NCBI RefSeq assembly: GCF_000143415.4
Contig: NW_003314262.1
Span: 2,468,603 to 2,532,602, forward strand
Direction: 5' to 3'
Length of the DNA stretch: 64,000 nt
DNA from: Selaginella moellendorffii
Lineage: Eukaryota; Plantae; Lycopodiophyta
Shown here: positions 1 through 64,000 of the stretch, in pieces
How positions within the stretch are numbered: the first letter of the stretch is position 1
Layout: every line of letters starts with the position of its first letter
Notes under the pieces: model-generated
The model's database searches: none
Told to the model about the DNA's origin: nothing
Seen by the model: the letters and a program-made list of their open reading frames with translations, nothing else
Made by a program: the position numbers and the translations under genes

Positions 1-1800
1 CGCACTAGTGCTCTCAAAGATCATCCCTTGCTGAAGAAGATCCTCGACCATGGAGCCTACAATTTCACGTTTGTCTCGTGTCATGCATATAATCGGCCAA
101 GTGATAGAAGAAACTCCTGGCTCCAAGTCAATATGGTGCTATACTCCTGTGCGGTCACTGATAAATGCTGAAAGTGAGCACCTAAACACAAGAAGGTGTG
201 CCTCAAGGATGGCACGCATTGCACTTCTACTTACTTCACAACACTCTTTGCTGATGGAGAGGTGATCGTTTGCTTTCTTCTTAGCTGCTTTCTTCACTGC
301 TTTCTTCTGATCTGAATCTTTCTCGATCACCTCCCTGTTAGACAAGCTTGCTAAAGTCTCTTCTTTCTTCACTGCTTTCTTCAAACCTTCAAAGCAACTC
401 AAGTTGCTACCGTTTTCTTGATTATCATGTCGGGGAGGATTCCTAACTTCTGCTTTCTTCATGTCTGCTTTCTTCACCACTGCTTTCTTTAGTTCTGCTT
501 TCTTCGTATTGTGATCCTCCTCCTCATCTACTTTTCCCCTGCCGAGCTTTAATTCTTCCCTCGGCCAGTCCGAGATAAGGACCTCTTCACCTTGTTTTGC
601 AAACAATAGCATTGTGCTGCCATTGCCAACACAATAGCTCCCATGGAGACTACCCCTTTCAATGCTGTTCTTGGACGTTAACCAATATATCCCCCAACTG
701 TGCCAAGGTCTCCACTCTCAAGTTCTGGAGGTGGAAATAGCTGATGGGGGAACAGTTTGCACAAGAGAGTAGGTTTTCTATTCCTACGACTACGCTGTTT
801 TGGAACTTGACATGGGTCTCCACCTGCTGTGCATGCAACTTCGGCTTCGATAAGGATCACCTATTGATGAAGGTATTAGAGGCGCTAGAATCCAGTAGGC
901 CAAAGGCCTCCCGACCATTAATGTGTCCCTTCAACCTGAAACATTGAGGGCTAGACTTGCCAAAGAATGCTAGACTAGAAATTGTTGCCTTCGCCTCTGC
1001 CAACCCAGGGCGCAATAGCCCATCCTTATGAGCGGCCTCCCAGGTCAACACTTCGTCAGTTTCCTCAACATCATCCATGTTGACTTGCAAGAGATCTCCA
1101 TTCCATCCTCTTTAAAGTACAACATGGCTGCTTGTCCTTGGATGGTTGTCTTGTTCTTATGCACTAGACATGAAAGGTGGTGATCGTGACTCCATTTGTC
1201 TCGGCAGTTGAATCACTTGCCCATCTTCAAATCCTCCATGCATTTAGGTTTTTCCTTAACTGCTTCTCTTCTTGATTGGTCTGGAGCAGTTCCGGTGAAT
1301 GGCAGAATCTCTCAAGAAGGTTGGAAACGACATCCTCCATTATCTGTGCATCTCACTTAGCCCTCAATATCTTAGAACTGTGAATTTGCATTCACCATTG
1401 AAGTTGGTTTTGTTTGAGCAACATCAGCTGCCATGGTTGTGGAAGAGCCGTGATATACTGTTCTGTGAGTACATCTTCCAAAACATTACCGACCTCAAAT
1501 CAATTCCACAACCATGTTGCAAGCCCTACTTCTGGCATAGCATAGATCACAAAGCTTGTTGAATGGGGAATCGGTCACTGGTGTCAAGATGAATGTCTCT
1601 TCCAACGTCTTCTTGAACTGTGGCCACAAAGGAAAAACCTTTGCCTGCTCCAAATTATGGAACCATTCCGATGCCAAATCCTTTAGATGCATCGCAGCGA
1701 ACGGCACCTTCTCGTGATCTCTCCATTGGCTACAAACAAAGTTGTGCTCCATTCCTGGAGCTTCAACCTATTGTCTGCTCCATCATACCGGTCAATGGGG
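1..1800 (-). mobile_element. Degenerate Ty3/gypsy gag-protease-RT(5' part) remnant
   Basis: Minus-strand gag-like FAAMHLKDLASEWF..WPQFKKTLEETF (1495-1752), aspartic protease FRLKGHINGREAFGLLDSSASNTFI (857-950) and RT start HIDLEPG...MVEDLLQQGMIFESTS (~1-135); frames broken by stops and frameshifts; runs off the window edge. Confidence 0.8.
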
Positions 1801-2770
1801 AACTTCTCGCAATCCTACCAGCGAGATGGTGCTGGACTTTGCCTAAGATTTCTTCTCCCGCTAAGACACATATATCGGCTTGCTAGATCTGCTCAATCAG
1901 TTCCTCGTACCATTGAGGTTACTTTGATGATTGGGAGTACCCTCCTTCACAGATGGAGGTCAAGTGAAGGTCCAGCATCGATGCACTATCGGTTGGACTT
2001 TCTTATGCTGTAGCATCGACTGGAGAAGTTTTTAGCACCGTTGACGGTCTTACAGGCTTTTTGGAGATACAACAAGGTGTTCCAGTATCTACTACGTTTG
2101 AAGCAGATTCAGCTTGAGCTTGAGAAGTCTTGGGCAAAAGCCATGCAACGTGATTGAAGGGAATCCTGAGGCCCTCAGATGATCCCAAAGTTTCGGGTAT
2201 GGCATATATCCTACTTGATAACAAATCTACAGTTCTACATACAGGTAAGAGATTCAACAGAACTCATGCTCAATATGCTTTGTTCGCTCAGGTGGATGTT
2301 ATCGACAATGGAGCATCGAAAGGTTCTACAGAAATTCTATTTCATTCCATTCCAAGATTCTAAAGTATTTTTAACTTGATCTTTGTGTAGGTACTTGTCA
2401 GTACGCTCCAACGGCTATAGAACTCCGCCTCCACCCAAGCTGACCCACAGCAGCAGTGCGTAAGCCCTGTGTTGGATTTCTCTGAGAGCAAGCGAGGGAG
2501 ACTTTCTTGTTCCGGAATGGCCCTTTCCCATCTGCCTGTATGCATCAGCATGCTCCCGAAACCCCCTCCTCGCACTGCTTGCAGCAGCGGCAGCATTTGA
2601 GAACCTGTGACTTTCTCCACCATAGGTTTTGACTGATGTTTTGTAAGATCTGATATATGTGTGTTGAAATAAATCATTCATTTTTGTGGTGGAAAAAAAT
2701 ACTAGGGTTTATTGTTAAAAATTGTATGTGTGTAAATAATTTTTTTTAACAACCTTAACATATGAAATAA

Positions 2771-3098
2771 ATTGCTACGCATTGCATGTAGCAATGTTTG
2801 GTTTGCATAATAGTAGTGTTATTCTTACTTGTTAATCTAATTGATCAAATAAAGTTTATGTTTATAATTTATAAACACAAAATTAATCTTATTGCATATC
2901 AACCATTAGATGATAGAATAAAAAAAAATACCAGGAGGGTTTAAGAAAGTTTATAAATTATAAATATGTTTATAATTATAAATACAAGATTAATCTAAAT
3001 AAATAACAACTATTAGATGGTAAAATATCCTAGAATATCTAAACATATTCTTTTTATATCTACTATCCCTCTATAGGTTTGCTTAAGCAAACCAAAAA
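2771..3098 (-). mobile_element. Non-autonomous Helitron2/Helentron-like element, copy 1
   Basis: Palindrome GGTTTGCTTAAGCAAACC at 3076-3093; inverted subterminal TTTGGTTTGCATAA at 2797-2810 next to hairpin ATTGCTAC..GTAGCAAT (2771-2795); homologous copies at 58392-58713, ~34670-34872 and ~62525-62612. Confidence 0.6.
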
Positions 3099-3150
3099 GA
3101 GGGGGGATTCAAATGTAGAAAATTAGGATGTATATCAACTAAATTACTAG

Positions 3151-3357
3151 TGTGAGGTCCAAGTATATGGATACAATGCCGCATACTAATATTAGCATAT
3201 GGATATAATGCCATACATTAATATTAATATAGTGTTATTTTGATAACCATCAGATTGGTTTTAATCTGGACCACTTACTTCTATATATAAATTCGGATTT
3301 TTGGGTTAATTGATATGTATATTTCTATATTTTATTTCCATATTTTATGCACTCACA
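3151..3357 (+). repeat. 5' LTR of gypsy element A
   Basis: TGTGAG...CTCACA termini, internal ~32-bp tandem duplication, immediately followed by a PBS; homologous to the LTR at 62716-62861. Confidence 0.8.
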
Positions 3358-3358
3358 T

Positions 3359-3373
3359 TGGTGGAGATGAGGG
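3359..3373 (+). promoter_or_regulatory. Primer-binding site, probably complementary to the tRNA-Ala 3' end
   Basis: TGGTGGAGATGAGGG one base after the LTR end; resembles the reverse complement of plant tRNA-Ala ...CCCCGCATCTCCACCA with one mismatch. Confidence 0.65.
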
Positions 3374-4328
3374 ACAACTTTGATTATCCAGTGATTGAAT
3401 TTGGGATTTTAATTTAGATCTAGTTTTTACATTGTCTAAATCTCCATTTCTTTATAGCTTTTTCAATTTCTTCTCTTTTCTTTTTTTCATTTTAGTTTAT
3501 TTTCATGGCAGAGCAGTAGCTTCCTCCTCCTTTGACTCCAGAGCAATAATTAATGCAATTGCTCAATGCTATATGGTTGTAATTAAATAATCAAACTCAG
3601 TTGATGGTAATATTTATGACATATGGTACAATTGCTCTTGCTCTTGCTACCAATCTTCACGTTCGGCTAAAGTTCTTCCGTGAGAATCTTGGGGATGATG
3701 AGTACTATTAGTTTGATCACTTTACAGTGATTGCTACATATAATTCTTAGGATGATGCTTAGCATTTATATGAGTTTCCCATGTGTCTTAAGGGGACAGT
3801 ATTGCAATAGTACAATGGTTTGAGCATAACCAGTCGTGCGGATTGGAGTATTTTCCCGGATGCTTTTAAATGCACATTTGGATATGTTAACAATTGTGAT
3901 GATGCTTTCTAATAATTGCATTACTTTTGCCAAAGCCCATTTAAGTCAATGATGCAATTTAGTATTCATTTTTGAAGTCTTTTGTTTCGTTCGAAGCTAA
4001 ATATGTCAAAGCGGTTCAAGTTAGGAATGTTGTGGCTAACACTTTGTCAAGATTTTATAAAATTTATGCATGCACTTGCTCTAGCCACCCTTAATGATAC
4101 TCTTCGCTTGGCACAATGTTATAAAACATCACTTTTTCCACACTTCTTGTTCTACATCCTTCAGCTCCACTTCATGTGGGAGATAATCTTGTTCCAATGG
4201 AAGTTGATGCTGTTGCTGCTTGAGTTTAAGGACAAATGTGAGAATGTGGTCATGGCCATGATATCCATTGTTGGGCATGTGATGAAGTTGGTCACACTTA
4301 TCAGTGTTGTTAACATTTTCTAGATTGG

Positions 4329-5413
4329 TGTAAGGAACCAACTCCCCGAGGTGTCGTAGGTTAAAGGACCCCTGAAAGAATGACCGAAATGACAAAGAGT
4401 TCATCGGATGGGACCGAGTCTAAGATCGAGTCCAAGACCGACTCTAAGACCGAGTTCGAGATAGAGTCCGGAATCGAGTTCGAGGCCGAGTTTGAGACCG
4501 AGTTCAAGACCGAGTTCAAGACGGAGTCTGAGATCCAAAAACGGGTCTGAGACCGAGTCCGAGACCGAGTCTGAAGTTGAGTCCGAGATTGGGTCCGAGA
4601 TCGAGTCCGAAATCGAGTCCAAGACCGAGTCCGAGTACTAATATAGATCAAGGGGTGAAAGCCCAAAGCGTGAGTCTCCCGGGGGGGGGGGCTGCAGAGG
4701 GTTCCAAAAGTATAGTAGGGATAGTGAGGTCTAGAAACCAGTCTTGAAGGAACTCTCTAGTGGTGCGTCTAAACTGACTTGAAATTGAGACTGGGGCCGA
4801 GGGGCCTTGGGTGGGAGTGAGCATGGACTCGGGTGGTGCTGGAGGGGCCACCCAGGGAAGTGCTCAAAAGCAACTCCTGCTCCCGAAAGGGAAACCAACT
4901 GCGGTGCTCCCGGCTCATGTGGAGTGGTGCCCCACTTGAGGACCTTGTGGCTCATTGGTCCTCGCCCTTCCTAGGGGCTTGGGCCTTCCCTTCGGGATGG
5001 AAGTGGGGGGTAGAGGGCCGTTAGGCCATGGTGTTTTGCCTCGGCGTCCCAAAGCAAGTGTTGCACTCAAGACTTGGGATTTAGAGGGTTCCATAATCAA
5101 GTCTTGTGGTACCAAGGGATGTTAGAAATCTGGAGGCTTGGTGTGCTTGGCTGCTTATGTCTACAGGGAGTGTAGCCGAACCTTAAGTTCAATTTAACCC
5201 AGGGAGGGGGATTGAGAGAGATTTAGGAATCCGTGGATGGATGGCTAACACTCCATTGCTCGTGCAATGAGTAGCTAAAACCAAATAGGACCAAGTAGGA
5301 GCTGGTACCATAGGCGGGGAACTTGGCGAGGGAACTTAGCAAAAGCCAAGGCAGTGTTGGACAGATAGACGAAGTAAGCTGACAAATTGGAAAGGAAAAA
5401 TTTGTGGCTTACA
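4329..5413. mobile_element. Solo LTR inserted into element A gag
   Basis: TGTAAG...CTTACA termini flanked by a perfect 5-bp TSD ATTGG (4324-4328 and 5414-5418). Confidence 0.85.
4410..4636. repeat. 12-bp tandem minisatellite (GAGACCGAGTCC-like) inside the solo LTR
   Basis: Degenerate units such as gagaccgagtcc, aagaccgagttc and gagatcgagtcc. Confidence 0.85.
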
Positions 5414-7559
5414 ATTGGCAACCTCCATTTCTTGGGTGGAGACCTTGGCATCAACAACATCTTGTTGGTGCTAATGTAGTGGAAAATTTGGATCCTAAGA
5501 TGCTTTTGGGAAATGTGAGTCACACGAGTAGTAAAGGGTTTTTGTGTGAATAAGTTAATAACACCTCCATCTTTCTTTTGGGAATATTATCAAAGGGTTC
5601 ATTTAGCATCAGTTCATCCAATATTTATTTTCCAAACTCGTTTTTATAAGAAGAGGTCTCATATTATTCTCTTTGTGTTGTTTGATACAAGCTCTAGTTT
5701 ATCTTCTATTGCTTAGCCTGTTGCCATACATTATTGTTTACATTTACGTCATATGGCAAGGTTAATTTTCATTCTTTATAGCAAAGGCTATACATATGCA
5801 TAAGCATAGGATGAAGTAGATCTAGTTATATATGTGGGTGATCTCGAATTTGAGTTGCAGTTATTGTAGGTAGTGCCAAGTCAAGTTTTTGACCTCATCC
5901 TTGATATGGATTGGTTTTGGCGCAATCATGCCAAGTATGATTTTGAGGCTTCTTTCCTTGTCTCATGCTTCCTTATATTTCTTCCATTCCTCTCACTTTT
6001 GTTCCTCTTTATCCCTCTGTTTCAACCTCTACTTTCATCATTTTTGTCTCCCCATTACTTCCTCCTAAGTTTCTATTTTATTCCTCTATTCCCTCTTTTA
6101 ATCCCTCCAATGGTATTTGTGTTACAATGGTTGACCGGCTCATGAAGGAGTATGCTGATCTCTTTGAATTTGATATATAATCTAGGGCCAAAATTGCAAT
6201 ATGTCATCCTATTTCAATTAAGGATACTTATCTAATCAATGTTTTTGTTCATTGTCAGTCATTAAAAGAGATTAAGATTTTACATGCAAGTGTTAGTGAG
6301 ATGTTAGAAAAGGGTGTTATTCAAAAGTCATGGAGTCCTTAAGTATGTGAACCTTATCTTGTGATAAAGCTTGAGTATTCATTTATGCATTGACTCTTAT
6401 TTGTTAAACAAATTGATAATCCTTAATGTGTACCCTCTTCCTCACACTACTGATATCTTTGATTGTCTAAGGAGAAGTTTTTGGTTCACCAAGTTATATC
6501 TTGCTTTTAGATACTGACAAGTGCCCATAGCTAAGGACGATATTCCCAAAATTGTTTTTCATACATTATTTGGTTTGTATGTGTTCTTGGTGATATCGTT
6601 TGGTTTGAACAATGTTTCAGTAACTTTTTAGTGGATGATGGATAAGATTTTTTGCAATATGTCGGAAGTCACTATTGACTTCATTGATGATATTTTAATC
6701 CACTTGGAAGGGATGAGGGAGGAACATATTTGTGATATTTGTAAAGTGTTGGATTGGCTATGGGAAATTGATTTAAAGCTAAAACAATCGAAATGCATAT
6801 TTAGGTCGGGTACTATATTTCTCGTAAGGGTTTCCAAGTTGATCCTGATAAATTTGTGGCTATTTCAAAATTCTCTATACAGAAGTGTGTGAATGATATG
6901 CAATGCTTCCTAGGGAAAGTGTAGTATTTCGATCGTTTTATTGATCATCTTTTTGATTGCACTACACTATTGCGAGTATTGTTGAAGTTGTCAACATTGT
7001 CTTTCATCTGGTCTGTGGACTATGAGTGAACATTTATGGATTTCAAAAGAGCTATTAATGATTCCTCCAGTTTTGGCATATCCTGACTACACTCAACTTT
7101 TCATTTTACATATGGATGTTTTTTATATCAATCTTGGAGGTATGTTAATGTAGAAGAGCCTGAGTATGCTTGTTCAACGCTATCCCATTACATATATCCG
7201 TTATATATTACAACCAGTGGAAGTGAACTACTCCACGACAGAGAAGGAGTGTTTAGTTGCAGCTTGAGGTTTCAAGAAACTCTATGCATATTTACATGGT
7301 ATTTGAATATTATTAAATGGTGATCATATTGCAGTTACTTTATTATTGAAGTGGAAAGATTTAGTTAGTCGTACGGCTCGGTAAGCTTTGAAGCTTCAGA
7401 TATATGATTTTGATGTTGTTCATCGCTCAAAAAGTTCTATAGCTAATATTAATACCCTTTCTCGAGCTTCTCTTCCTTCTTCGCTCTCTTCTTATGTTTT
7501 TGATAAGCCTATAGTTCCAGTATCTGTGGATTTTTTAAGTGAACTTGGTCAACTCTGGT

Positions 7560-10500
7560 CAACAAGATGGTCTATAGGGTAGTCAACATGATGACCAACT
7601 CACCAATGCTTTATATTTGGGGAAGAAATAGTTGTTCTATCGTGGCTCGAAGAGTGAAGATAGCATCAAGGCTAAGAAGCTTCATTTGGACCAATGGGAG
7701 AAAGATAAGGTGGAGGGCAATTGTTTTTATTGCCATAAGGCTAGATATTAGGGCAAGGATTTTTCTAAAGAGGTCAATAAATTCTAAAGTGAATGTGATG
7801 AGATCCATCATGAATACAACTTAAGCATTTGCTATGGTGGTTCTTTCATATCTAGCTTCTTGTGGTTAAGATAGATGCAAATGACATTGCTATTGGAGCT
7901 GTCTTGCTTCAAGTTGGGCATTCTCTTATATGAGCCAAGGAATGGCAACATTATTTGTATGGATCAGACTTTCAAGCGGATTCAGATCATCAGTCCCTCT
8001 AGTATTTTAGTTGAAAAAAGGATCTTTGAGGTTGCCTTGCTCGTTGGCAAGAGTTTCTACAGAAAATGTCTATTAAGATTTTATACAAGCATGGAGGTGA
8101 CAATAAGGTGGTTGATGCATTATCCAAGATAGTAAATTCTATCTCATTCATAAAGTTATCCAGTGATCTCTTGGATGAGCTTAAGAAGTTTTCTAACTTC
8201 GATTCTTTTATCACTGATATTTACGCAAAGGTTTTGTCAAGAGACGCCTCTACAGATTTAAAGGGTGACAAGTTTGTGTCATTTAAGATACAAAATAGAA
8301 TCCTAGTGAAGAAGGGACATGTAGTGATTTTTTGTATTGATAAACTCATCAAATGGATTTTGGTTGAGTGTTATGATGTGTTAAATGTTGGGTATTTGAG
8401 GGTACTAAGAACATATATATTGGTGAAGAAGCATTTCTTTTGGCTTGGGATGAAGTTAGATATTGAGAAGTATGTACATGGTTGTTTGTGTGAGACACAA
8501 ATTCCTAAGCCTCAAAGTGGAGCAAAAAAGGTGCCACATGGTAATGGTTGAAGTAGAAGTCTAACAAACATAACATGTTTAGATCAAAGGCTTTGACTTG
8601 GATCAAAAGTGGGAGTGGAACTTTGAACAAAGTGCTCAAGGGATGAGCACGAAGCAATTGGTGAATGAATCTCTAAAAAGGGACACAAGAAGGATTGATA
8701 CATTGCAAAGTGTCATGACATATGGAAGTGTTAGGAAGGAGTTTAAAATGGAGTTTGAGAAGGAATATGAGATAGAGTCCAAGATGGAGTCTAATATAGA
8801 CCTAAGATAAACTTGAGATGAAGTCTAAGATGGAGTTTGATATAGATCTGAAATGGACCCGAGATAGAGTCCGAGATGGACCTGAGATGGAGTCCAAGAT
8901 GGACCAAAAATAGATTTCGAGATGGACCTAAGATAGAGTTCAAGATGGACCTAAGATGGAGTCCAAGGTCAAGTCCGAGATGGATCTGAGATGGAGTCCG
9001 AAGTCGAGGCCGAGAAAAAGACCAAGACCAAAACCAAGACCAAGACTGAGATCGAGACTGAGACCAAGATTAGTTCGAGTCTCAATCCCAATCTAAATCT
9101 AAGGGTGAAAGCCCAAAGTGATTATATCCCAGACCCTAGGGGGTTTAGTGAGCTCCAAAAGTATAGTAAGGGGGAGTGTGACCAAGGAAGGCTATAACCA
9201 TGTGGTGGGTGATGTTATAACCATTAAAGGCTAGAGTAAACATATATGGAAAAATGGGGTAACTTGGTAAAGTATTCAAGAGTCAGCTCTAGCTCCCTTA
9301 AGAGATCAAATGATTGATGCTCCCAATCCAAATGTGGTGGTGGCACTACCTACTTGGATACTTAAGGTGGCTTATTGGAACCTTGCTCTAGCCTCATGGC
9401 TAGGGCACCCAAAGGCGGAAAGTGGGGAGAGTACCCATGAGGCTTACGTAGGGCAACGGTGTTTAAAAATGTTATTCCAAAGTTCTAAATAGCGGAAAGG
9501 AAAAGGAGCAATCTTCTTATGTAGTGACTAAGGATGTGGTCATGTGGCAAGGAAGCCCCAGAGATCAGTAGGATTTAGTGGTCAATCCCTTAAGTTGGCA
9601 GTGTTGGTGAGCATGGCTATGAATAGAGAGAGACCTGATAGGGACTGAAGAAAGGACATTAAGGAAGGGTGTTTCCCATATCTCTGGTGCTAAGGTGTAG
9701 TCAAGGGATGACCACTCATGGATAGAGGGCTAGTCTTTGAGAGATGGGACTATGATGTAGGTGGTTTTAGACCACTAGTGTGACAAATGTGAATGGGCAT
9801 GACTTTAGTGTAACGTATTGATATGTTAATGGTACCTTTAGGTGTCTATTATGGGATCAAACACATGAAGCACTTGGATTAAGTGCAAAGGTTGAATGGT
9901 ATAGATGCCATTCTAAGGGCTAGCATGTCTTTAAGTCGGGAATAAGACTTATGGAGGTCATGAGTGAGACTCTTCTAAGTGGTTAAAAGTTTCGTTAAAT
10001 GATTAAAGTAAAATGAAAATTTTAGTTGCTTAAAGTTTGACCTACTAAAGGGTCAAAGTTGATCATTAGAAGTTCGCTAGTCTCTATCATCCTCTATATG
10101 TACCCGAAAATAAGTGAAATAGCATTTAGATAAACTTTATCACTAATTTGCTTAAGACCTTTCGAGGAAATTATGCTATTTGGGTTGTTTTGGATCTTTT
10201 GATAAAAATGGCTCACTTTTTCCTAGTGAAGATGACTTTTAAGGCTTTTAAACTTGCTCAATTATTTGTAGACTAATTATTTAATCTTTATGGTTTTCTA
10301 GGTGACATTATGAGTGATTGGGATCCCAAGTTCATACCCAAATTTTAGCAAACAGTTTTTGAGAAGCTAAAGACTAAGTTGAGCATGAGTAGTGGTGAGT
10401 ATCCACAATCAAATAGGTAGATAAAGCATATGAATCAGCTGGTGGAAGATATGTTAAGGTTTTTTATATGACACACAGGGAGTATAGAAGAACTACTTGC

Positions 10501-10830
10501 CTTTGCTTCAATTTGCTCTCAATAATGCTCATTTATCAGTTGTTTTATTTATGATGAGGTTATGAGTTTAGATCTCTTGTGAATTTGAGTTTGGTTTTAG
10601 TTTAAATACCTCATGCTTATGATTTCCTAGAGGATATGCAAGACAAGCTTAAGTTGGCAAAGCTAAACATGAGGCAAACTTCAAGACAAAAGATTGGTTA
10701 ATGAACATTGCCATCATCAAAAGTATAAAGTTGGTGACAAGGTTTTCCTTAAGCTATCATATGTACAACAGTCTCTAAAAGGAGGTGGCAGTGGTAAGTT
10801 GTCTCCACAGTATTGTGGGTCTTTTGGGAA
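7560..10830 (+). mobile_element. Decayed gypsy element B (zinc knuckle, RNase H end, integrase)
   Basis: GNCFYCHK knuckle (~7716), KHGGDNKVVDALSK, integrase Zn-finger FFWLGMKLDIEKYVHGC that resumes after the insertion at 10040 with the integrase core; same family as 55050-55900. Confidence 0.8.
8489..10034. mobile_element. Solo LTR inserted into the integrase of element B, related to 4329-5413
   Basis: Starts TGTGAG, decayed end GCTTAAA, TSD GTTTG (8484-8488 and 10035-10039); 12-bp repeat array at ~8750-9090 and shared motif AAGGGTGAAAGCCCAAAG...CCAAAAGTATAGTA. Confidence 0.8.
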
Positions 10831-11369
10831 ACCGTAAAAGAGTCATGTGGCTCTTGCAAAAATCACATTCAACAAATCTTTTAATAAGCCTTCAAATTAC
10901 CTTGTAAGAATCCTTTATTGTCTTTCAAAACTTTCATGATTCTACCGTTTGGATTAATGTAGGACCTTGATATCATGGGAAGAAGGTTTATCACTCATTC
11001 AGGGAGGAGTTTTAATGGTATGAGAGTTTTGCAAGACATCATGTTTGATTTTTCCATTGCTTCTTATAGGTGAGCCACAACAATCTGGAAGCGTGGACGA
11101 GCTCTGGGTTGTGACAGAAGGAAAACTATCACCATTTCACAGCTCACTACAAAGGACCTTACGTGTAGTGTGAACATAGTGATTGGGGTTTCTAGATCTT
11201 ATGCCAAGCGCCTTGCTAGAGCACAGGATAAATATTTCTGGATCGTGACCATGTTGTTTCAGCACCCATCCTCTTCTGCAAGCTCTTCATCCTCGAATGG
11301 CCCAAAATTCAACTTAGATAATGGGATAGAAAAATCAAAGCATGGTTCTACCCTAATTCAAACAGTGCC

Positions 11370-12049
11370 ATGGGCAATGTTACTACACTCTCGGCTGCGA
11401 CAAATCCAGAGGTGCGTGAGATCGATGACATTTGGGCGAGGTGGGGAAATCCAGGCAAGATTGATAGGATTTTAAAGTGCAATGGTGGAGATCTTGATGA
11501 GGATTTCGCATTGCTCCCTCGCACGGGTATGAAAAAACTTGCACATTTCTCTTTGATTTTCTTTGTGTTCTAGCTCTGTGGCACGGTACGCACATCAATA
11601 ATCTGAAGGCAATAGTGGAAAATGGTCTCGAGATCCCGACAAATTCGAACGCTTTTGACACGTACGGGTGAGTTTGAACTGGTTTTTCTTACTCGTAGTT
11701 TGTCTCTAGTGTTGTGTTTTCTTTGCATCATAGGTACGCTGTCTACTTGACCGATTACATTGGGAAGGCATTGTCCTATGCTACAGCAGGAGCAAAGGGG
11801 TTGCGCGTTGTTCTTCTCTGCGAGGTGGCCTTGGGGAGCATTTTTGAGACACAAGCTGAAACAATGCCTTCGCTGCGAGCGGCCCCTTCTGGCAAAGATT
11901 CACTCGTGTTTGGCAAGAAGAGGGGGATTACTTTCTTGCCAGTGGCACATCTGCAAGTTCCAGTGGAGTTCACACGAGGCCAGGAGAGAATTTTCGCCGT
12001 CTATGACCCCCGGAGGGTGAAAGTGAGGTATGCGATTATATTTTCTTGA
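11370..12049 (+). CDS. PARP-like ADP-ribosyltransferase catalytic domain protein (3 exons, ~188 aa; may have upstream exons)
   Basis: Exons 11370-11526, 11574-11667 and 11734-12049 splice in frame with GT-AG introns; motifs LWHGT..NL.AI..NGL, GYAVYLTD..GKALSY, LLCEVALG, FAVYDPRRVKVRY. Confidence 0.8.
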
Positions 12050-12637
12050 TCATAAAAGATGGAGATGTCCGCGGAGAAGAAATCCTTCGAGGAATGGAGA
12101 ACGAGCTCCTTCCTCGCCTCCTCGCCCCAGTGAGTGTGCGACATCCTGGGAGAGAAGTTCGAAATTTTCCTGGATCCTCAACCTAGCTTCTTAAAAACAA
12201 TCTCGCTCGGGATGATGGACCAAGTCTCTGGGAATCGCTGGCGAGGCTGCTTGCGAGAATGAAAACTATTGTATCTGCCCAGAGATTTACAACCTGGGCC
12301 TGGCAGCTAGGAGGGAAATGACCAGCTTTGAGGTTGCTACGCTTGTGAGCAGTAGTAATCCAACCTTACTGAAACGCTCCATGTATCTTTTTATATCCAA
12401 TGCAATCACTGGTCTTGAAATGCTTGAAACGATCCCACAAAACCCCTGAAAAAAAAAAAAATTTATTTTACATCTAAGAATATGTGACAGAATGCCTTCG
12501 AGGGATTGGAATGTAAGTGAATGTTAATGCTCTTTAATTTAACTTAAAATTTTTTTTATCGCTTCATTTAAATTTAAAAGAGTGAAAACAAACATTAAAT
12601 ATTACTAATTATGGGTCTTTTGTAGATCACTTTATTT

Positions 12638-14401
12638 ATGAAAACTATGGCAGATCGAAACAAGTTACTAAGAGCTATACAATCTTGTAGGGATCTCACA
12701 ATTGCACAAGAACTTCACTGCAAGATTAAAATCTTAGACACCTTCTTAGCCAACAAACTGATTGAGATGTACACGAGCTGTGGAAGCCCAAAGAACGCTC
12801 GCAAAATTTTTCAAAGCATCCGCAGAAAAGACTACTACTCCTGGGATTTGATATTGGAAGCGTATGTACAAGACGGGCATATGGAGGAGGCCCAAAAAAT
12901 CTTCACTGCTATGCCCCACAGGAATCTTGTCTCGGGAACAACAATGCTCAAATTTCATGGCGAACTCGGCTTGATCAAAGAGGCCGTAAAAATTTTCGAC
13001 TCTATGCCCGAGAGGGACTTAGTTTTATGGACGGCAATGCTTTCTACTTATGCCACCAGTGGGCATTTTGTAGATGCCGAGCGCATTTTTGACGAGATGC
13101 CTGAGAGGAGTTTTGTCGTATGGAATGCCAAGCTCACGGCATATTCTCAAAGCGGGAACCTGGAATACGCCAAGCGCGCGTTTGACGAGATGCCTGAGCA
13201 CAATGTGGTCTCCTGGACTGCCATGCTGGCAGCATACTCTGAGATAGGGAATCTTGGCGAGGCCATCAGAATCTTTAATGAGATTCGTCAGCGAGATATT
13301 GTGTGCTGGAACGCAATGCTTGCCGCATATGCCCGTGCTGGGTATCTAGAGGAATCTTGGGCATTATACTGTGCCATGCCGTACAGAAGCCTTAGCTCCT
13401 GTAATACGATGGTTTTCACATTTGTACAGAGTAGAAACATCAAGGGTGCCTGGGCAGTATTGGAGGATATGCCACAGACGGATCTTATAACGTGGACAGC
13501 TCTCCTTACAGCATATTCCCAGGACGGGAATGTGGAGGAGGCCAAGCTTGTGTTTGATCAAATACCGCGCCACAATCTCTTCTCTTGGAACACATTGCTT
13601 TCTGTATATACTGCTAACGGGAGACTTGATTCCGCTAAAAGCATCTTTGAAATTATGCCAATGAAGGACCTAGTTTCTTGGAATGCCATACTTGCGGCAT
13701 ATGCCCAATGCGAGCATCTGGAGCTAGCAAAATTTACGTTTGATGGGATGCCCGAGAGAGATTCCGTCAGTTGGGACTGTATGCTAGTAGCGTTTTTCAA
13801 TAACGAGCGGCTCGCGGAGTCCAAGGCCGTGTTTGGGAGTATGCCACGGCGTACTGTGGCGTCGTGGACGGTACTGTCCGCAGCATATTCCCAAAGCGGG
13901 CAAGTAGAGATGGCGCGAAAGCTCTTCGGCTGTATGCCGCAGCGGGATACCGCGGCGTGGGGCGGCATCCTGGCGGCATATGCGAGCAATGGCCTGCCCG
14001 GCCAAGCCCTGGACCTCTTCTTTGAAATGCAGCTAGAGGAGGCGCCGAATGCCGCGTGCTTCGAGGCGGCGCTTGCGGCGTGCGTCCATCTCGGCCAGAT
14101 GGACGCTGCGCGGTCGATCTTCGTGTCGATGCGAGAGAGCTACGGCGTCCACCCCTCGAAGCGCGATCACTGCTGCATTGCCGATCTGCTGTGCCGCGCG
14201 GGATCGCTGGACGACGCCATGGATCTCATCGCTGCTATGCCCTTTGCCCCAGATGATTTGGAGTGGAGCTGTGTGCTTCGATCTTGCAGGAATGGGGCGG
14301 ATCTCGCGATCGCGAGGGCCGGGGCGAAATATTTCGACCCGCGCGCCGCCAGTGGCTATGTGCTTGTCGCCAATGCCATGGCAGTGGAGTGGAAGCGCTA
14401 G
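12638..14401 (+). CDS. PLS-class pentatricopeptide repeat protein (many short S-type repeats, degenerate E-like tail, no DYW)
   Basis: Intronless 587 aa ORF with ~31-aa repeats FDEMPERNVVSWTAMLAAYS; ends DLLCRAGSLDDAMDLI..MPF.PD...W. Confidence 0.92.
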   Translation: MKTMADRNKLLRAIQSCRDLTIAQELHCKIKILDTFLANKLIEMYTSCGSPKNARKIFQSIRRKDYYSWDLILEAYVQDGHMEEAQKIFTAMPHRNLVSGTTMLKFHGELGLIKEAVKIFDSMPERDLVLWTAMLSTYATSGHFVDAERIFDEMPERSFVVWNAKLTAYSQSGNLEYAKRAFDEMPEHNVVSWTAMLAAYSEIGNLGEAIRIFNEIRQRDIVCWNAMLAAYARAGYLEESWALYCAMPYRSLSSCNTMVFTFVQSRNIKGAWAVLEDMPQTDLITWTALLTAYSQDGNVEEAKLVFDQIPRHNLFSWNTLLSVYTANGRLDSAKSIFEIMPMKDLVSWNAILAAYAQCEHLELAKFTFDGMPERDSVSWDCMLVAFFNNERLAESKAVFGSMPRRTVASWTVLSAAYSQSGQVEMARKLFGCMPQRDTAAWGGILAAYASNGLPGQALDLFFEMQLEEAPNAACFEAALAACVHLGQMDAARSIFVSMRESYGVHPSKRDHCCIADLLCRAGSLDDAMDLIAAMPFAPDDLEWSCVLRSCRNGADLAIARAGAKYFDPRAASGYVLVANAMAVEWKR

Positions 14402-14510
14402 CGAGGACTCGAACTCGCGTTATCGTCCAAGACGGTTTCTCTATATCCCGCCTCTTTGCATTCCAAAGCTCCCACTAGGGATTTCTAGGGTTTGCGAGGT
14501 TTCCATTCCC

Positions 14511-17500
14511 ATGGCGGCTACGGCGGCGATGGCGCTGGGGTTTGAGGACGGCATCCACAACGTTCACGATCCTCGTCTTCGCCCAGCGCTTCTCCAGGCC
14601 GTGATGCAGACGCATTTGCCGGAAGATCATCACCTCCACAGGTCGCAACAGGACCGGCATTTGATTGGTAGCGGGTCTCGATTGGCGCAGCTGGAATTCG
14701 CCGCGACTCTCATCCGGCGCCATGCATTGCTGTCCGAGCCCATGGCTGCTGCGGCAGTGGCGCCGGGATTGCATCCTTTCCATGGTGGCGCGGCTGCCAA
14801 AGCCGCTGCTGATGCTAGGAAATGCGCGGTGGATGCGTGGGTCGAGCGCTTGCATGGTCTTCTCTCCAGTCCGGTGGTACGCTTGTGTTGTTTCATAAGC
14901 TCCTTGTCTTATCTTTTTCCCTTAGGCTGATTCACGCTATGCGGGAGTGGGACTGCTGGGAATTACCTTTCAGGAATTTACAAGACAACGTTTTCTAGAG
15001 TCTTATGTATCATGGTTTCAGAAACTCCTTGTCCAGCTCAAGGTTTGTGAAAACATAATTGTTACACTTTTGAAACTTCTTCTCTGGCAGCCCACAGAAC
15101 CAACTTTCATCCGCGCAGCAGTCTGTGCTGCGCTTAATGATTTTCTTACGAGGTACTAGAGCTCTCTATCTTGTTCTAAGCTGATTGATTGTTTTTCAGA
15201 TTGGGAAGCTTTCTTGACTACCCGGGAGTGCGGCGCGAAGGCGCCGCTCTGGCTTCTAAGCTGGTCCAGACCCTTGTGCAGCTGCTTACTGACAAGGATT
15301 CCTGCGCAATATGGGTATGTAGAGTCATTGTCGATCGGTCAGTAAATCATTCACTGCCGCTCTTGCAGAATGAGGCTATCGATTTGTTAGCCACCGTTCT
15401 TAAGTATTTTCCGGCTTGTCTCCGACAACAATATAGTAATGTAAGTTCTTTGTGAAACTCCGTTTTTAGGCGTTTTATAATTCAAAGCTTTCAGGTTGAA
15501 AGCATTCTTGTCGCTCAAATCATGGATGCTGACGGTAATACCGCACTTTCTGAGGTATTTATTATCTATGTTTTCGAAGCGCTGGCGGCTAATTCTTTTC
15601 AAATGTTAAGGAACCAGAGGTGTGCTCGATGTTTGGCTTTACTTCCCAGAGCTCATGGCGAAGCGTCAGCATGGAGCGCAATGGTTCGTCGCATCCTCAT
15701 CGCGGTAAACTCCGAGCTCGATAGAGCCTTTCGTGGTATGGAGGAGGGTAAGGACGTCATTTTTTAAGCTGCCTGGTTTTCCTAAGTCTTCTTTGTAGTG
15801 AACGCTGCCGAAGAGGCCACTATGTCATTACAGCCCAGGGAAGGAGGGTGGCATTTTGCTGGCGCAAACATGTCCACTCAAGGAAACAAAAGGTTTTGGC
15901 AACAGTTGGTTCCACGAATATCGTCACTCTTGCAAAGCTGCCATTATCTGCTTGTCAATCCATACCCAGTCCCGGTAAGTACGAGGCAGGTTTGTTTGGA
16001 CCTCTCTTATGGTTCCCTTTGATGAAGGTGCCGGTGCCTATACTTCCTTTACTTGCATTGTCCACAAGGATCCTCAGGGTTGATGGATCTCGCTTGCCAG
16101 CAGCATCACCTCTGTGTGTGTCCGTATCAAGTGCTCATCAAACGGCTCTTTGCTCCGAACTTCCAGCATTACATCTCTGCGCATTGAATCTTCTACATTC
16201 AACCATATGCGGGGCTAGGAGGTACAGTGGACGTACTCCCATGATCTTGTGTCTTACGTTTGCTAGATTGGTCCTTGCAGTCAGCTTCTTCCACGAGCGG
16301 CCCACATTGTCCACTTATTAACTGATGCTTTCCGAAGGTGCGGAGCTGTACCACCTGTTTTGAGAGTTAAGCTTTACAGCATATCCAAGCATTTGTTGAT
16401 ATCCCTCGGTGCAGGTATTTTCGATGGTATACTGTGCATGAGTCATAGTTGTTTACTTTTTTTATCCAGGAATGGCGGAAGCACTTGCTCCTGTAGTTGT
16501 GGGTAATGCTCTATCCGACTTAAGGGGAAGCGCCTCTGGTTCTTTTGTTTTTTCTCCGAGGGGCACTCGTCCCGGAAGCACTATGTCCACCGTTGCTGCC
16601 TGGGGACCTGGGGTAAACCAGAAGAAAAGGAAGGAACCGGGTGGCGTTCCTGTAGACCATCAAGGAAATGGTGTGCCAGATGCAAGCTGTTTCAACGAAA
16701 TAGTGATCCCTGTCTCCGTACAAATCTCTGCATTGCAAGCTTTGGAAGCTTTGCTCACTGCTGTAAGCTGTTATATGCTGTTCTTTATATTATTCTAATC
16801 CTTCAATGTTACAGGGTGGTGCAATGCTTCCGGAACGTGTGCGAGCTGAAGTGGATAGTTTACTTGCAAGCATAGCAATCTTAGCTTCCTCGAAAAGCGC
16901 ATCTGGTGGCGGCTTTGATGACGAGAGCACGTCACTAGAAGGAAATCTGTCGGCGGCATCGGCTTCTTTCCAGGTCGCCGCATACAAGGCACTGCTGGCA
17001 TCTCTATTGTCACCTTGCGCTCATCGGCCTCCCTACCTTGCGCAAGGATTATCAATCTTCCGCAAAGGTATAATCTCTTCTCACGTACATTTTTAGTTTG
17101 GTTATTTATGAGAACTTCATTCAGGTCGAAAAGACGCTGGGAGCGAAGTAGCTGAAGTTTGTGCCCACGCTCTACTCGCTTTAGAAGCACTCATCCATCC
17201 TCGATGCTTGCCACCTCTGGACACTCCCGCGGCGGTGGCCTCGGGCATGGCTGCTTCTGCGGTGGCGGGGGCGAGAGGAAGTGCTTCTGGAAACCCGTCT
17301 ACTAATCCGTCAAGCACTCAGAAGCTCGCAAAGACTGCCTCGAACGCTGCTGCAAATGTTGGAGCAGTTCCAGCTGGGACTCCGCCGACGGGTATAAGCT
17401 TTGCGGCACCCTCAGCTCCTCCAGCTCCTCCAGCATTAAAGGTCAATAATCAGCTGGCTGTGGACCCGTGGGCGGAAGTAGACACTTGGCTTGGTTATGG

Positions 17501-18005
17501 AGAAGATATTGGAGAAGACTGGAGGGGATTGCTCGCTGAAGATTTGAGCGGTGAGGGGCTGGTCTTTAAAGGTGACCAACAAAGTGGTGGTGGTTCGGAG
17601 CAGCCAGCTGCGACAGCAATGGCCGAGGCTGCGGGGGACGAAGTAATTCCAATGGATCCTTTGAGATACGTGGACATCGGTATGCCTGCTACTGCAACGT
17701 CCATGTCGATTCTTTCAACACCCGGTGGCGAATTCAGCTCGTCGCCGAAGAGAGATATACTGGACGTTGCGCGTGCTCAAGTGGCAACCAGCCTGCAAAA
17801 CGACTTTCCAAGTTTTGCGCGGCTCATGGACTCTGAAGACCAGCAGCAAGACAGTGTCCCAGGTAAACAGGAGCCTTGCTCACTCTCGGAAAAGGCACCT
17901 GTTGTGGACCTCTCTAGTTTCGCTGCTTCCAAAATCACTCTAGGATCTGATTCGGAGACTGATGCGCTTCCAGACATTATCGACGGCGATCCAGACAGTG
18001 ATTGA
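14511..18005 (+). CDS. PELP1/RIX1-like ribosome biogenesis factor (multi-exon)
   Basis: N-terminal DPRLRPALL, HEAT-like exons, ELPALH, ALQALEALLT, ALEALIHPRCLP and acidic C-terminus LPDIIDGDPDSD, as in plant PELP1-like proteins. Confidence 0.8.
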
Positions 18006-18096
18006 AGTGTCAGAAGCTACTTCCGAGGTAAACTTTTTTACTTTTGTAGTTTGCATCATCGGGTATGGAGGTCATACCATTAACTTACATTTTCTT

Positions 18097-18854
18097 TCAG
18101 AAGTACCGCGCAAGGCCATCTTTCAATTTCCTGACAACGCTCTTGTTCTCTGCAGCCGGCAACTCTCCGATAACTATCAATTGCTGGACGCGGTCCACAA
18201 TGTCCGCAAGCTCTTTCTTCTTCTGCTCCTCGATCTCGGCTTTCAACTGTGGCAAGTCAGGTTTCTCTTTTTATGTGGAGTCGAGAGATAAAACAAAACT
18301 CGTGGTCGGTTTTTACCCGCTCGGCTTTTGTGAAGGAATCGGCGATGCTCTTCTCGGTGTGCTCGTGGGAGTGGGATTTGATCTTCTGGCACTCTTGCCG
18401 GGCTCTGGCCAGGAGTTTATCGACCCTCACCTGCATTCCACTTGAGATCAAGCATGGTGGAGAAGGCAATCCAATCAGTCAACCTCGGCAGAGTGGACGA
18501 GCATCTCAGCTCGCTGCTCCTCCTTTTTTCGATTCTCCAGCGCTTTGGACTCCTCCAGCATTCGCTGCCTCTCGGCTTTTCCCTGTAGAAAGAGTTCCAG
18601 AAGAGGAGGGGGATGAAGCTACACAGAAACTTGGAAGTATTTCTCGTTACTACCTGGAGCTTGAGAGCCCGTGCTTCGGCCTTGCGAGTGGCGGCTTCCA
18701 AGTAGGCCTGTGCTTCCGTCTCCACACGATTGCGGTGTGCCTCGGCGATGGCCTCGGCTCTTTGGTTGACGCCTTTGCCGATGGACGAAGCTGGGCTTCC
18801 GCACTCGCCTTCTTCTTTGCTGTACACTGCGGCTTTGCGTAGCTGCTGGGCCAT
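18097..18854 (-). CDS. Coiled-coil protein, possibly a divergent remorin C-terminal-like protein (about 4 exons)
   Basis: Spliced helical exons AQAYLEAATRKAEARALKLQ / GKAERQRMLEESK / ...AEIEEQKKKELADIVDRVQQLIVIGELP; the gene itself is fairly clear, the remorin similarity is weak. Confidence 0.5.
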
Positions 18855-19235
18855 TAGAGAGCCGGTTTATAACCAAACTCCCACCGTTATGACAGGTTAT
18901 AACAGCGTGAATCTACATTGTTGGAAGTCGTGAGTTCGATTCCCGCAAGTTAAATTTAAGAGATGCACGGTCAGAACAAACAAAAAATCCTATTATGTGC
19001 AAACCTCCCCTGAAAAACTTATAAAGCCACATGTTATTATATTCATTTAAAAATTTCGAGTTAACTTTACTTTTATAACCTTAAGATTTTTATATATTAA
19101 ATGAAATTCTATAATAATATTTAATTACAAAATTAAACTTAACTTTACCGATCTTGCTAAATATTTTTTGGCAAAAGATTTTTTTTTAAGTACTTATAAC
19201 AATGAAGAATGTAATTATTATTATAAATTGGAATA

Positions 19236-20120
19236 ATGAGAAAGATATATATATCAAACTTTGGCATACTATTGATAATAATAACAACGATTTCACAAGA
19301 TATTAATTTTCAAACAGGTGATTTTGATGTTCTATCTGAAGAAGCAGTAAATATTATTTTCCATGTTATTCAAAATGCAATTAATTCTATACCAAATAGT
19401 GTACTTCCAAGAGATCAAAGCTTCCATGGACTTTTATTACTTGTAAATCCAGGTAGAAGTACTACTTCTATTGTATATGGTATTTATGCATTACAAACAG
19501 CTGCTCAACTTTGTGGTTCAAACAATGAAGGCAATGAAGGATCTATAATTAGAAACTCATTAAATCATATTTTAGCAAGATCATATAACGAGATGAGGAA
19601 CTTTGCTGCTTCCTATATTTATATTAACACTCAACATTTTGTTATTTATTATTACATTAGAAACTATATTCCCCGTCATAATCAAATTTATGCAATAAAA
19701 CTTTTTAATTGTAACGTATTTTCAAGTATCTTAATAAGCGGGTATGTTAATATGTTATATCAATATCTATTAACAACACATTTTTTAATTTCTTCAAACC
19801 AAAAAGCATATTTATATTTAAGTAGTGATTGTAATTTAGTACTATATACTAAAAATAAAAGTTTATGGTCTACACAAACAACAAATAAGGGTACAGAATG
19901 TATATTAAGGTTACAAGAAGATGGAAATTTAGTTTTATATTCTTATAACAAAGAAGTTATTTGGGCTTCTGGTACTTATTGTAAGTATAATAATTGTTAT
20001 GAAAATGCACATTTAGTATTACAAAATAATTGTAATTTAGTATTGTATTTCTCATATCAAAAGGTATTCAGCACTAAACCCATAAAGAAAAATGTATGGA
20101 ATTCACGTACATTTTGCTAA
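19236..20120 (+). CDS. Secreted protein: signal peptide + unknown domain + C-terminal bulb-type (GNA) mannose-binding lectin
   Basis: Intronless 294 aa ORF; hydrophobic N-terminus; lectin motifs SSDCNLVLY, QEDGNLVLY and QNNCNLVLY with intervening LWS/IWAS. Confidence 0.85.
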   Translation: MRKIYISNFGILLIIITTISQDINFQTGDFDVLSEEAVNIIFHVIQNAINSIPNSVLPRDQSFHGLLLLVNPGRSTTSIVYGIYALQTAAQLCGSNNEGNEGSIIRNSLNHILARSYNEMRNFAASYIYINTQHFVIYYYIRNYIPRHNQIYAIKLFNCNVFSSILISGYVNMLYQYLLTTHFLISSNQKAYLYLSSDCNLVLYTKNKSLWSTQTTNKGTECILRLQEDGNLVLYSYNKEVIWASGTYCKYNNCYENAHLVLQNNCNLVLYFSYQKVFSTKPIKKNVWNSRTFC

Positions 20121-20915
20121 ATTATTAGCTTAATAGCTTAAGGTTTTGTAAACTAAAAATAATATGCATAGTTAATAAGAATGGATTAAATCCTCTAAAA
20201 CCAAAACCGCATAAAATATATTCTTCAGTAAATTTCTCTGAGTAAATAATTGAAGGCATTGAATAATGGATAACAAATCGTCTAAAAATAAATGTTTTAT
20301 ACCTACACAAGCCAATAATGGATAATCCACTGACTGATTTCCAACTTGAAAATAATGAGAAAGCATTCAATATGTTAATTTCATGACCACATACTATACT
20401 AATTGATACTGTTTATTATCTATGTTAAACTATCTAGTTTATACAATAGAACGATTGTTAAAGCTCATGGAAAAACTACATTGATCTCTTGATAATGTTC
20501 TTTGATCTTTCTTGGACAAATGATCACTATCCATCATCTGAAAAACTTGTCCAAGCTAAACTAGTACTTAAAATGCTTCTAAATGTTTTTAATGTTTATG
20601 GTATTTGGTATATGTAATTCAATGTTGTCCTATACCAACTCGCAGCTGCCGCTCTCCCCTCCGAGAGCGAGCAAGTGGTCCCGGTTCGTTTTGCGATCAG
20701 TTTAGCTTGTTTCCCCTAAACACTTTTAATACATATCCAGTTAATTCTTTCAATCCCATATACAGCTCTTAGGTACTTTGAAATATCCACTAGTCTGCGA
20801 GTTATTCTTGCCCGACAGTTTGTTTGGGGTCCAAACATGCATGGAGAAGAATAAGAGAAATTTAGAAATCTAGATCAGAGACGTTAATCCTCCTTAGATT
20901 TGGCTAAGTTACTGT

Positions 20916-21464
20916 TTATATGAAAATGCACATTCTCCCAGTAAGATGACCAACGAGACCTGCTTAAGAAGTGGCTAAGAAAACAAACATATCTCCAAAT
21001 ACCTGCAGTGTGGTGCCTACAATCATGCCTGTGGAGAATCAGGTCAGTAGGCCAGGAATTGTTAAACTCCACAGCAGAAGTAAGATCCAATCCAGGAAGC
21101 ATGTTGCCAACAAGCTCAATTCTGCTGGAAGGAAGCCTTGGCAGCCTTCTTTGCTGCACAATTCCTTGCAAACAATACAAATCTTATACTATTTGGAAGA
21201 AAGAAATCCAAATCTACCTGAGACTTGCTGGCCACAAATCAAGGCCAGTGCCACGAGAGGGTCCTCTGGATTCTCTGGCTGGAAATCAAACACTGTGCAC
21301 TGCTGCTTGGATTGGACAATGGTCATGTAGTGGCAAAGCTTTGTAGTTCCACTGGCTTCCACTGCGTTGATAAGCCAAGATGGAGGACCTGGAGGAACAC
21401 GAAGAGGAACTGTAGCCACATAGACTTTTGCGCAAGAACAAGACGCTGGATTGTAGAGAGCCAT
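20916..21464 (-). CDS. Conserved plant protein with permuted papain/PPPDE-like His...Cys motifs (3 exons)
   Basis: Spliced HYMTIV..FDFQPENPED..ALAL / ..FNNSWPTDLILHRHDCRHHTA / GLVGHLTG; GT-AG introns near 21214-21167 and 21003-20960. Confidence 0.65.
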
Positions 21465-21517
21465 TGCTCTCGTTTAGAAAAATCTATATACAATCACTAG
21501 TATACCACACAAATGGA

Positions 21518-24500
21518 TTAGAAATACGATGACTGAGAGTGGAGTACCTGGAGATGAGCTAAAATCCTTGCCGCCATCGGCCTCGTCACGCTGTTACCTC
21601 GCGAGGTCAGCTCGATAAGTGGCATCTGAGCCGAGCTCCCAAACTCGTTCCGGTACCTGTCGATACGGAACACCTTCTCCAGCATCCACAGCGCCTTTTC
21701 TTTCGCCTCCGGCGTTCCAAACGTGATAACTCTCACCAGGCTGCGAATCCCGCGAGCATCCGCGATGACTTTCACTCCCTTCTGCCAGATCTCGTCGTGG
21801 AGCAGCGTCGCTAGCGCAGCGAGTGCGGCTTCCTGGACTTGGGCCTCGCTCGCCTCCAGGCACTGGATCAGCGGAGCCACTGCTTTGGCCTCGAGCATGC
21901 AAAACGAGCCTCTCTCGGAGCAGTGGCCTTGGTGGAGCTCGCACCCTGTTTCTCGAGGCCGGAAGAAGCACGAGAACAATCCGGCGCTGCTTCTCGCCAC
22001 GGGCGTGGAAAGCCTTCGGGAACTCTCCGAGAACTGTGCCAGTCCTGTCGCAGCTCTCGCTCTTGCCAGTGGACTCCCCGCCGAAAGTACGTCGACCAGG
22101 CGTGACACGGCACCGTGATCAGCAGCCAGGCGTTGCAAGTCCTCCCGTGCTGGCCTTGTAAAGTGTAGTAGCACCGCCACCGAGTTCTCCACGACCGAGT
22201 CTTGGACGCTCTTTGGCATGGCTCTCGTACCCCGAACCACACCGTCCAGGAGATTTAGCGTTGGAGGAAGCGCTCCGGCTTGGAGCAGCCTCTCGATCAC
22301 TTGGTTGTCGGTTGACGGGAGGTTGCCAAGGATCCCAACGGCGGCAGCTTTTTCTTCGTCCGAGCTCCATGTAGCCGATAGTACGTCGACTAACGTCTTG
22401 AAGCTAGTCGGGCCAAGGAACTCGGATATCTCACGTCCAGAGCCATCTCCCGACAGGCAGAAGAGCAGTTTGAGAGCGTAGACTCGGACGCCAGAATCGC
22501 TGTTTTCGCAAAATGGAAGCAGCAGCTGGATGGCGTCTGCCGCTCTTAGGATGTTTCTGGCCCCTGCGGCGTCTCTAGAAGTAGCAATTCCGTAGAGTGC
22601 ACGTAGAAGATGTCCCTGGATCTCTGGCCCGGCGAGATTGAGTAGCGAAAGCAGTTGCACTAGTGTATCTTCGGATTCCAGCACCTCGTTGCTCTTGGAT
22701 GTATTCGCAGGTGACGATGCCAGATTGGCAAAAGTTGCTGCAGCTTGTTCTTTGAGCGTGACCAAGGAAGACGTGACTGAGCACAAGAGCCTGAGCAGGG
22801 AGGGGACGACGCCCGCAGCAATCATTTCGTCCCTATTGTCCGGAAGCGTTGACAAGTTTTGAAGTGCACCAAGCGCTGCAGATTTGGCTTCCAAGTTACC
22901 CAGGGAGATCATTTTCACAAGAGGACCTATAGCTCCATCCTGTGCTAATGTCGCTTTGCCTTGATCCGTAAGGCCCATTCTCGCGATCGCACTTGCCATT
23001 AAAATCTTGTCCTTGTCCGAGCCTACAAATACCAGTAAAACAGATGAAATGCCTGTTCCAAAAGAGAAACATGCATACCTTCAGCAAGCCGGACAGCAAG
23101 AGGTCTAAAGTAGTTTGCCTCGGCCATTTGTACCACGTTCTGGCTGTTGTTCGAAAGAGCATCCAGCAAAGCCGTGGCATCCTGAACAGCGCTTTCGATC
23201 TCGTTCCTCAGCGTCGCAAGCAGAAGAATGCATCCCTGAGCTTTCCCAATCTGGTCGCAAATCCTGGGAACCTTCGATAGCTCCAACAGGAGCTTGACCG
23301 CTTCCTTTCGCTCTTCACCATCTCGCGACAGCGACCTCACCGTGAGGGGCAGTGCACCTGCGTCCATTATCCTTTCCTGCCTCAAAGTGTCGCAATTTAG
23401 AGCCTTGCCTGCACAACTGAATCAGACCATCAAGGAGCAAAAGGTGACAGAGCATACCTTGTTCTCGTTGCCAGCAGCAAGGCTAGAAAGCGCAGCCAGA
23501 GTTTTCATCCTTGTAGCTCTTTGTTTGGACTCGAGCAAGCTCACTATAACCGGGAGAAGTCCAGCTTCGGCAATCCAAGTGGGGTTCCGAGGCCTCTCTT
23601 CGCTAAGCCTGTGTAGTTCCCATAGTCCAGCTTGTACCTCAGTATCCTCCTGACTCTTGATCTTTCTTCCGCAAGCCTCGATATTGTACCGCGTGCTTCT
23701 GTCTCTGGACTCCTCGATCGCAGATCTCAAAGAGTGGTTCGGCTTCAACTCGAAGCTGTCGAGCTCGACCCCAGTCACGGGGCACACAGTGTTCCCATCC
23801 CGAAACCACTTCTCAATGGCGCTCCTCTCGAAAGTCTGGCCGGAAGCAATCTCCACCGGGTCCTCCATGAGAGCTCTCGTCAGCTGGCAGTAGAAAGGCA
23901 TGTACTGCCAGTTACTCCCAGTCACTCTATGAAACTCCCCACTGCCACCATTCTTCACGTTGGCGGCGCTCAAGAGCCCAATGATCTGCTCAAGCTGATA
24001 CGCCTCGGCTCGGTTCTTCCGGAGCTCGGCCTCTTCCTTCTCCTTCTTAAACTCCTCCAGCTCCTGAGCGAGAGCGAGTGTGTTCTGAGGCACTCCAACG
24101 GACCTGGCAATCTGGAGCAGCAGATCATTCGCGAAAGCACTGTCTGTTCGTTGGTCTCGGATCCCCAGCTCGATCTTCTCCACGAGCTCCTCGTCGGCGG
24201 CAGCAGCTCGAAACTGGGCGCTTTGCATGTCCACCAAGAGCTTGGAAGTCACCTCGCGGCTGTCCACCGAGATGTTCATGCTCGCCAGTGGAATGAGGCT
24301 CAAACACCTCCCAATCTCGTGCGTGATGTCCTGGACTTGCTTGACGAGCGTCCGGCAGTGTAGAAGAAGGTAGATCCGGCTCTTCGATCCACACAACTGG
24401 ATCAACTCCTGTGCCTTCTTCATCTCCCTCTCCAGGCTCTCCAGCGAGACTCTCATCGGCGGCGTGTCCCTCACATTCTTATCGTGGAGCTCTCGCAACA

Positions 24501-24663
24501 CGGGCAAGATCTTCTCCAGGTAGCTCCCAAGCTCGCTAAAGCTCTCCCTCTCGATCAACACATCCTTGGCAGCCATGGCCGTGTCCGTTACCTGGACTAC
24601 CAATCGAGCCAGCACCTCGGAGATCGGTGCCAACACCGCATTCCCTATGCCGCCGCGCAGCAT
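21518..24663 (-). CDS. U-box/ARM E3 ubiquitin ligase, PUB43/44 (SAUL1/NOP1)-like
   Basis: U-box PFYCQLTRALMEDPVEIASGQTFERSAIEKWF..CP, ARM repeats, C-terminal ARILAHLQVLHSQSSYF. Confidence 0.9.
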
Positions 24664-24857
24664 TCTGTCCAATCCCAGAATCTCTCGCGAAATCTCTAGA
24701 ATCTAAGATCCAGAAGCATTCTTTCCTCAGATCCCAGCGAAGTCCTCCAGGAACTGGCGCTCGCTCGCTCGATCCTCACCTCGTTAATGCAATCGCCAAA
24801 CGCTGCTCGTCAAGTCAAGACCGTGTCCTCTTAAGAACCCTAAAAACAGGAGTGTTA

Positions 24858-27800
24858 TTATAGTCTTTGCCAGAGATCATGGAGCTCCTTTAACTCGTTT
24901 GGCAAAGCGTGGATGGAGGACCTCAAAGCAATGCGGTACATGGTTTTGATCGTCTCCACGTCCAGTGCTCGAGCGCTCGACGCTTTGTCCTCTTTGATCA
25001 CAGCTCCCAGCAAGTTTTTCAGCAAAGTCTGGAGCTGGGCGATGAATTTTTCCAGAGTTTCGCCCGCTGGCCTCGATTCCACTGTCACTTCCAGCGCTCG
25101 CCGGCCTTCCAGCATGCACGCCATTCCTTGCTCCAGTATCAACAGCTGCGCAAAGAAACCTTCCATTAGAACACTAGAACTTCACGATCGAAGAAAAAGA
25201 ACTTTGTTATGCAAAAAGCAAAGTGGTAGTACCTGGTTTGCGCCGGAAAATGGTAGCACCAAGAAGCAAAGGTCGCATTCCACCAGGAGGATGTCGAGGA
25301 ACATCGTCGGATGCGAATGAGGCCGATAGTAGCCGAGAGCTTTTCGGAGATGGTGGTCCGCTAGCGAGGCGTGGAACTTGAGATTCGTGTCTTTGCTGTA
25401 GTCGGTCTTGAGCTTGGCGATCTGGAGGCAGTTCCGAAGGTGCGAGCCGATCTGGAAGTGCGTGAAGGCGGCCTCCTGCGCTCGAGGAATCGACTCGTAG
25501 AGCAGCAGAGCCTCGAGGATGTCCGACGTCGCAAACAGTGATTGCAGCTTGTAGCTCGTCAGCGAGTCGCCCGAGTTTAGAACCGCGGATGTCTGCTGAT
25601 CCACCGTGAAGAGTCCCAGCCTCAGGTACGTGTTGGCGAGCTGCGTCACAACGTTTTCCTCGAGTTCCTTCGAGCCGGATAAGTTGGCGGCTTCTCTCTT
25701 CGCAGCTCGGTAGCACTTCAAGGCCTTCAAGTAAAACTCCCTGGCCTCGCGAGCGACTCGTTCGCGTTTCTCCGGACTCAAATCACCCACGGACATCCAG
25801 GCAACCAGCTTCTCGGCAGCCGATCTTAGTGCGTGGCCAAGGTTGCAGTTGACGAGAAGTACGTTTGTCGAATCTCCAACTGTTTCGAACGCTCGGATGG
25901 CGGTGAGATAGGCCATCTCGGCGAGAGCAAGATCCTCGCTAGCCAGTATCAGACGTGCGAGCTCGTTGCAGGCCCAGCCTTTCTTCCGAACGGCTGCGTC
26001 CAGATCTCTAGAGGCTCCAGGAACGTCTGTTAGAGCGTATATCGCAGCATCGTAGCAGTCCACTGCCGCCACGAAGTTGAGCTTCAAGTCCTTGGTGAGA
26101 ACTCGTTGCAAGTGGAAGCAGACGTGATTCTTGCAAACTTGCTTGTAACTGTAGTCTGCTTGAGTCTTCAATTCTTCCTCCACTGTCCCATCTTTCGCCT
26201 CATAAACAGTTGCCACCGCTTTTCCTGACTTCTTGTGCTTTGTCCGCTGCCTCGAGGAATTTTTCTCGCTGTAATCACTGCTACTCGTTGCACTGCTCCC
26301 ACTGCTTATTCTATCCATATGGCAGCTACAGTCACTAGCACTACAGACTCCACATCCCGGCTTTTGTCCGGACTTCTTCCTGAGGCGTTTAACTTCTCGC
26401 ACTATCTCCTCAGCCATTTGTAGCTCCTCGCCACCTTTCATTCCCTTGCGTGGAAGGCTATTTTCACCGAGAACCATGAGGTTTTTGATGTAGACGTCGC
26501 CTATCAACCGCCACACCTGGCCCCAAAAGAGTCCTTTCTGGAGGTCATTCTGCTGAGTTCCCGATTTACGAGGTAGGAACTTCTTCTTTGAGCTGCTTGC
26601 CGGCAAACAGTACTGGCAGCCATACGGACTAGGCAGGTTTTCCAGCTTCAGCACTGACGCATAAACGGAACAGGCGAGCTGAGCAGCTTTCACTGTCCGA
26701 ACCAGGTCTCCTTTCTCGCTGTAAGCCTCCCCCAGAGCAAGATAAGACTCTCCCAGCATCAAGATGAGCTCCCTGAGCTTCTGGTCCATCAAAACACCGA
26801 ACTCGCTGCTTCCAATGTCGTAGAAGCTGATACAGTCTATATCCCCGCAAAGGCACAGAGGGAACTGCTTGATATCCGTCACCCTCAACTTTTCCTTGTC
26901 AATGTCTTGAAGCTGCCTCTGGGACCGTAGAGATAGTATGGCTTCAGAGACGTGATGAACAGCGGCCAGGCGCGGAGAGACAGGATCGACTTCGGCATCC
27001 ATAACTTGTACAGGAGAGTCGTAAAGAGTCAGCTCTTTCTCCGAAACTTCTGTCTCGCCTGATGTCGTAGATAATTCCTCGATGCAAACGCTTTTCCCGT
27101 CAAGGTCCGGATCAACTATTTCTTCGTGATCGTAGGCTTCTAAAAGCAGAACAGGCTTCGCTGAAGAGTCATGCTCCTTGCAACAGTTTAGAATTAATCT
27201 GGCAACTTGCTCATGCGCGATTGCTCTGATTATCTAAACAAAACAAACTCAGACTTAGTGCCAGAGCTCAAAAAATTAACGAATAGCAACTTACCAGATG
27301 CTCTTCGTTGTCTAAGAACTCTAGACATTTCCGAAACAATTTAGCACATTTGCAAATGTCGCTTGACTCCTGAATAAACACAAACTTTCAATTAAGAAAA
27401 AGTCCCCTTACTTCAAAACATACCTGAGAACGTGATAAGCTGTAAGCAATGCGGTACAAAAGCATTGCCAGAGGCAACGTATAACAGTTACCATTAGCAT
27501 TCCGCGAAGGTAGTGTGCTGTGGCTGTCAACTTTCTTGCAGCTCTTAGATATATCTGATAGATCATACAGCTGCAACACGTCCTCGCCATGATTCTTACA
27601 CAGCTACAAAATTAGTGAAGTATTAGTACATGACACTCCGGATTGATAGCTTACCCAGTAGGTCCCAGGGTCATGCTTGCAATTTTCTTGAAGAAACCTC
27701 AGGACTGAAATGGCATTCTGTTGCACAATATGTGGCTGAAAAAAGACTGTCCCGTCTTCCGCAAGGCCCTTTAAGCAGAAAATGTCGTCGGTCTTTAGAA

Positions 27801-29133
27801 GCTCATATCCCTGAACGACGCCATTGTGATGGTAGCAAATAGCCAGCTCGGGAACACTGGCCATTACATTATCTAACCAGGCATCGAGCCACATCAGAGG
27901 CGTAACCTGCATAAAAGAGGCTGTCAGCAACGGCCTCGCACACAAACCATCTTCTTTTTACCTGTCGTTTAATCTCCATGAGGTGCAAACTTACAGCGAC
28001 ATGCTTCTCGTTGCTGAAAACCAGTAGATCGCTTCCTAGAAGCATTCGCAAGTTCTGAAACTGCCAGTAAAGGACCCGCAAAAAATCGTCGGATGTCTTC
28101 TTTTGCCTCACTCCATCTTCTTCAATGTACTCCGCATCATCATCCTCGTCATCATCATCCCCCAGCTCAACTTCAGCCTGCCTTCCACGCGAGAGCTTCC
28201 CGTCATGCTGGACCGGCAGTCTCATAGTAGCGCACAGGTTTCCCTCGCAGCCTTCTTCGTCTATAGTTTCCTGCCATGGGCTGAACAAGGACTCCGTCGA
28301 ACTGTTCGTCTCTTTGGTTGATTCCGACGGCGGGGGCGATCTCGACTGCATGGAATGGTGGACAAATCTCGAGTATAGCAGCTTCTCACCCAGCTTGACA
28401 GCTTTTTTGTGACGAACAAGCGTTTCTCTGTCTTCATCCGGCCTGCATTCAAACGTAAGCACGCAAAGAAACTCGAATTAAAGCAAAGACAAAAGTTGAC
28501 ACACCCACTGTTCAGTATGAGAGTCCTCCCAATCCTATGAACCGCGACTGACACCCGAGCTTTCGAGTATGGAGTCTTGAAGATCTGCTTCAGTATGTCA
28601 ACGGGAGCAATCACGTCGATCCCGTCCCCGTGGCCGGAGAGGGCACTCGCAGCTAAAGCATCGCATTTTTGAGTGACTGTTTTGCTGGTTGTTTCACATA
28701 TGTCTGAAAGAGAAAAAACTAAAAACTAAAGAACAATCCAAACGATTAGCTCTTACTTCCGGATGATTCGTTAACAGCAGCGAGAGCTTTGCTGCTCAGA
28801 GGCGCATTGAGATCAGTCTCCGCTGGAAGTAGCTTGTAGTGAGGCGCAATCACCCTGGATGAATGCAAGACAAGCAATTTATTGAGCAATCGCAAGATCG
28901 TCACTCAAAATCACATCGATCGCAAGAATTCACCTCTTGTGATAGACGACTGCTGTAGAGGAAAATGCCTTGGGCGGGCTCGCCGTCGGCACGGGCAAGC
29001 TCCCGCATATGAAGCTCAGCCCCGCAGCCTGAGAATCATCGCCGCTGTGATTGAGCGTCCTCTGGACTTGCATCGATCCCACGCATTGCAGCTCCTGCGG
29101 CTTGTCGTGGAATGCCACGACCTGTGCTTCCAT
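24858..29133 (-). CDS. EDRF1: Erythroid differentiation-related factor 1 (EDRF1)-like protein
   Basis: LKQIFKTPYSKARVSVAVHRIG, WQFQNLRMLLGSDLLVFSN, WLDAWLDNVMASVPELAICYH..GVVQGYELLKT, TPR-like C-terminal region. Confidence 0.85.
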
Positions 29134-29215
29134 CGCTCATCCAAGAACCCTAAAACCACAGAAAATGAAAACCCTAAAACCACCAAAAAGAAAAAGATAA
29201 TTAAAGTAGAAATTG

Positions 29216-29289
29216 CGACCACGGTGGGATTCGAACCCACGACCTTCAGATCCGAAGTCTGACGCGCTAATCCACTGCGCTACGCGGCC
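29216..29289 (-). tRNA. tRNA-Arg(UCG)
   Basis: GGCCGCG acceptor stem, anticodon arm TCAGA-CT-TCG-GA-TCTGA, T arm GGTTCGAATCC, T-run terminator ~20 nt downstream. Confidence 0.95.
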
Positions 29290-29426
29290 ATGTTATGTTT
29301 CCAATCACATTGCACAATCTACACAAATATCACAGCACATGATAGAAAAAAAAAACGTGGAAAGATTTTTCTTCCAACTTTTGTCACAATAATGCGGCCA
29401 GTCACTGTCAAAAATTAAGTGCTATG

Positions 29427-30866
29427 CTAATCCTGATTATTATCGTCATTATCACTGTCGCCGTCGCTGCCGCTGCTACAGAGGATGGAATCGTCCTCCT
29501 CGTCTTCGCTGTCGTTGAGATCGTCGCCCTGCGACACCTTGTCCGCTAGGGTTTTCACCACATTCTCCAGCGCCGCGGTGTGATCCTGGCCATGACGGAG
29601 TAGCGTCTCGACGGCGGAGGCCGGGGTCATCTTCACGCTCGCGATCAGGCCTTCGATCGCCGGGTAGAGCTCGTGATCCTCGATCTTGAGATAGGTCGCC
29701 GCGAGCGATCGAAATGCCGCGAACGAGCAGTAGCTCATGTGGATGTGCATGTCCATTCTCCCCGGCCGCAGGAGCGCAGCGTCCAATCGCTTCACGAAAT
29801 TCGTGGTGAAGACGAAGATCCGCTCGCTGCCGCACGAGGACCACAATCCATCCGTGAAATTCAGCAATCCCGAGAGTGTCACGCCCTGATCCTCTGGATC
29901 TAGCGCCCTCTCTCTCCTCCTCCTCCTCCTCTTTTGGATCTTGGAGATATTTCCTTCGTCCTCCTTGTCCTTGTTCTTCTTCTTCTTCTTGTTCCTGCGA
30001 CGATTCTCGATTGGAATGGAGCAATCGATGTCCTCCACCACGACAATCGCGCGATCCTTGACGTGAATCAGCAGCTGCCGGAGCTCCTGGTTGCTGCGGA
30101 CCTTGGTGAGCTCCAGATCGTAGACGTCATAGCCAGTGAAGTTCGACATGGCTCCAATCAGGCTGGATTTCCCGGTTCCAGGGGGGCCGTAGAGCAAATA
30201 CCCCCTCTTCCACGCTCGCCCCACTCCAGCATAGAAATCCTTGCCTTTCATGAATCTCGTGAGATCCTCCATGAGCAGCGCTTTGTAATCCGGATCCATG
30301 GCGATCGTGTCGAATGTGGGGGGCGGATTGAAAGGGATGGACTCCCACGACTCGTAGATGTTCGTGTGGAGCTCCTTCTCGCAGCCCAGTTTCTCGATCT
30401 CCCTGCCCCTTTCCATGACGAACGCAAGGTAATCGGGCACTAGATCTCGATCGGCTTTGGGGACTGTTAGATGGAGGAATCGCTGCTCCTCCCTGCGATA
30501 CATTTGCTCGCTCACGATCGTCTGGAGCTCCCACACTATCCTGGCGCCCCGGAATTCGTCGAAGACCTGCTGGCCAGTGGCGATGGTGAATGTGAGCTTC
30601 TTGGCGTTTCTAGGGCACTCGGCGGTGAGCGCGTCGGCCCTGTTCTTGAGGCTGGACGAGTAGAGGGCGGCGTAGGTGTAGAGATCGTTGCTTCCGGCGC
30701 CGCTGCGATCGCTGATTGTAATGCTGTGGTAGAGTGACCAGCGGTGGAGGATCTTGCGGCGGAGATCCTCGAGGAAGCGATAGAAATCGGGGGGGACTAG
30801 GGTTTTGAGGGCGGCGGCGACGCCCACCACCGACCAGAAGAATGCGATGAGCATCGAGTACTCCAT
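29427..30866 (-). CDS. BCS1-like (AATP1/ASD-type) AAA+ ATPase
   Basis: N-terminal TM helix, GRAWKRGYLLYGPPGTGKSS, VVEDIDC, VTLSGLLNFTDGLWS, LLRPGRMD; intronless. Confidence 0.93.
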   Translation of the reverse strand: MEYSMLIAFFWSVVGVAAALKTLVPPDFYRFLEDLRRKILHRWSLYHSITISDRSGAGSNDLYTYAALYSSSLKNRADALTAECPRNAKKLTFTIATGQQVFDEFRGARIVWELQTIVSEQMYRREEQRFLHLTVPKADRDLVPDYLAFVMERGREIEKLGCEKELHTNIYESWESIPFNPPPTFDTIAMDPDYKALLMEDLTRFMKGKDFYAGVGRAWKRGYLLYGPPGTGKSSLIGAMSNFTGYDVYDLELTKVRSNQELRQLLIHVKDRAIVVVEDIDCSIPIENRRRNKKKKKNKDKEDEGNISKIQKRRRRRRERALDPEDQGVTLSGLLNFTDGLWSSCGSERIFVFTTNFVKRLDAALLRPGRMDMHIHMSYCSFAAFRSLAATYLKIEDHELYPAIEGLIASVKMTPASAVETLLRHGQDHTAALENVVKTLADKVSQGDDLNDSEDEEDDSILCSSGSDGDSDNDDNNQD

Positions 30867-31343
30867 GGATCTCTCTCTCGCTCTCCAAATATGACGAGTG
30901 GATTGGAAGAGGGAGAAGAAATCTATCACTCGGCTTGACCTCGGCGATCGCCCAATTCCAGTGGTGGATGGTTTGGAGTGGAGTGGAGAGCGCACTTTTA
31001 TAGGGAAAAGAAGCTTGGACAGCACACAAATGGAACGTCCAACGAATCTTCGTCCTCTTCACTGTTTACTTGTCAAACAAAGTAAACTTTCTCTCGCGTC
31101 GCCGAATATTTCCGGGCTTGCTTTCCTTATTATGTTAATTTCATCTTCGCATAGGGATCAAACTCAGATATTCGTACCTCATGTTTTGTAGCTCGTAGGC
31201 AGTGCTGATTGGGGACATCGAGCCAGTGTAGTGATCGACGAACAGAATCGTTCCAGTGGCGGACAAATGCTACAAAATGCTCGATTAGGTAGGCGTGTGG
31301 ATCTCAAGAGAATCATAAATCAGTTTAAGAAACAAAACTTTGA

Positions 31344-33077
31344 TCACAGCGTCAGCTCCATTGCGTTCTCAACGATTTTGGCGAATGTATCCAGGAACGA
31401 TGCCAAGTCCGCGCCATAGAGAATCCGATGATCCGCAGTCACATTCACCTGACAATTCCATCACATAAGTTTCATGAGCAAAAGATTCCTTGACGTTTTC
31501 ATACCTGCATCTGGTTCTTAACACTAAACACGCGACCCTCGCTTGCCACAACAGTTGGTTTGGCTGCACCAACAGCCATAATCGCGCCCTGTGGAGACAA
31601 GAAATTTAACAAGCTCACTGAAAACTCGACAAAACCCATGCTTACTTGGCCAGGTGGAAGTATAGCGTCAAATCGATCCACGCCAAACATCCCCAGGTTT
31701 GATATTGTAAAAGTTCCTGTAATTGGTTGTCAAAGCGTATTGTGCAATGCTTAAACACACTAGAATTTGCTGAAACCTGTGGTGTACTCCTGGGGTTGCA
31801 GCTGTTTGGCACGAGCCTTGTCCACAAGCTCCTTCCACTTTCGAGCAAGGGTGTAGACATCAGCCTATTATACAACAGTGCCATCAGAGAAAACAGCGAA
31901 CGCAAAACTCAAATCTGATCTGGGAAAGAGGAGTTTACCTTGTCCGCATTCTGGAGCACTGGAGTTATAAGGCCTCCATGAATAGCCACGGCAACAGCGA
32001 TGTTGATGTTGCTGTTGTGACAGAAACTCTTGCCTTCCTTGCAACTTGCGTTTACGACAGGATGCCGGGCAAGCGCCAAAGCTGCTGCTTTTGCCAAAAG
32101 AACTGACATGGTGACCCCCTTGGATTTTATCTGCAGCAAAAATCCTCAAAAGCTAGCAAAAGAAGTAACAAAGTTACGTTACAAACCTTTCTGTAGAGAG
32201 CATCAATCCCAGTTGTCGAGATGGAACACCCGACCCGGAAAGTTGGCACGGACAAACTCTCCACCATGTTTTTGGACACTGCTGCCTGCATGCCAGTGAA
32301 AGGCACGGTGGAATCCGTTCGAGGAGGAGCTTCAGCTTTTCCCGAAGATGGAGATGGATCTGCCACTAGAGCTCCATCCTCCTGCTGCTTTGGCGATGCA
32401 AGGATGCTTGCTCCCACACCTTGCAAGCTCAGCACACTGCCCAGGCTCGTCAATGGCTTTCCAGCAAATACCTCGACGTCAGCTGGGACGATCCGTCCAT
32501 GCGGCCCAGTTCCGGAGATCTTGGAGAGGTCGGCCTTGTATTGTTTGGCCAACTTCTTTGCATGAGGAGTTGCGACGAGAGATTTCTCCTCCGCCACCAC
32601 CTCTGGAAGCGCGTCGGGAAATTCGACTTTAGGAGCTTCCACAGCTGGCGCTGGAGATGACAATCCAATCGATTTGCTCCTCGCCTCGGCAATATCCTCC
32701 TCGTTCTCTGCGAGCAACGCGATCAACTCGTTGATCGCCGCAGAACTGCCACTTTCCACCACAATGCGAGCCAAATATCCATCGTAGAACACTTCCACAT
32801 CCATGTCCGCCTTGTCCGACTCCACAACCGCGACGATATCCCCTTTCTTGACCTTGTCGCCTTCGGCCTTCGTCCACTCGACGACCTTGCCCTCGGTCAT
32901 GGTGGCGCTGAGCTTCGGCATGAGGATCTCGCGGATCTTCGCCGCCGCCACGACCAGCGATCCCCTCCTCCCGCCAATCGAACCCTTGGAAGAGGGAAAA
33001 ATAGCGATCCATCCCTTGGACGAAGAAAGATTGCCTCCTGGGCTTTGGATCAACATTGATGGATCCGAAATCATCAT
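31344..33077 (-). CDS. LTA2: Plastid pyruvate dehydrogenase E2, dihydrolipoamide acetyltransferase
   Basis: Transit peptide, lipoyl domain VESDKADMDVE, E3-binding ATPHAKKLA..GTGPHGRI, catalytic DHRILYGADLA. Confidence 0.9.
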
Positions 33078-33272
33078 CGCCACCCGAGAAACACTAGGGG
33101 AAATTTAGGGCCACCATTACATGCATGTCATCGTCCAAAAGAATGCAGCAATTCCAGCGTTGAAAAAGGGTACACAAAATTTTTTAAGTGAAATAAAAGG
33201 TTTCGCTGCGGCAGAAGCAGCTCACCATCGAAGGCACCAAGCGCAGGATATGACGTTCTAGATCCACACCGC

Positions 33273-33410
33273 ATCCAGATTGATGGCGATCATCCCTGGG
33301 CAAAAGTCGAAGTTGTTTTCCAGAGTCATCCAAGAACACTGAAAACTCCGATGGCGTAGAGATTGAGGTGGAAGATCCGGGGATCACGGGCTTGATCTCG
33401 CGATCTGATC
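33273..33410 (-). pseudogene. Collapsed SAM synthetase relic
   Basis: Ordered blocks DQIA, IKPVIP, IFHLN, YAIGV, SVFLD and NNFDFCPGMIAINLD match the SAMS at 35286-36467. Confidence 0.8.
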
Positions 33411-33449
33411 AATCCTGCTCCACAATGCAGCGCAGTAAACTTTGTCCCT

Positions 33450-34332
33450 ATCATGATTATCGCCATAGTCCTCATCATTATTATCGTCATAGTCCTCATC
33501 GTAATCGTCCTCCTCGTCATCGCTATCATCGAGATAGTCGTCTCGCAACACCTTATCCGCCTAAGGTTTTCACCACATTCTCTAGCGCGGCGGTGGGATC
33601 CTCGCCATGCCGGACCAGCGCCTCCACGGCGGAGGCGGGGGTTATCTTCATGCTCTCGAGGAGGCATTCGATCGCCGGGTAGAGCTCGTGATCCTCGATC
33701 TTGAGATAGGTCGCCGCCAGCGATCGAAACGCCGCGAACGAGCATTGTCCTCCACTTTCGGACCTGGGCATTGTCTTCTTCGCGATTCTCGATTGGAATG
33801 GAGCAATCGATGTCATCCACCACGACAATCGCGCGCTCCTTGATGTGAATCAGCAGCTGCCAGAGATTCTGGTTGTTTTGGACCTTGGTGAGCTCCAGAT
33901 CATAGACGTCATAGCCAGTGAAATTCGACATGGCTCCAATCAGGCTGGATTTCCCGGTTCCAGGGGGGCCGTAGAGCAAATACCCCCTCTTCCATGCTCG
34001 TCCCACCGAGGCATAGAAATCCTTGCCTTTCGTGAATTTCGCGAGATCGCCCATGAGCAGCGCTTTGTAATCCGGATCCATGCCAATTGTGTCGAATGTG
34101 GCTGGCGGATTGAGAGGAATGGACTCCCACCAGTCATAGATGTTCCTTGTCGCAGCTGGATTTCTCGATCTCTCTGGGTAATCGTAATGGTGTGGTAGAG
34201 TGACCAGCGGGTGATGATCTTGCGCTGGAGATGCTCGAAGAAGAGATAGAAATCGGGAGGAATTAGGAATTTGAAGAAGGCTGCGACGCCCACCACCGAC
34301 CAGAAGAAGGCGATGAGCATCGAGTACTCCAT
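33450..34332 (-). pseudogene. Pseudogene duplicate of the BCS1-like AAA ATPase
   Basis: Same start MEYSMLIAFFWSVVGVAA as 30866; N-domain deletion with frameshift; loss of the VTLSGLLN..RPGRMD segment; upstream elements also duplicated (ggcgatcgcccaattcca). Confidence 0.9.
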
Positions 34333-34669
34333 GGATGTCGCTCTATCACGATGTGATTAAAGGGAGAAGAGATCTTGTTTCGTTGCAGGAAGATTGAGAA
34401 TAGAAATACTGGCGATCGCCCAATTCCATCATGGCATTCGGGTCGATCAATTGGAATGGAGGCATCAGAGCAATCTTATAGGTGAAGAAGCTTGGAGCAC
34501 ACAAAAAGGATCTCGTCGTTTACTCTGGCTGGAATAAAGTGAATGTCCTGTTGAGTTTCCTCGCGGACTATTTCAAGATTCGCGCCCGAGGCAAGTTTCG
34601 TGTTTCTGGTTTGTTTTAGAATCCCGCCTCCTCAATTTTCAAATTTTAGCGTAAATGTAACAAATGATT

Positions 34670-34872
34670 AAGAATATGTTTGAATATTCTTGTATATTCT
34701 TGATATTTATTTAGATTAATTTTGTGTTTATAAATTTTAAACACCTAGAAGTATATTTTAATTTATTCTACCATCTAACGGTTGATATGCAATAAGATTA
34801 ATCTCGTGTTTATAAATTATAAACATTATGAAAATTCTTAAACACCAAAAACATTTAATAAATATGCAAACT
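34670..34872 (+). mobile_element. Internal/3' fragment of the Helitron2-like element (opposite orientation)
   Basis: Reverse complement of 2800-3050, e.g. ggttgatatgcaataagattaat vs attaatcttattgcatatcaacc. Confidence 0.65.
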
Positions 34873-35285
34873 CAGGTTATTTCTTTTTTTTTTAAAGCTC
34901 TTTAGTTAATCATTATATCAGTGGCAAGATTGGATACTTTTAAAGCAACAATACAAGCCCATCAGAGCTTCTCAGGTAAGTAAGAAAAAAGAAGAAAAGC
35001 TACACTATTTATTTGATAGTATTTTGTACTTCCTCAGGCTTGTGAGGATCGTGGAATTGCAGTCAAGGATTCCGGGCACACGATCGCAATCAAACACGAT
35101 CGTAATCAAACATGGTGTTTGATTTCTCATCCAACATGACTCTGATGTGGCACCACGATTACAGCGCCATCGTGGCCGTCCAAAGAAATGCACGCAAAAA
35201 AAAAAAGCAATTCCAGCGGTCGTGATTCATTCACCTTTAGCGAGGTAATACAAACAAAAAGAAGAATTTCACCTCCCTTGCCTTC

Positions 35286-36467
35286 TCAAGCAGCAGTCTT
35301 CTCGGACTTGAGAGGCTTGACCGTCTCCCAAGTAAAATCCGGATCGTCGCGACCAAAATGCCCGTACGCAGCGGTCTTGAGGTAGCGCTTGTTCGATCCG
35401 CGCTTCAAATCCAGATGGATGGCAATCATCCCCGGGCGGAAGTCGAAGTTGTTTTTGATGATCTCCAGTATCTCCGCGTCGGGGATCTTCCCAGTCCCGT
35501 AGCTATCCACGAACACCGACAGCGGCTCTGGGACTCCAATCGCGTAAGAAACCTGGACGATGCATCGGCGAGCCAGCCCCGCCGCCACCACGCTCTTGGC
35601 AGCTTGCCTCACGATATAAGCTCCGCTCCGATCCACCTTGGTCGGATCCTTCCCAGAGAAAGCTCCGCCGCCGTGAGCTCCCCAGCCGCCGTAGGTGTCG
35701 ATGATGATCTTCCTGCCAGTGAGCCCCGCATCGCCGTGAGGACCCCCGATGACGAACCTCCCGGACGGGTTGAGGTGGAAGATGGTGTTCTCGTCGAGAT
35801 ACTGCTCGGGGATCACGGGCTTGATCACAAACTCCCGCAAGTCGGCGGCGATCTGATCGTTGGTGACGGTCTCGTCGTGCTGGGTGGAGATGAGCACGGT
35901 GTGGACGCGGATGGGGACCATAGCGCCACCTTCGTTGCGATACTCTACGGTGACTTGGGTCTTTCCATCCGGCCTCAGCCAGCTGCAAGTCCCATTCTTG
36001 CGGACCTCGGTGAGCTTAGCGCCGAGCTTGGTCGCGAGGACGTGACTTAGCGGCATCAGCTCCTCGGTCTCGTCGGTGGCGTAGCCAAACATGTGTCCCT
36101 GGTCGCCAGCGCCGATCTCTTCGGGCTTCTTCGTGCCGAGGCCGTGGACTCCCTGGGCGATGTCGGGGGACTGCTGCTCGATGTTGACGAGAACCTTGCA
36201 GTGATCCGCGTCGAGGCCCACGGAGTCGGAGGTGAATCCAATCTCCCGGCAGGTGTCGCGGACGATCTTCTCGTAGTCGACGTTGGCCTTGGTGGTGATC
36301 TCGCCAAACACCATCACCATGTTGGTCTTGGTGCACGTCTCGCAGGCCACCTTGCTGTCGGGGTCTTGCGCCAGGCAGGCGTCCAGCACGGCGTCGGAGA
36401 TCTGGTCGCAGAGCTTGTCTGGATGGCCCTCGTTCACCGACTCGGATGTGAACAAGAAGCTCTCCAT
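35286..36467 (-). CDS. SAMS: S-adenosylmethionine synthetase
   Basis: [30 protein letters not shown]; intronless CDS with a likely 5'UTR intron (~36483-36674) and TATA at ~36796. Confidence 0.98.
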
Positions 36468-37645
36468 TGCGCCGCTCGTGCCTGGAATCGAAATGCGGGG
36501 AGATTTAGCTCGAGAATCCGACGATTTGGCTACCTACGAGCATGGAGCTCACAAATCTAGCAAGAAATTCACAGATCTAGGCACAAGGACACCAGGGCAG
36601 CCACATTTCGGCAGATTTGTGGCTGGAATCGTCGAATCTGGCAGCAAACCCTGGGATTCGTTCAAGAAATCTCACCTGAGTGACCGGCGCCTGCCTGGGG
36701 AAGAGATTAGAGCGCGCCCGGAGGAACGAGAGGGCGAGAGTGGGCTGCTCCAAATATGGGGGAAGCACGGAAAACCTAGAGAGAGGAGCAAGCCGTATAT
36801 ATGTGGGAAGCATGGTAAATACATTGCACCTGGTAAGATTTACTGTGGATTCCCGGGATATGCGATTCGTACCGTGGATCGAACGTGACTTCGTGTTTGC
36901 GCCGACAATTTGGACAGTCTGGACCATGCTGGCCGTCAGATGTCTCCTGCGCTGGGTTATAGATTAATTGTTTTGCAATATTTGTTACTGTTTACAACCA
37001 TAAAATAATATCTTGAACTTTGCACCTTTTCCTAATGACTTTTTATTATAGTGCATCTACCACAGGTTTTAAATTTTCTAAAGATAAAGGTCGACCTATA
37101 CATAATGTATATAATATATTCTATGTTGTCCCCAAAGGAACACAAAAACCATGTGTGAATGTTTTGTTTGCGATTTTTGCGAACCATGGGTATAATCAAA
37201 TCTGAAACGACTGAAAAACGCAACCTCCCGAAACTAGTTCGAACAAGAGTTAATCTTGACCCTGTTATGTACAAGAGCAGCACACGAAATTCCAGAAATG
37301 GACATTGAGATTTGCCTCTTGCATGATCCAGCTTAAAACCAGCCGCTTGTTCTTTTGACTTACCAGGGTGTGATGATCTTCTGGAATCTACCTTTCCATC
37401 TCCACTTGCTTCTCTGCTGTTGTCACTAGCCGAGCCACAAAACAGGCACAGCGTCCTTGATCTTGTGGTTGCGCCTTGTTTGCACGAATCGCAACGCGTC
37501 CATAGCAGAGAAGCGAGCAGAGATGGAGAAGCAGCTCCAGATAAACGCTAAAGAACAGCGTAAACCCTACAAATGCCGAATACTCGTTTAGGACAGCTAA
37601 GTGTAAATTTCAGGCTCTTTTATATACAATTGAATGTTTCAGCAT

Positions 37646-37948
37646 TTAGTCGCGGTTGTCCTTGGATGGGCCTTGCCCGGGAGTGCTCTGATCCTTGACG
37701 AGCATCTCAACTCCGGATTGAGCCTTCCTGTTGTTGAGAAGATCCACGCTCGACGGTCTGTCCGGGCACTTCCCATCTTGGCTGTCGATACATTTCGAAG
37801 GACCTCCCGGAGTCTCACTGCCTTGCAGCGAGCTCCCAAGCTCGGCCTGGTGGTTCATCACCGAAAACGAGCCCAGCCTGGAGCAGTGGACGCTGCCGCT
37901 GATCAAAATCACGAACGCGATCGCGAGAAGTATCCTTCCGTGAGCCAT
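37646..37948 (-). CDS. Small secreted peptide precursor (100 aa)
   Basis: Signal peptide MAHGRILLAIAFVILISGSVHC; two TPG(Q)GPSK motifs, one near the C-terminus; TATA at ~38170. Confidence 0.65.
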   Translation of the reverse strand: MAHGRILLAIAFVILISGSVHCSRLGSFSVMNHQAELGSSLQGSETPGGPSKCIDSQDGKCPDRPSSVDLLNNRKAQSGVEMLVKDQSTPGQGPSKDNRD

Positions 37949-38429
37949 TTTCGTCCACTCCAGGAACAAATCTCTAGCTCTTTTCTTTGTGCTGCTGATA
38001 CGTTTGCTGCTGATACGTTCTTGCTGCTGATACTTGTGTTCCAAGAGAGTGATGATATCGTTGTATAAGAAACCAGGATCTCTTGTCAGGCGCTGTGTCC
38101 TTGCTCTGATACGATTCGATCGGATGAAGAACTGCTCAAGTTGTGTTCAGTGCTCGCGCCTCCAGTGTCTTATATACACAGAAGAAGTGTTCTTCCTCCA
38201 TCGGGCCTGGTAAACAGTCAATTCAGTGGCGCGTTTGCTCGTGAACCGGTTTGATTAGCTTCCGAGCGAGAAAAGCTCACACTCTTACATGGAACGAGTT
38301 ACAGCTTTTCAAAGTCAGCCTGTTGAAAGTTACACAAACAAAGTTAGCGGCGGGACTCCGGAGTCGCAACGCACGATCCGTTCAAAGTCTATAACACCAA
38401 CCATTACCTTTTCGTAAACACATGTGTTG

Positions 38430-40895
38430 TCAACACGGGTGTTCCTCCACAAATGCATCCTCCTCCCTCCCAACAGACGAGTAGCCACTTCTTTTCAAGA
38501 CCTTGTGCCTGCCCGTGACGGTTTCATCATGGTCGTGGTCGTGATCACTGCTGTGAGAGTCTTCCGCTGCTGCTGCTTGTCTGGCTTTTTGTTGAGCGGA
38601 CTTGCGCCAGACGTTTAGCGAGTGCACAATACTTTCCTGGAATATTGTCTTTTTGTAGTTTGTACCCATCTGCATCCACAATGTGATGAGTCAACGCGTT
38701 GCTTCTTCCATTGCCGTATACACTCGATCGGGAAAAAATTTAAGGAAAGCTACCTGAGTGACGAGAGCATAGAGGGGCAAGGTGCTGTAGCTACATAGGA
38801 ACTGTGCAAAGACCCTGCCATAGCAAATTTAAAGCGTCAGGCTGTTTTTTATTCGAGTGCCTTACCCCGAAATCAAGCGAGCATATACGTAGATGTATTT
38901 CTTATACGCTTGATCAGCCATGAGACAAGACTCGTATCCAAATTGCCACTGCAAAAAAACTCGCCAAAATGTAAACTTCAAATCTCAACACAGCAAATGT
39001 TACCAAAGTCCAAAGAAACGTTGCAAGCTCAAATGCATTCTGGACCAAGGAAATACAAAGTTACAAAACATACCAGAAGAAACCTTATCACGGACCTGGA
39101 AAAGTACGAAGTGGATAAGGAAGAGTAGAAGTTCCGGCTTACTGAACCAAAAGAGATTGTCCCGAGGCTTCAATGCCTGGCCAATGTAACGACCGCGAAT
39201 ACCAGCATTTTCCAGAGCAAGCGTTGCAATGATGTGCTGGAGCTTTGCTCCAACAAGAATTACCAGCTGCAAATCATCACTTGTTACATTATAAAGCTCG
39301 GGCTGGTGACAATACTTACAATCACTGGCAGAAACGCAAACCAGAAATACAAGTTTACACCTGTTGTTACAAACGTAAAGTTTAGACATGACAGCAATGG
39401 AGAAACTTACCATGTACGTTGATCAGCATAAAAACAATCACAAATATCCACAAGGGGAAGCTGCATTACAGAAAGCCTGAGCAAGGACAAATAACAACAG
39501 GATTTTTTACCTTATGCCCACAATCTCTTTGAATTCGTCTTCTACAGTTCGTATCATGTAGCTATGAAAATCGTACGATGTTCCCGTGTGATGATTCTGC
39601 ATGAGATGAACTCAGCTGAGTATCATTAAACCGGTTAATCTTGGCCTTACAGTTATGAAGCCTAAGCGCAAAGTCAAATAGTCGGCTCGTGTCACCGATT
39701 GTCCAAATTGTCGAAGAAAACAAACCTGCAGGAAAGTATGCAATTAGAAAAAGTCACAAGACTGACTAGATTGTTGGTTTCACATACGATCCACACTAGC
39801 AGCTTGTTTCTGCTCCATCTGCTGGAAGTATGATAAAGCACAAATGTGGATTGCCGTCTGAGAGTCAGTGTCTTTGTTATTTCTGAAACAAAAGAAGAAC
39901 GCTGTTACTAGTCAAGAAACTCAGGACATACTACCACTAAGACTGTCATGGCTTTCGGCGTGAGCTTCGTTTTCCCAGGAACTCCAGCTATATATCTATC
40001 TTGGAAGTAAGTCAGTACCATTAACAGAAACGAAACTCACATAGCACCTTCATCAGAGCGAGCAGCATAGTTAAGCAGCTGTAGACTACATGAGTCACTC
40101 CCAAAACAAAAATAAAACGGTGAAGCTGCTCGAGGCTTTCGAACGACACAAATGGTTCTTTCCCCTGCATCGAAAATCGTGAGAAGTTCCGAGGTTTTTA
40201 CTTGATCCTCACCTTGTGCACACAAGTGATCCCGAAACGAGAATTCAGTTGTCGCCTGGGATTGAGGTTGCCGAGCATCGCCGCGTGAATGCTGCCTTCC
40301 ATCTCGTGGCTGCTCGACTCTCGCTTGCATGGTGTAGGCATTCTGTCGTAGAAACTGGAATCCACACAGAACTGCGATATGTAGTTCTGTGTGACAGTGA
40401 GAACGAGAGAAATAAATCCCAGGACCATAAGTTCTGTAAAGCAAGAAAAACATTACAATGTGATATCAACCAAACGAGGAGATCACGTAGGCTATACCAT
40501 CTCTTATTTTTTCGAGCGCATGAAGCAAAGGCTTTCGTTTAGTCCTCTTGAGCCACTGCCAAAGAAAAAAATCGAGCAAAGATCAAAGATCTCGATCAAG
40601 AAAGAAGTCGCAAGCAGTAGAAAATTTATTAGAACAACGATCGCTGCCGCGACATGGTCACGAACAGGGAGAAAACAGGCATTAAATGCGAGGGAAGAAC
40701 GGGCAACACAAACAAATCGAGAAAGAAAGCATAAGAAATCCATTGCTCGCGACTTACATTGCCAAGACAATGGATGGATCGCTCCGCGCCGAGCGAGACG
40801 ATGACGAATCCAGTGCAAACCACCGATACGGCCCAGGTCGGGGTGAGATAGAGCGGCCGCTCCAGCAAATGCAGCTCCTCCTCATTCAGCGCCAT
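38430..40895 (-). CDS. MLO: MLO-family seven-transmembrane protein
   Basis: [73 protein letters not shown]. Confidence 0.93.
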
Positions 40896-41704
40896 GCCGG
40901 ATCGATCGAGCAAATCTGCAACTGCGCAAGAAAACCTAGCACGGCGGTCACACGGGAATGGGAATGCTTGGATTCGTCCTCGTCCTGTAAACTTATAGGA
41001 AGAAGTTCGCTCACACACAACTTGGGCTCATGTGAGTAGTACGAACAAACGTTTGACAAACGGCCACATTATGTGCCACATGGCCACGCGGGGGCAAGCG
41101 TACGGACGAATTAATATTCGGTGGAATTGTGGATCCAAGTCAAATTTGGTCAGTTTCTCGAGACGGGAAAATTTGTAAACACTTAGAAGTTCTAAACTCA
41201 CTGATTCTATGACTCACTGGATCGCGAAAGCATCTTTAACAATCCTTGATCCATTGTTAGTTTTCAAATTCGCGAGAGGCACTATATAGTCAAATGAATG
41301 AACGAACCTTGTCAAGGGCTAGATCAATCAATGGTTTGTCAAAGGTATTGCTGGCATGTAGCGAGAACATCACTCTCGTTTTCTTTTCTTTTTTCTCTGC
41401 TGGGCTACTGTGACAGCAAAAAGAACGATCAATGAATATGGTTGTTGATACAAAATTCAGATCAAACCTGACCGAGAGCATAGTATTTTATTTGTGGACC
41501 TCCCCGGGTCTTGGAAAAGTTTTGCCTCCCCTGGAAAGAGAAAATAAAGGCAAGAGGAGAAAGAGTGAGAATAGATCACTTTCATTGCGCCTTGTACTGC
41601 TTATGAACGGAATTGTTAGTACAGAAATCGACGAAAGAAAATTACTGGGAGTGTATGTTTGGCGTTTATGGTGTTGGACTTCTCCGAGGTTTTTTGACGC
41701 GGTA

Positions 41705-43021
41705 TCAAGCTGTCGCGGCATTCGCTTCCTGAAGGCCACAGACCATGTTTGCTGGAACGGCTACATCGATCATTTTGGGATAAGGCAGTCCCAAATCTGC
41801 ACACACACACACACAAAGTTATTCAAGTGTACGAGACCAGCAAGAAATCCACTTACTTTCCATAATCTTTACAAATGCTTCCTGCAAAATCGCAAGCCAA
41901 CGTCAGGAACACGCGAACTAAACAAAGGAAAATACCTCGTCCTTCGTAAGTCGAGTGTTGTGAAGCAGCTCTTCCCCCACGGTTGTAACCTTGAGAAAAA
42001 GAAAAAAAACGAGTTGTTAAGGGCGAGAATCGAAGAACATGATAGCTCGACTTACAGTATTCCCTTTATAGTCATGTGCAGGATACAATAAGGTGTCCTT
42101 CGGGAGCGAGAGGATCTGGCAGTGGAGCAGCAAATTCAATTTCCACCAAAAGGATAAGGCAATCATTCATACCTGAGAATGAACTGACTTGTACAGCTCT
42201 CTTGCATTACCTCCCTGCAAAGAAGGCAAAATCTTACTCAGAGATTCGAAGGGCAAAAAAACGAGAAATAAAACACCTGGAAATCCGTGCGACCACACCC
42301 TCTAACGAGCAAAGCGTCTCCTGTGAAAGCTATTCGTGGCGATGGCTGCCCTTCACCTTCTCCTGACACATACGTGACGCATCCTTGGGTATGTCCCGGT
42401 GTGGGACGAACCTGTGCAAATAAATCTTTGAGCTAAAAGCAGTGAAAAGAAAAAAATGCACCTCCAAATACAAGTTCCCGAAGTGTATCTTTTCTCCTGG
42501 CTCCACGAAAACATCCGCTTGTGCTTTGCTTGCCTTGGATATCAGGGATTTTGCACTCGGGAGTTTACTCTAAACAAGGAACCGTGATTAGAAGAAAGAA
42601 CGACAAAAGAAGAAAAAAGAGTACCTTCAGGAGACCCGTTCCAGTGACATGATCGGCGTGTACGTGAGTGTTCATCGCGTACTTGAGCTTTAGCCCAAGT
42701 TCCTTGATCAAGTTTACATCTCTATCGACGGTCTTGTCCACGGGATCTATCAGCTGGACGCTCCACAACTTAGCCACAAAAGAAGAAGAAAGGAAACACA
42801 AAAGAAGAAATATCTCTGTTTACCACTGCTGGCTTTTCTGGATGCCCAATGTCCGCAAGCAAATACGTGTAAGTACACGAGTCCTTCTCGAAGAGCTGTC
42901 GAAAGAGGAGAGGGGAATCCTGGTGCGTCGCAGTGGCCACCATCGTCGTCGATTTCAGCGCTCGCAAGTCGGGATTTCGAGAAAATCCTGCTCCCGGAGC
43001 CCAGAATCTCGCTGCAAGCAT
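41705..43021 (-). CDS. ETHE1: Persulfide dioxygenase ETHE1 / glyoxalase II-3 (metallo-beta-lactamase fold)
   Basis: [41 protein letters not shown]; start codon uncertain (43021 or ~42943). Confidence 0.9.
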
Positions 43022-43335
43022 ATAACGCTGGTGCAATGGCGCTCACAGATCGGCAGCGGCGGCGGGGAGCTAGCATTACCTGATCGCCGGTAGCGCGCGC
43101 CGCGACGGAGGTAGTGATCGATCGAGAGATAGTGCCTTTGTTCCAAAACCCTACCACCAATGCGGGTTCTTTGTCTTGTTCATAGTTTTTGCGTCGCGAT
43201 CTGTCCACATCAAAGATGCCAATAAAATGGCCACGCATTGTAGAACCATCGAGCGTAAGATAGTTTTCTATCCTCTCTATCTCTTCTATCGATTCTTACG
43301 AGTTCTTTCTCTCTTTTTTTGCGCTTTTTTTTTTC

Positions 43336-44887
43336 TCACGGTCCAGGCCGTGGTTGCTTCAAGAAGGAAGCTATGGTGTTGCCCAATCCCGCACCGATGG
43401 CCTGTGCCAATTGAGCTGCCTGCACCATTCCACTACCGCTCAGCAAAACCGGCCTAAACTTCCACGACTCCGAGAGCCTTTGCATTACCTCCTTGGCAGT
43501 TTTCCTACAATCGATCACGTCGATGATCCGGCGTTCCGTGAAAGTCCAAGTATCCCTAAATCCTGGAACCAAAAAATAGATCTGGTCGCGAAAACAAACT
43601 TGCGAGAGCGTTTAGACTTACCGGGAGAGTAATCTGTGAGCATGTAAACCTCTGCTGCTGTGTAGACTCCGCCGAGGATCGCTCGCTTGGAGTAGAAATC
43701 CCAGTCCGTGGATCTGTCTCCGACGGAGTGCCAGATCTCGTCCATTAGCACGGCTCGTTGTTTCATCGCGACAGGAAGGTTAATGGGATTCGCCTGGTAC
43801 AAAGAGAAAGGATAGAAGAGTTTAAAGCTTGGGAGAAGTGAGAACAACTTACTTGGATGCTCAAAGCTTGAGCCCACTTGGAAATATAAGGAGCTTGCAT
43901 CTCGAGACGAATGCGCATGACTTTCGCCAGTCTCTCGTGCAGCACCAGCTTCTCGAGCTCCTCACTTTGCTCTTCAACAGCGTCGGTAAGTTCGTCCAGC
44001 GATTCATCCATGAAGTACTGCTCAGCAACGGAGAGAGTATCTGTTGAGAAAACAAGAAACCTTTTGTTGAAAGACTTACTTCCACGAGAGCAGCTTCTTT
44101 CCTATGGAAGGCTCCAAGGATCGCAGGCGATAGATTTACGTCTCTTGCTCCCGCTGCAATGGCGGCCTCTGTCCATCCCAAAGTAGGCTGCAAAAGCATC
44201 ACAGCTCTTGAATTCTCTAGGAAGAATGGAAAAGCGAGTGTACATACAACATACGTAAGAGCCGCATTGAGAACACGCCGTTTCTCATCGTCCTCTTCTT
44301 TTTCTTTCTGCTTCTTGCTCTCGTGAGAAGCCTTGTGTTTATGTGACTCCTTCTCGTCTGCAAGAAAACAAACAGAAAAAGAATGGGAGCTCCAGATAGA
44401 ATGAAGGAAAACAACGCAGACCTTCAACGCCAGCGTCTTTGCCAGCGTCTTTGCACATGAAACGCACTGGCTGGAACGAAAACTCGCATCCGAGGCATTT
44501 CTCGCGCGTTAAGTTGGAGCCTGCAACAGTTCAGCTTACAGAATGACAACTCGGCATTTTAGTGCTTTCCCTAAAACTCTCGAAAAGAAGCTACCTCGAG
44601 TCCAGGGCTCTCTTGTAAAATACTTCCTCCTGGAAGAGCTGAAAAAAAGAACGAAGGTCAGAAAACAAAACCACACACCAAACGATTAAGAAGACCTGCT
44701 CAAACGATCAGCATTCCTTCCCAAAACCAAAGCTTCAAATGGAATCGCACAGCGATCAATTCCAGAGCTTGATTCCAATCTTCCAGTGGCCCTGAAGCGC
44801 ACAGGAATCAACCAAGAAGATCTCACTGCCGACAAGCACATACCACGAGAATCTGGACACGCGCTTGAGCGCCCGCACAAACGACAT
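43336..44887 (-). CDS. COQ9: Ubiquinone biosynthesis protein COQ9, mitochondrial
   Basis: LGWTEAAIAAGA, IWHSVGDRSTDWDFYSKRAILGGVY..E.YMLTD.SP.FRDTW.F; Arg-rich presequence MSFVRALKRVSRF. Confidence 0.88.
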
Positions 44888-44989
44888 TCCTCCCTCGCAA
44901 GCCCTAAACTCTTTTTACCCTTTGTCAAAAGCTAAGATGAATTGTTTCAAATGTAGGATCTTTTTAGGGCACAAAAAGCAGAAGTGTGG

Positions 44990-45043
44990 CACGTGGATGC
45001 CATGCACCAACAACGACATGCCGCTGCTGTGTCCTATAATAAA
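44990..45043 (+). promoter_or_regulatory. G-box/ABRE + RY element + TATA upstream of oleosin
   Basis: CACGTG at 44990-44995, CATGCA at 45001-45006, TATAAT at ~45035. Confidence 0.6.
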
Positions 45044-45122
45044 CCCCATGTCTCGCTAGAAAGAAGAAGACACTCTCTCGCAGTTCTAGCTCTCTCTTTC
45101 TCTCTCTCTCGGTCCAAATTCC

Positions 45123-45575
45123 ATGGCGGACAAGATGCAAAGCGGCGAGCGCAAGCTCCGCGAGCACTCGCCCAACGCGCGCCAGGTGCTAGGGCTCGTC
45201 GCGCTGCTCTTGGGCACGGTGGCGGTGCTGACGGTGGGCGGATTCATGCTGGGCGGCCTGGCGCTGGCGGTGGTGATCGGCATCCCCGTCTTCCTCTTCT
45301 TCAGCCCGGTGCTCGTCCCCCTGGGCATCGTCCTCTTCCTCGCGGTCTCGGGCATTGTCATCACCGGCGCCGCCATCCTCGCCTTCCTCTCCTCCGTGTC
45401 GTGGATTTACAACTACTTCAAGGGGAGGCATCCCGTCGGCTCCGACAAGATCGAGGCCGCGCGCCAGAGGCTCCTCGGCTCCGTACACCAGGCCACCGAG
45501 AAGGCCCGCGAGTACGGCAGCTACGCCGGCGGCAAGGCGCAGGAGGCGGCGCCGGGGGCTGCGCCAGGGGCGTAA
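45123..45575 (+). CDS. Oleosin
   Basis: Long hydrophobic hairpin with proline knot PVFLFFSPVLVP; SWIYNYFKGRHPVGSD. Confidence 0.95.
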   Translation: MADKMQSGERKLREHSPNARQVLGLVALLLGTVAVLTVGGFMLGGLALAVVIGIPVFLFFSPVLVPLGIVLFLAVSGIVITGAAILAFLSSVSWIYNYFKGRHPVGSDKIEAARQRLLGSVHQATEKAREYGSYAGGKAQEAAPGAAPGA

Positions 45576-46383
45576 ACCCCTCTCTGTACGGCCTTGTGTA
45601 CCGCCGGGGGCTTAAACCCCTCTGTACGGCCCTGGGTACGGTAGGACTATTCTATGTACGGACGGAATGTGCTAAATAACGTTCTTTTTCTTACTAAAGG
45701 CTTAGATTTTAGGGTTGTGGGATTTCTTTCGCCGCAAAGAGATTCGGTTGGCACAAGCAGTGTAAATGCGGGGCCTGGATTACGACGCTCGTCATTCATT
45801 TTCTACCCCACTTGAGTAATTACTATGATAGTTTTTCTTTTACGTGTTCTAGCTGGCCGCCGGACGAGACGACGACGGTGGGAGTTAAAAAAAAGTTGGC
45901 CCCAGGCAAGTAAATGTGGGCACGGACATTCAGGATTTTCGGGTAAATTCTCTCATTATGACGGGGACGGGTTAAACGGGCGGGCTCTCATCACAGGTTA
46001 AGGCGTGATTAGAACTAAACTGGAGGTTTTTTTGTTTTTATACAATGTAGCGGTCAGATTCACAAAGATCTTCGTTGTTCGTTTTGTCTTTGTTGACCTC
46101 TTGTACCTTGTCCTTGGATTTCTCCTCTCTCTTGATTTTTTTGGTGTAGTGTAGTTTTTCTAGAGCCCGGTTGTGTTCTTCGTGGATGTTCTCCTCGAGA
46201 GAACCTGAGTGCTATAAAAAAATCCCAAAAAGAACGAGATCTTGCATTAGCCAGCTTTATAAATCCGTGAAATCAAGCATACAAAGAGCTCAACTTTCTA
46301 CTTTGGAGGAACGACGAAAACTGGAAAAACAGGAGCTAACGACGAACAGGAAAGCATACCAACAGAGGAGAGTGAGGCACTCA

Positions 46384-47514
46384 CTACTTGGCGCGCCGCT
46401 TGGATTGGAGCTCGTCGAGCTGCGTGTGAAGATCTTTGAGAATTCGCCGGTGGACGTCCCGAGCCGAGGCTGCCGGAGTGGTGGTAGTCGGGTCCTTGGA
46501 AACTGGCGATGACTTGAAAGCTCGGTTGATCTCTTTGGCTGGAAGAATTTCCTCGGGATTCTTCTTCGGTGGCTCCTCGGTTTTGACGAGATCTTTCACT
46601 GGAAAGATCTCCTCAAGATCTTCACGGACGGTTTCCTGGACCGGATCGTGCAGCGAGACCTCGAGCAACTCATCGTCTGAGAATGGAACCGGAGGAGAGG
46701 ACTCGGCCGCCGGAGGTGGAGTCGCTGGAGCTTCTTCGTCCCAGATCGGTCCGCTTTTCGCTGGAATTTTCTCCGGGCCAGCAACGCTAACTTGTTCTAG
46801 AAGAGGCGCCTCCACTGTCTCTAACTCTGGCATATCGATCTCCTTCACCTCGATCGGAGCAACCTCGAGAACTTTCGATTCTGGAGCGACCAAAACCGGC
46901 TTTTCCTCTACCTCTTCCACTATTTCTACCAGAGTTCTACTGCTGACCTCTTCCAGAGTTTTAGGTGGAGCCGACTCCTCGAGCTTCGACCCGGCAAAGG
47001 CCACTGGAGGATGATCACGAACAGTCGAGGACGCAACACCATCTTCTTCTCCGCTCTTCTTCTTGCTCTCGACCGGAGGAGCTGCCGGTTCTCCAGCAAG
47101 AGGCTTAAGTTCTCCGGCCTTGAAAACTTCGTCCACCCAGGAAGCAAGCTTGATCTTCCACTCCTCAATCACTTCCATCCAGGTCGCGCCGGAGCCATCC
47201 ACCTCCGATCGTCTCCGCTTCACAGCCACGGCCTCGTTGCTCGCCTGGCTCCAGTCTCCATACGGCCAGCTCTCGTCCATGACGCTGGGAATGGACTTCT
47301 CCCCCTTGGCCCATCGCTCGCGCTCCTCCGTGGTCTCCTCCAACCTCGGCTTCATGCTGATGAGCGCGATGATGAACAAAGTGGTGGAAATGAGCAGCGG
47401 CGAGAAGTAGAGCAGGATGTGGAACAGCGAGGGCGTGAGCAGCAACAAAATGGATCCGCACACCAGTGGATGATTCCACATGATGTCGAAAACGGCCGAG
47501 AACTGGAAACCCAT
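46384..47514 (-). CDS. Uncharacterised protein: N-terminal TM hairpin + long acidic, Pro-rich disordered region
   Basis: 376 aa ORF with HPLVCGSILLL..FSPLLISTTLFIIAL and coding-like GC bias. Confidence 0.75.
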   Translation of the reverse strand: MGFQFSAVFDIMWNHPLVCGSILLLLTPSLFHILLYFSPLLISTTLFIIALISMKPRLEETTEERERWAKGEKSIPSVMDESWPYGDWSQASNEAVAVKRRRSEVDGSGATWMEVIEEWKIKLASWVDEVFKAGELKPLAGEPAAPPVESKKKSGEEDGVASSTVRDHPPVAFAGSKLEESAPPKTLEEVSSRTLVEIVEEVEEKPVLVAPESKVLEVAPIEVKEIDMPELETVEAPLLEQVSVAGPEKIPAKSGPIWDEEAPATPPPAAESSPPVPFSDDELLEVSLHDPVQETVREDLEEIFPVKDLVKTEEPPKKNPEEILPAKEINRAFKSSPVSKDPTTTTPAASARDVHRRILKDLHTQLDELQSKRRAK

Positions 47515-48271
47515 CGGAGATCGATATGAGCAGTCGATGATGAGCTACTTATCTGTGAGTTCTCCGCAGCAGTGAGAATCCCTCCACTGTTTTTCTCTTT
47601 TTTTTTTCCTCCTTGATGATGCTGTGCTCTGCGACACTCAAGAGAGAATGAGAGGAGCTTGCGAGTAAAAAAAGACTACTATACCTTTCAAGGAGGGCCC
47701 AATGGGACTAAATAGTCAGGATGCCTGTGAGTGATGTGAGTGAGCGGCTCAAAATCGAGTTTTGGCCAGCTCGCACGGAACAGGTACGGTGCTTGTCTTG
47801 TTCTCTGTGCACACGAGTCGAGCTCTTCCTCTCTTAGTGTACCTCGAAACCACGACAACTTTTTAAAAAACTTCTCTTTTTTTTGCGCTTGGATCGATCG
47901 ATCGAGTAGGAGTAGGAGGCTACGTACCTGTTGGATTGATCCTTGATTTGAGTGTCTTGGATCTCCGCTACCTCCACAATTGCCGTGCTTCACGCTGCAA
48001 AACATTCAAAGTGAGAAAGAGAGTAAAGAAAATGGAGATAGAACAAGCGAAAGGGAGTGAAAAGCTTTCACTGGCATTTGCCTAACCCAAGAATCGACAG
48101 CTTCTCTCGATAGCTTGCCTAAAGAACGAAAGAAAAAAAAAAACAAACAAAGCATGGATGGATGCGATGTATACTCTCTCCACCAAAACAAAGAAAGCTA
48201 AGACCTACCTACAAACAAACCGCCTCGAGGAACGAAACAAATGGAACAAAGAATTCTTCCATTTGTCCCAC

Positions 48272-48440
48272 CTGAGAATCGCAATGGGAGCATTCGATCC
48301 TCGCTCCAAGGAAGAACTTGCGCTTATTTCGATCCATCATCTGAGAATCACAATGCGGGGATCGATAATCGCTTGCTCCAAGGAAGAAATCGCGCTTACC
48401 TCGATCGATCATCCATCGCCCTACAGAATGCGGGCATTCC
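48272..48440. repeat. ~69-bp tandem repeat (2+ copies) upstream of PRP43
   Basis: ctgagaatc.caatg...gctccaaggaagaa.t.gcgctta at 48272 and 48341, plus a partial third unit. Confidence 0.7.
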
Positions 48441-48535
48441 AGCTCACTCCCTCAAAGGGAAAGAAAAAGAAAGGAGAATTTAGGGTTTACCGGGGATTTT
48501 TTAGGGTTAGGTCTTGTGTGTGTGAGCTCTCGGCG

Positions 48536-51075
<2,540 letters not shown>

Positions 51076-53431
51076 TTTGTCCGTGGCATTATTCTTTTGT
51101 GTTTTAGCTATAAACTTAACCAAAAAGGTGGCAAAGTTATTTGGGTGGATCCCTTTAAAGTTATACGAGCTTAGATACTTTAGTGGAGACAACGTATGAG
51201 GAAGTGCGAGAGGGCTTGTAAGCTCACGGCCACTGCTGGGAGCCTCATGATCTTCCGGACCCTTGTCCACAGTGCAAGGTTTATGACTACCACAACAATA
51301 GCAAACACGAGCAAGCGTGCTTCGTGTGTAGGGACAAGGCCTGAAAGAAGCTCCAAGTGGACACAAGGTGGCGTGATAAGGGAGTGATCGCCAAAGAGGG
51401 GCAAGGATTGCGAGTCATACAGAGTTGTGGGAGTTTGCGGCAAGACAACAGTAGCTGAGGGTCTTCTTGAGAGGGGTGAATCGTCCAATACTTTCATGCA
51501 GGGTGATTGTAGGTGGAACTTACAGTCAATCAGCGACCTCAAGAAGTATTTGCCCAAGATGGAGAGATGCAAACCACGTCGGTGGTGACTGTGTGCTAGG
51601 GACTGTTTTCAGGCAAGGTGGAAGAGATGTGCAAACCACTTGTTGATGAAATGTGTATGTATTATTCCCCAATGCTCCTTAGGGGCTTAAACAACAGCAA
51701 GTGTGCACTCTCAAAGAGACTAGTGAGACTACGAGCAGGGATGCCTGGCGCTGCCTGTGGGCTGTCCACCTCCCAGGTGACTCCACTGTGAAACTGGAAG
51801 CCACCTATTACGCTCTGTGACACTCAAAACCACCACGGAGCGCTCCACCACTAACATGCCTTCGGTGCCAAAATGACACCTGATTGCAATGTGACTCCAA
51901 CTTGTAAATCCATGTGAGGTGTGAACATCCTCCAACTCATAGTCGAAGCATGCTACCTTGCCTCCCACACGAGACAAGTGCACTAGCCCATTTTCAAAAG
52001 ATTCCTAACCCAAGGGATTAGAGGAATGGCCCAAACCTCCTCCTAGGGAGCCAAATGCTCTAGATCTAGCGTTGGAGAGGAAACATGTGGATCTCCTACA
52101 CGTGCAGCATCGAATGCAAACCACTTGTTAAGATCTAGCTGGTGATTTTGCATTAGCATTTCCTCAAGAAGTAAAGTGGAGGAGATATGCAAACACTTTC
52201 TGGGGACAAGCCCAAGGATGGAAACATGCAGGGCACTTGGTGGGGGCAAGAATATCTTTATTAACGTTGCCAAATTCATGGAAGAACTTCCAGAAATACA
52301 AAGCAAGCTAGTTCTATGTACTCTAATTTTCTTCCCACCATTATTAGTTAAAAGTGAAATTAGTTAATCATGCTAATCTTTATTACATTGATATTAACAT
52401 TAGTAAAATCTAGATGAAGGAGGAGGCGTGTTGTAGCAGTGATGCTTCCAACTCCCTGGAGGGAGATTTTAAAAACAATGCCTTGTTTTTCACTGGTTTG
52501 TGTTGGTGTGCTGTGACCAAAAGGTGTAAAATGGCAATCATAATGCGTATTTTATGATGCTAAACTACATGAAAATATAGACCAAACATTAACATAATTT
52601 AATATTTTCTAAAAGGATCTAAATATTAAATTAAATTTTTTAGAAGTTAATTAATTTAATTGAAATTAAATTATTAAGATTATAGATATATATTCTATGT
52701 TTTAATGTAAATCAGTGAAGATAATTATTCCAAAAGGTATATTATTTTATTAATTTAAAAAATTAATTAACGTTATCTTTTTTATTTTATAAAATAATGT
52801 TATCTAGCTAGTAATTTGATTGTAACATTAATAAAAATACTATACCACTCAAATTATATTTTTAATTATAAACAGTGGAATTTGTAAGGTAGGATATGTA
52901 TATATTGGGACTACATGAGTTTTTTATTAGAGATGTGGTAAATTATAAAAGAGCTTAGAAAAAATATAAAAGAACCAAAGCAAACTAAGTGTTGTTACGT
53001 TGCATTTTTTTGTCATCTATAATTTTGTTATTTCTTGTTGTTTCCTTTATTTTGTTGGGTGTATTTTCCATGAGTTCTCTTAATCATTTTGACTCTTCAT
53101 TATTATAATCAATAATAAAGTGTTCCATCCACTATTATTTTTAAAAAAAATCCTGGATTATATTTATTTATTTAAAATATTTGATTTTCAAATTTAGTTC
53201 ATGTCTGCAATAATAGCTTAAACTGCATATGAAAGTAATATTCCTATTTTAAACCCTTTTGGATGATTATGGGAAACAATCTTGGCATCCTTTATAGTCT
53301 TCTACTTGAGGTGGCTATCCAATCCAACTATATTAAGATTTTCCCTGACCACCTCAGATCCAATTAGAGAAGTGAAACAAACAAGGAGCCAACCCTTAAG
53401 TAAATTCCATAGACCATAGAATATTCTTAAA

Positions 53432-53969
53432 TGTAAGGGATTCCAAATGTATAGTAGGGATAGTGGTAGGTCGAATATGGCCAACCAACCTGAGGCATAG
53501 TTTAACTCCCACTTGCATGCTTGTCTTTATTTTGCGTTCGACTTAGGTTTAATCCCAAGCTCCACACCATGCTAGCTGGTGGAGTACCTATGTCCTCGTG
53601 TTAAGCCATTTGTATGCTAAAATAACATCAAATTCCATTTAACTCCGTTTTGCGTGCTTGTCCTGGCATTGGGATGCTAGATACTCTAGGACTATTTCAA
53701 GTCACTCTGTATTCCTGTCCCTTTGCTCCTTGGGCTGTGCACTCTAGAGTCACTTTGTGCTCTTATTCCTTCACTCCTTAGTTCCATACTTGGGAGTTTC
53801 ACACCATTCTTTTATTCAGTGGCCCAAGGCTTTGAAACTCAAGTTCCGCACCAGTATCCTTTGGACACGTGGCATGTGACACGTGGCACATAGAGGGTTT
53901 AGGTTCCGCTTTGTGGTTATCCTATGGTAAATCACCATAAGATAAAAGGTAAAAACCACATGCACTACA
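53432..53969. repeat. LTR-like repeat, copy 1
   Basis: TGTA...TACA termini; colinear with 59451-59966. Confidence 0.75.
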
Positions 53970-54728
53970 ATATTGTTATGTAAGAAAATTGTATTGCTTT
54001 CTTTCTTTTATAGTTGTTTGTCGCAACGTTAGTATTGCTATTTGCACATCTTTTCTTCATGGTGTATAGACTCCCTTCATATGAGGCTCATGTATCTTCT
54101 TGAGGCTGCTATCCATGGCTAGGTCAAGAGGGAGGGGAGAATGACTTAAACCATAGGAATATTCTGGAATGTCCCTAGATTGCGAATTTGGACATGGGAT
54201 GAACACCATTGTATTTAAGACAATCTCTACATTCCATAAATATGCCAAATAAGCAAATCTAGATACTTTCCATAAATAACATTTAGGACCAAATTGAGAC
54301 TAACGCAAAAGGTATGATAGTGAAGATGTTTAGCAGACACGGTAAACTATCATTTAACGAATATTAAGGGACCAATCTCAATATCGCAGGGGTTCTTAAT
54401 ACTAGCAAGTGCAAGCCAATGACAAAAGTTTCTCAAACTAGGCTGAGTACAGCAAGAAACACATAGGGTTCCTACCTTATGTTTATCCGATTTAAGTGCA
54501 CGGTTATTGACCAATTTTTTAACTAGCTCAAGTGGGAACTGATAACGGGTCCAACAATACCAACCTCCTGTCATCATGGCAGTAAGGAAAGAATATCTGA
54601 AAGAACTAGCCAACAGGTAACTTTCGATACTCGAAGTCATATTCGCGACAAATATAATTATAGAAATAAGAGAATGAAAGTAGAACAAATGGCTCAAATC
54701 ATATAGCAATATGGCTATAAAACTTAAT

Positions 54729-57306
54729 TCTCCCCTTCCTCAGTAATGTTATCCAAATCATAACCAAAATATGGAAACACTCACTTCATGTCATTCTCAA
54801 TTTCCCATGTAGCTTTGTCCATGGAATAACTAATAACTCACTAATTATCTTTTGCCATGTTTTCACTAATTTTTAAGCAAGAATATTAGCTGGACTAGCC
54901 TTCTCAACATCAATTTCTAGGACCTAGATGATGGACTAATCCACAATATCACTATAGTGCAAACACGCTTTAAGCTTGCTCAAATGGGATGTTAGATGAA
55001 TCTTCAAACAAGTTAACAAGTCCAAAGTGTATGCAAGATCCCCCACGCGCTATAAAATTATCTAAAGCCCATAATACCATGGAGACAACTTAGCATTGCC
55101 ACCTTTTTTTAGAGACTGTTATACATCTGACAGCTTAAGGAAAACCTTATCACCAACTTTGTACTCTTGATGATGATAATGCTTATTAGCTAATCTTTTG
55201 TCTCGATTTTGAGCTTGCCTCATATTCAACTTTGCCAACTCAAGCTTGTCTTATATATCCTCTAGGAAATCACAAGTATAAAGTACCCGAACCAAAGCCA
55301 AACTCAAATTCATAAGAGACTTATGCTTATAGCCATACATCGCCATAAATGTAGATATACTAATAGTCGATTGATAACTATTATTGTGAGAAAATTGAAG
55401 CAAAGACAAATACTTCTCCCATACTCTCTATCTAGTCAAGTTTCCCACAAAATACCTCAACATATCTTCCAACAACTGATTCATGTATTCTGTTTGCCCA
55501 TTTGATTGTGGATGCTCACCATTACTCACGCTCAACTTAGTCTCTAGTTTCTTAAAGGCCATTTGCCAAAACTTGGATGTGAACTTGGGATCCTGATCAT
55601 TCATAATATCACCTAGTAAATAATAGAAATTGAATAATTAGTCTATAAATAACTAAACAAGTTCAAAAGCTTTAATAGTCATTTTCACTAGGAAGAAGTG
55701 AGCCATCTTCATCAAACAATCCACAACAACCCAAATAGCATTATTTCCTTGAAATGTCTTGGATAAACCAGTGATAAAGTCCATTGAGATGCTATCTTAT
55801 TTATTCTCAGGTACATGTAAAGGATGATAGAGGTTAGTGAGTTTTTGATAATCAACTTTAACCACCTAGTAAGTCAAACAACTATGTATATACTTCTCAA
55901 TCTCCTCATCTTCAGCAAGACTAGTACAAGTTAGTTGTTATTGATAAGGGGTAACTTCAGGAACCAAGTCAATCTCATGTTAAATTCCACATTTGGGAGG
56001 CAAACTATCAAGCAACTCATTTAGAAATATGAACTCTTCTTGAATGGAATCCACCTGAGCTCTATGCCCACGAACGTACTCTAAATTAGACATGATCATA
56101 TTATAAAGAAATGGGTACACTATGAAAGAGCTAGTTATGTCATTTGTGACAATGAAAACAATTACCCTCCATCTTGTCCTTCTCTCACTAGTTTAAATGA
56201 TTTTTTTGGCCTCATTACCATCTCCACTCTTCAAGCTATAATGGAACAATAGGCACTTCTTCTTCGAATATGAAGTATTGGTGTGCTGGTCATCATGTTG
56301 ACTACCATACTGTTGACCATAGTTGACCAAGTTGACTGATGGTTTGGGTGAAAAAATATAAGCTTTAGTGATAACATCAGTCAACATTATAGAAAAATCC
56401 TTCTTGACCTTCTATTGCACATCCATTGAGCTCAAACTTTTGATGAAACACTACACCTTTAGTAGCTCATTATAGGCACCTATGAGACTAAGGCAAAGAT
56501 TATGGAATTTGTGGGCATATACATCTAAAGACAAAGTCTCTTTCTAGATCTTTAATAGTTAATTCATAAAATCAACCCCTTCAAACTTCTTGACAAACAA
56601 AACACAGAAAACCTTTATCAAATCACTTCAAGAAGTTGGCTTGGGATTAATTTTAATGTAGTTCTTCCACCATAAAGAAGTATGCCATGTAAGCTTCGTC
56701 ACAAAAAAATCAATTTTTACCTTATCCTCATAAGGATTATGAAATTAACAACTTTCCCACAATTCCAATTAACAATCAACCTCTTGGCTATCACAAACAT
56801 CTAGTGATGACTTCCATTCCACTATACCATAATCTTTGGCATGTTTGATATACCAATGGTAATCATGGACAAGAGATTGATTCATATTGAAAGTCCATAT
56901 GAAGCAAGAAATCCTTAATGAGATTGATGAAATTCTTAACCTCCTTAATGTTGCTTTGAACCTTAGAAATCTGGTGTCCCTGCCACACAACGACATCATC
57001 AAGAGTTTTTTCCTCATCGTCATGGCCAACATCACTAACACTATACTCCTTATTAGGATCTATATCTTGTTTATCTACCATCCTCAAAAGAATATGTTGT
57101 TCCAATACTAATGAAATGAAAAGGAGCAAACCCTAGGCCAACCTCCCAACCCTACAGCCTTAAATCTCACAGGCTATAGAATATTCTTAGAATATTCCTG
57201 TGGTTCATGAAGAAGCTTAACTCATTCTAGCCCCAACAAATTAGGGTTCTGTAGAGATTTCTAGAGAAACTAGCCAGGAGCTCAAGCTCCAATTGGGCTC
57301 TTACCA
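54729..57306 (-). mobile_element. Decayed chromovirus-type gypsy element (gag, internal deletion, integrase, chromodomain, PPT)
   Basis: PBS-like TGGTAAGAGC (57297-57306), gag remnant, integrase homologous to 10040-10830, chromodomain-like DKATWEIE (~54800), PPT GGAAGGGGAGA (54729-54739). Confidence 0.7.
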
Positions 57307-58391
57307 TAGCACAACGACAAAAACTGCCAAGAAAATTATGATGTGATTTTATTGAATTCTGCTCAAAGGCACCAAAATGCTGGAGCTTCAGGCATCTGGT
57401 ACCTAAATCCCTAGAATCCAATCTCTAAACTCCAATGATTGCATGATTGCATGGTGTTCTCTAGCTCCTAAACAACCAATTGCTTGCATGATAAGATTTG
57501 AGAAATATTCTATAGTGATAGGGTCTAGTGTGCATCTGAAGCACTGATGTATGGCCTAGACCTCATCACTTACACATAAGGGCATTGCCACTAGATTTAG
57601 GGCAATTATATCTTAGAGGATAGCACTATGGAAAGAAAGCCATCCATCTTCAAGTTTAATTGAGAAAGTTTTGAGGGATTCAAAATCCACTTTGAAACCT
57701 ACCTTTTATTTGAGCTTAGACTATTAAGGTTCATAACTAGACCTTCTTGGATTCCCAAGCTAGAGGGAGCATTGCAATGTGCCTATCCTAGAATGTTCTC
57801 TTTATTACTCCATCAATTCCTAAGTCCACTCTAGAAGTGGTTGAATGACAACATCAAGATTGAGATGGATGTTTTCTCAACATCCATTCACAAATGAACT
57901 CTCAATTAAATGAAGAGTCAACCAAATAGATGCCAAACACCATAACAACTCCTTTGATCACAAAGCTTGGGAACAAAACATTAAATTTTGATGCAATATG
58001 GAAATATACATGGCTCCCTGAGCAAGAGGAAGTTGAAATTGAGCAGTGCCTTAACTGGTAAAGTGGTATCAGTGCAAGGGTGAACACCATATTTACTATT
58101 ACTTAACTAATAACACTCAAAGAGATTCTTTTTATTTCCCATAAGATCAGTACAACTAAAGTCTATTAAAGCCACTTACTAATGCCACAATTGCTTTTGT
58201 GTTATAGAACTTCTCAATAGACTTACTTATGCCAATTGCATTGCTCTTAAGGAGTAGCTAGATGCTTAATAGGCTTTGGGGTAAGAGAAAATTACATTTT
58301 TACCATTAAAACTTTATAAAATTATAAATCTGCCCCTAGAAGTTCTAAGATTATAATTTTTCTCTAATGAAGTTTTGAATATTACAATAAT

Positions 58392-58713
58392 TTATTGCAT
58401 GTTGCATGCAGTAATGCTTGGTTTGCTTAATAGTAGTGTTATTCTTATTTATTACTCAAATTAGTCAAATGTAAGTTCATAATCATAAGCATGTTTATAA
58501 TTTATAAATGCAATATTAATATTATTGAATATCAATAATTAGGTTATAGGAAGTGTTTAGGAAAGTTTATAAATTATAAACATGTTAATAAATTATATAT
58601 ACAAGATTAATATAAATGAATAACAACCACTAGATGGTAAAATATACTAGAATATCTAAGTATATTCACTACCACCTCACTCTGCCTATAGGTTTGCTTA
58701 AGCAAACAAAAAA
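58392..58713 (-). mobile_element. Non-autonomous Helitron2/Helentron-like element, copy 2
   Basis: Colinear with 2771-3098 including both terminal structures. Confidence 0.6.
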
Positions 58714-58957
58714 TACCTTTACTCAACCTTTCAACACCCTTCAACTAGAATAATTTAGAATATTCTACTTATTTTAAAATAATCTAGAGTATTCTATTTA
58801 ATTTTGGGTAAATGGGATTAGGTATTAAGGTTAATTAAACATTGGGTTAGGGGAGTACTATAGGATCCATCAAGAAGTTATAAAAAGTTAATTTTATTTG
58901 TGATCACTATAAACTCCACATGATTGCATTGAATTGGAAAAGATATATTATAATGTA

Positions 58958-59422
58958 AGCTCCTGAGTTTGGACTTCCTGGGAGGTTGAAAGGGCCTTTT
59001 CCCTCTATATTTAAACCCTATGGATCGTCTATCAAGTTGTTCTTTTTGGTTGCTTACAATCCACCACGCTTCCCTGCAAGTTCATGCCCTCGTGAACAGA
59101 AGTTGAAAGCCGCAGCTCTTCTAAGAGCCTCGCTCTCTTGACACCATACCCCTCGGGTTGAGCCCAACAGAAGCAAACTGAACTAACCAAATGTTAATTA
59201 ACATGTGCTGTGATTCCTTTAGCCAACCAACAGAGTCAAACCTAAGACCCTCCTGAGTTTGGACTTCCCGAGAGGTCATATAGCCCAGTACTATTCAAAC
59301 CCAAACCCCAAATATCCCAAGACCCTTAACCGATTGGAAAAGGGGGTGTGCTTTTATTCATGGGCCCTTTCTCTCTATATTTAAACCGCATGAATTATTT
59401 CTCAAGTCGTTCTCTTTGGTTG
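58958..59422. repeat. Local direct duplication (two blocks each repeated)
   Basis: ctcctgagtttggacttcc at ~58960 and ~59250; ctctatatttaaacc..tcaagt..ttggttg at ~59000 and ~59372. Confidence 0.7.
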
Positions 59423-59450
59423 ATTATATATAACTTGTAAAAGTGAGGGT

Positions 59451-59966
59451 TGTAGGGGATTTCAAATATATAATAGAGATAGTGGGTAAATCAAGTATGG
59501 CTGACCTAAGATATAGTTTAGTTCTCACTTGTGTGTCTATCTTTGTTTTGGATCTAGTTTAGGTTTAAACCCAAGTTTCACATCATGTTAACTAATGGAG
59601 TAGTTATATCCTCATGTTAAACCACTAGTATGCTGAAATAGTGCTATACCTCATTTAGCTCTATTTTATATGTTAGTCCTAGCATTGGGATATTGGAAGT
59701 TCTAGGATTGTTTCAATGCTGTTCTGTGCTTCTATCCTTTCGCTCTTTAGGCTAAATGCTCAGGAGTGGCTTCGTGCTCTAGTTAGCTTCTTGGTTGCAA
59801 GTTTGGGAGTTTGGCTCTGTTCCTTCATTCAATGGCTCAAGGCCTTGAAACTTGGATTCCTCTCCACTATCTTTAGACACGTGGCATATAGAGGGCTAGG
59901 TTTTGCTTTGTGGTTATCCTATAGTAAATCACTATAGGATATAAGATGAAAACCACATGAACTACA
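59451..59966. repeat. LTR-like repeat, copy 2, followed by an inverted partial copy (~59989-60130)
   Basis: TGTAG...CTACA termini; diverged from copy 1 largely by transitions. Confidence 0.75.
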
Positions 59967-60760
59967 GTAACTAGTCTTTTATGTATAAAACTAAGAAGTG
60001 AAGGAAATGACATATGAAACTACTCTTGAGCATATAGCCCAAAGAGTGAAGGAGCATGAGCATAAAGCGATATAGGAACAATTCTAGAGCGTTCAACATC
60101 TCAATGCTAATATTAACATACAAAGCAAAACCATTCCAAGTAAATTATCATCTGATAAACTAATATAGTAGAGGAATTACCAAGATCACTTAAGATTAAC
60201 CATCTAACAAAATTCAATAGCAAGTGTATTATAAAGAAACACTCAATGATAATAACTATCAAATATTGTAGACAATATATTAAATAACTTAGGAAAGGCA
60301 ACTTAAAGAATACAAAGTATCATTGATAGATAAATAAAATGTTAACAAATGTATCACTTGAAGAAAATAACATTTTAATACATCAAAACTAAATTAAGCA
60401 ATAATCCACAAAATAGAAAGAAATGTTTTAGGTAATAAAGAAACAAAATTATTTTTTAAATTAAATTATAATCATATATATAAACAATAGTGTAAAATCC
60501 ATTTAATTAGCAATAGTGAAAGAAATTTACAACAAGAAACTTTTCTTGTTTTGTTTTTGCTTTAGCCACTGCCATTTGTTACATCTACAAATGATATATT
60601 CTCACTACTTTATAAAATAACTATATTATAATCATATCCTATCATATCTCTCATATCTTATATATATAATCATATGCTATTCTATCAAAACTTAAAGTCC
60701 TAAATTTATCACTTATTTATTTTCTTTATAGATTTCTTTATAGTATAAATCAACTTTATA

Positions 60761-61654
60761 ATGTTTCTTAGAATATTTTTATTTCTTTTCCAATTTATTT
60801 CAAGTTTTGGAAAAAAATCAGAAATAAAATTTGGAAATATAAATTTTTTAACTGAAAATGAAGTTGGAATGATTATTGATGAAGGATATGCACGTCTATT
60901 ATCACATATCAAATCAAGAAAGCACCCATATTCTTCAACCTACCACAACGTATTTATTGTAGAATATAAAAGAATAACTGCAGTTTTTCTATTTCAACGT
61001 TTAGAAGGTAATCCACCTATATGTTCATCAGGGATGTCAAATAATATAACTTATGGAGGTGCATTAAGAACTGCTTTAAAACGTATATATAAACAGTATC
61101 ATAAATCTATAATGAAAGCACGTGCTGAAGAATGTACCATAACATCAGATTATTATAATTTTGAGTATAATGTTTTTTCCAAAGAAGAAGATAACAATTT
61201 ACTTGAGAAAAAAAGATTTGAAGATACTACCTTAAGTGGAACATCATATATTTGTGATTTATCATTAACAACTTTGAGTGCTGGATTTAGCAATAATAAA
61301 CTTTATACTAGTCAATATATAATTTCTACAAATAGAGAGAATATTTTATTAGTAACATCAAATTGTAAAATTTCTCTCTATTCTAAGAAAGAAAGGTTAT
61401 GGACTTCTGACAATATAAATGAATATTTTGGTGTATGCATACTTATTTTACAAAATGATGGTCATCTTGTATTATATACAGAAAATAAAATAGTAATGTG
61501 GTCTACTAAAAAATTTTGTATAAATTGTTTGTTGTTCACTTTTCTAACAATAAAAAATGATTGTAATATGATTATATATAAATCAGAAGCACCAAATTCA
61601 GTCTGGTGGGCATTGAATACTAAATCTTTAAACAATATTAATAAGAAATTTTAA
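60761..61654 (+). CDS. Secreted protein: signal peptide + unknown domain + bulb-type lectin; paralog of 19236-20120
   Basis: Intronless 297 aa ORF; signal MFLRIFLFLFQFISSFG; lectin motifs TSNCKISLY, QNDGHLVLY and KNDCNMIIY. Confidence 0.82.
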   Translation: MFLRIFLFLFQFISSFGKKSEIKFGNINFLTENEVGMIIDEGYARLLSHIKSRKHPYSSTYHNVFIVEYKRITAVFLFQRLEGNPPICSSGMSNNITYGGALRTALKRIYKQYHKSIMKARAEECTITSDYYNFEYNVFSKEEDNNLLEKKRFEDTTLSGTSYICDLSLTTLSAGFSNNKLYTSQYIISTNRENILLVTSNCKISLYSKKERLWTSDNINEYFGVCILILQNDGHLVLYTENKIVMWSTKKFCINCLLFTFLTIKNDCNMIIYKSEAPNSVWWALNTKSLNNINKKF

Positions 61655-62715
61655 AAATGTATTATTTAATTTTATTAAGTTAAATTAGGTTAACAATAGT
61701 ACTTTTTGGCCTTTTTGATGTTTTTTTATGTTTTCCTATACATTGCTAACTTATCAGTTCATGATACCCTTGGTAATTGATGTGATTATTTAACTCTCTT
61801 TCTAAAGAAAATTGGAAATAGCAATTCTGTAAGGGCTCACCAGAACTCAAGTGAAATTTAATAGGGAAATACTTATGTCTGAGCTTGAGATAGAAATATT
61901 AGTATATGATCTTGCCTTAATATATTTTTATTTACACACCCTTGAATTGCATGAGGTATATTATGTCTTGCTTATGAGTATAATTGCCACTAGATATTCA
62001 GCACCTTTTATTTGAAAAGTTATCTCTCTTTAACATAGAGCTGCTAAGTAAGACAATGGTGCTATTACTATTGGTGACGGCGGTGGAGGAGGCAATGGTG
62101 ATGGAGTAATATTAAGGGGAGTGATGGTGTAGCATTTGCTTTTGCTTCATTGCTAACAATATTTTGGTGGAATTCTTGCCATAGACAAGGATGGGCATAT
62201 AGTGTTGAGGGGGTTAAATTATTTTTCACTCTTACAACTGCTCTAGACAAATCTCAAGTATGAAATGTGGCTTGGATTTTGGTTGAAACTCCTCTCTTCT
62301 TGTTCTAAGTGGCAAGGCTTTTTTAGATTCAAGGAATTTATTGCTACAATGCAAGTAAAGAATTTGAGTTTCATGTTATTGTTGGTGTTGTTGTGCTGTT
62401 TTAAAATTTCCCTCATTATTAAGTTTATATTGACTGGATAGAAATTTAAACAATTATTTTTATTAGTGATATGTAAGAAAAATAGTATTAAATATTTATT
62501 ACAAACGAATCAAAAAAAAGTATGATAGTGGAATATCCTTAAATATAATTGAATGTTTTAGATATATTCCTTATACACTATACCTCCTACAAGTTTTCGA
62601 AAGCAAACCAAAACTAAAAGTAGTTGAAGCTTTCTGAAAAGAAAATTAGATATTAAAATTACAAAAATATAAAAATTAATTAAGTTCTAGACTACTTTTA
62701 TATTGAAATTAGTTA

Positions 62716-62861
62716 TATGAGTGCATGGAATATGATAGCCTAAAAACCCTAGTTTATATACAAGATCAAGTGCTCTAAATTGAAATCAATTTAATGGCTA
62801 CCAAAATCCCACTATATCAATATTAGTATACAACATTGTAATTATACTCTTGGACTTTATA
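62716..62861 (-). repeat. 3' LTR of a gypsy element of family A
   Basis: Homologous to 3151-3357 (gtccaag...tactaatatt...atgcactca); preceded on the minus strand by PPT GAAAGGAGGGGA. Confidence 0.72.
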
Positions 62862-64000
62862 TTATCCCCTCCTTTCGGAATGATGGAAGATAGTCAAAGT
62901 TCTCTCATGAACAAGCCAAGATTTGGAGGAACATCAAAAGGTGGCATTAGTGGATTTGTAAGTGGTGTTAGTTGTTCTTGATCCTTTTGTACAAAACATT
63001 TCAATTATTGCATATCCACAATTTCTAGAGGATTGGCTTGTTAAACATCATGCTAAACCTCATAAACTTGTTGCTACAACATTTCATATGGTCCCTTCCA
63101 CTGAGCAAAGAACCCTTAGATAAACCATGTACCATAAGATTGGGAAAATAGATTAATACCAAGTCATCCACTTTGTACTCTACAAATAAATGATGATGAG
63201 AGTTGTAGTGCCATTGTTGTCCCACTTGTACACGGCCCAGATAATCAGTAGACTTTGCTCAAATAAGTGGAAGAATGCTCGTCAAACTATTGATCCCAAG
63301 ACCTAACATCAGCAATTCATAGCAATTGCGAAGGTAAACTCAACTTTATTAGTAGTATTGAATCATGACTATATAGGAGTTTATATAGTAAAGCACTAAT
63401 AGAACTCTCCACCCCTGTAACATATGGATACTAAAATGATGGCAAATAACCATCTCAATCTGAATGTTGAAAGTTCATAAACTTCATAGTCATCCTTTTG
63501 AAAATCCAAACGAACTGTTCTACCAAACCATCTGACTATGAATGATAAGCATTCATGAAAATGTGGCATATGCCCAATTGAGATGTTAAAATGTAAAATG
63601 CCTTAGCCATAAATGCGGGACTGTTATCTGAAAGAATTCACTCCAGACATAAATGCTAGAACAATACTCAATTGAGGAAGAAGTATTCAGTAGTAGTTGC
63701 AAATACACTAGTGAGAGCATCAACTTCCACTCAGCGAGTCAAGTAGTCATAAGCAATAATGATATATTCATTACCAACATTCAACCGTGGAAAACACCCT
63801 ATCAAATCAAACACAACCAACTTAAATAAATGGGAAACTGTAATTGACTTTAACCATCTTTTTGTAGCACAAGGGGGAGTATTACAAGTTATGCACCAAA
63901 GGCAACTATGTATATATTGGATAATATTATATCATATCTTTGGCTAATAGAAACATACACAGCTTCTCGATCACACAACAATGTCCCATATGCTCACCTA
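62862..64000 (-). mobile_element. Decayed gypsy integrase and PPT
   Basis: YIIIAYDYLTR, ILSDNSPAF-type integrase core with many stops; runs off the window edge. Confidence 0.75.

Follow-up and report, generated by a model that had tools for sequence, protein, structure and literature searches.

We identified, in a window of 64,000 nt of Selaginella moellendorffii DNA (contig NW_003314262.1), an intronless open reading frame of 294 codons (19236..20120, plus strand; copy 1) which we regard, with somewhat better than even confidence, as a functional, normally silent Selaginella gene, specific to that lineage, whose product is a secreted chimeric lectin. The encoded protein of 294 amino acids joins a putative signal peptide to an N-terminal domain of ~150 residues without detectable relatives outside its own gene family (the N-domain), followed by a GNA-type lectin domain, and a diverged paralog of the same architecture (copy 2) lies in the same window. 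The ORF of copy 1 begins with the first ATG, which follows an in-frame stop by 3 codons, and has a GC content of 26%, distributed over the three codon positions as 31/32/15% (GC1/2/3). Whereas the five other frames contain 19-36 stops, its own has 0. Not one of 20000 shuffles of the ORF remained open, and the analytic probability that its 294 codons stay open at their own composition, P(open), is 2e-12. A sequence-only reading of this DNA had pointed to an AT-rich, fully open and intronless 294-codon ORF, and that description held in full, including its exact coordinates.

Copy 1 lies in an AT-rich block of only ~1.6 kb (~18940..20500) with sharp edges, in which GC content is 20-28% as compared with 54-62% in the flanks. 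The upstream part of the block (18950..19235, plus strand, 21% GC) is presumed to hold the promoter and 5' UTR, and the downstream part (20121..20500, plus strand, 26% GC) the 3' UTR and terminator. No upstream motif was conserved between copies 1 and 2 beyond AT-richness as such. The string TATAAAT does occur 8-11 nt before the ATG in both copies (19222-19228 and 60744-60750); being too near the ATG for a standard TATA box at that start, it may be a chance occurrence in AT-rich DNA. A search for RNA families in the block found none, and the ends of 18940..20500 show neither convincing terminal repeats, whether inverted or direct, nor a target-site duplication or poly(A) tract. We rejected copy 1 as a processed retrogene or as transposon cargo, given the lack of terminal repeats and the dissimilar flanks of copies 1 and 2. 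A tRNA-like T-arm motif (GTTCGATTCCCGC) marks the left edge of the block, where the 3' UTR of the left neighbouring gene ends (18900-18945); neither ARAGORN nor Rfam called a tRNA at this position, and the motif may be what is left of a SINE or a tRNA. The copy 1 gene is unannotated, and the proteins of the window are missing from protein collections. The other large ORFs of the window are ordinary plant genes, encoding PPR, U-box/ARM, AAA ATPase, lipoyl E2 subunit, SAM synthetase and DEAH helicase proteins, and no long ORF other than copies 1 and 2 lies in AT-rich DNA anywhere in the window. A PPR protein of the window had PPR proteins of S. moellendorffii as its top matches, none of them near-identical. 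The minus strand also carries an intact tRNA-Arg(TCG) gene at 29215-29289 (69.7 bits).

The first 20 residues of copy 1 (19236..19295, plus strand) form a predicted signal peptide composed of MRK, a hydrophobic core and a plausible cleavage site, TIS|QD. Mean hydropathy over residues 5-18 is 1.82, AlphaFold places a helix at residues 7-19, and no transmembrane-like segment follows later in the protein. The N-terminus of copy 2 is built in the same way (MFLR, core, SFG|KK), with small residues preceding the plausible cleavage site in both copies, so the signal peptide of the sequence-only reading is borne out as a prediction from sequence and hydropathy in both proteins.

The C-terminal domain of copy 1 (residues 171-294; 19746..20117, plus strand) is a member of the GNA (B_lectin, beta-prism II) family by sequence and by fold. 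Pfam PF01453 (B_lectin) matched with E 2e-13 and 51.1 bits, well over its cut-off of 32.4, and sequence matches in the PDB were to 1dlp, 1xd6 and 1xd5 (SCAfet, gastrodianin) with E values of 1e-18 to 1e-16. With a 42-row alignment, AlphaFold modelled residues 160-294 with pLDDT mostly >90, and a Foldseek search of the lectin part against the PDB gave E 2e-10 and TMt values of 0.87-0.91 to 1xd5/1niv/1msa (gastrodianin, snowdrop lectin). The best matches of the lectin domain are to plants, at 39-49% identity. There is exactly one canonical mannose-binding motif of the form QxDxNxVxY, Q227-E-D-G-N-L-V-L-Y235 (19914..19940, plus strand), as the sequence-only reading had noticed. Two further sugar motifs retain four of the five key residues, namely SSDCNLVLY from residue 196 (19821..19847, plus strand) and QNNCNLVLY from residue 263 (20022..20048, plus strand). 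By this three-motif count copy 1 has one 5/5 and two 4/5 sites, and copy 2 has one 4/5, one 3/5 and one eroded site, all canonical sugar motifs having been lost in the latter. Each copy contains 8 cysteines, several of which align between the two.

The N-domain of copy 1 (residues 21-170; 19296..19745, plus strand) gave no match from any source when it was searched alone by profile and homology methods, as the sequence-only reading had proposed for this domain it could not recognise. Nothing was found in Pfam at E<=10, nor in NCBIfam or PHROGs, where the PHROGs matches cover the lectin part only, and the PDB sequence profile search returned nothing better than E 1.2 (PfEMP1, judged to be noise). 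A word search limited to residues 22-172 likewise returned none at E<=10. In an exhaustive HMMER profile search with the N-domain against 1.84 billion representative proteins there was no credible relative; the lone match (P0104) is a low-complexity translation repeated 5x, aligned over a 30-residue stretch, and was set aside as spurious. IMG/VR and the JGI metagenomes contained no relatives of the N-domain, and ESM Atlas features, at 0.77 for copy 1 and with nothing usable for copy 2, were taken as negative. The possibility that the N-domain is a degenerate second lectin was rejected, as hhalign gave a probability of 0.1% against the lectin profile. AlphaFold assigned residues 21-160 a pLDDT <60 both in a single-sequence run (pLDDT 34) and with the 42-row alignment, which rescued the lectin domain only. 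Helices at 35-50 and 101-121 recur across both runs at low confidence and are not trustworthy. The N-domain contains 2 cysteines in copy 1 (C93, C159) and 3 in copy 2. The description of a domain of unrecognised type fused to a GNA lectin is thus supported.

Copy 2 (60761..61654, plus strand) encodes 297 amino acids and lies 41.5 kb from copy 1 in its own block of 24% GC beside decayed repeats, within a 12-kb AT-rich stretch without other ORFs. Its ORF has 25% GC, a GC3 of 14% and a P(open) of 3e-13. The two proteins are 26% identical over their full length (BLASTP E 1e-22), which establishes the paralog that had been seen by eye some 41 kb away. The Pfam B_lectin score of copy 2 is 20.4 bits, below the 32.4 cut-off, and the protein aligns to copy 1 over the whole lectin domain. 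In a lectin tree the two copies are sisters with 96/91 support on a long separate stem, and the branch leading to copy 2 is 10x that of copy 1. The N-domains are far less alike, with 16% identity and a BLASTP E value of 15 when compared alone. Their collinear alignment score lies above that of shuffled sequences (z = 3.1-4.2) and was reached by 8-19 of 2000 shuffles, which suggests that the two N-domains may share common descent. The by-eye alignment of these domains in the sequence-only reading is weak when taken by itself. No DNA similarity was found between the flanks of copies 1 and 2. Just to the left of copy 2 lies a 73-nt direct repeat (53900-53972 and 59897-59969; 6 kb apart, 86% identity) whose two units differ chiefly by transitions and probably represent the LTRs of an old retrotransposon.

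Expression was assessed in three stranded S. moellendorffii RNA-seq runs, with ~12% of each run mapped to 17200..23100. Copy 1 is silent in this RNA. Depth was zero across 18973..20745 in the three runs, except for a trace of 0.01 in one run, while both neighbours were transcribed. The left neighbour (plus strand) carries a GT..AG intron at 18025..18099 and is covered at ~5-30x to ~18,950, depth being 0 from ~18973; the right neighbour, a U-box/ARM gene (21518-24669, minus strand), is expressed at ~10-46x. The two expressed genes around copy 1 therefore converge, each with its 3' end toward it. Nor did words of the copy 1 block occur in ~18 older S. moellendorffii runs that are probably RNA. 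Part of the block is present in two small runs of unknown type, in one of them as a 775-nt contig identical to 19377..20151. The sequence-only reading had held that a lack of expression would speak against its proposal; the three runs gave zero reads, and conservation of the ORF argues against neutrality.

Two observations concern the flanking genes themselves. The N-terminal part of the U-box and armadillo-repeat gene matches MCAfunc at 34.7 bits (cut-off 35) and RPW8 weakly, and this head may be a cell-death-type helical head placed on an E3 ligase. RNA reads at 17200-18970 and 21500-23100 carry alternative bases at ~50% frequency every 30-100 nt, and reads from the left flanking gene show a 3-nt deletion at 17584; such variant reads in both flanking genes suggest two haplotypes or very close paralogues of the region.

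Base composition bears on whether copy 1 is native to the plant. In annotated S. moellendorffii genes GC3 averages 61% and mostly lies between 0.35 and 0.95 (PMC11276031). The GC3 of both ORFs, at 14-15%, is far outside this range and is lower even than the GC content of the non-coding sequence around them in the block (20-27%). FYMINK residues make up 40-42% of the two proteins as compared with 24% in 40 homologous lectin domains, and GARP residues account for 6-7% of the lectin part as compared with 25% in the homologous domains. Since the proteins themselves have shifted toward AT-codon residues, the AT pressure must be old. The CpG observed/expected ratio is 0.21-0.49 in the blocks, 0.25-0.49 in AT-rich repeat regions of the window and 0.81-1.07 in expressed genes, and the depletion in the blocks is accompanied by a mild excess of TpG/CpA. 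Judged from these dinucleotide counts, CpG depletion is the signature of methylated-cytosine decay, which is common to native silent DNA.

If instead the family had arrived by horizontal transfer from an AT-rich donor, such as a large DNA virus, an amoeba or an AT-rich bacterium, and had then spread, its AT-richness, intronless structure and silence would simply be traits of that donor. A composition so far from that of host genes, the missing expression and the sharp bounds of the block fit such an origin, and block edges this sharp between two active genes look more like an insertion than like local decay. The position of the pair in the lectin tree, on its long stem and away from the one annotated Selaginella B-lectin sampled, points the same way, and there is a precedent in a virus-derived gene family that has propagated in S. 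moellendorffii and whose ORFs predictors miss (PMC4083422). Against it, the lectin tree identified no donor and none was found for the N-domain among the 1.84 billion proteins, in IMG/VR or in the JGI metagenomes, native repeat DNA is as depleted in CpG as the blocks are, the best lectin matches are to plants, no mobile-element ends were seen, and copies 1 and 2, which occupy separate blocks, diverged long ago. Because the CpG depletion resembles that of transposon-rich DNA in the window, and because there are neither repeats at the block ends nor a donor, we favour a native, long-methylated gene and consider a foreign origin unlikely. An NCLDV insert in particular was rejected: IMG/VR contains no relative, PHROGs matches are confined to the lectin part, each block contains a single ORF, and the neighbours are plant genes. 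No link emerged to the giant-virus inserts known from this plant (PMC4083422).

A second alternative takes the ORFs for dead relics whose frames are still open by chance. Since the two copies are saturated at synonymous sites, a same-codon test and ORF-preservation statistics took the place of dN/dS. At the 66 positions where both copies carry the same degenerate residue, the same codon was used in 38, as compared with 35.9 expected if codon choice had been randomised. The duplication is thus ancient, and a frame released from selection should have been interrupted, as ~1/11 of random codons in such DNA are stops. Both frames are open all the same, with the P(open) values given above for copies 1 and 2 at their own compositions. 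Nucleotide identity between the copies at codon positions 1/2/3 is 0.46/0.59/0.45, where chance gives 0.30/0.28/0.38, so that conservation clearly exceeds chance at positions 1 and 2 but not at position 3. Randomised synonymous sites together with two open frames require long purifying selection in both lineages, and open frames despite saturation are the main argument against a dead relic; the cysteine counts, which are even and partly aligned, argue in the same direction. What speaks for a relic is the absence of RNA, the lack of annotation and of any entry in protein collections, the heterochromatin-like composition, and copy 2 with its eroded motifs and 10x longer branch. On balance we hold a relic to be very unlikely. 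The same saturation affects the claim of the sequence-only reading that the paralogs evolve fast, as rapid change is not separable here from great age.

The least probable of the explanations we weighed is the proposal of the sequence-only reading that copy 1 is a toxin of the A-B type, antimicrobial or insecticidal, whose lectin would direct a KP6/KP4-like alpha/beta domain to its target. In its favour are the secreted-type protein of two domains, one of them a terminal lectin, the precedent of lectin-targeted toxins (LlpA bacteriocins, type-2 RIPs) and a mixture of helix and strand that low-confidence AlphaFold models suggest for the N-domain. Neither the killer-toxin fold nor the toxin role has support: there is no Pfam, PDB, sequence or profile match to a toxin family, the N-domain has a pLDDT <60 and only 2-3 cysteines, and hence no disulfide richness, it is no second lectin, the LLB_putidacin match is confined to the lectin part, and no expression was seen.

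We therefore return to copy 1 as a functional, normally silent gene of the Selaginella lineage. This reading is supported by the coding pattern of GC1/2/3, by the intact lectin fold and by the second copy with the same architecture; the missing transcript, a GC3 beyond the host range and under the GC content of the block's non-coding parts, the sharp bounds of the block and the lost motifs of copy 2 count against it. The protein would enter the secretory pathway by way of its predicted signal peptide, and the lectin domain would anchor it to mannose-containing glycans on the surface of a microbe, of a herbivore or of the plant itself. The family-specific N-domain would then supply activity or specificity. 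We envisage that the gene lies silent in methylated chromatin except at a stage or under a stress outside the RNA sampled, and that methylation-driven C-to-T decay acting throughout its history, filtered by selection on the protein, could have produced both the extreme AT content and the richness in AT-codon residues.

A bolder extension of this reading, which we also consider unlikely, is that copies 1 and 2 belong to a hidden compartment of the genome made up of methylated mini-blocks of extreme AT content, each holding one conditional, fast-diversifying gene for a secreted lectin-effector, with the N-domain representing a new fold used in defence or reproductive recognition. Such a compartment would be a plant counterpart of the fungal 'two-speed genome', invisible to predictors trained on GC-rich genes. 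Three features of the family are unusual: a partner domain without a detectable relative among so many proteins, genes with a GC3 of ~15% (host mean 61%) kept open through saturating divergence, and their absence from annotation combined with silence in the sampled RNA. Should the genes prove inducible, they would add a new class to the defence or recognition proteins of plants, and S. moellendorffii, a model lycophyte, would be shown to possess genes of a base composition that standard annotation overlooks.

Among known systems, the GNA/gastrodianin (GAFP) lectins are matched by the C-terminal 124 residues of copy 1, which share the beta-prism II fold and 29-35% identity with most of the best chains, and further by the Cys pair of the first subdomain, the signal peptide and the intronless gene, GNA-type lectin genes being intronless. 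Copy 1 differs from them in its ~150-aa N-domain, in having only one of three sugar sites canonical, in the extra cysteines C249, C254, C266 and C294, in a coding sequence of 26% GC and in the lack of detected expression. The LlpA bacteriocins (putidacin L1, pyocin L1) resemble copy 1 as secreted proteins of ~280 aa with a C-terminal B-lectin. Whereas LlpA proteins are tandem B-lectins, the N-terminal half of copy 1 is no lectin, and the match to NCBIfam NF033557 (LLB_putidacin) covers residues 192-270 with 49.6 bits against a cut-off of 275; we rejected an LlpA-type bacteriocin on this score and on the hhalign result for the N-domain. The KP4 and KP6 killer toxins are small, disulfide-rich domains, in contrast to an N-domain of ~150 aa with 2-3 cysteines.

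Fungal effector genes in AT-rich isochores, for example AvrLm of Leptosphaeria maculans, encode small secreted proteins with few or no homologues, lie in repeat-associated DNA, and are silent and subject to C-to-T decay. In behaviour this is the nearest analogy: copy 1 appears similar to the L. maculans AvrLm effectors in its secreted-type product, its few relatives and its AT-biased silent DNA, an analogy that was checked on the side of base composition (AT bias, CpG depletion, silence). It differs from them in having a plant host without RIP machinery, in the small size of its block and in its location in a gene-rich stretch. In architecture copy 1 can be compared with the GNA chimerolectins of plants, for which surveys list kinase, glycosyl hydrolase, peptidase M11 or EGF domains as partners of the GNA domain (PMC6362431). 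The partner domain of copy 1, unlike theirs, is no listed or Pfam-known domain, and its family is absent from the annotated sets surveyed. Like these proteins, copy 1 joins a GNA domain to a second domain (PMC6362431), and since fusions of GNA to other domains are well known, its domain layout varies a familiar pattern.
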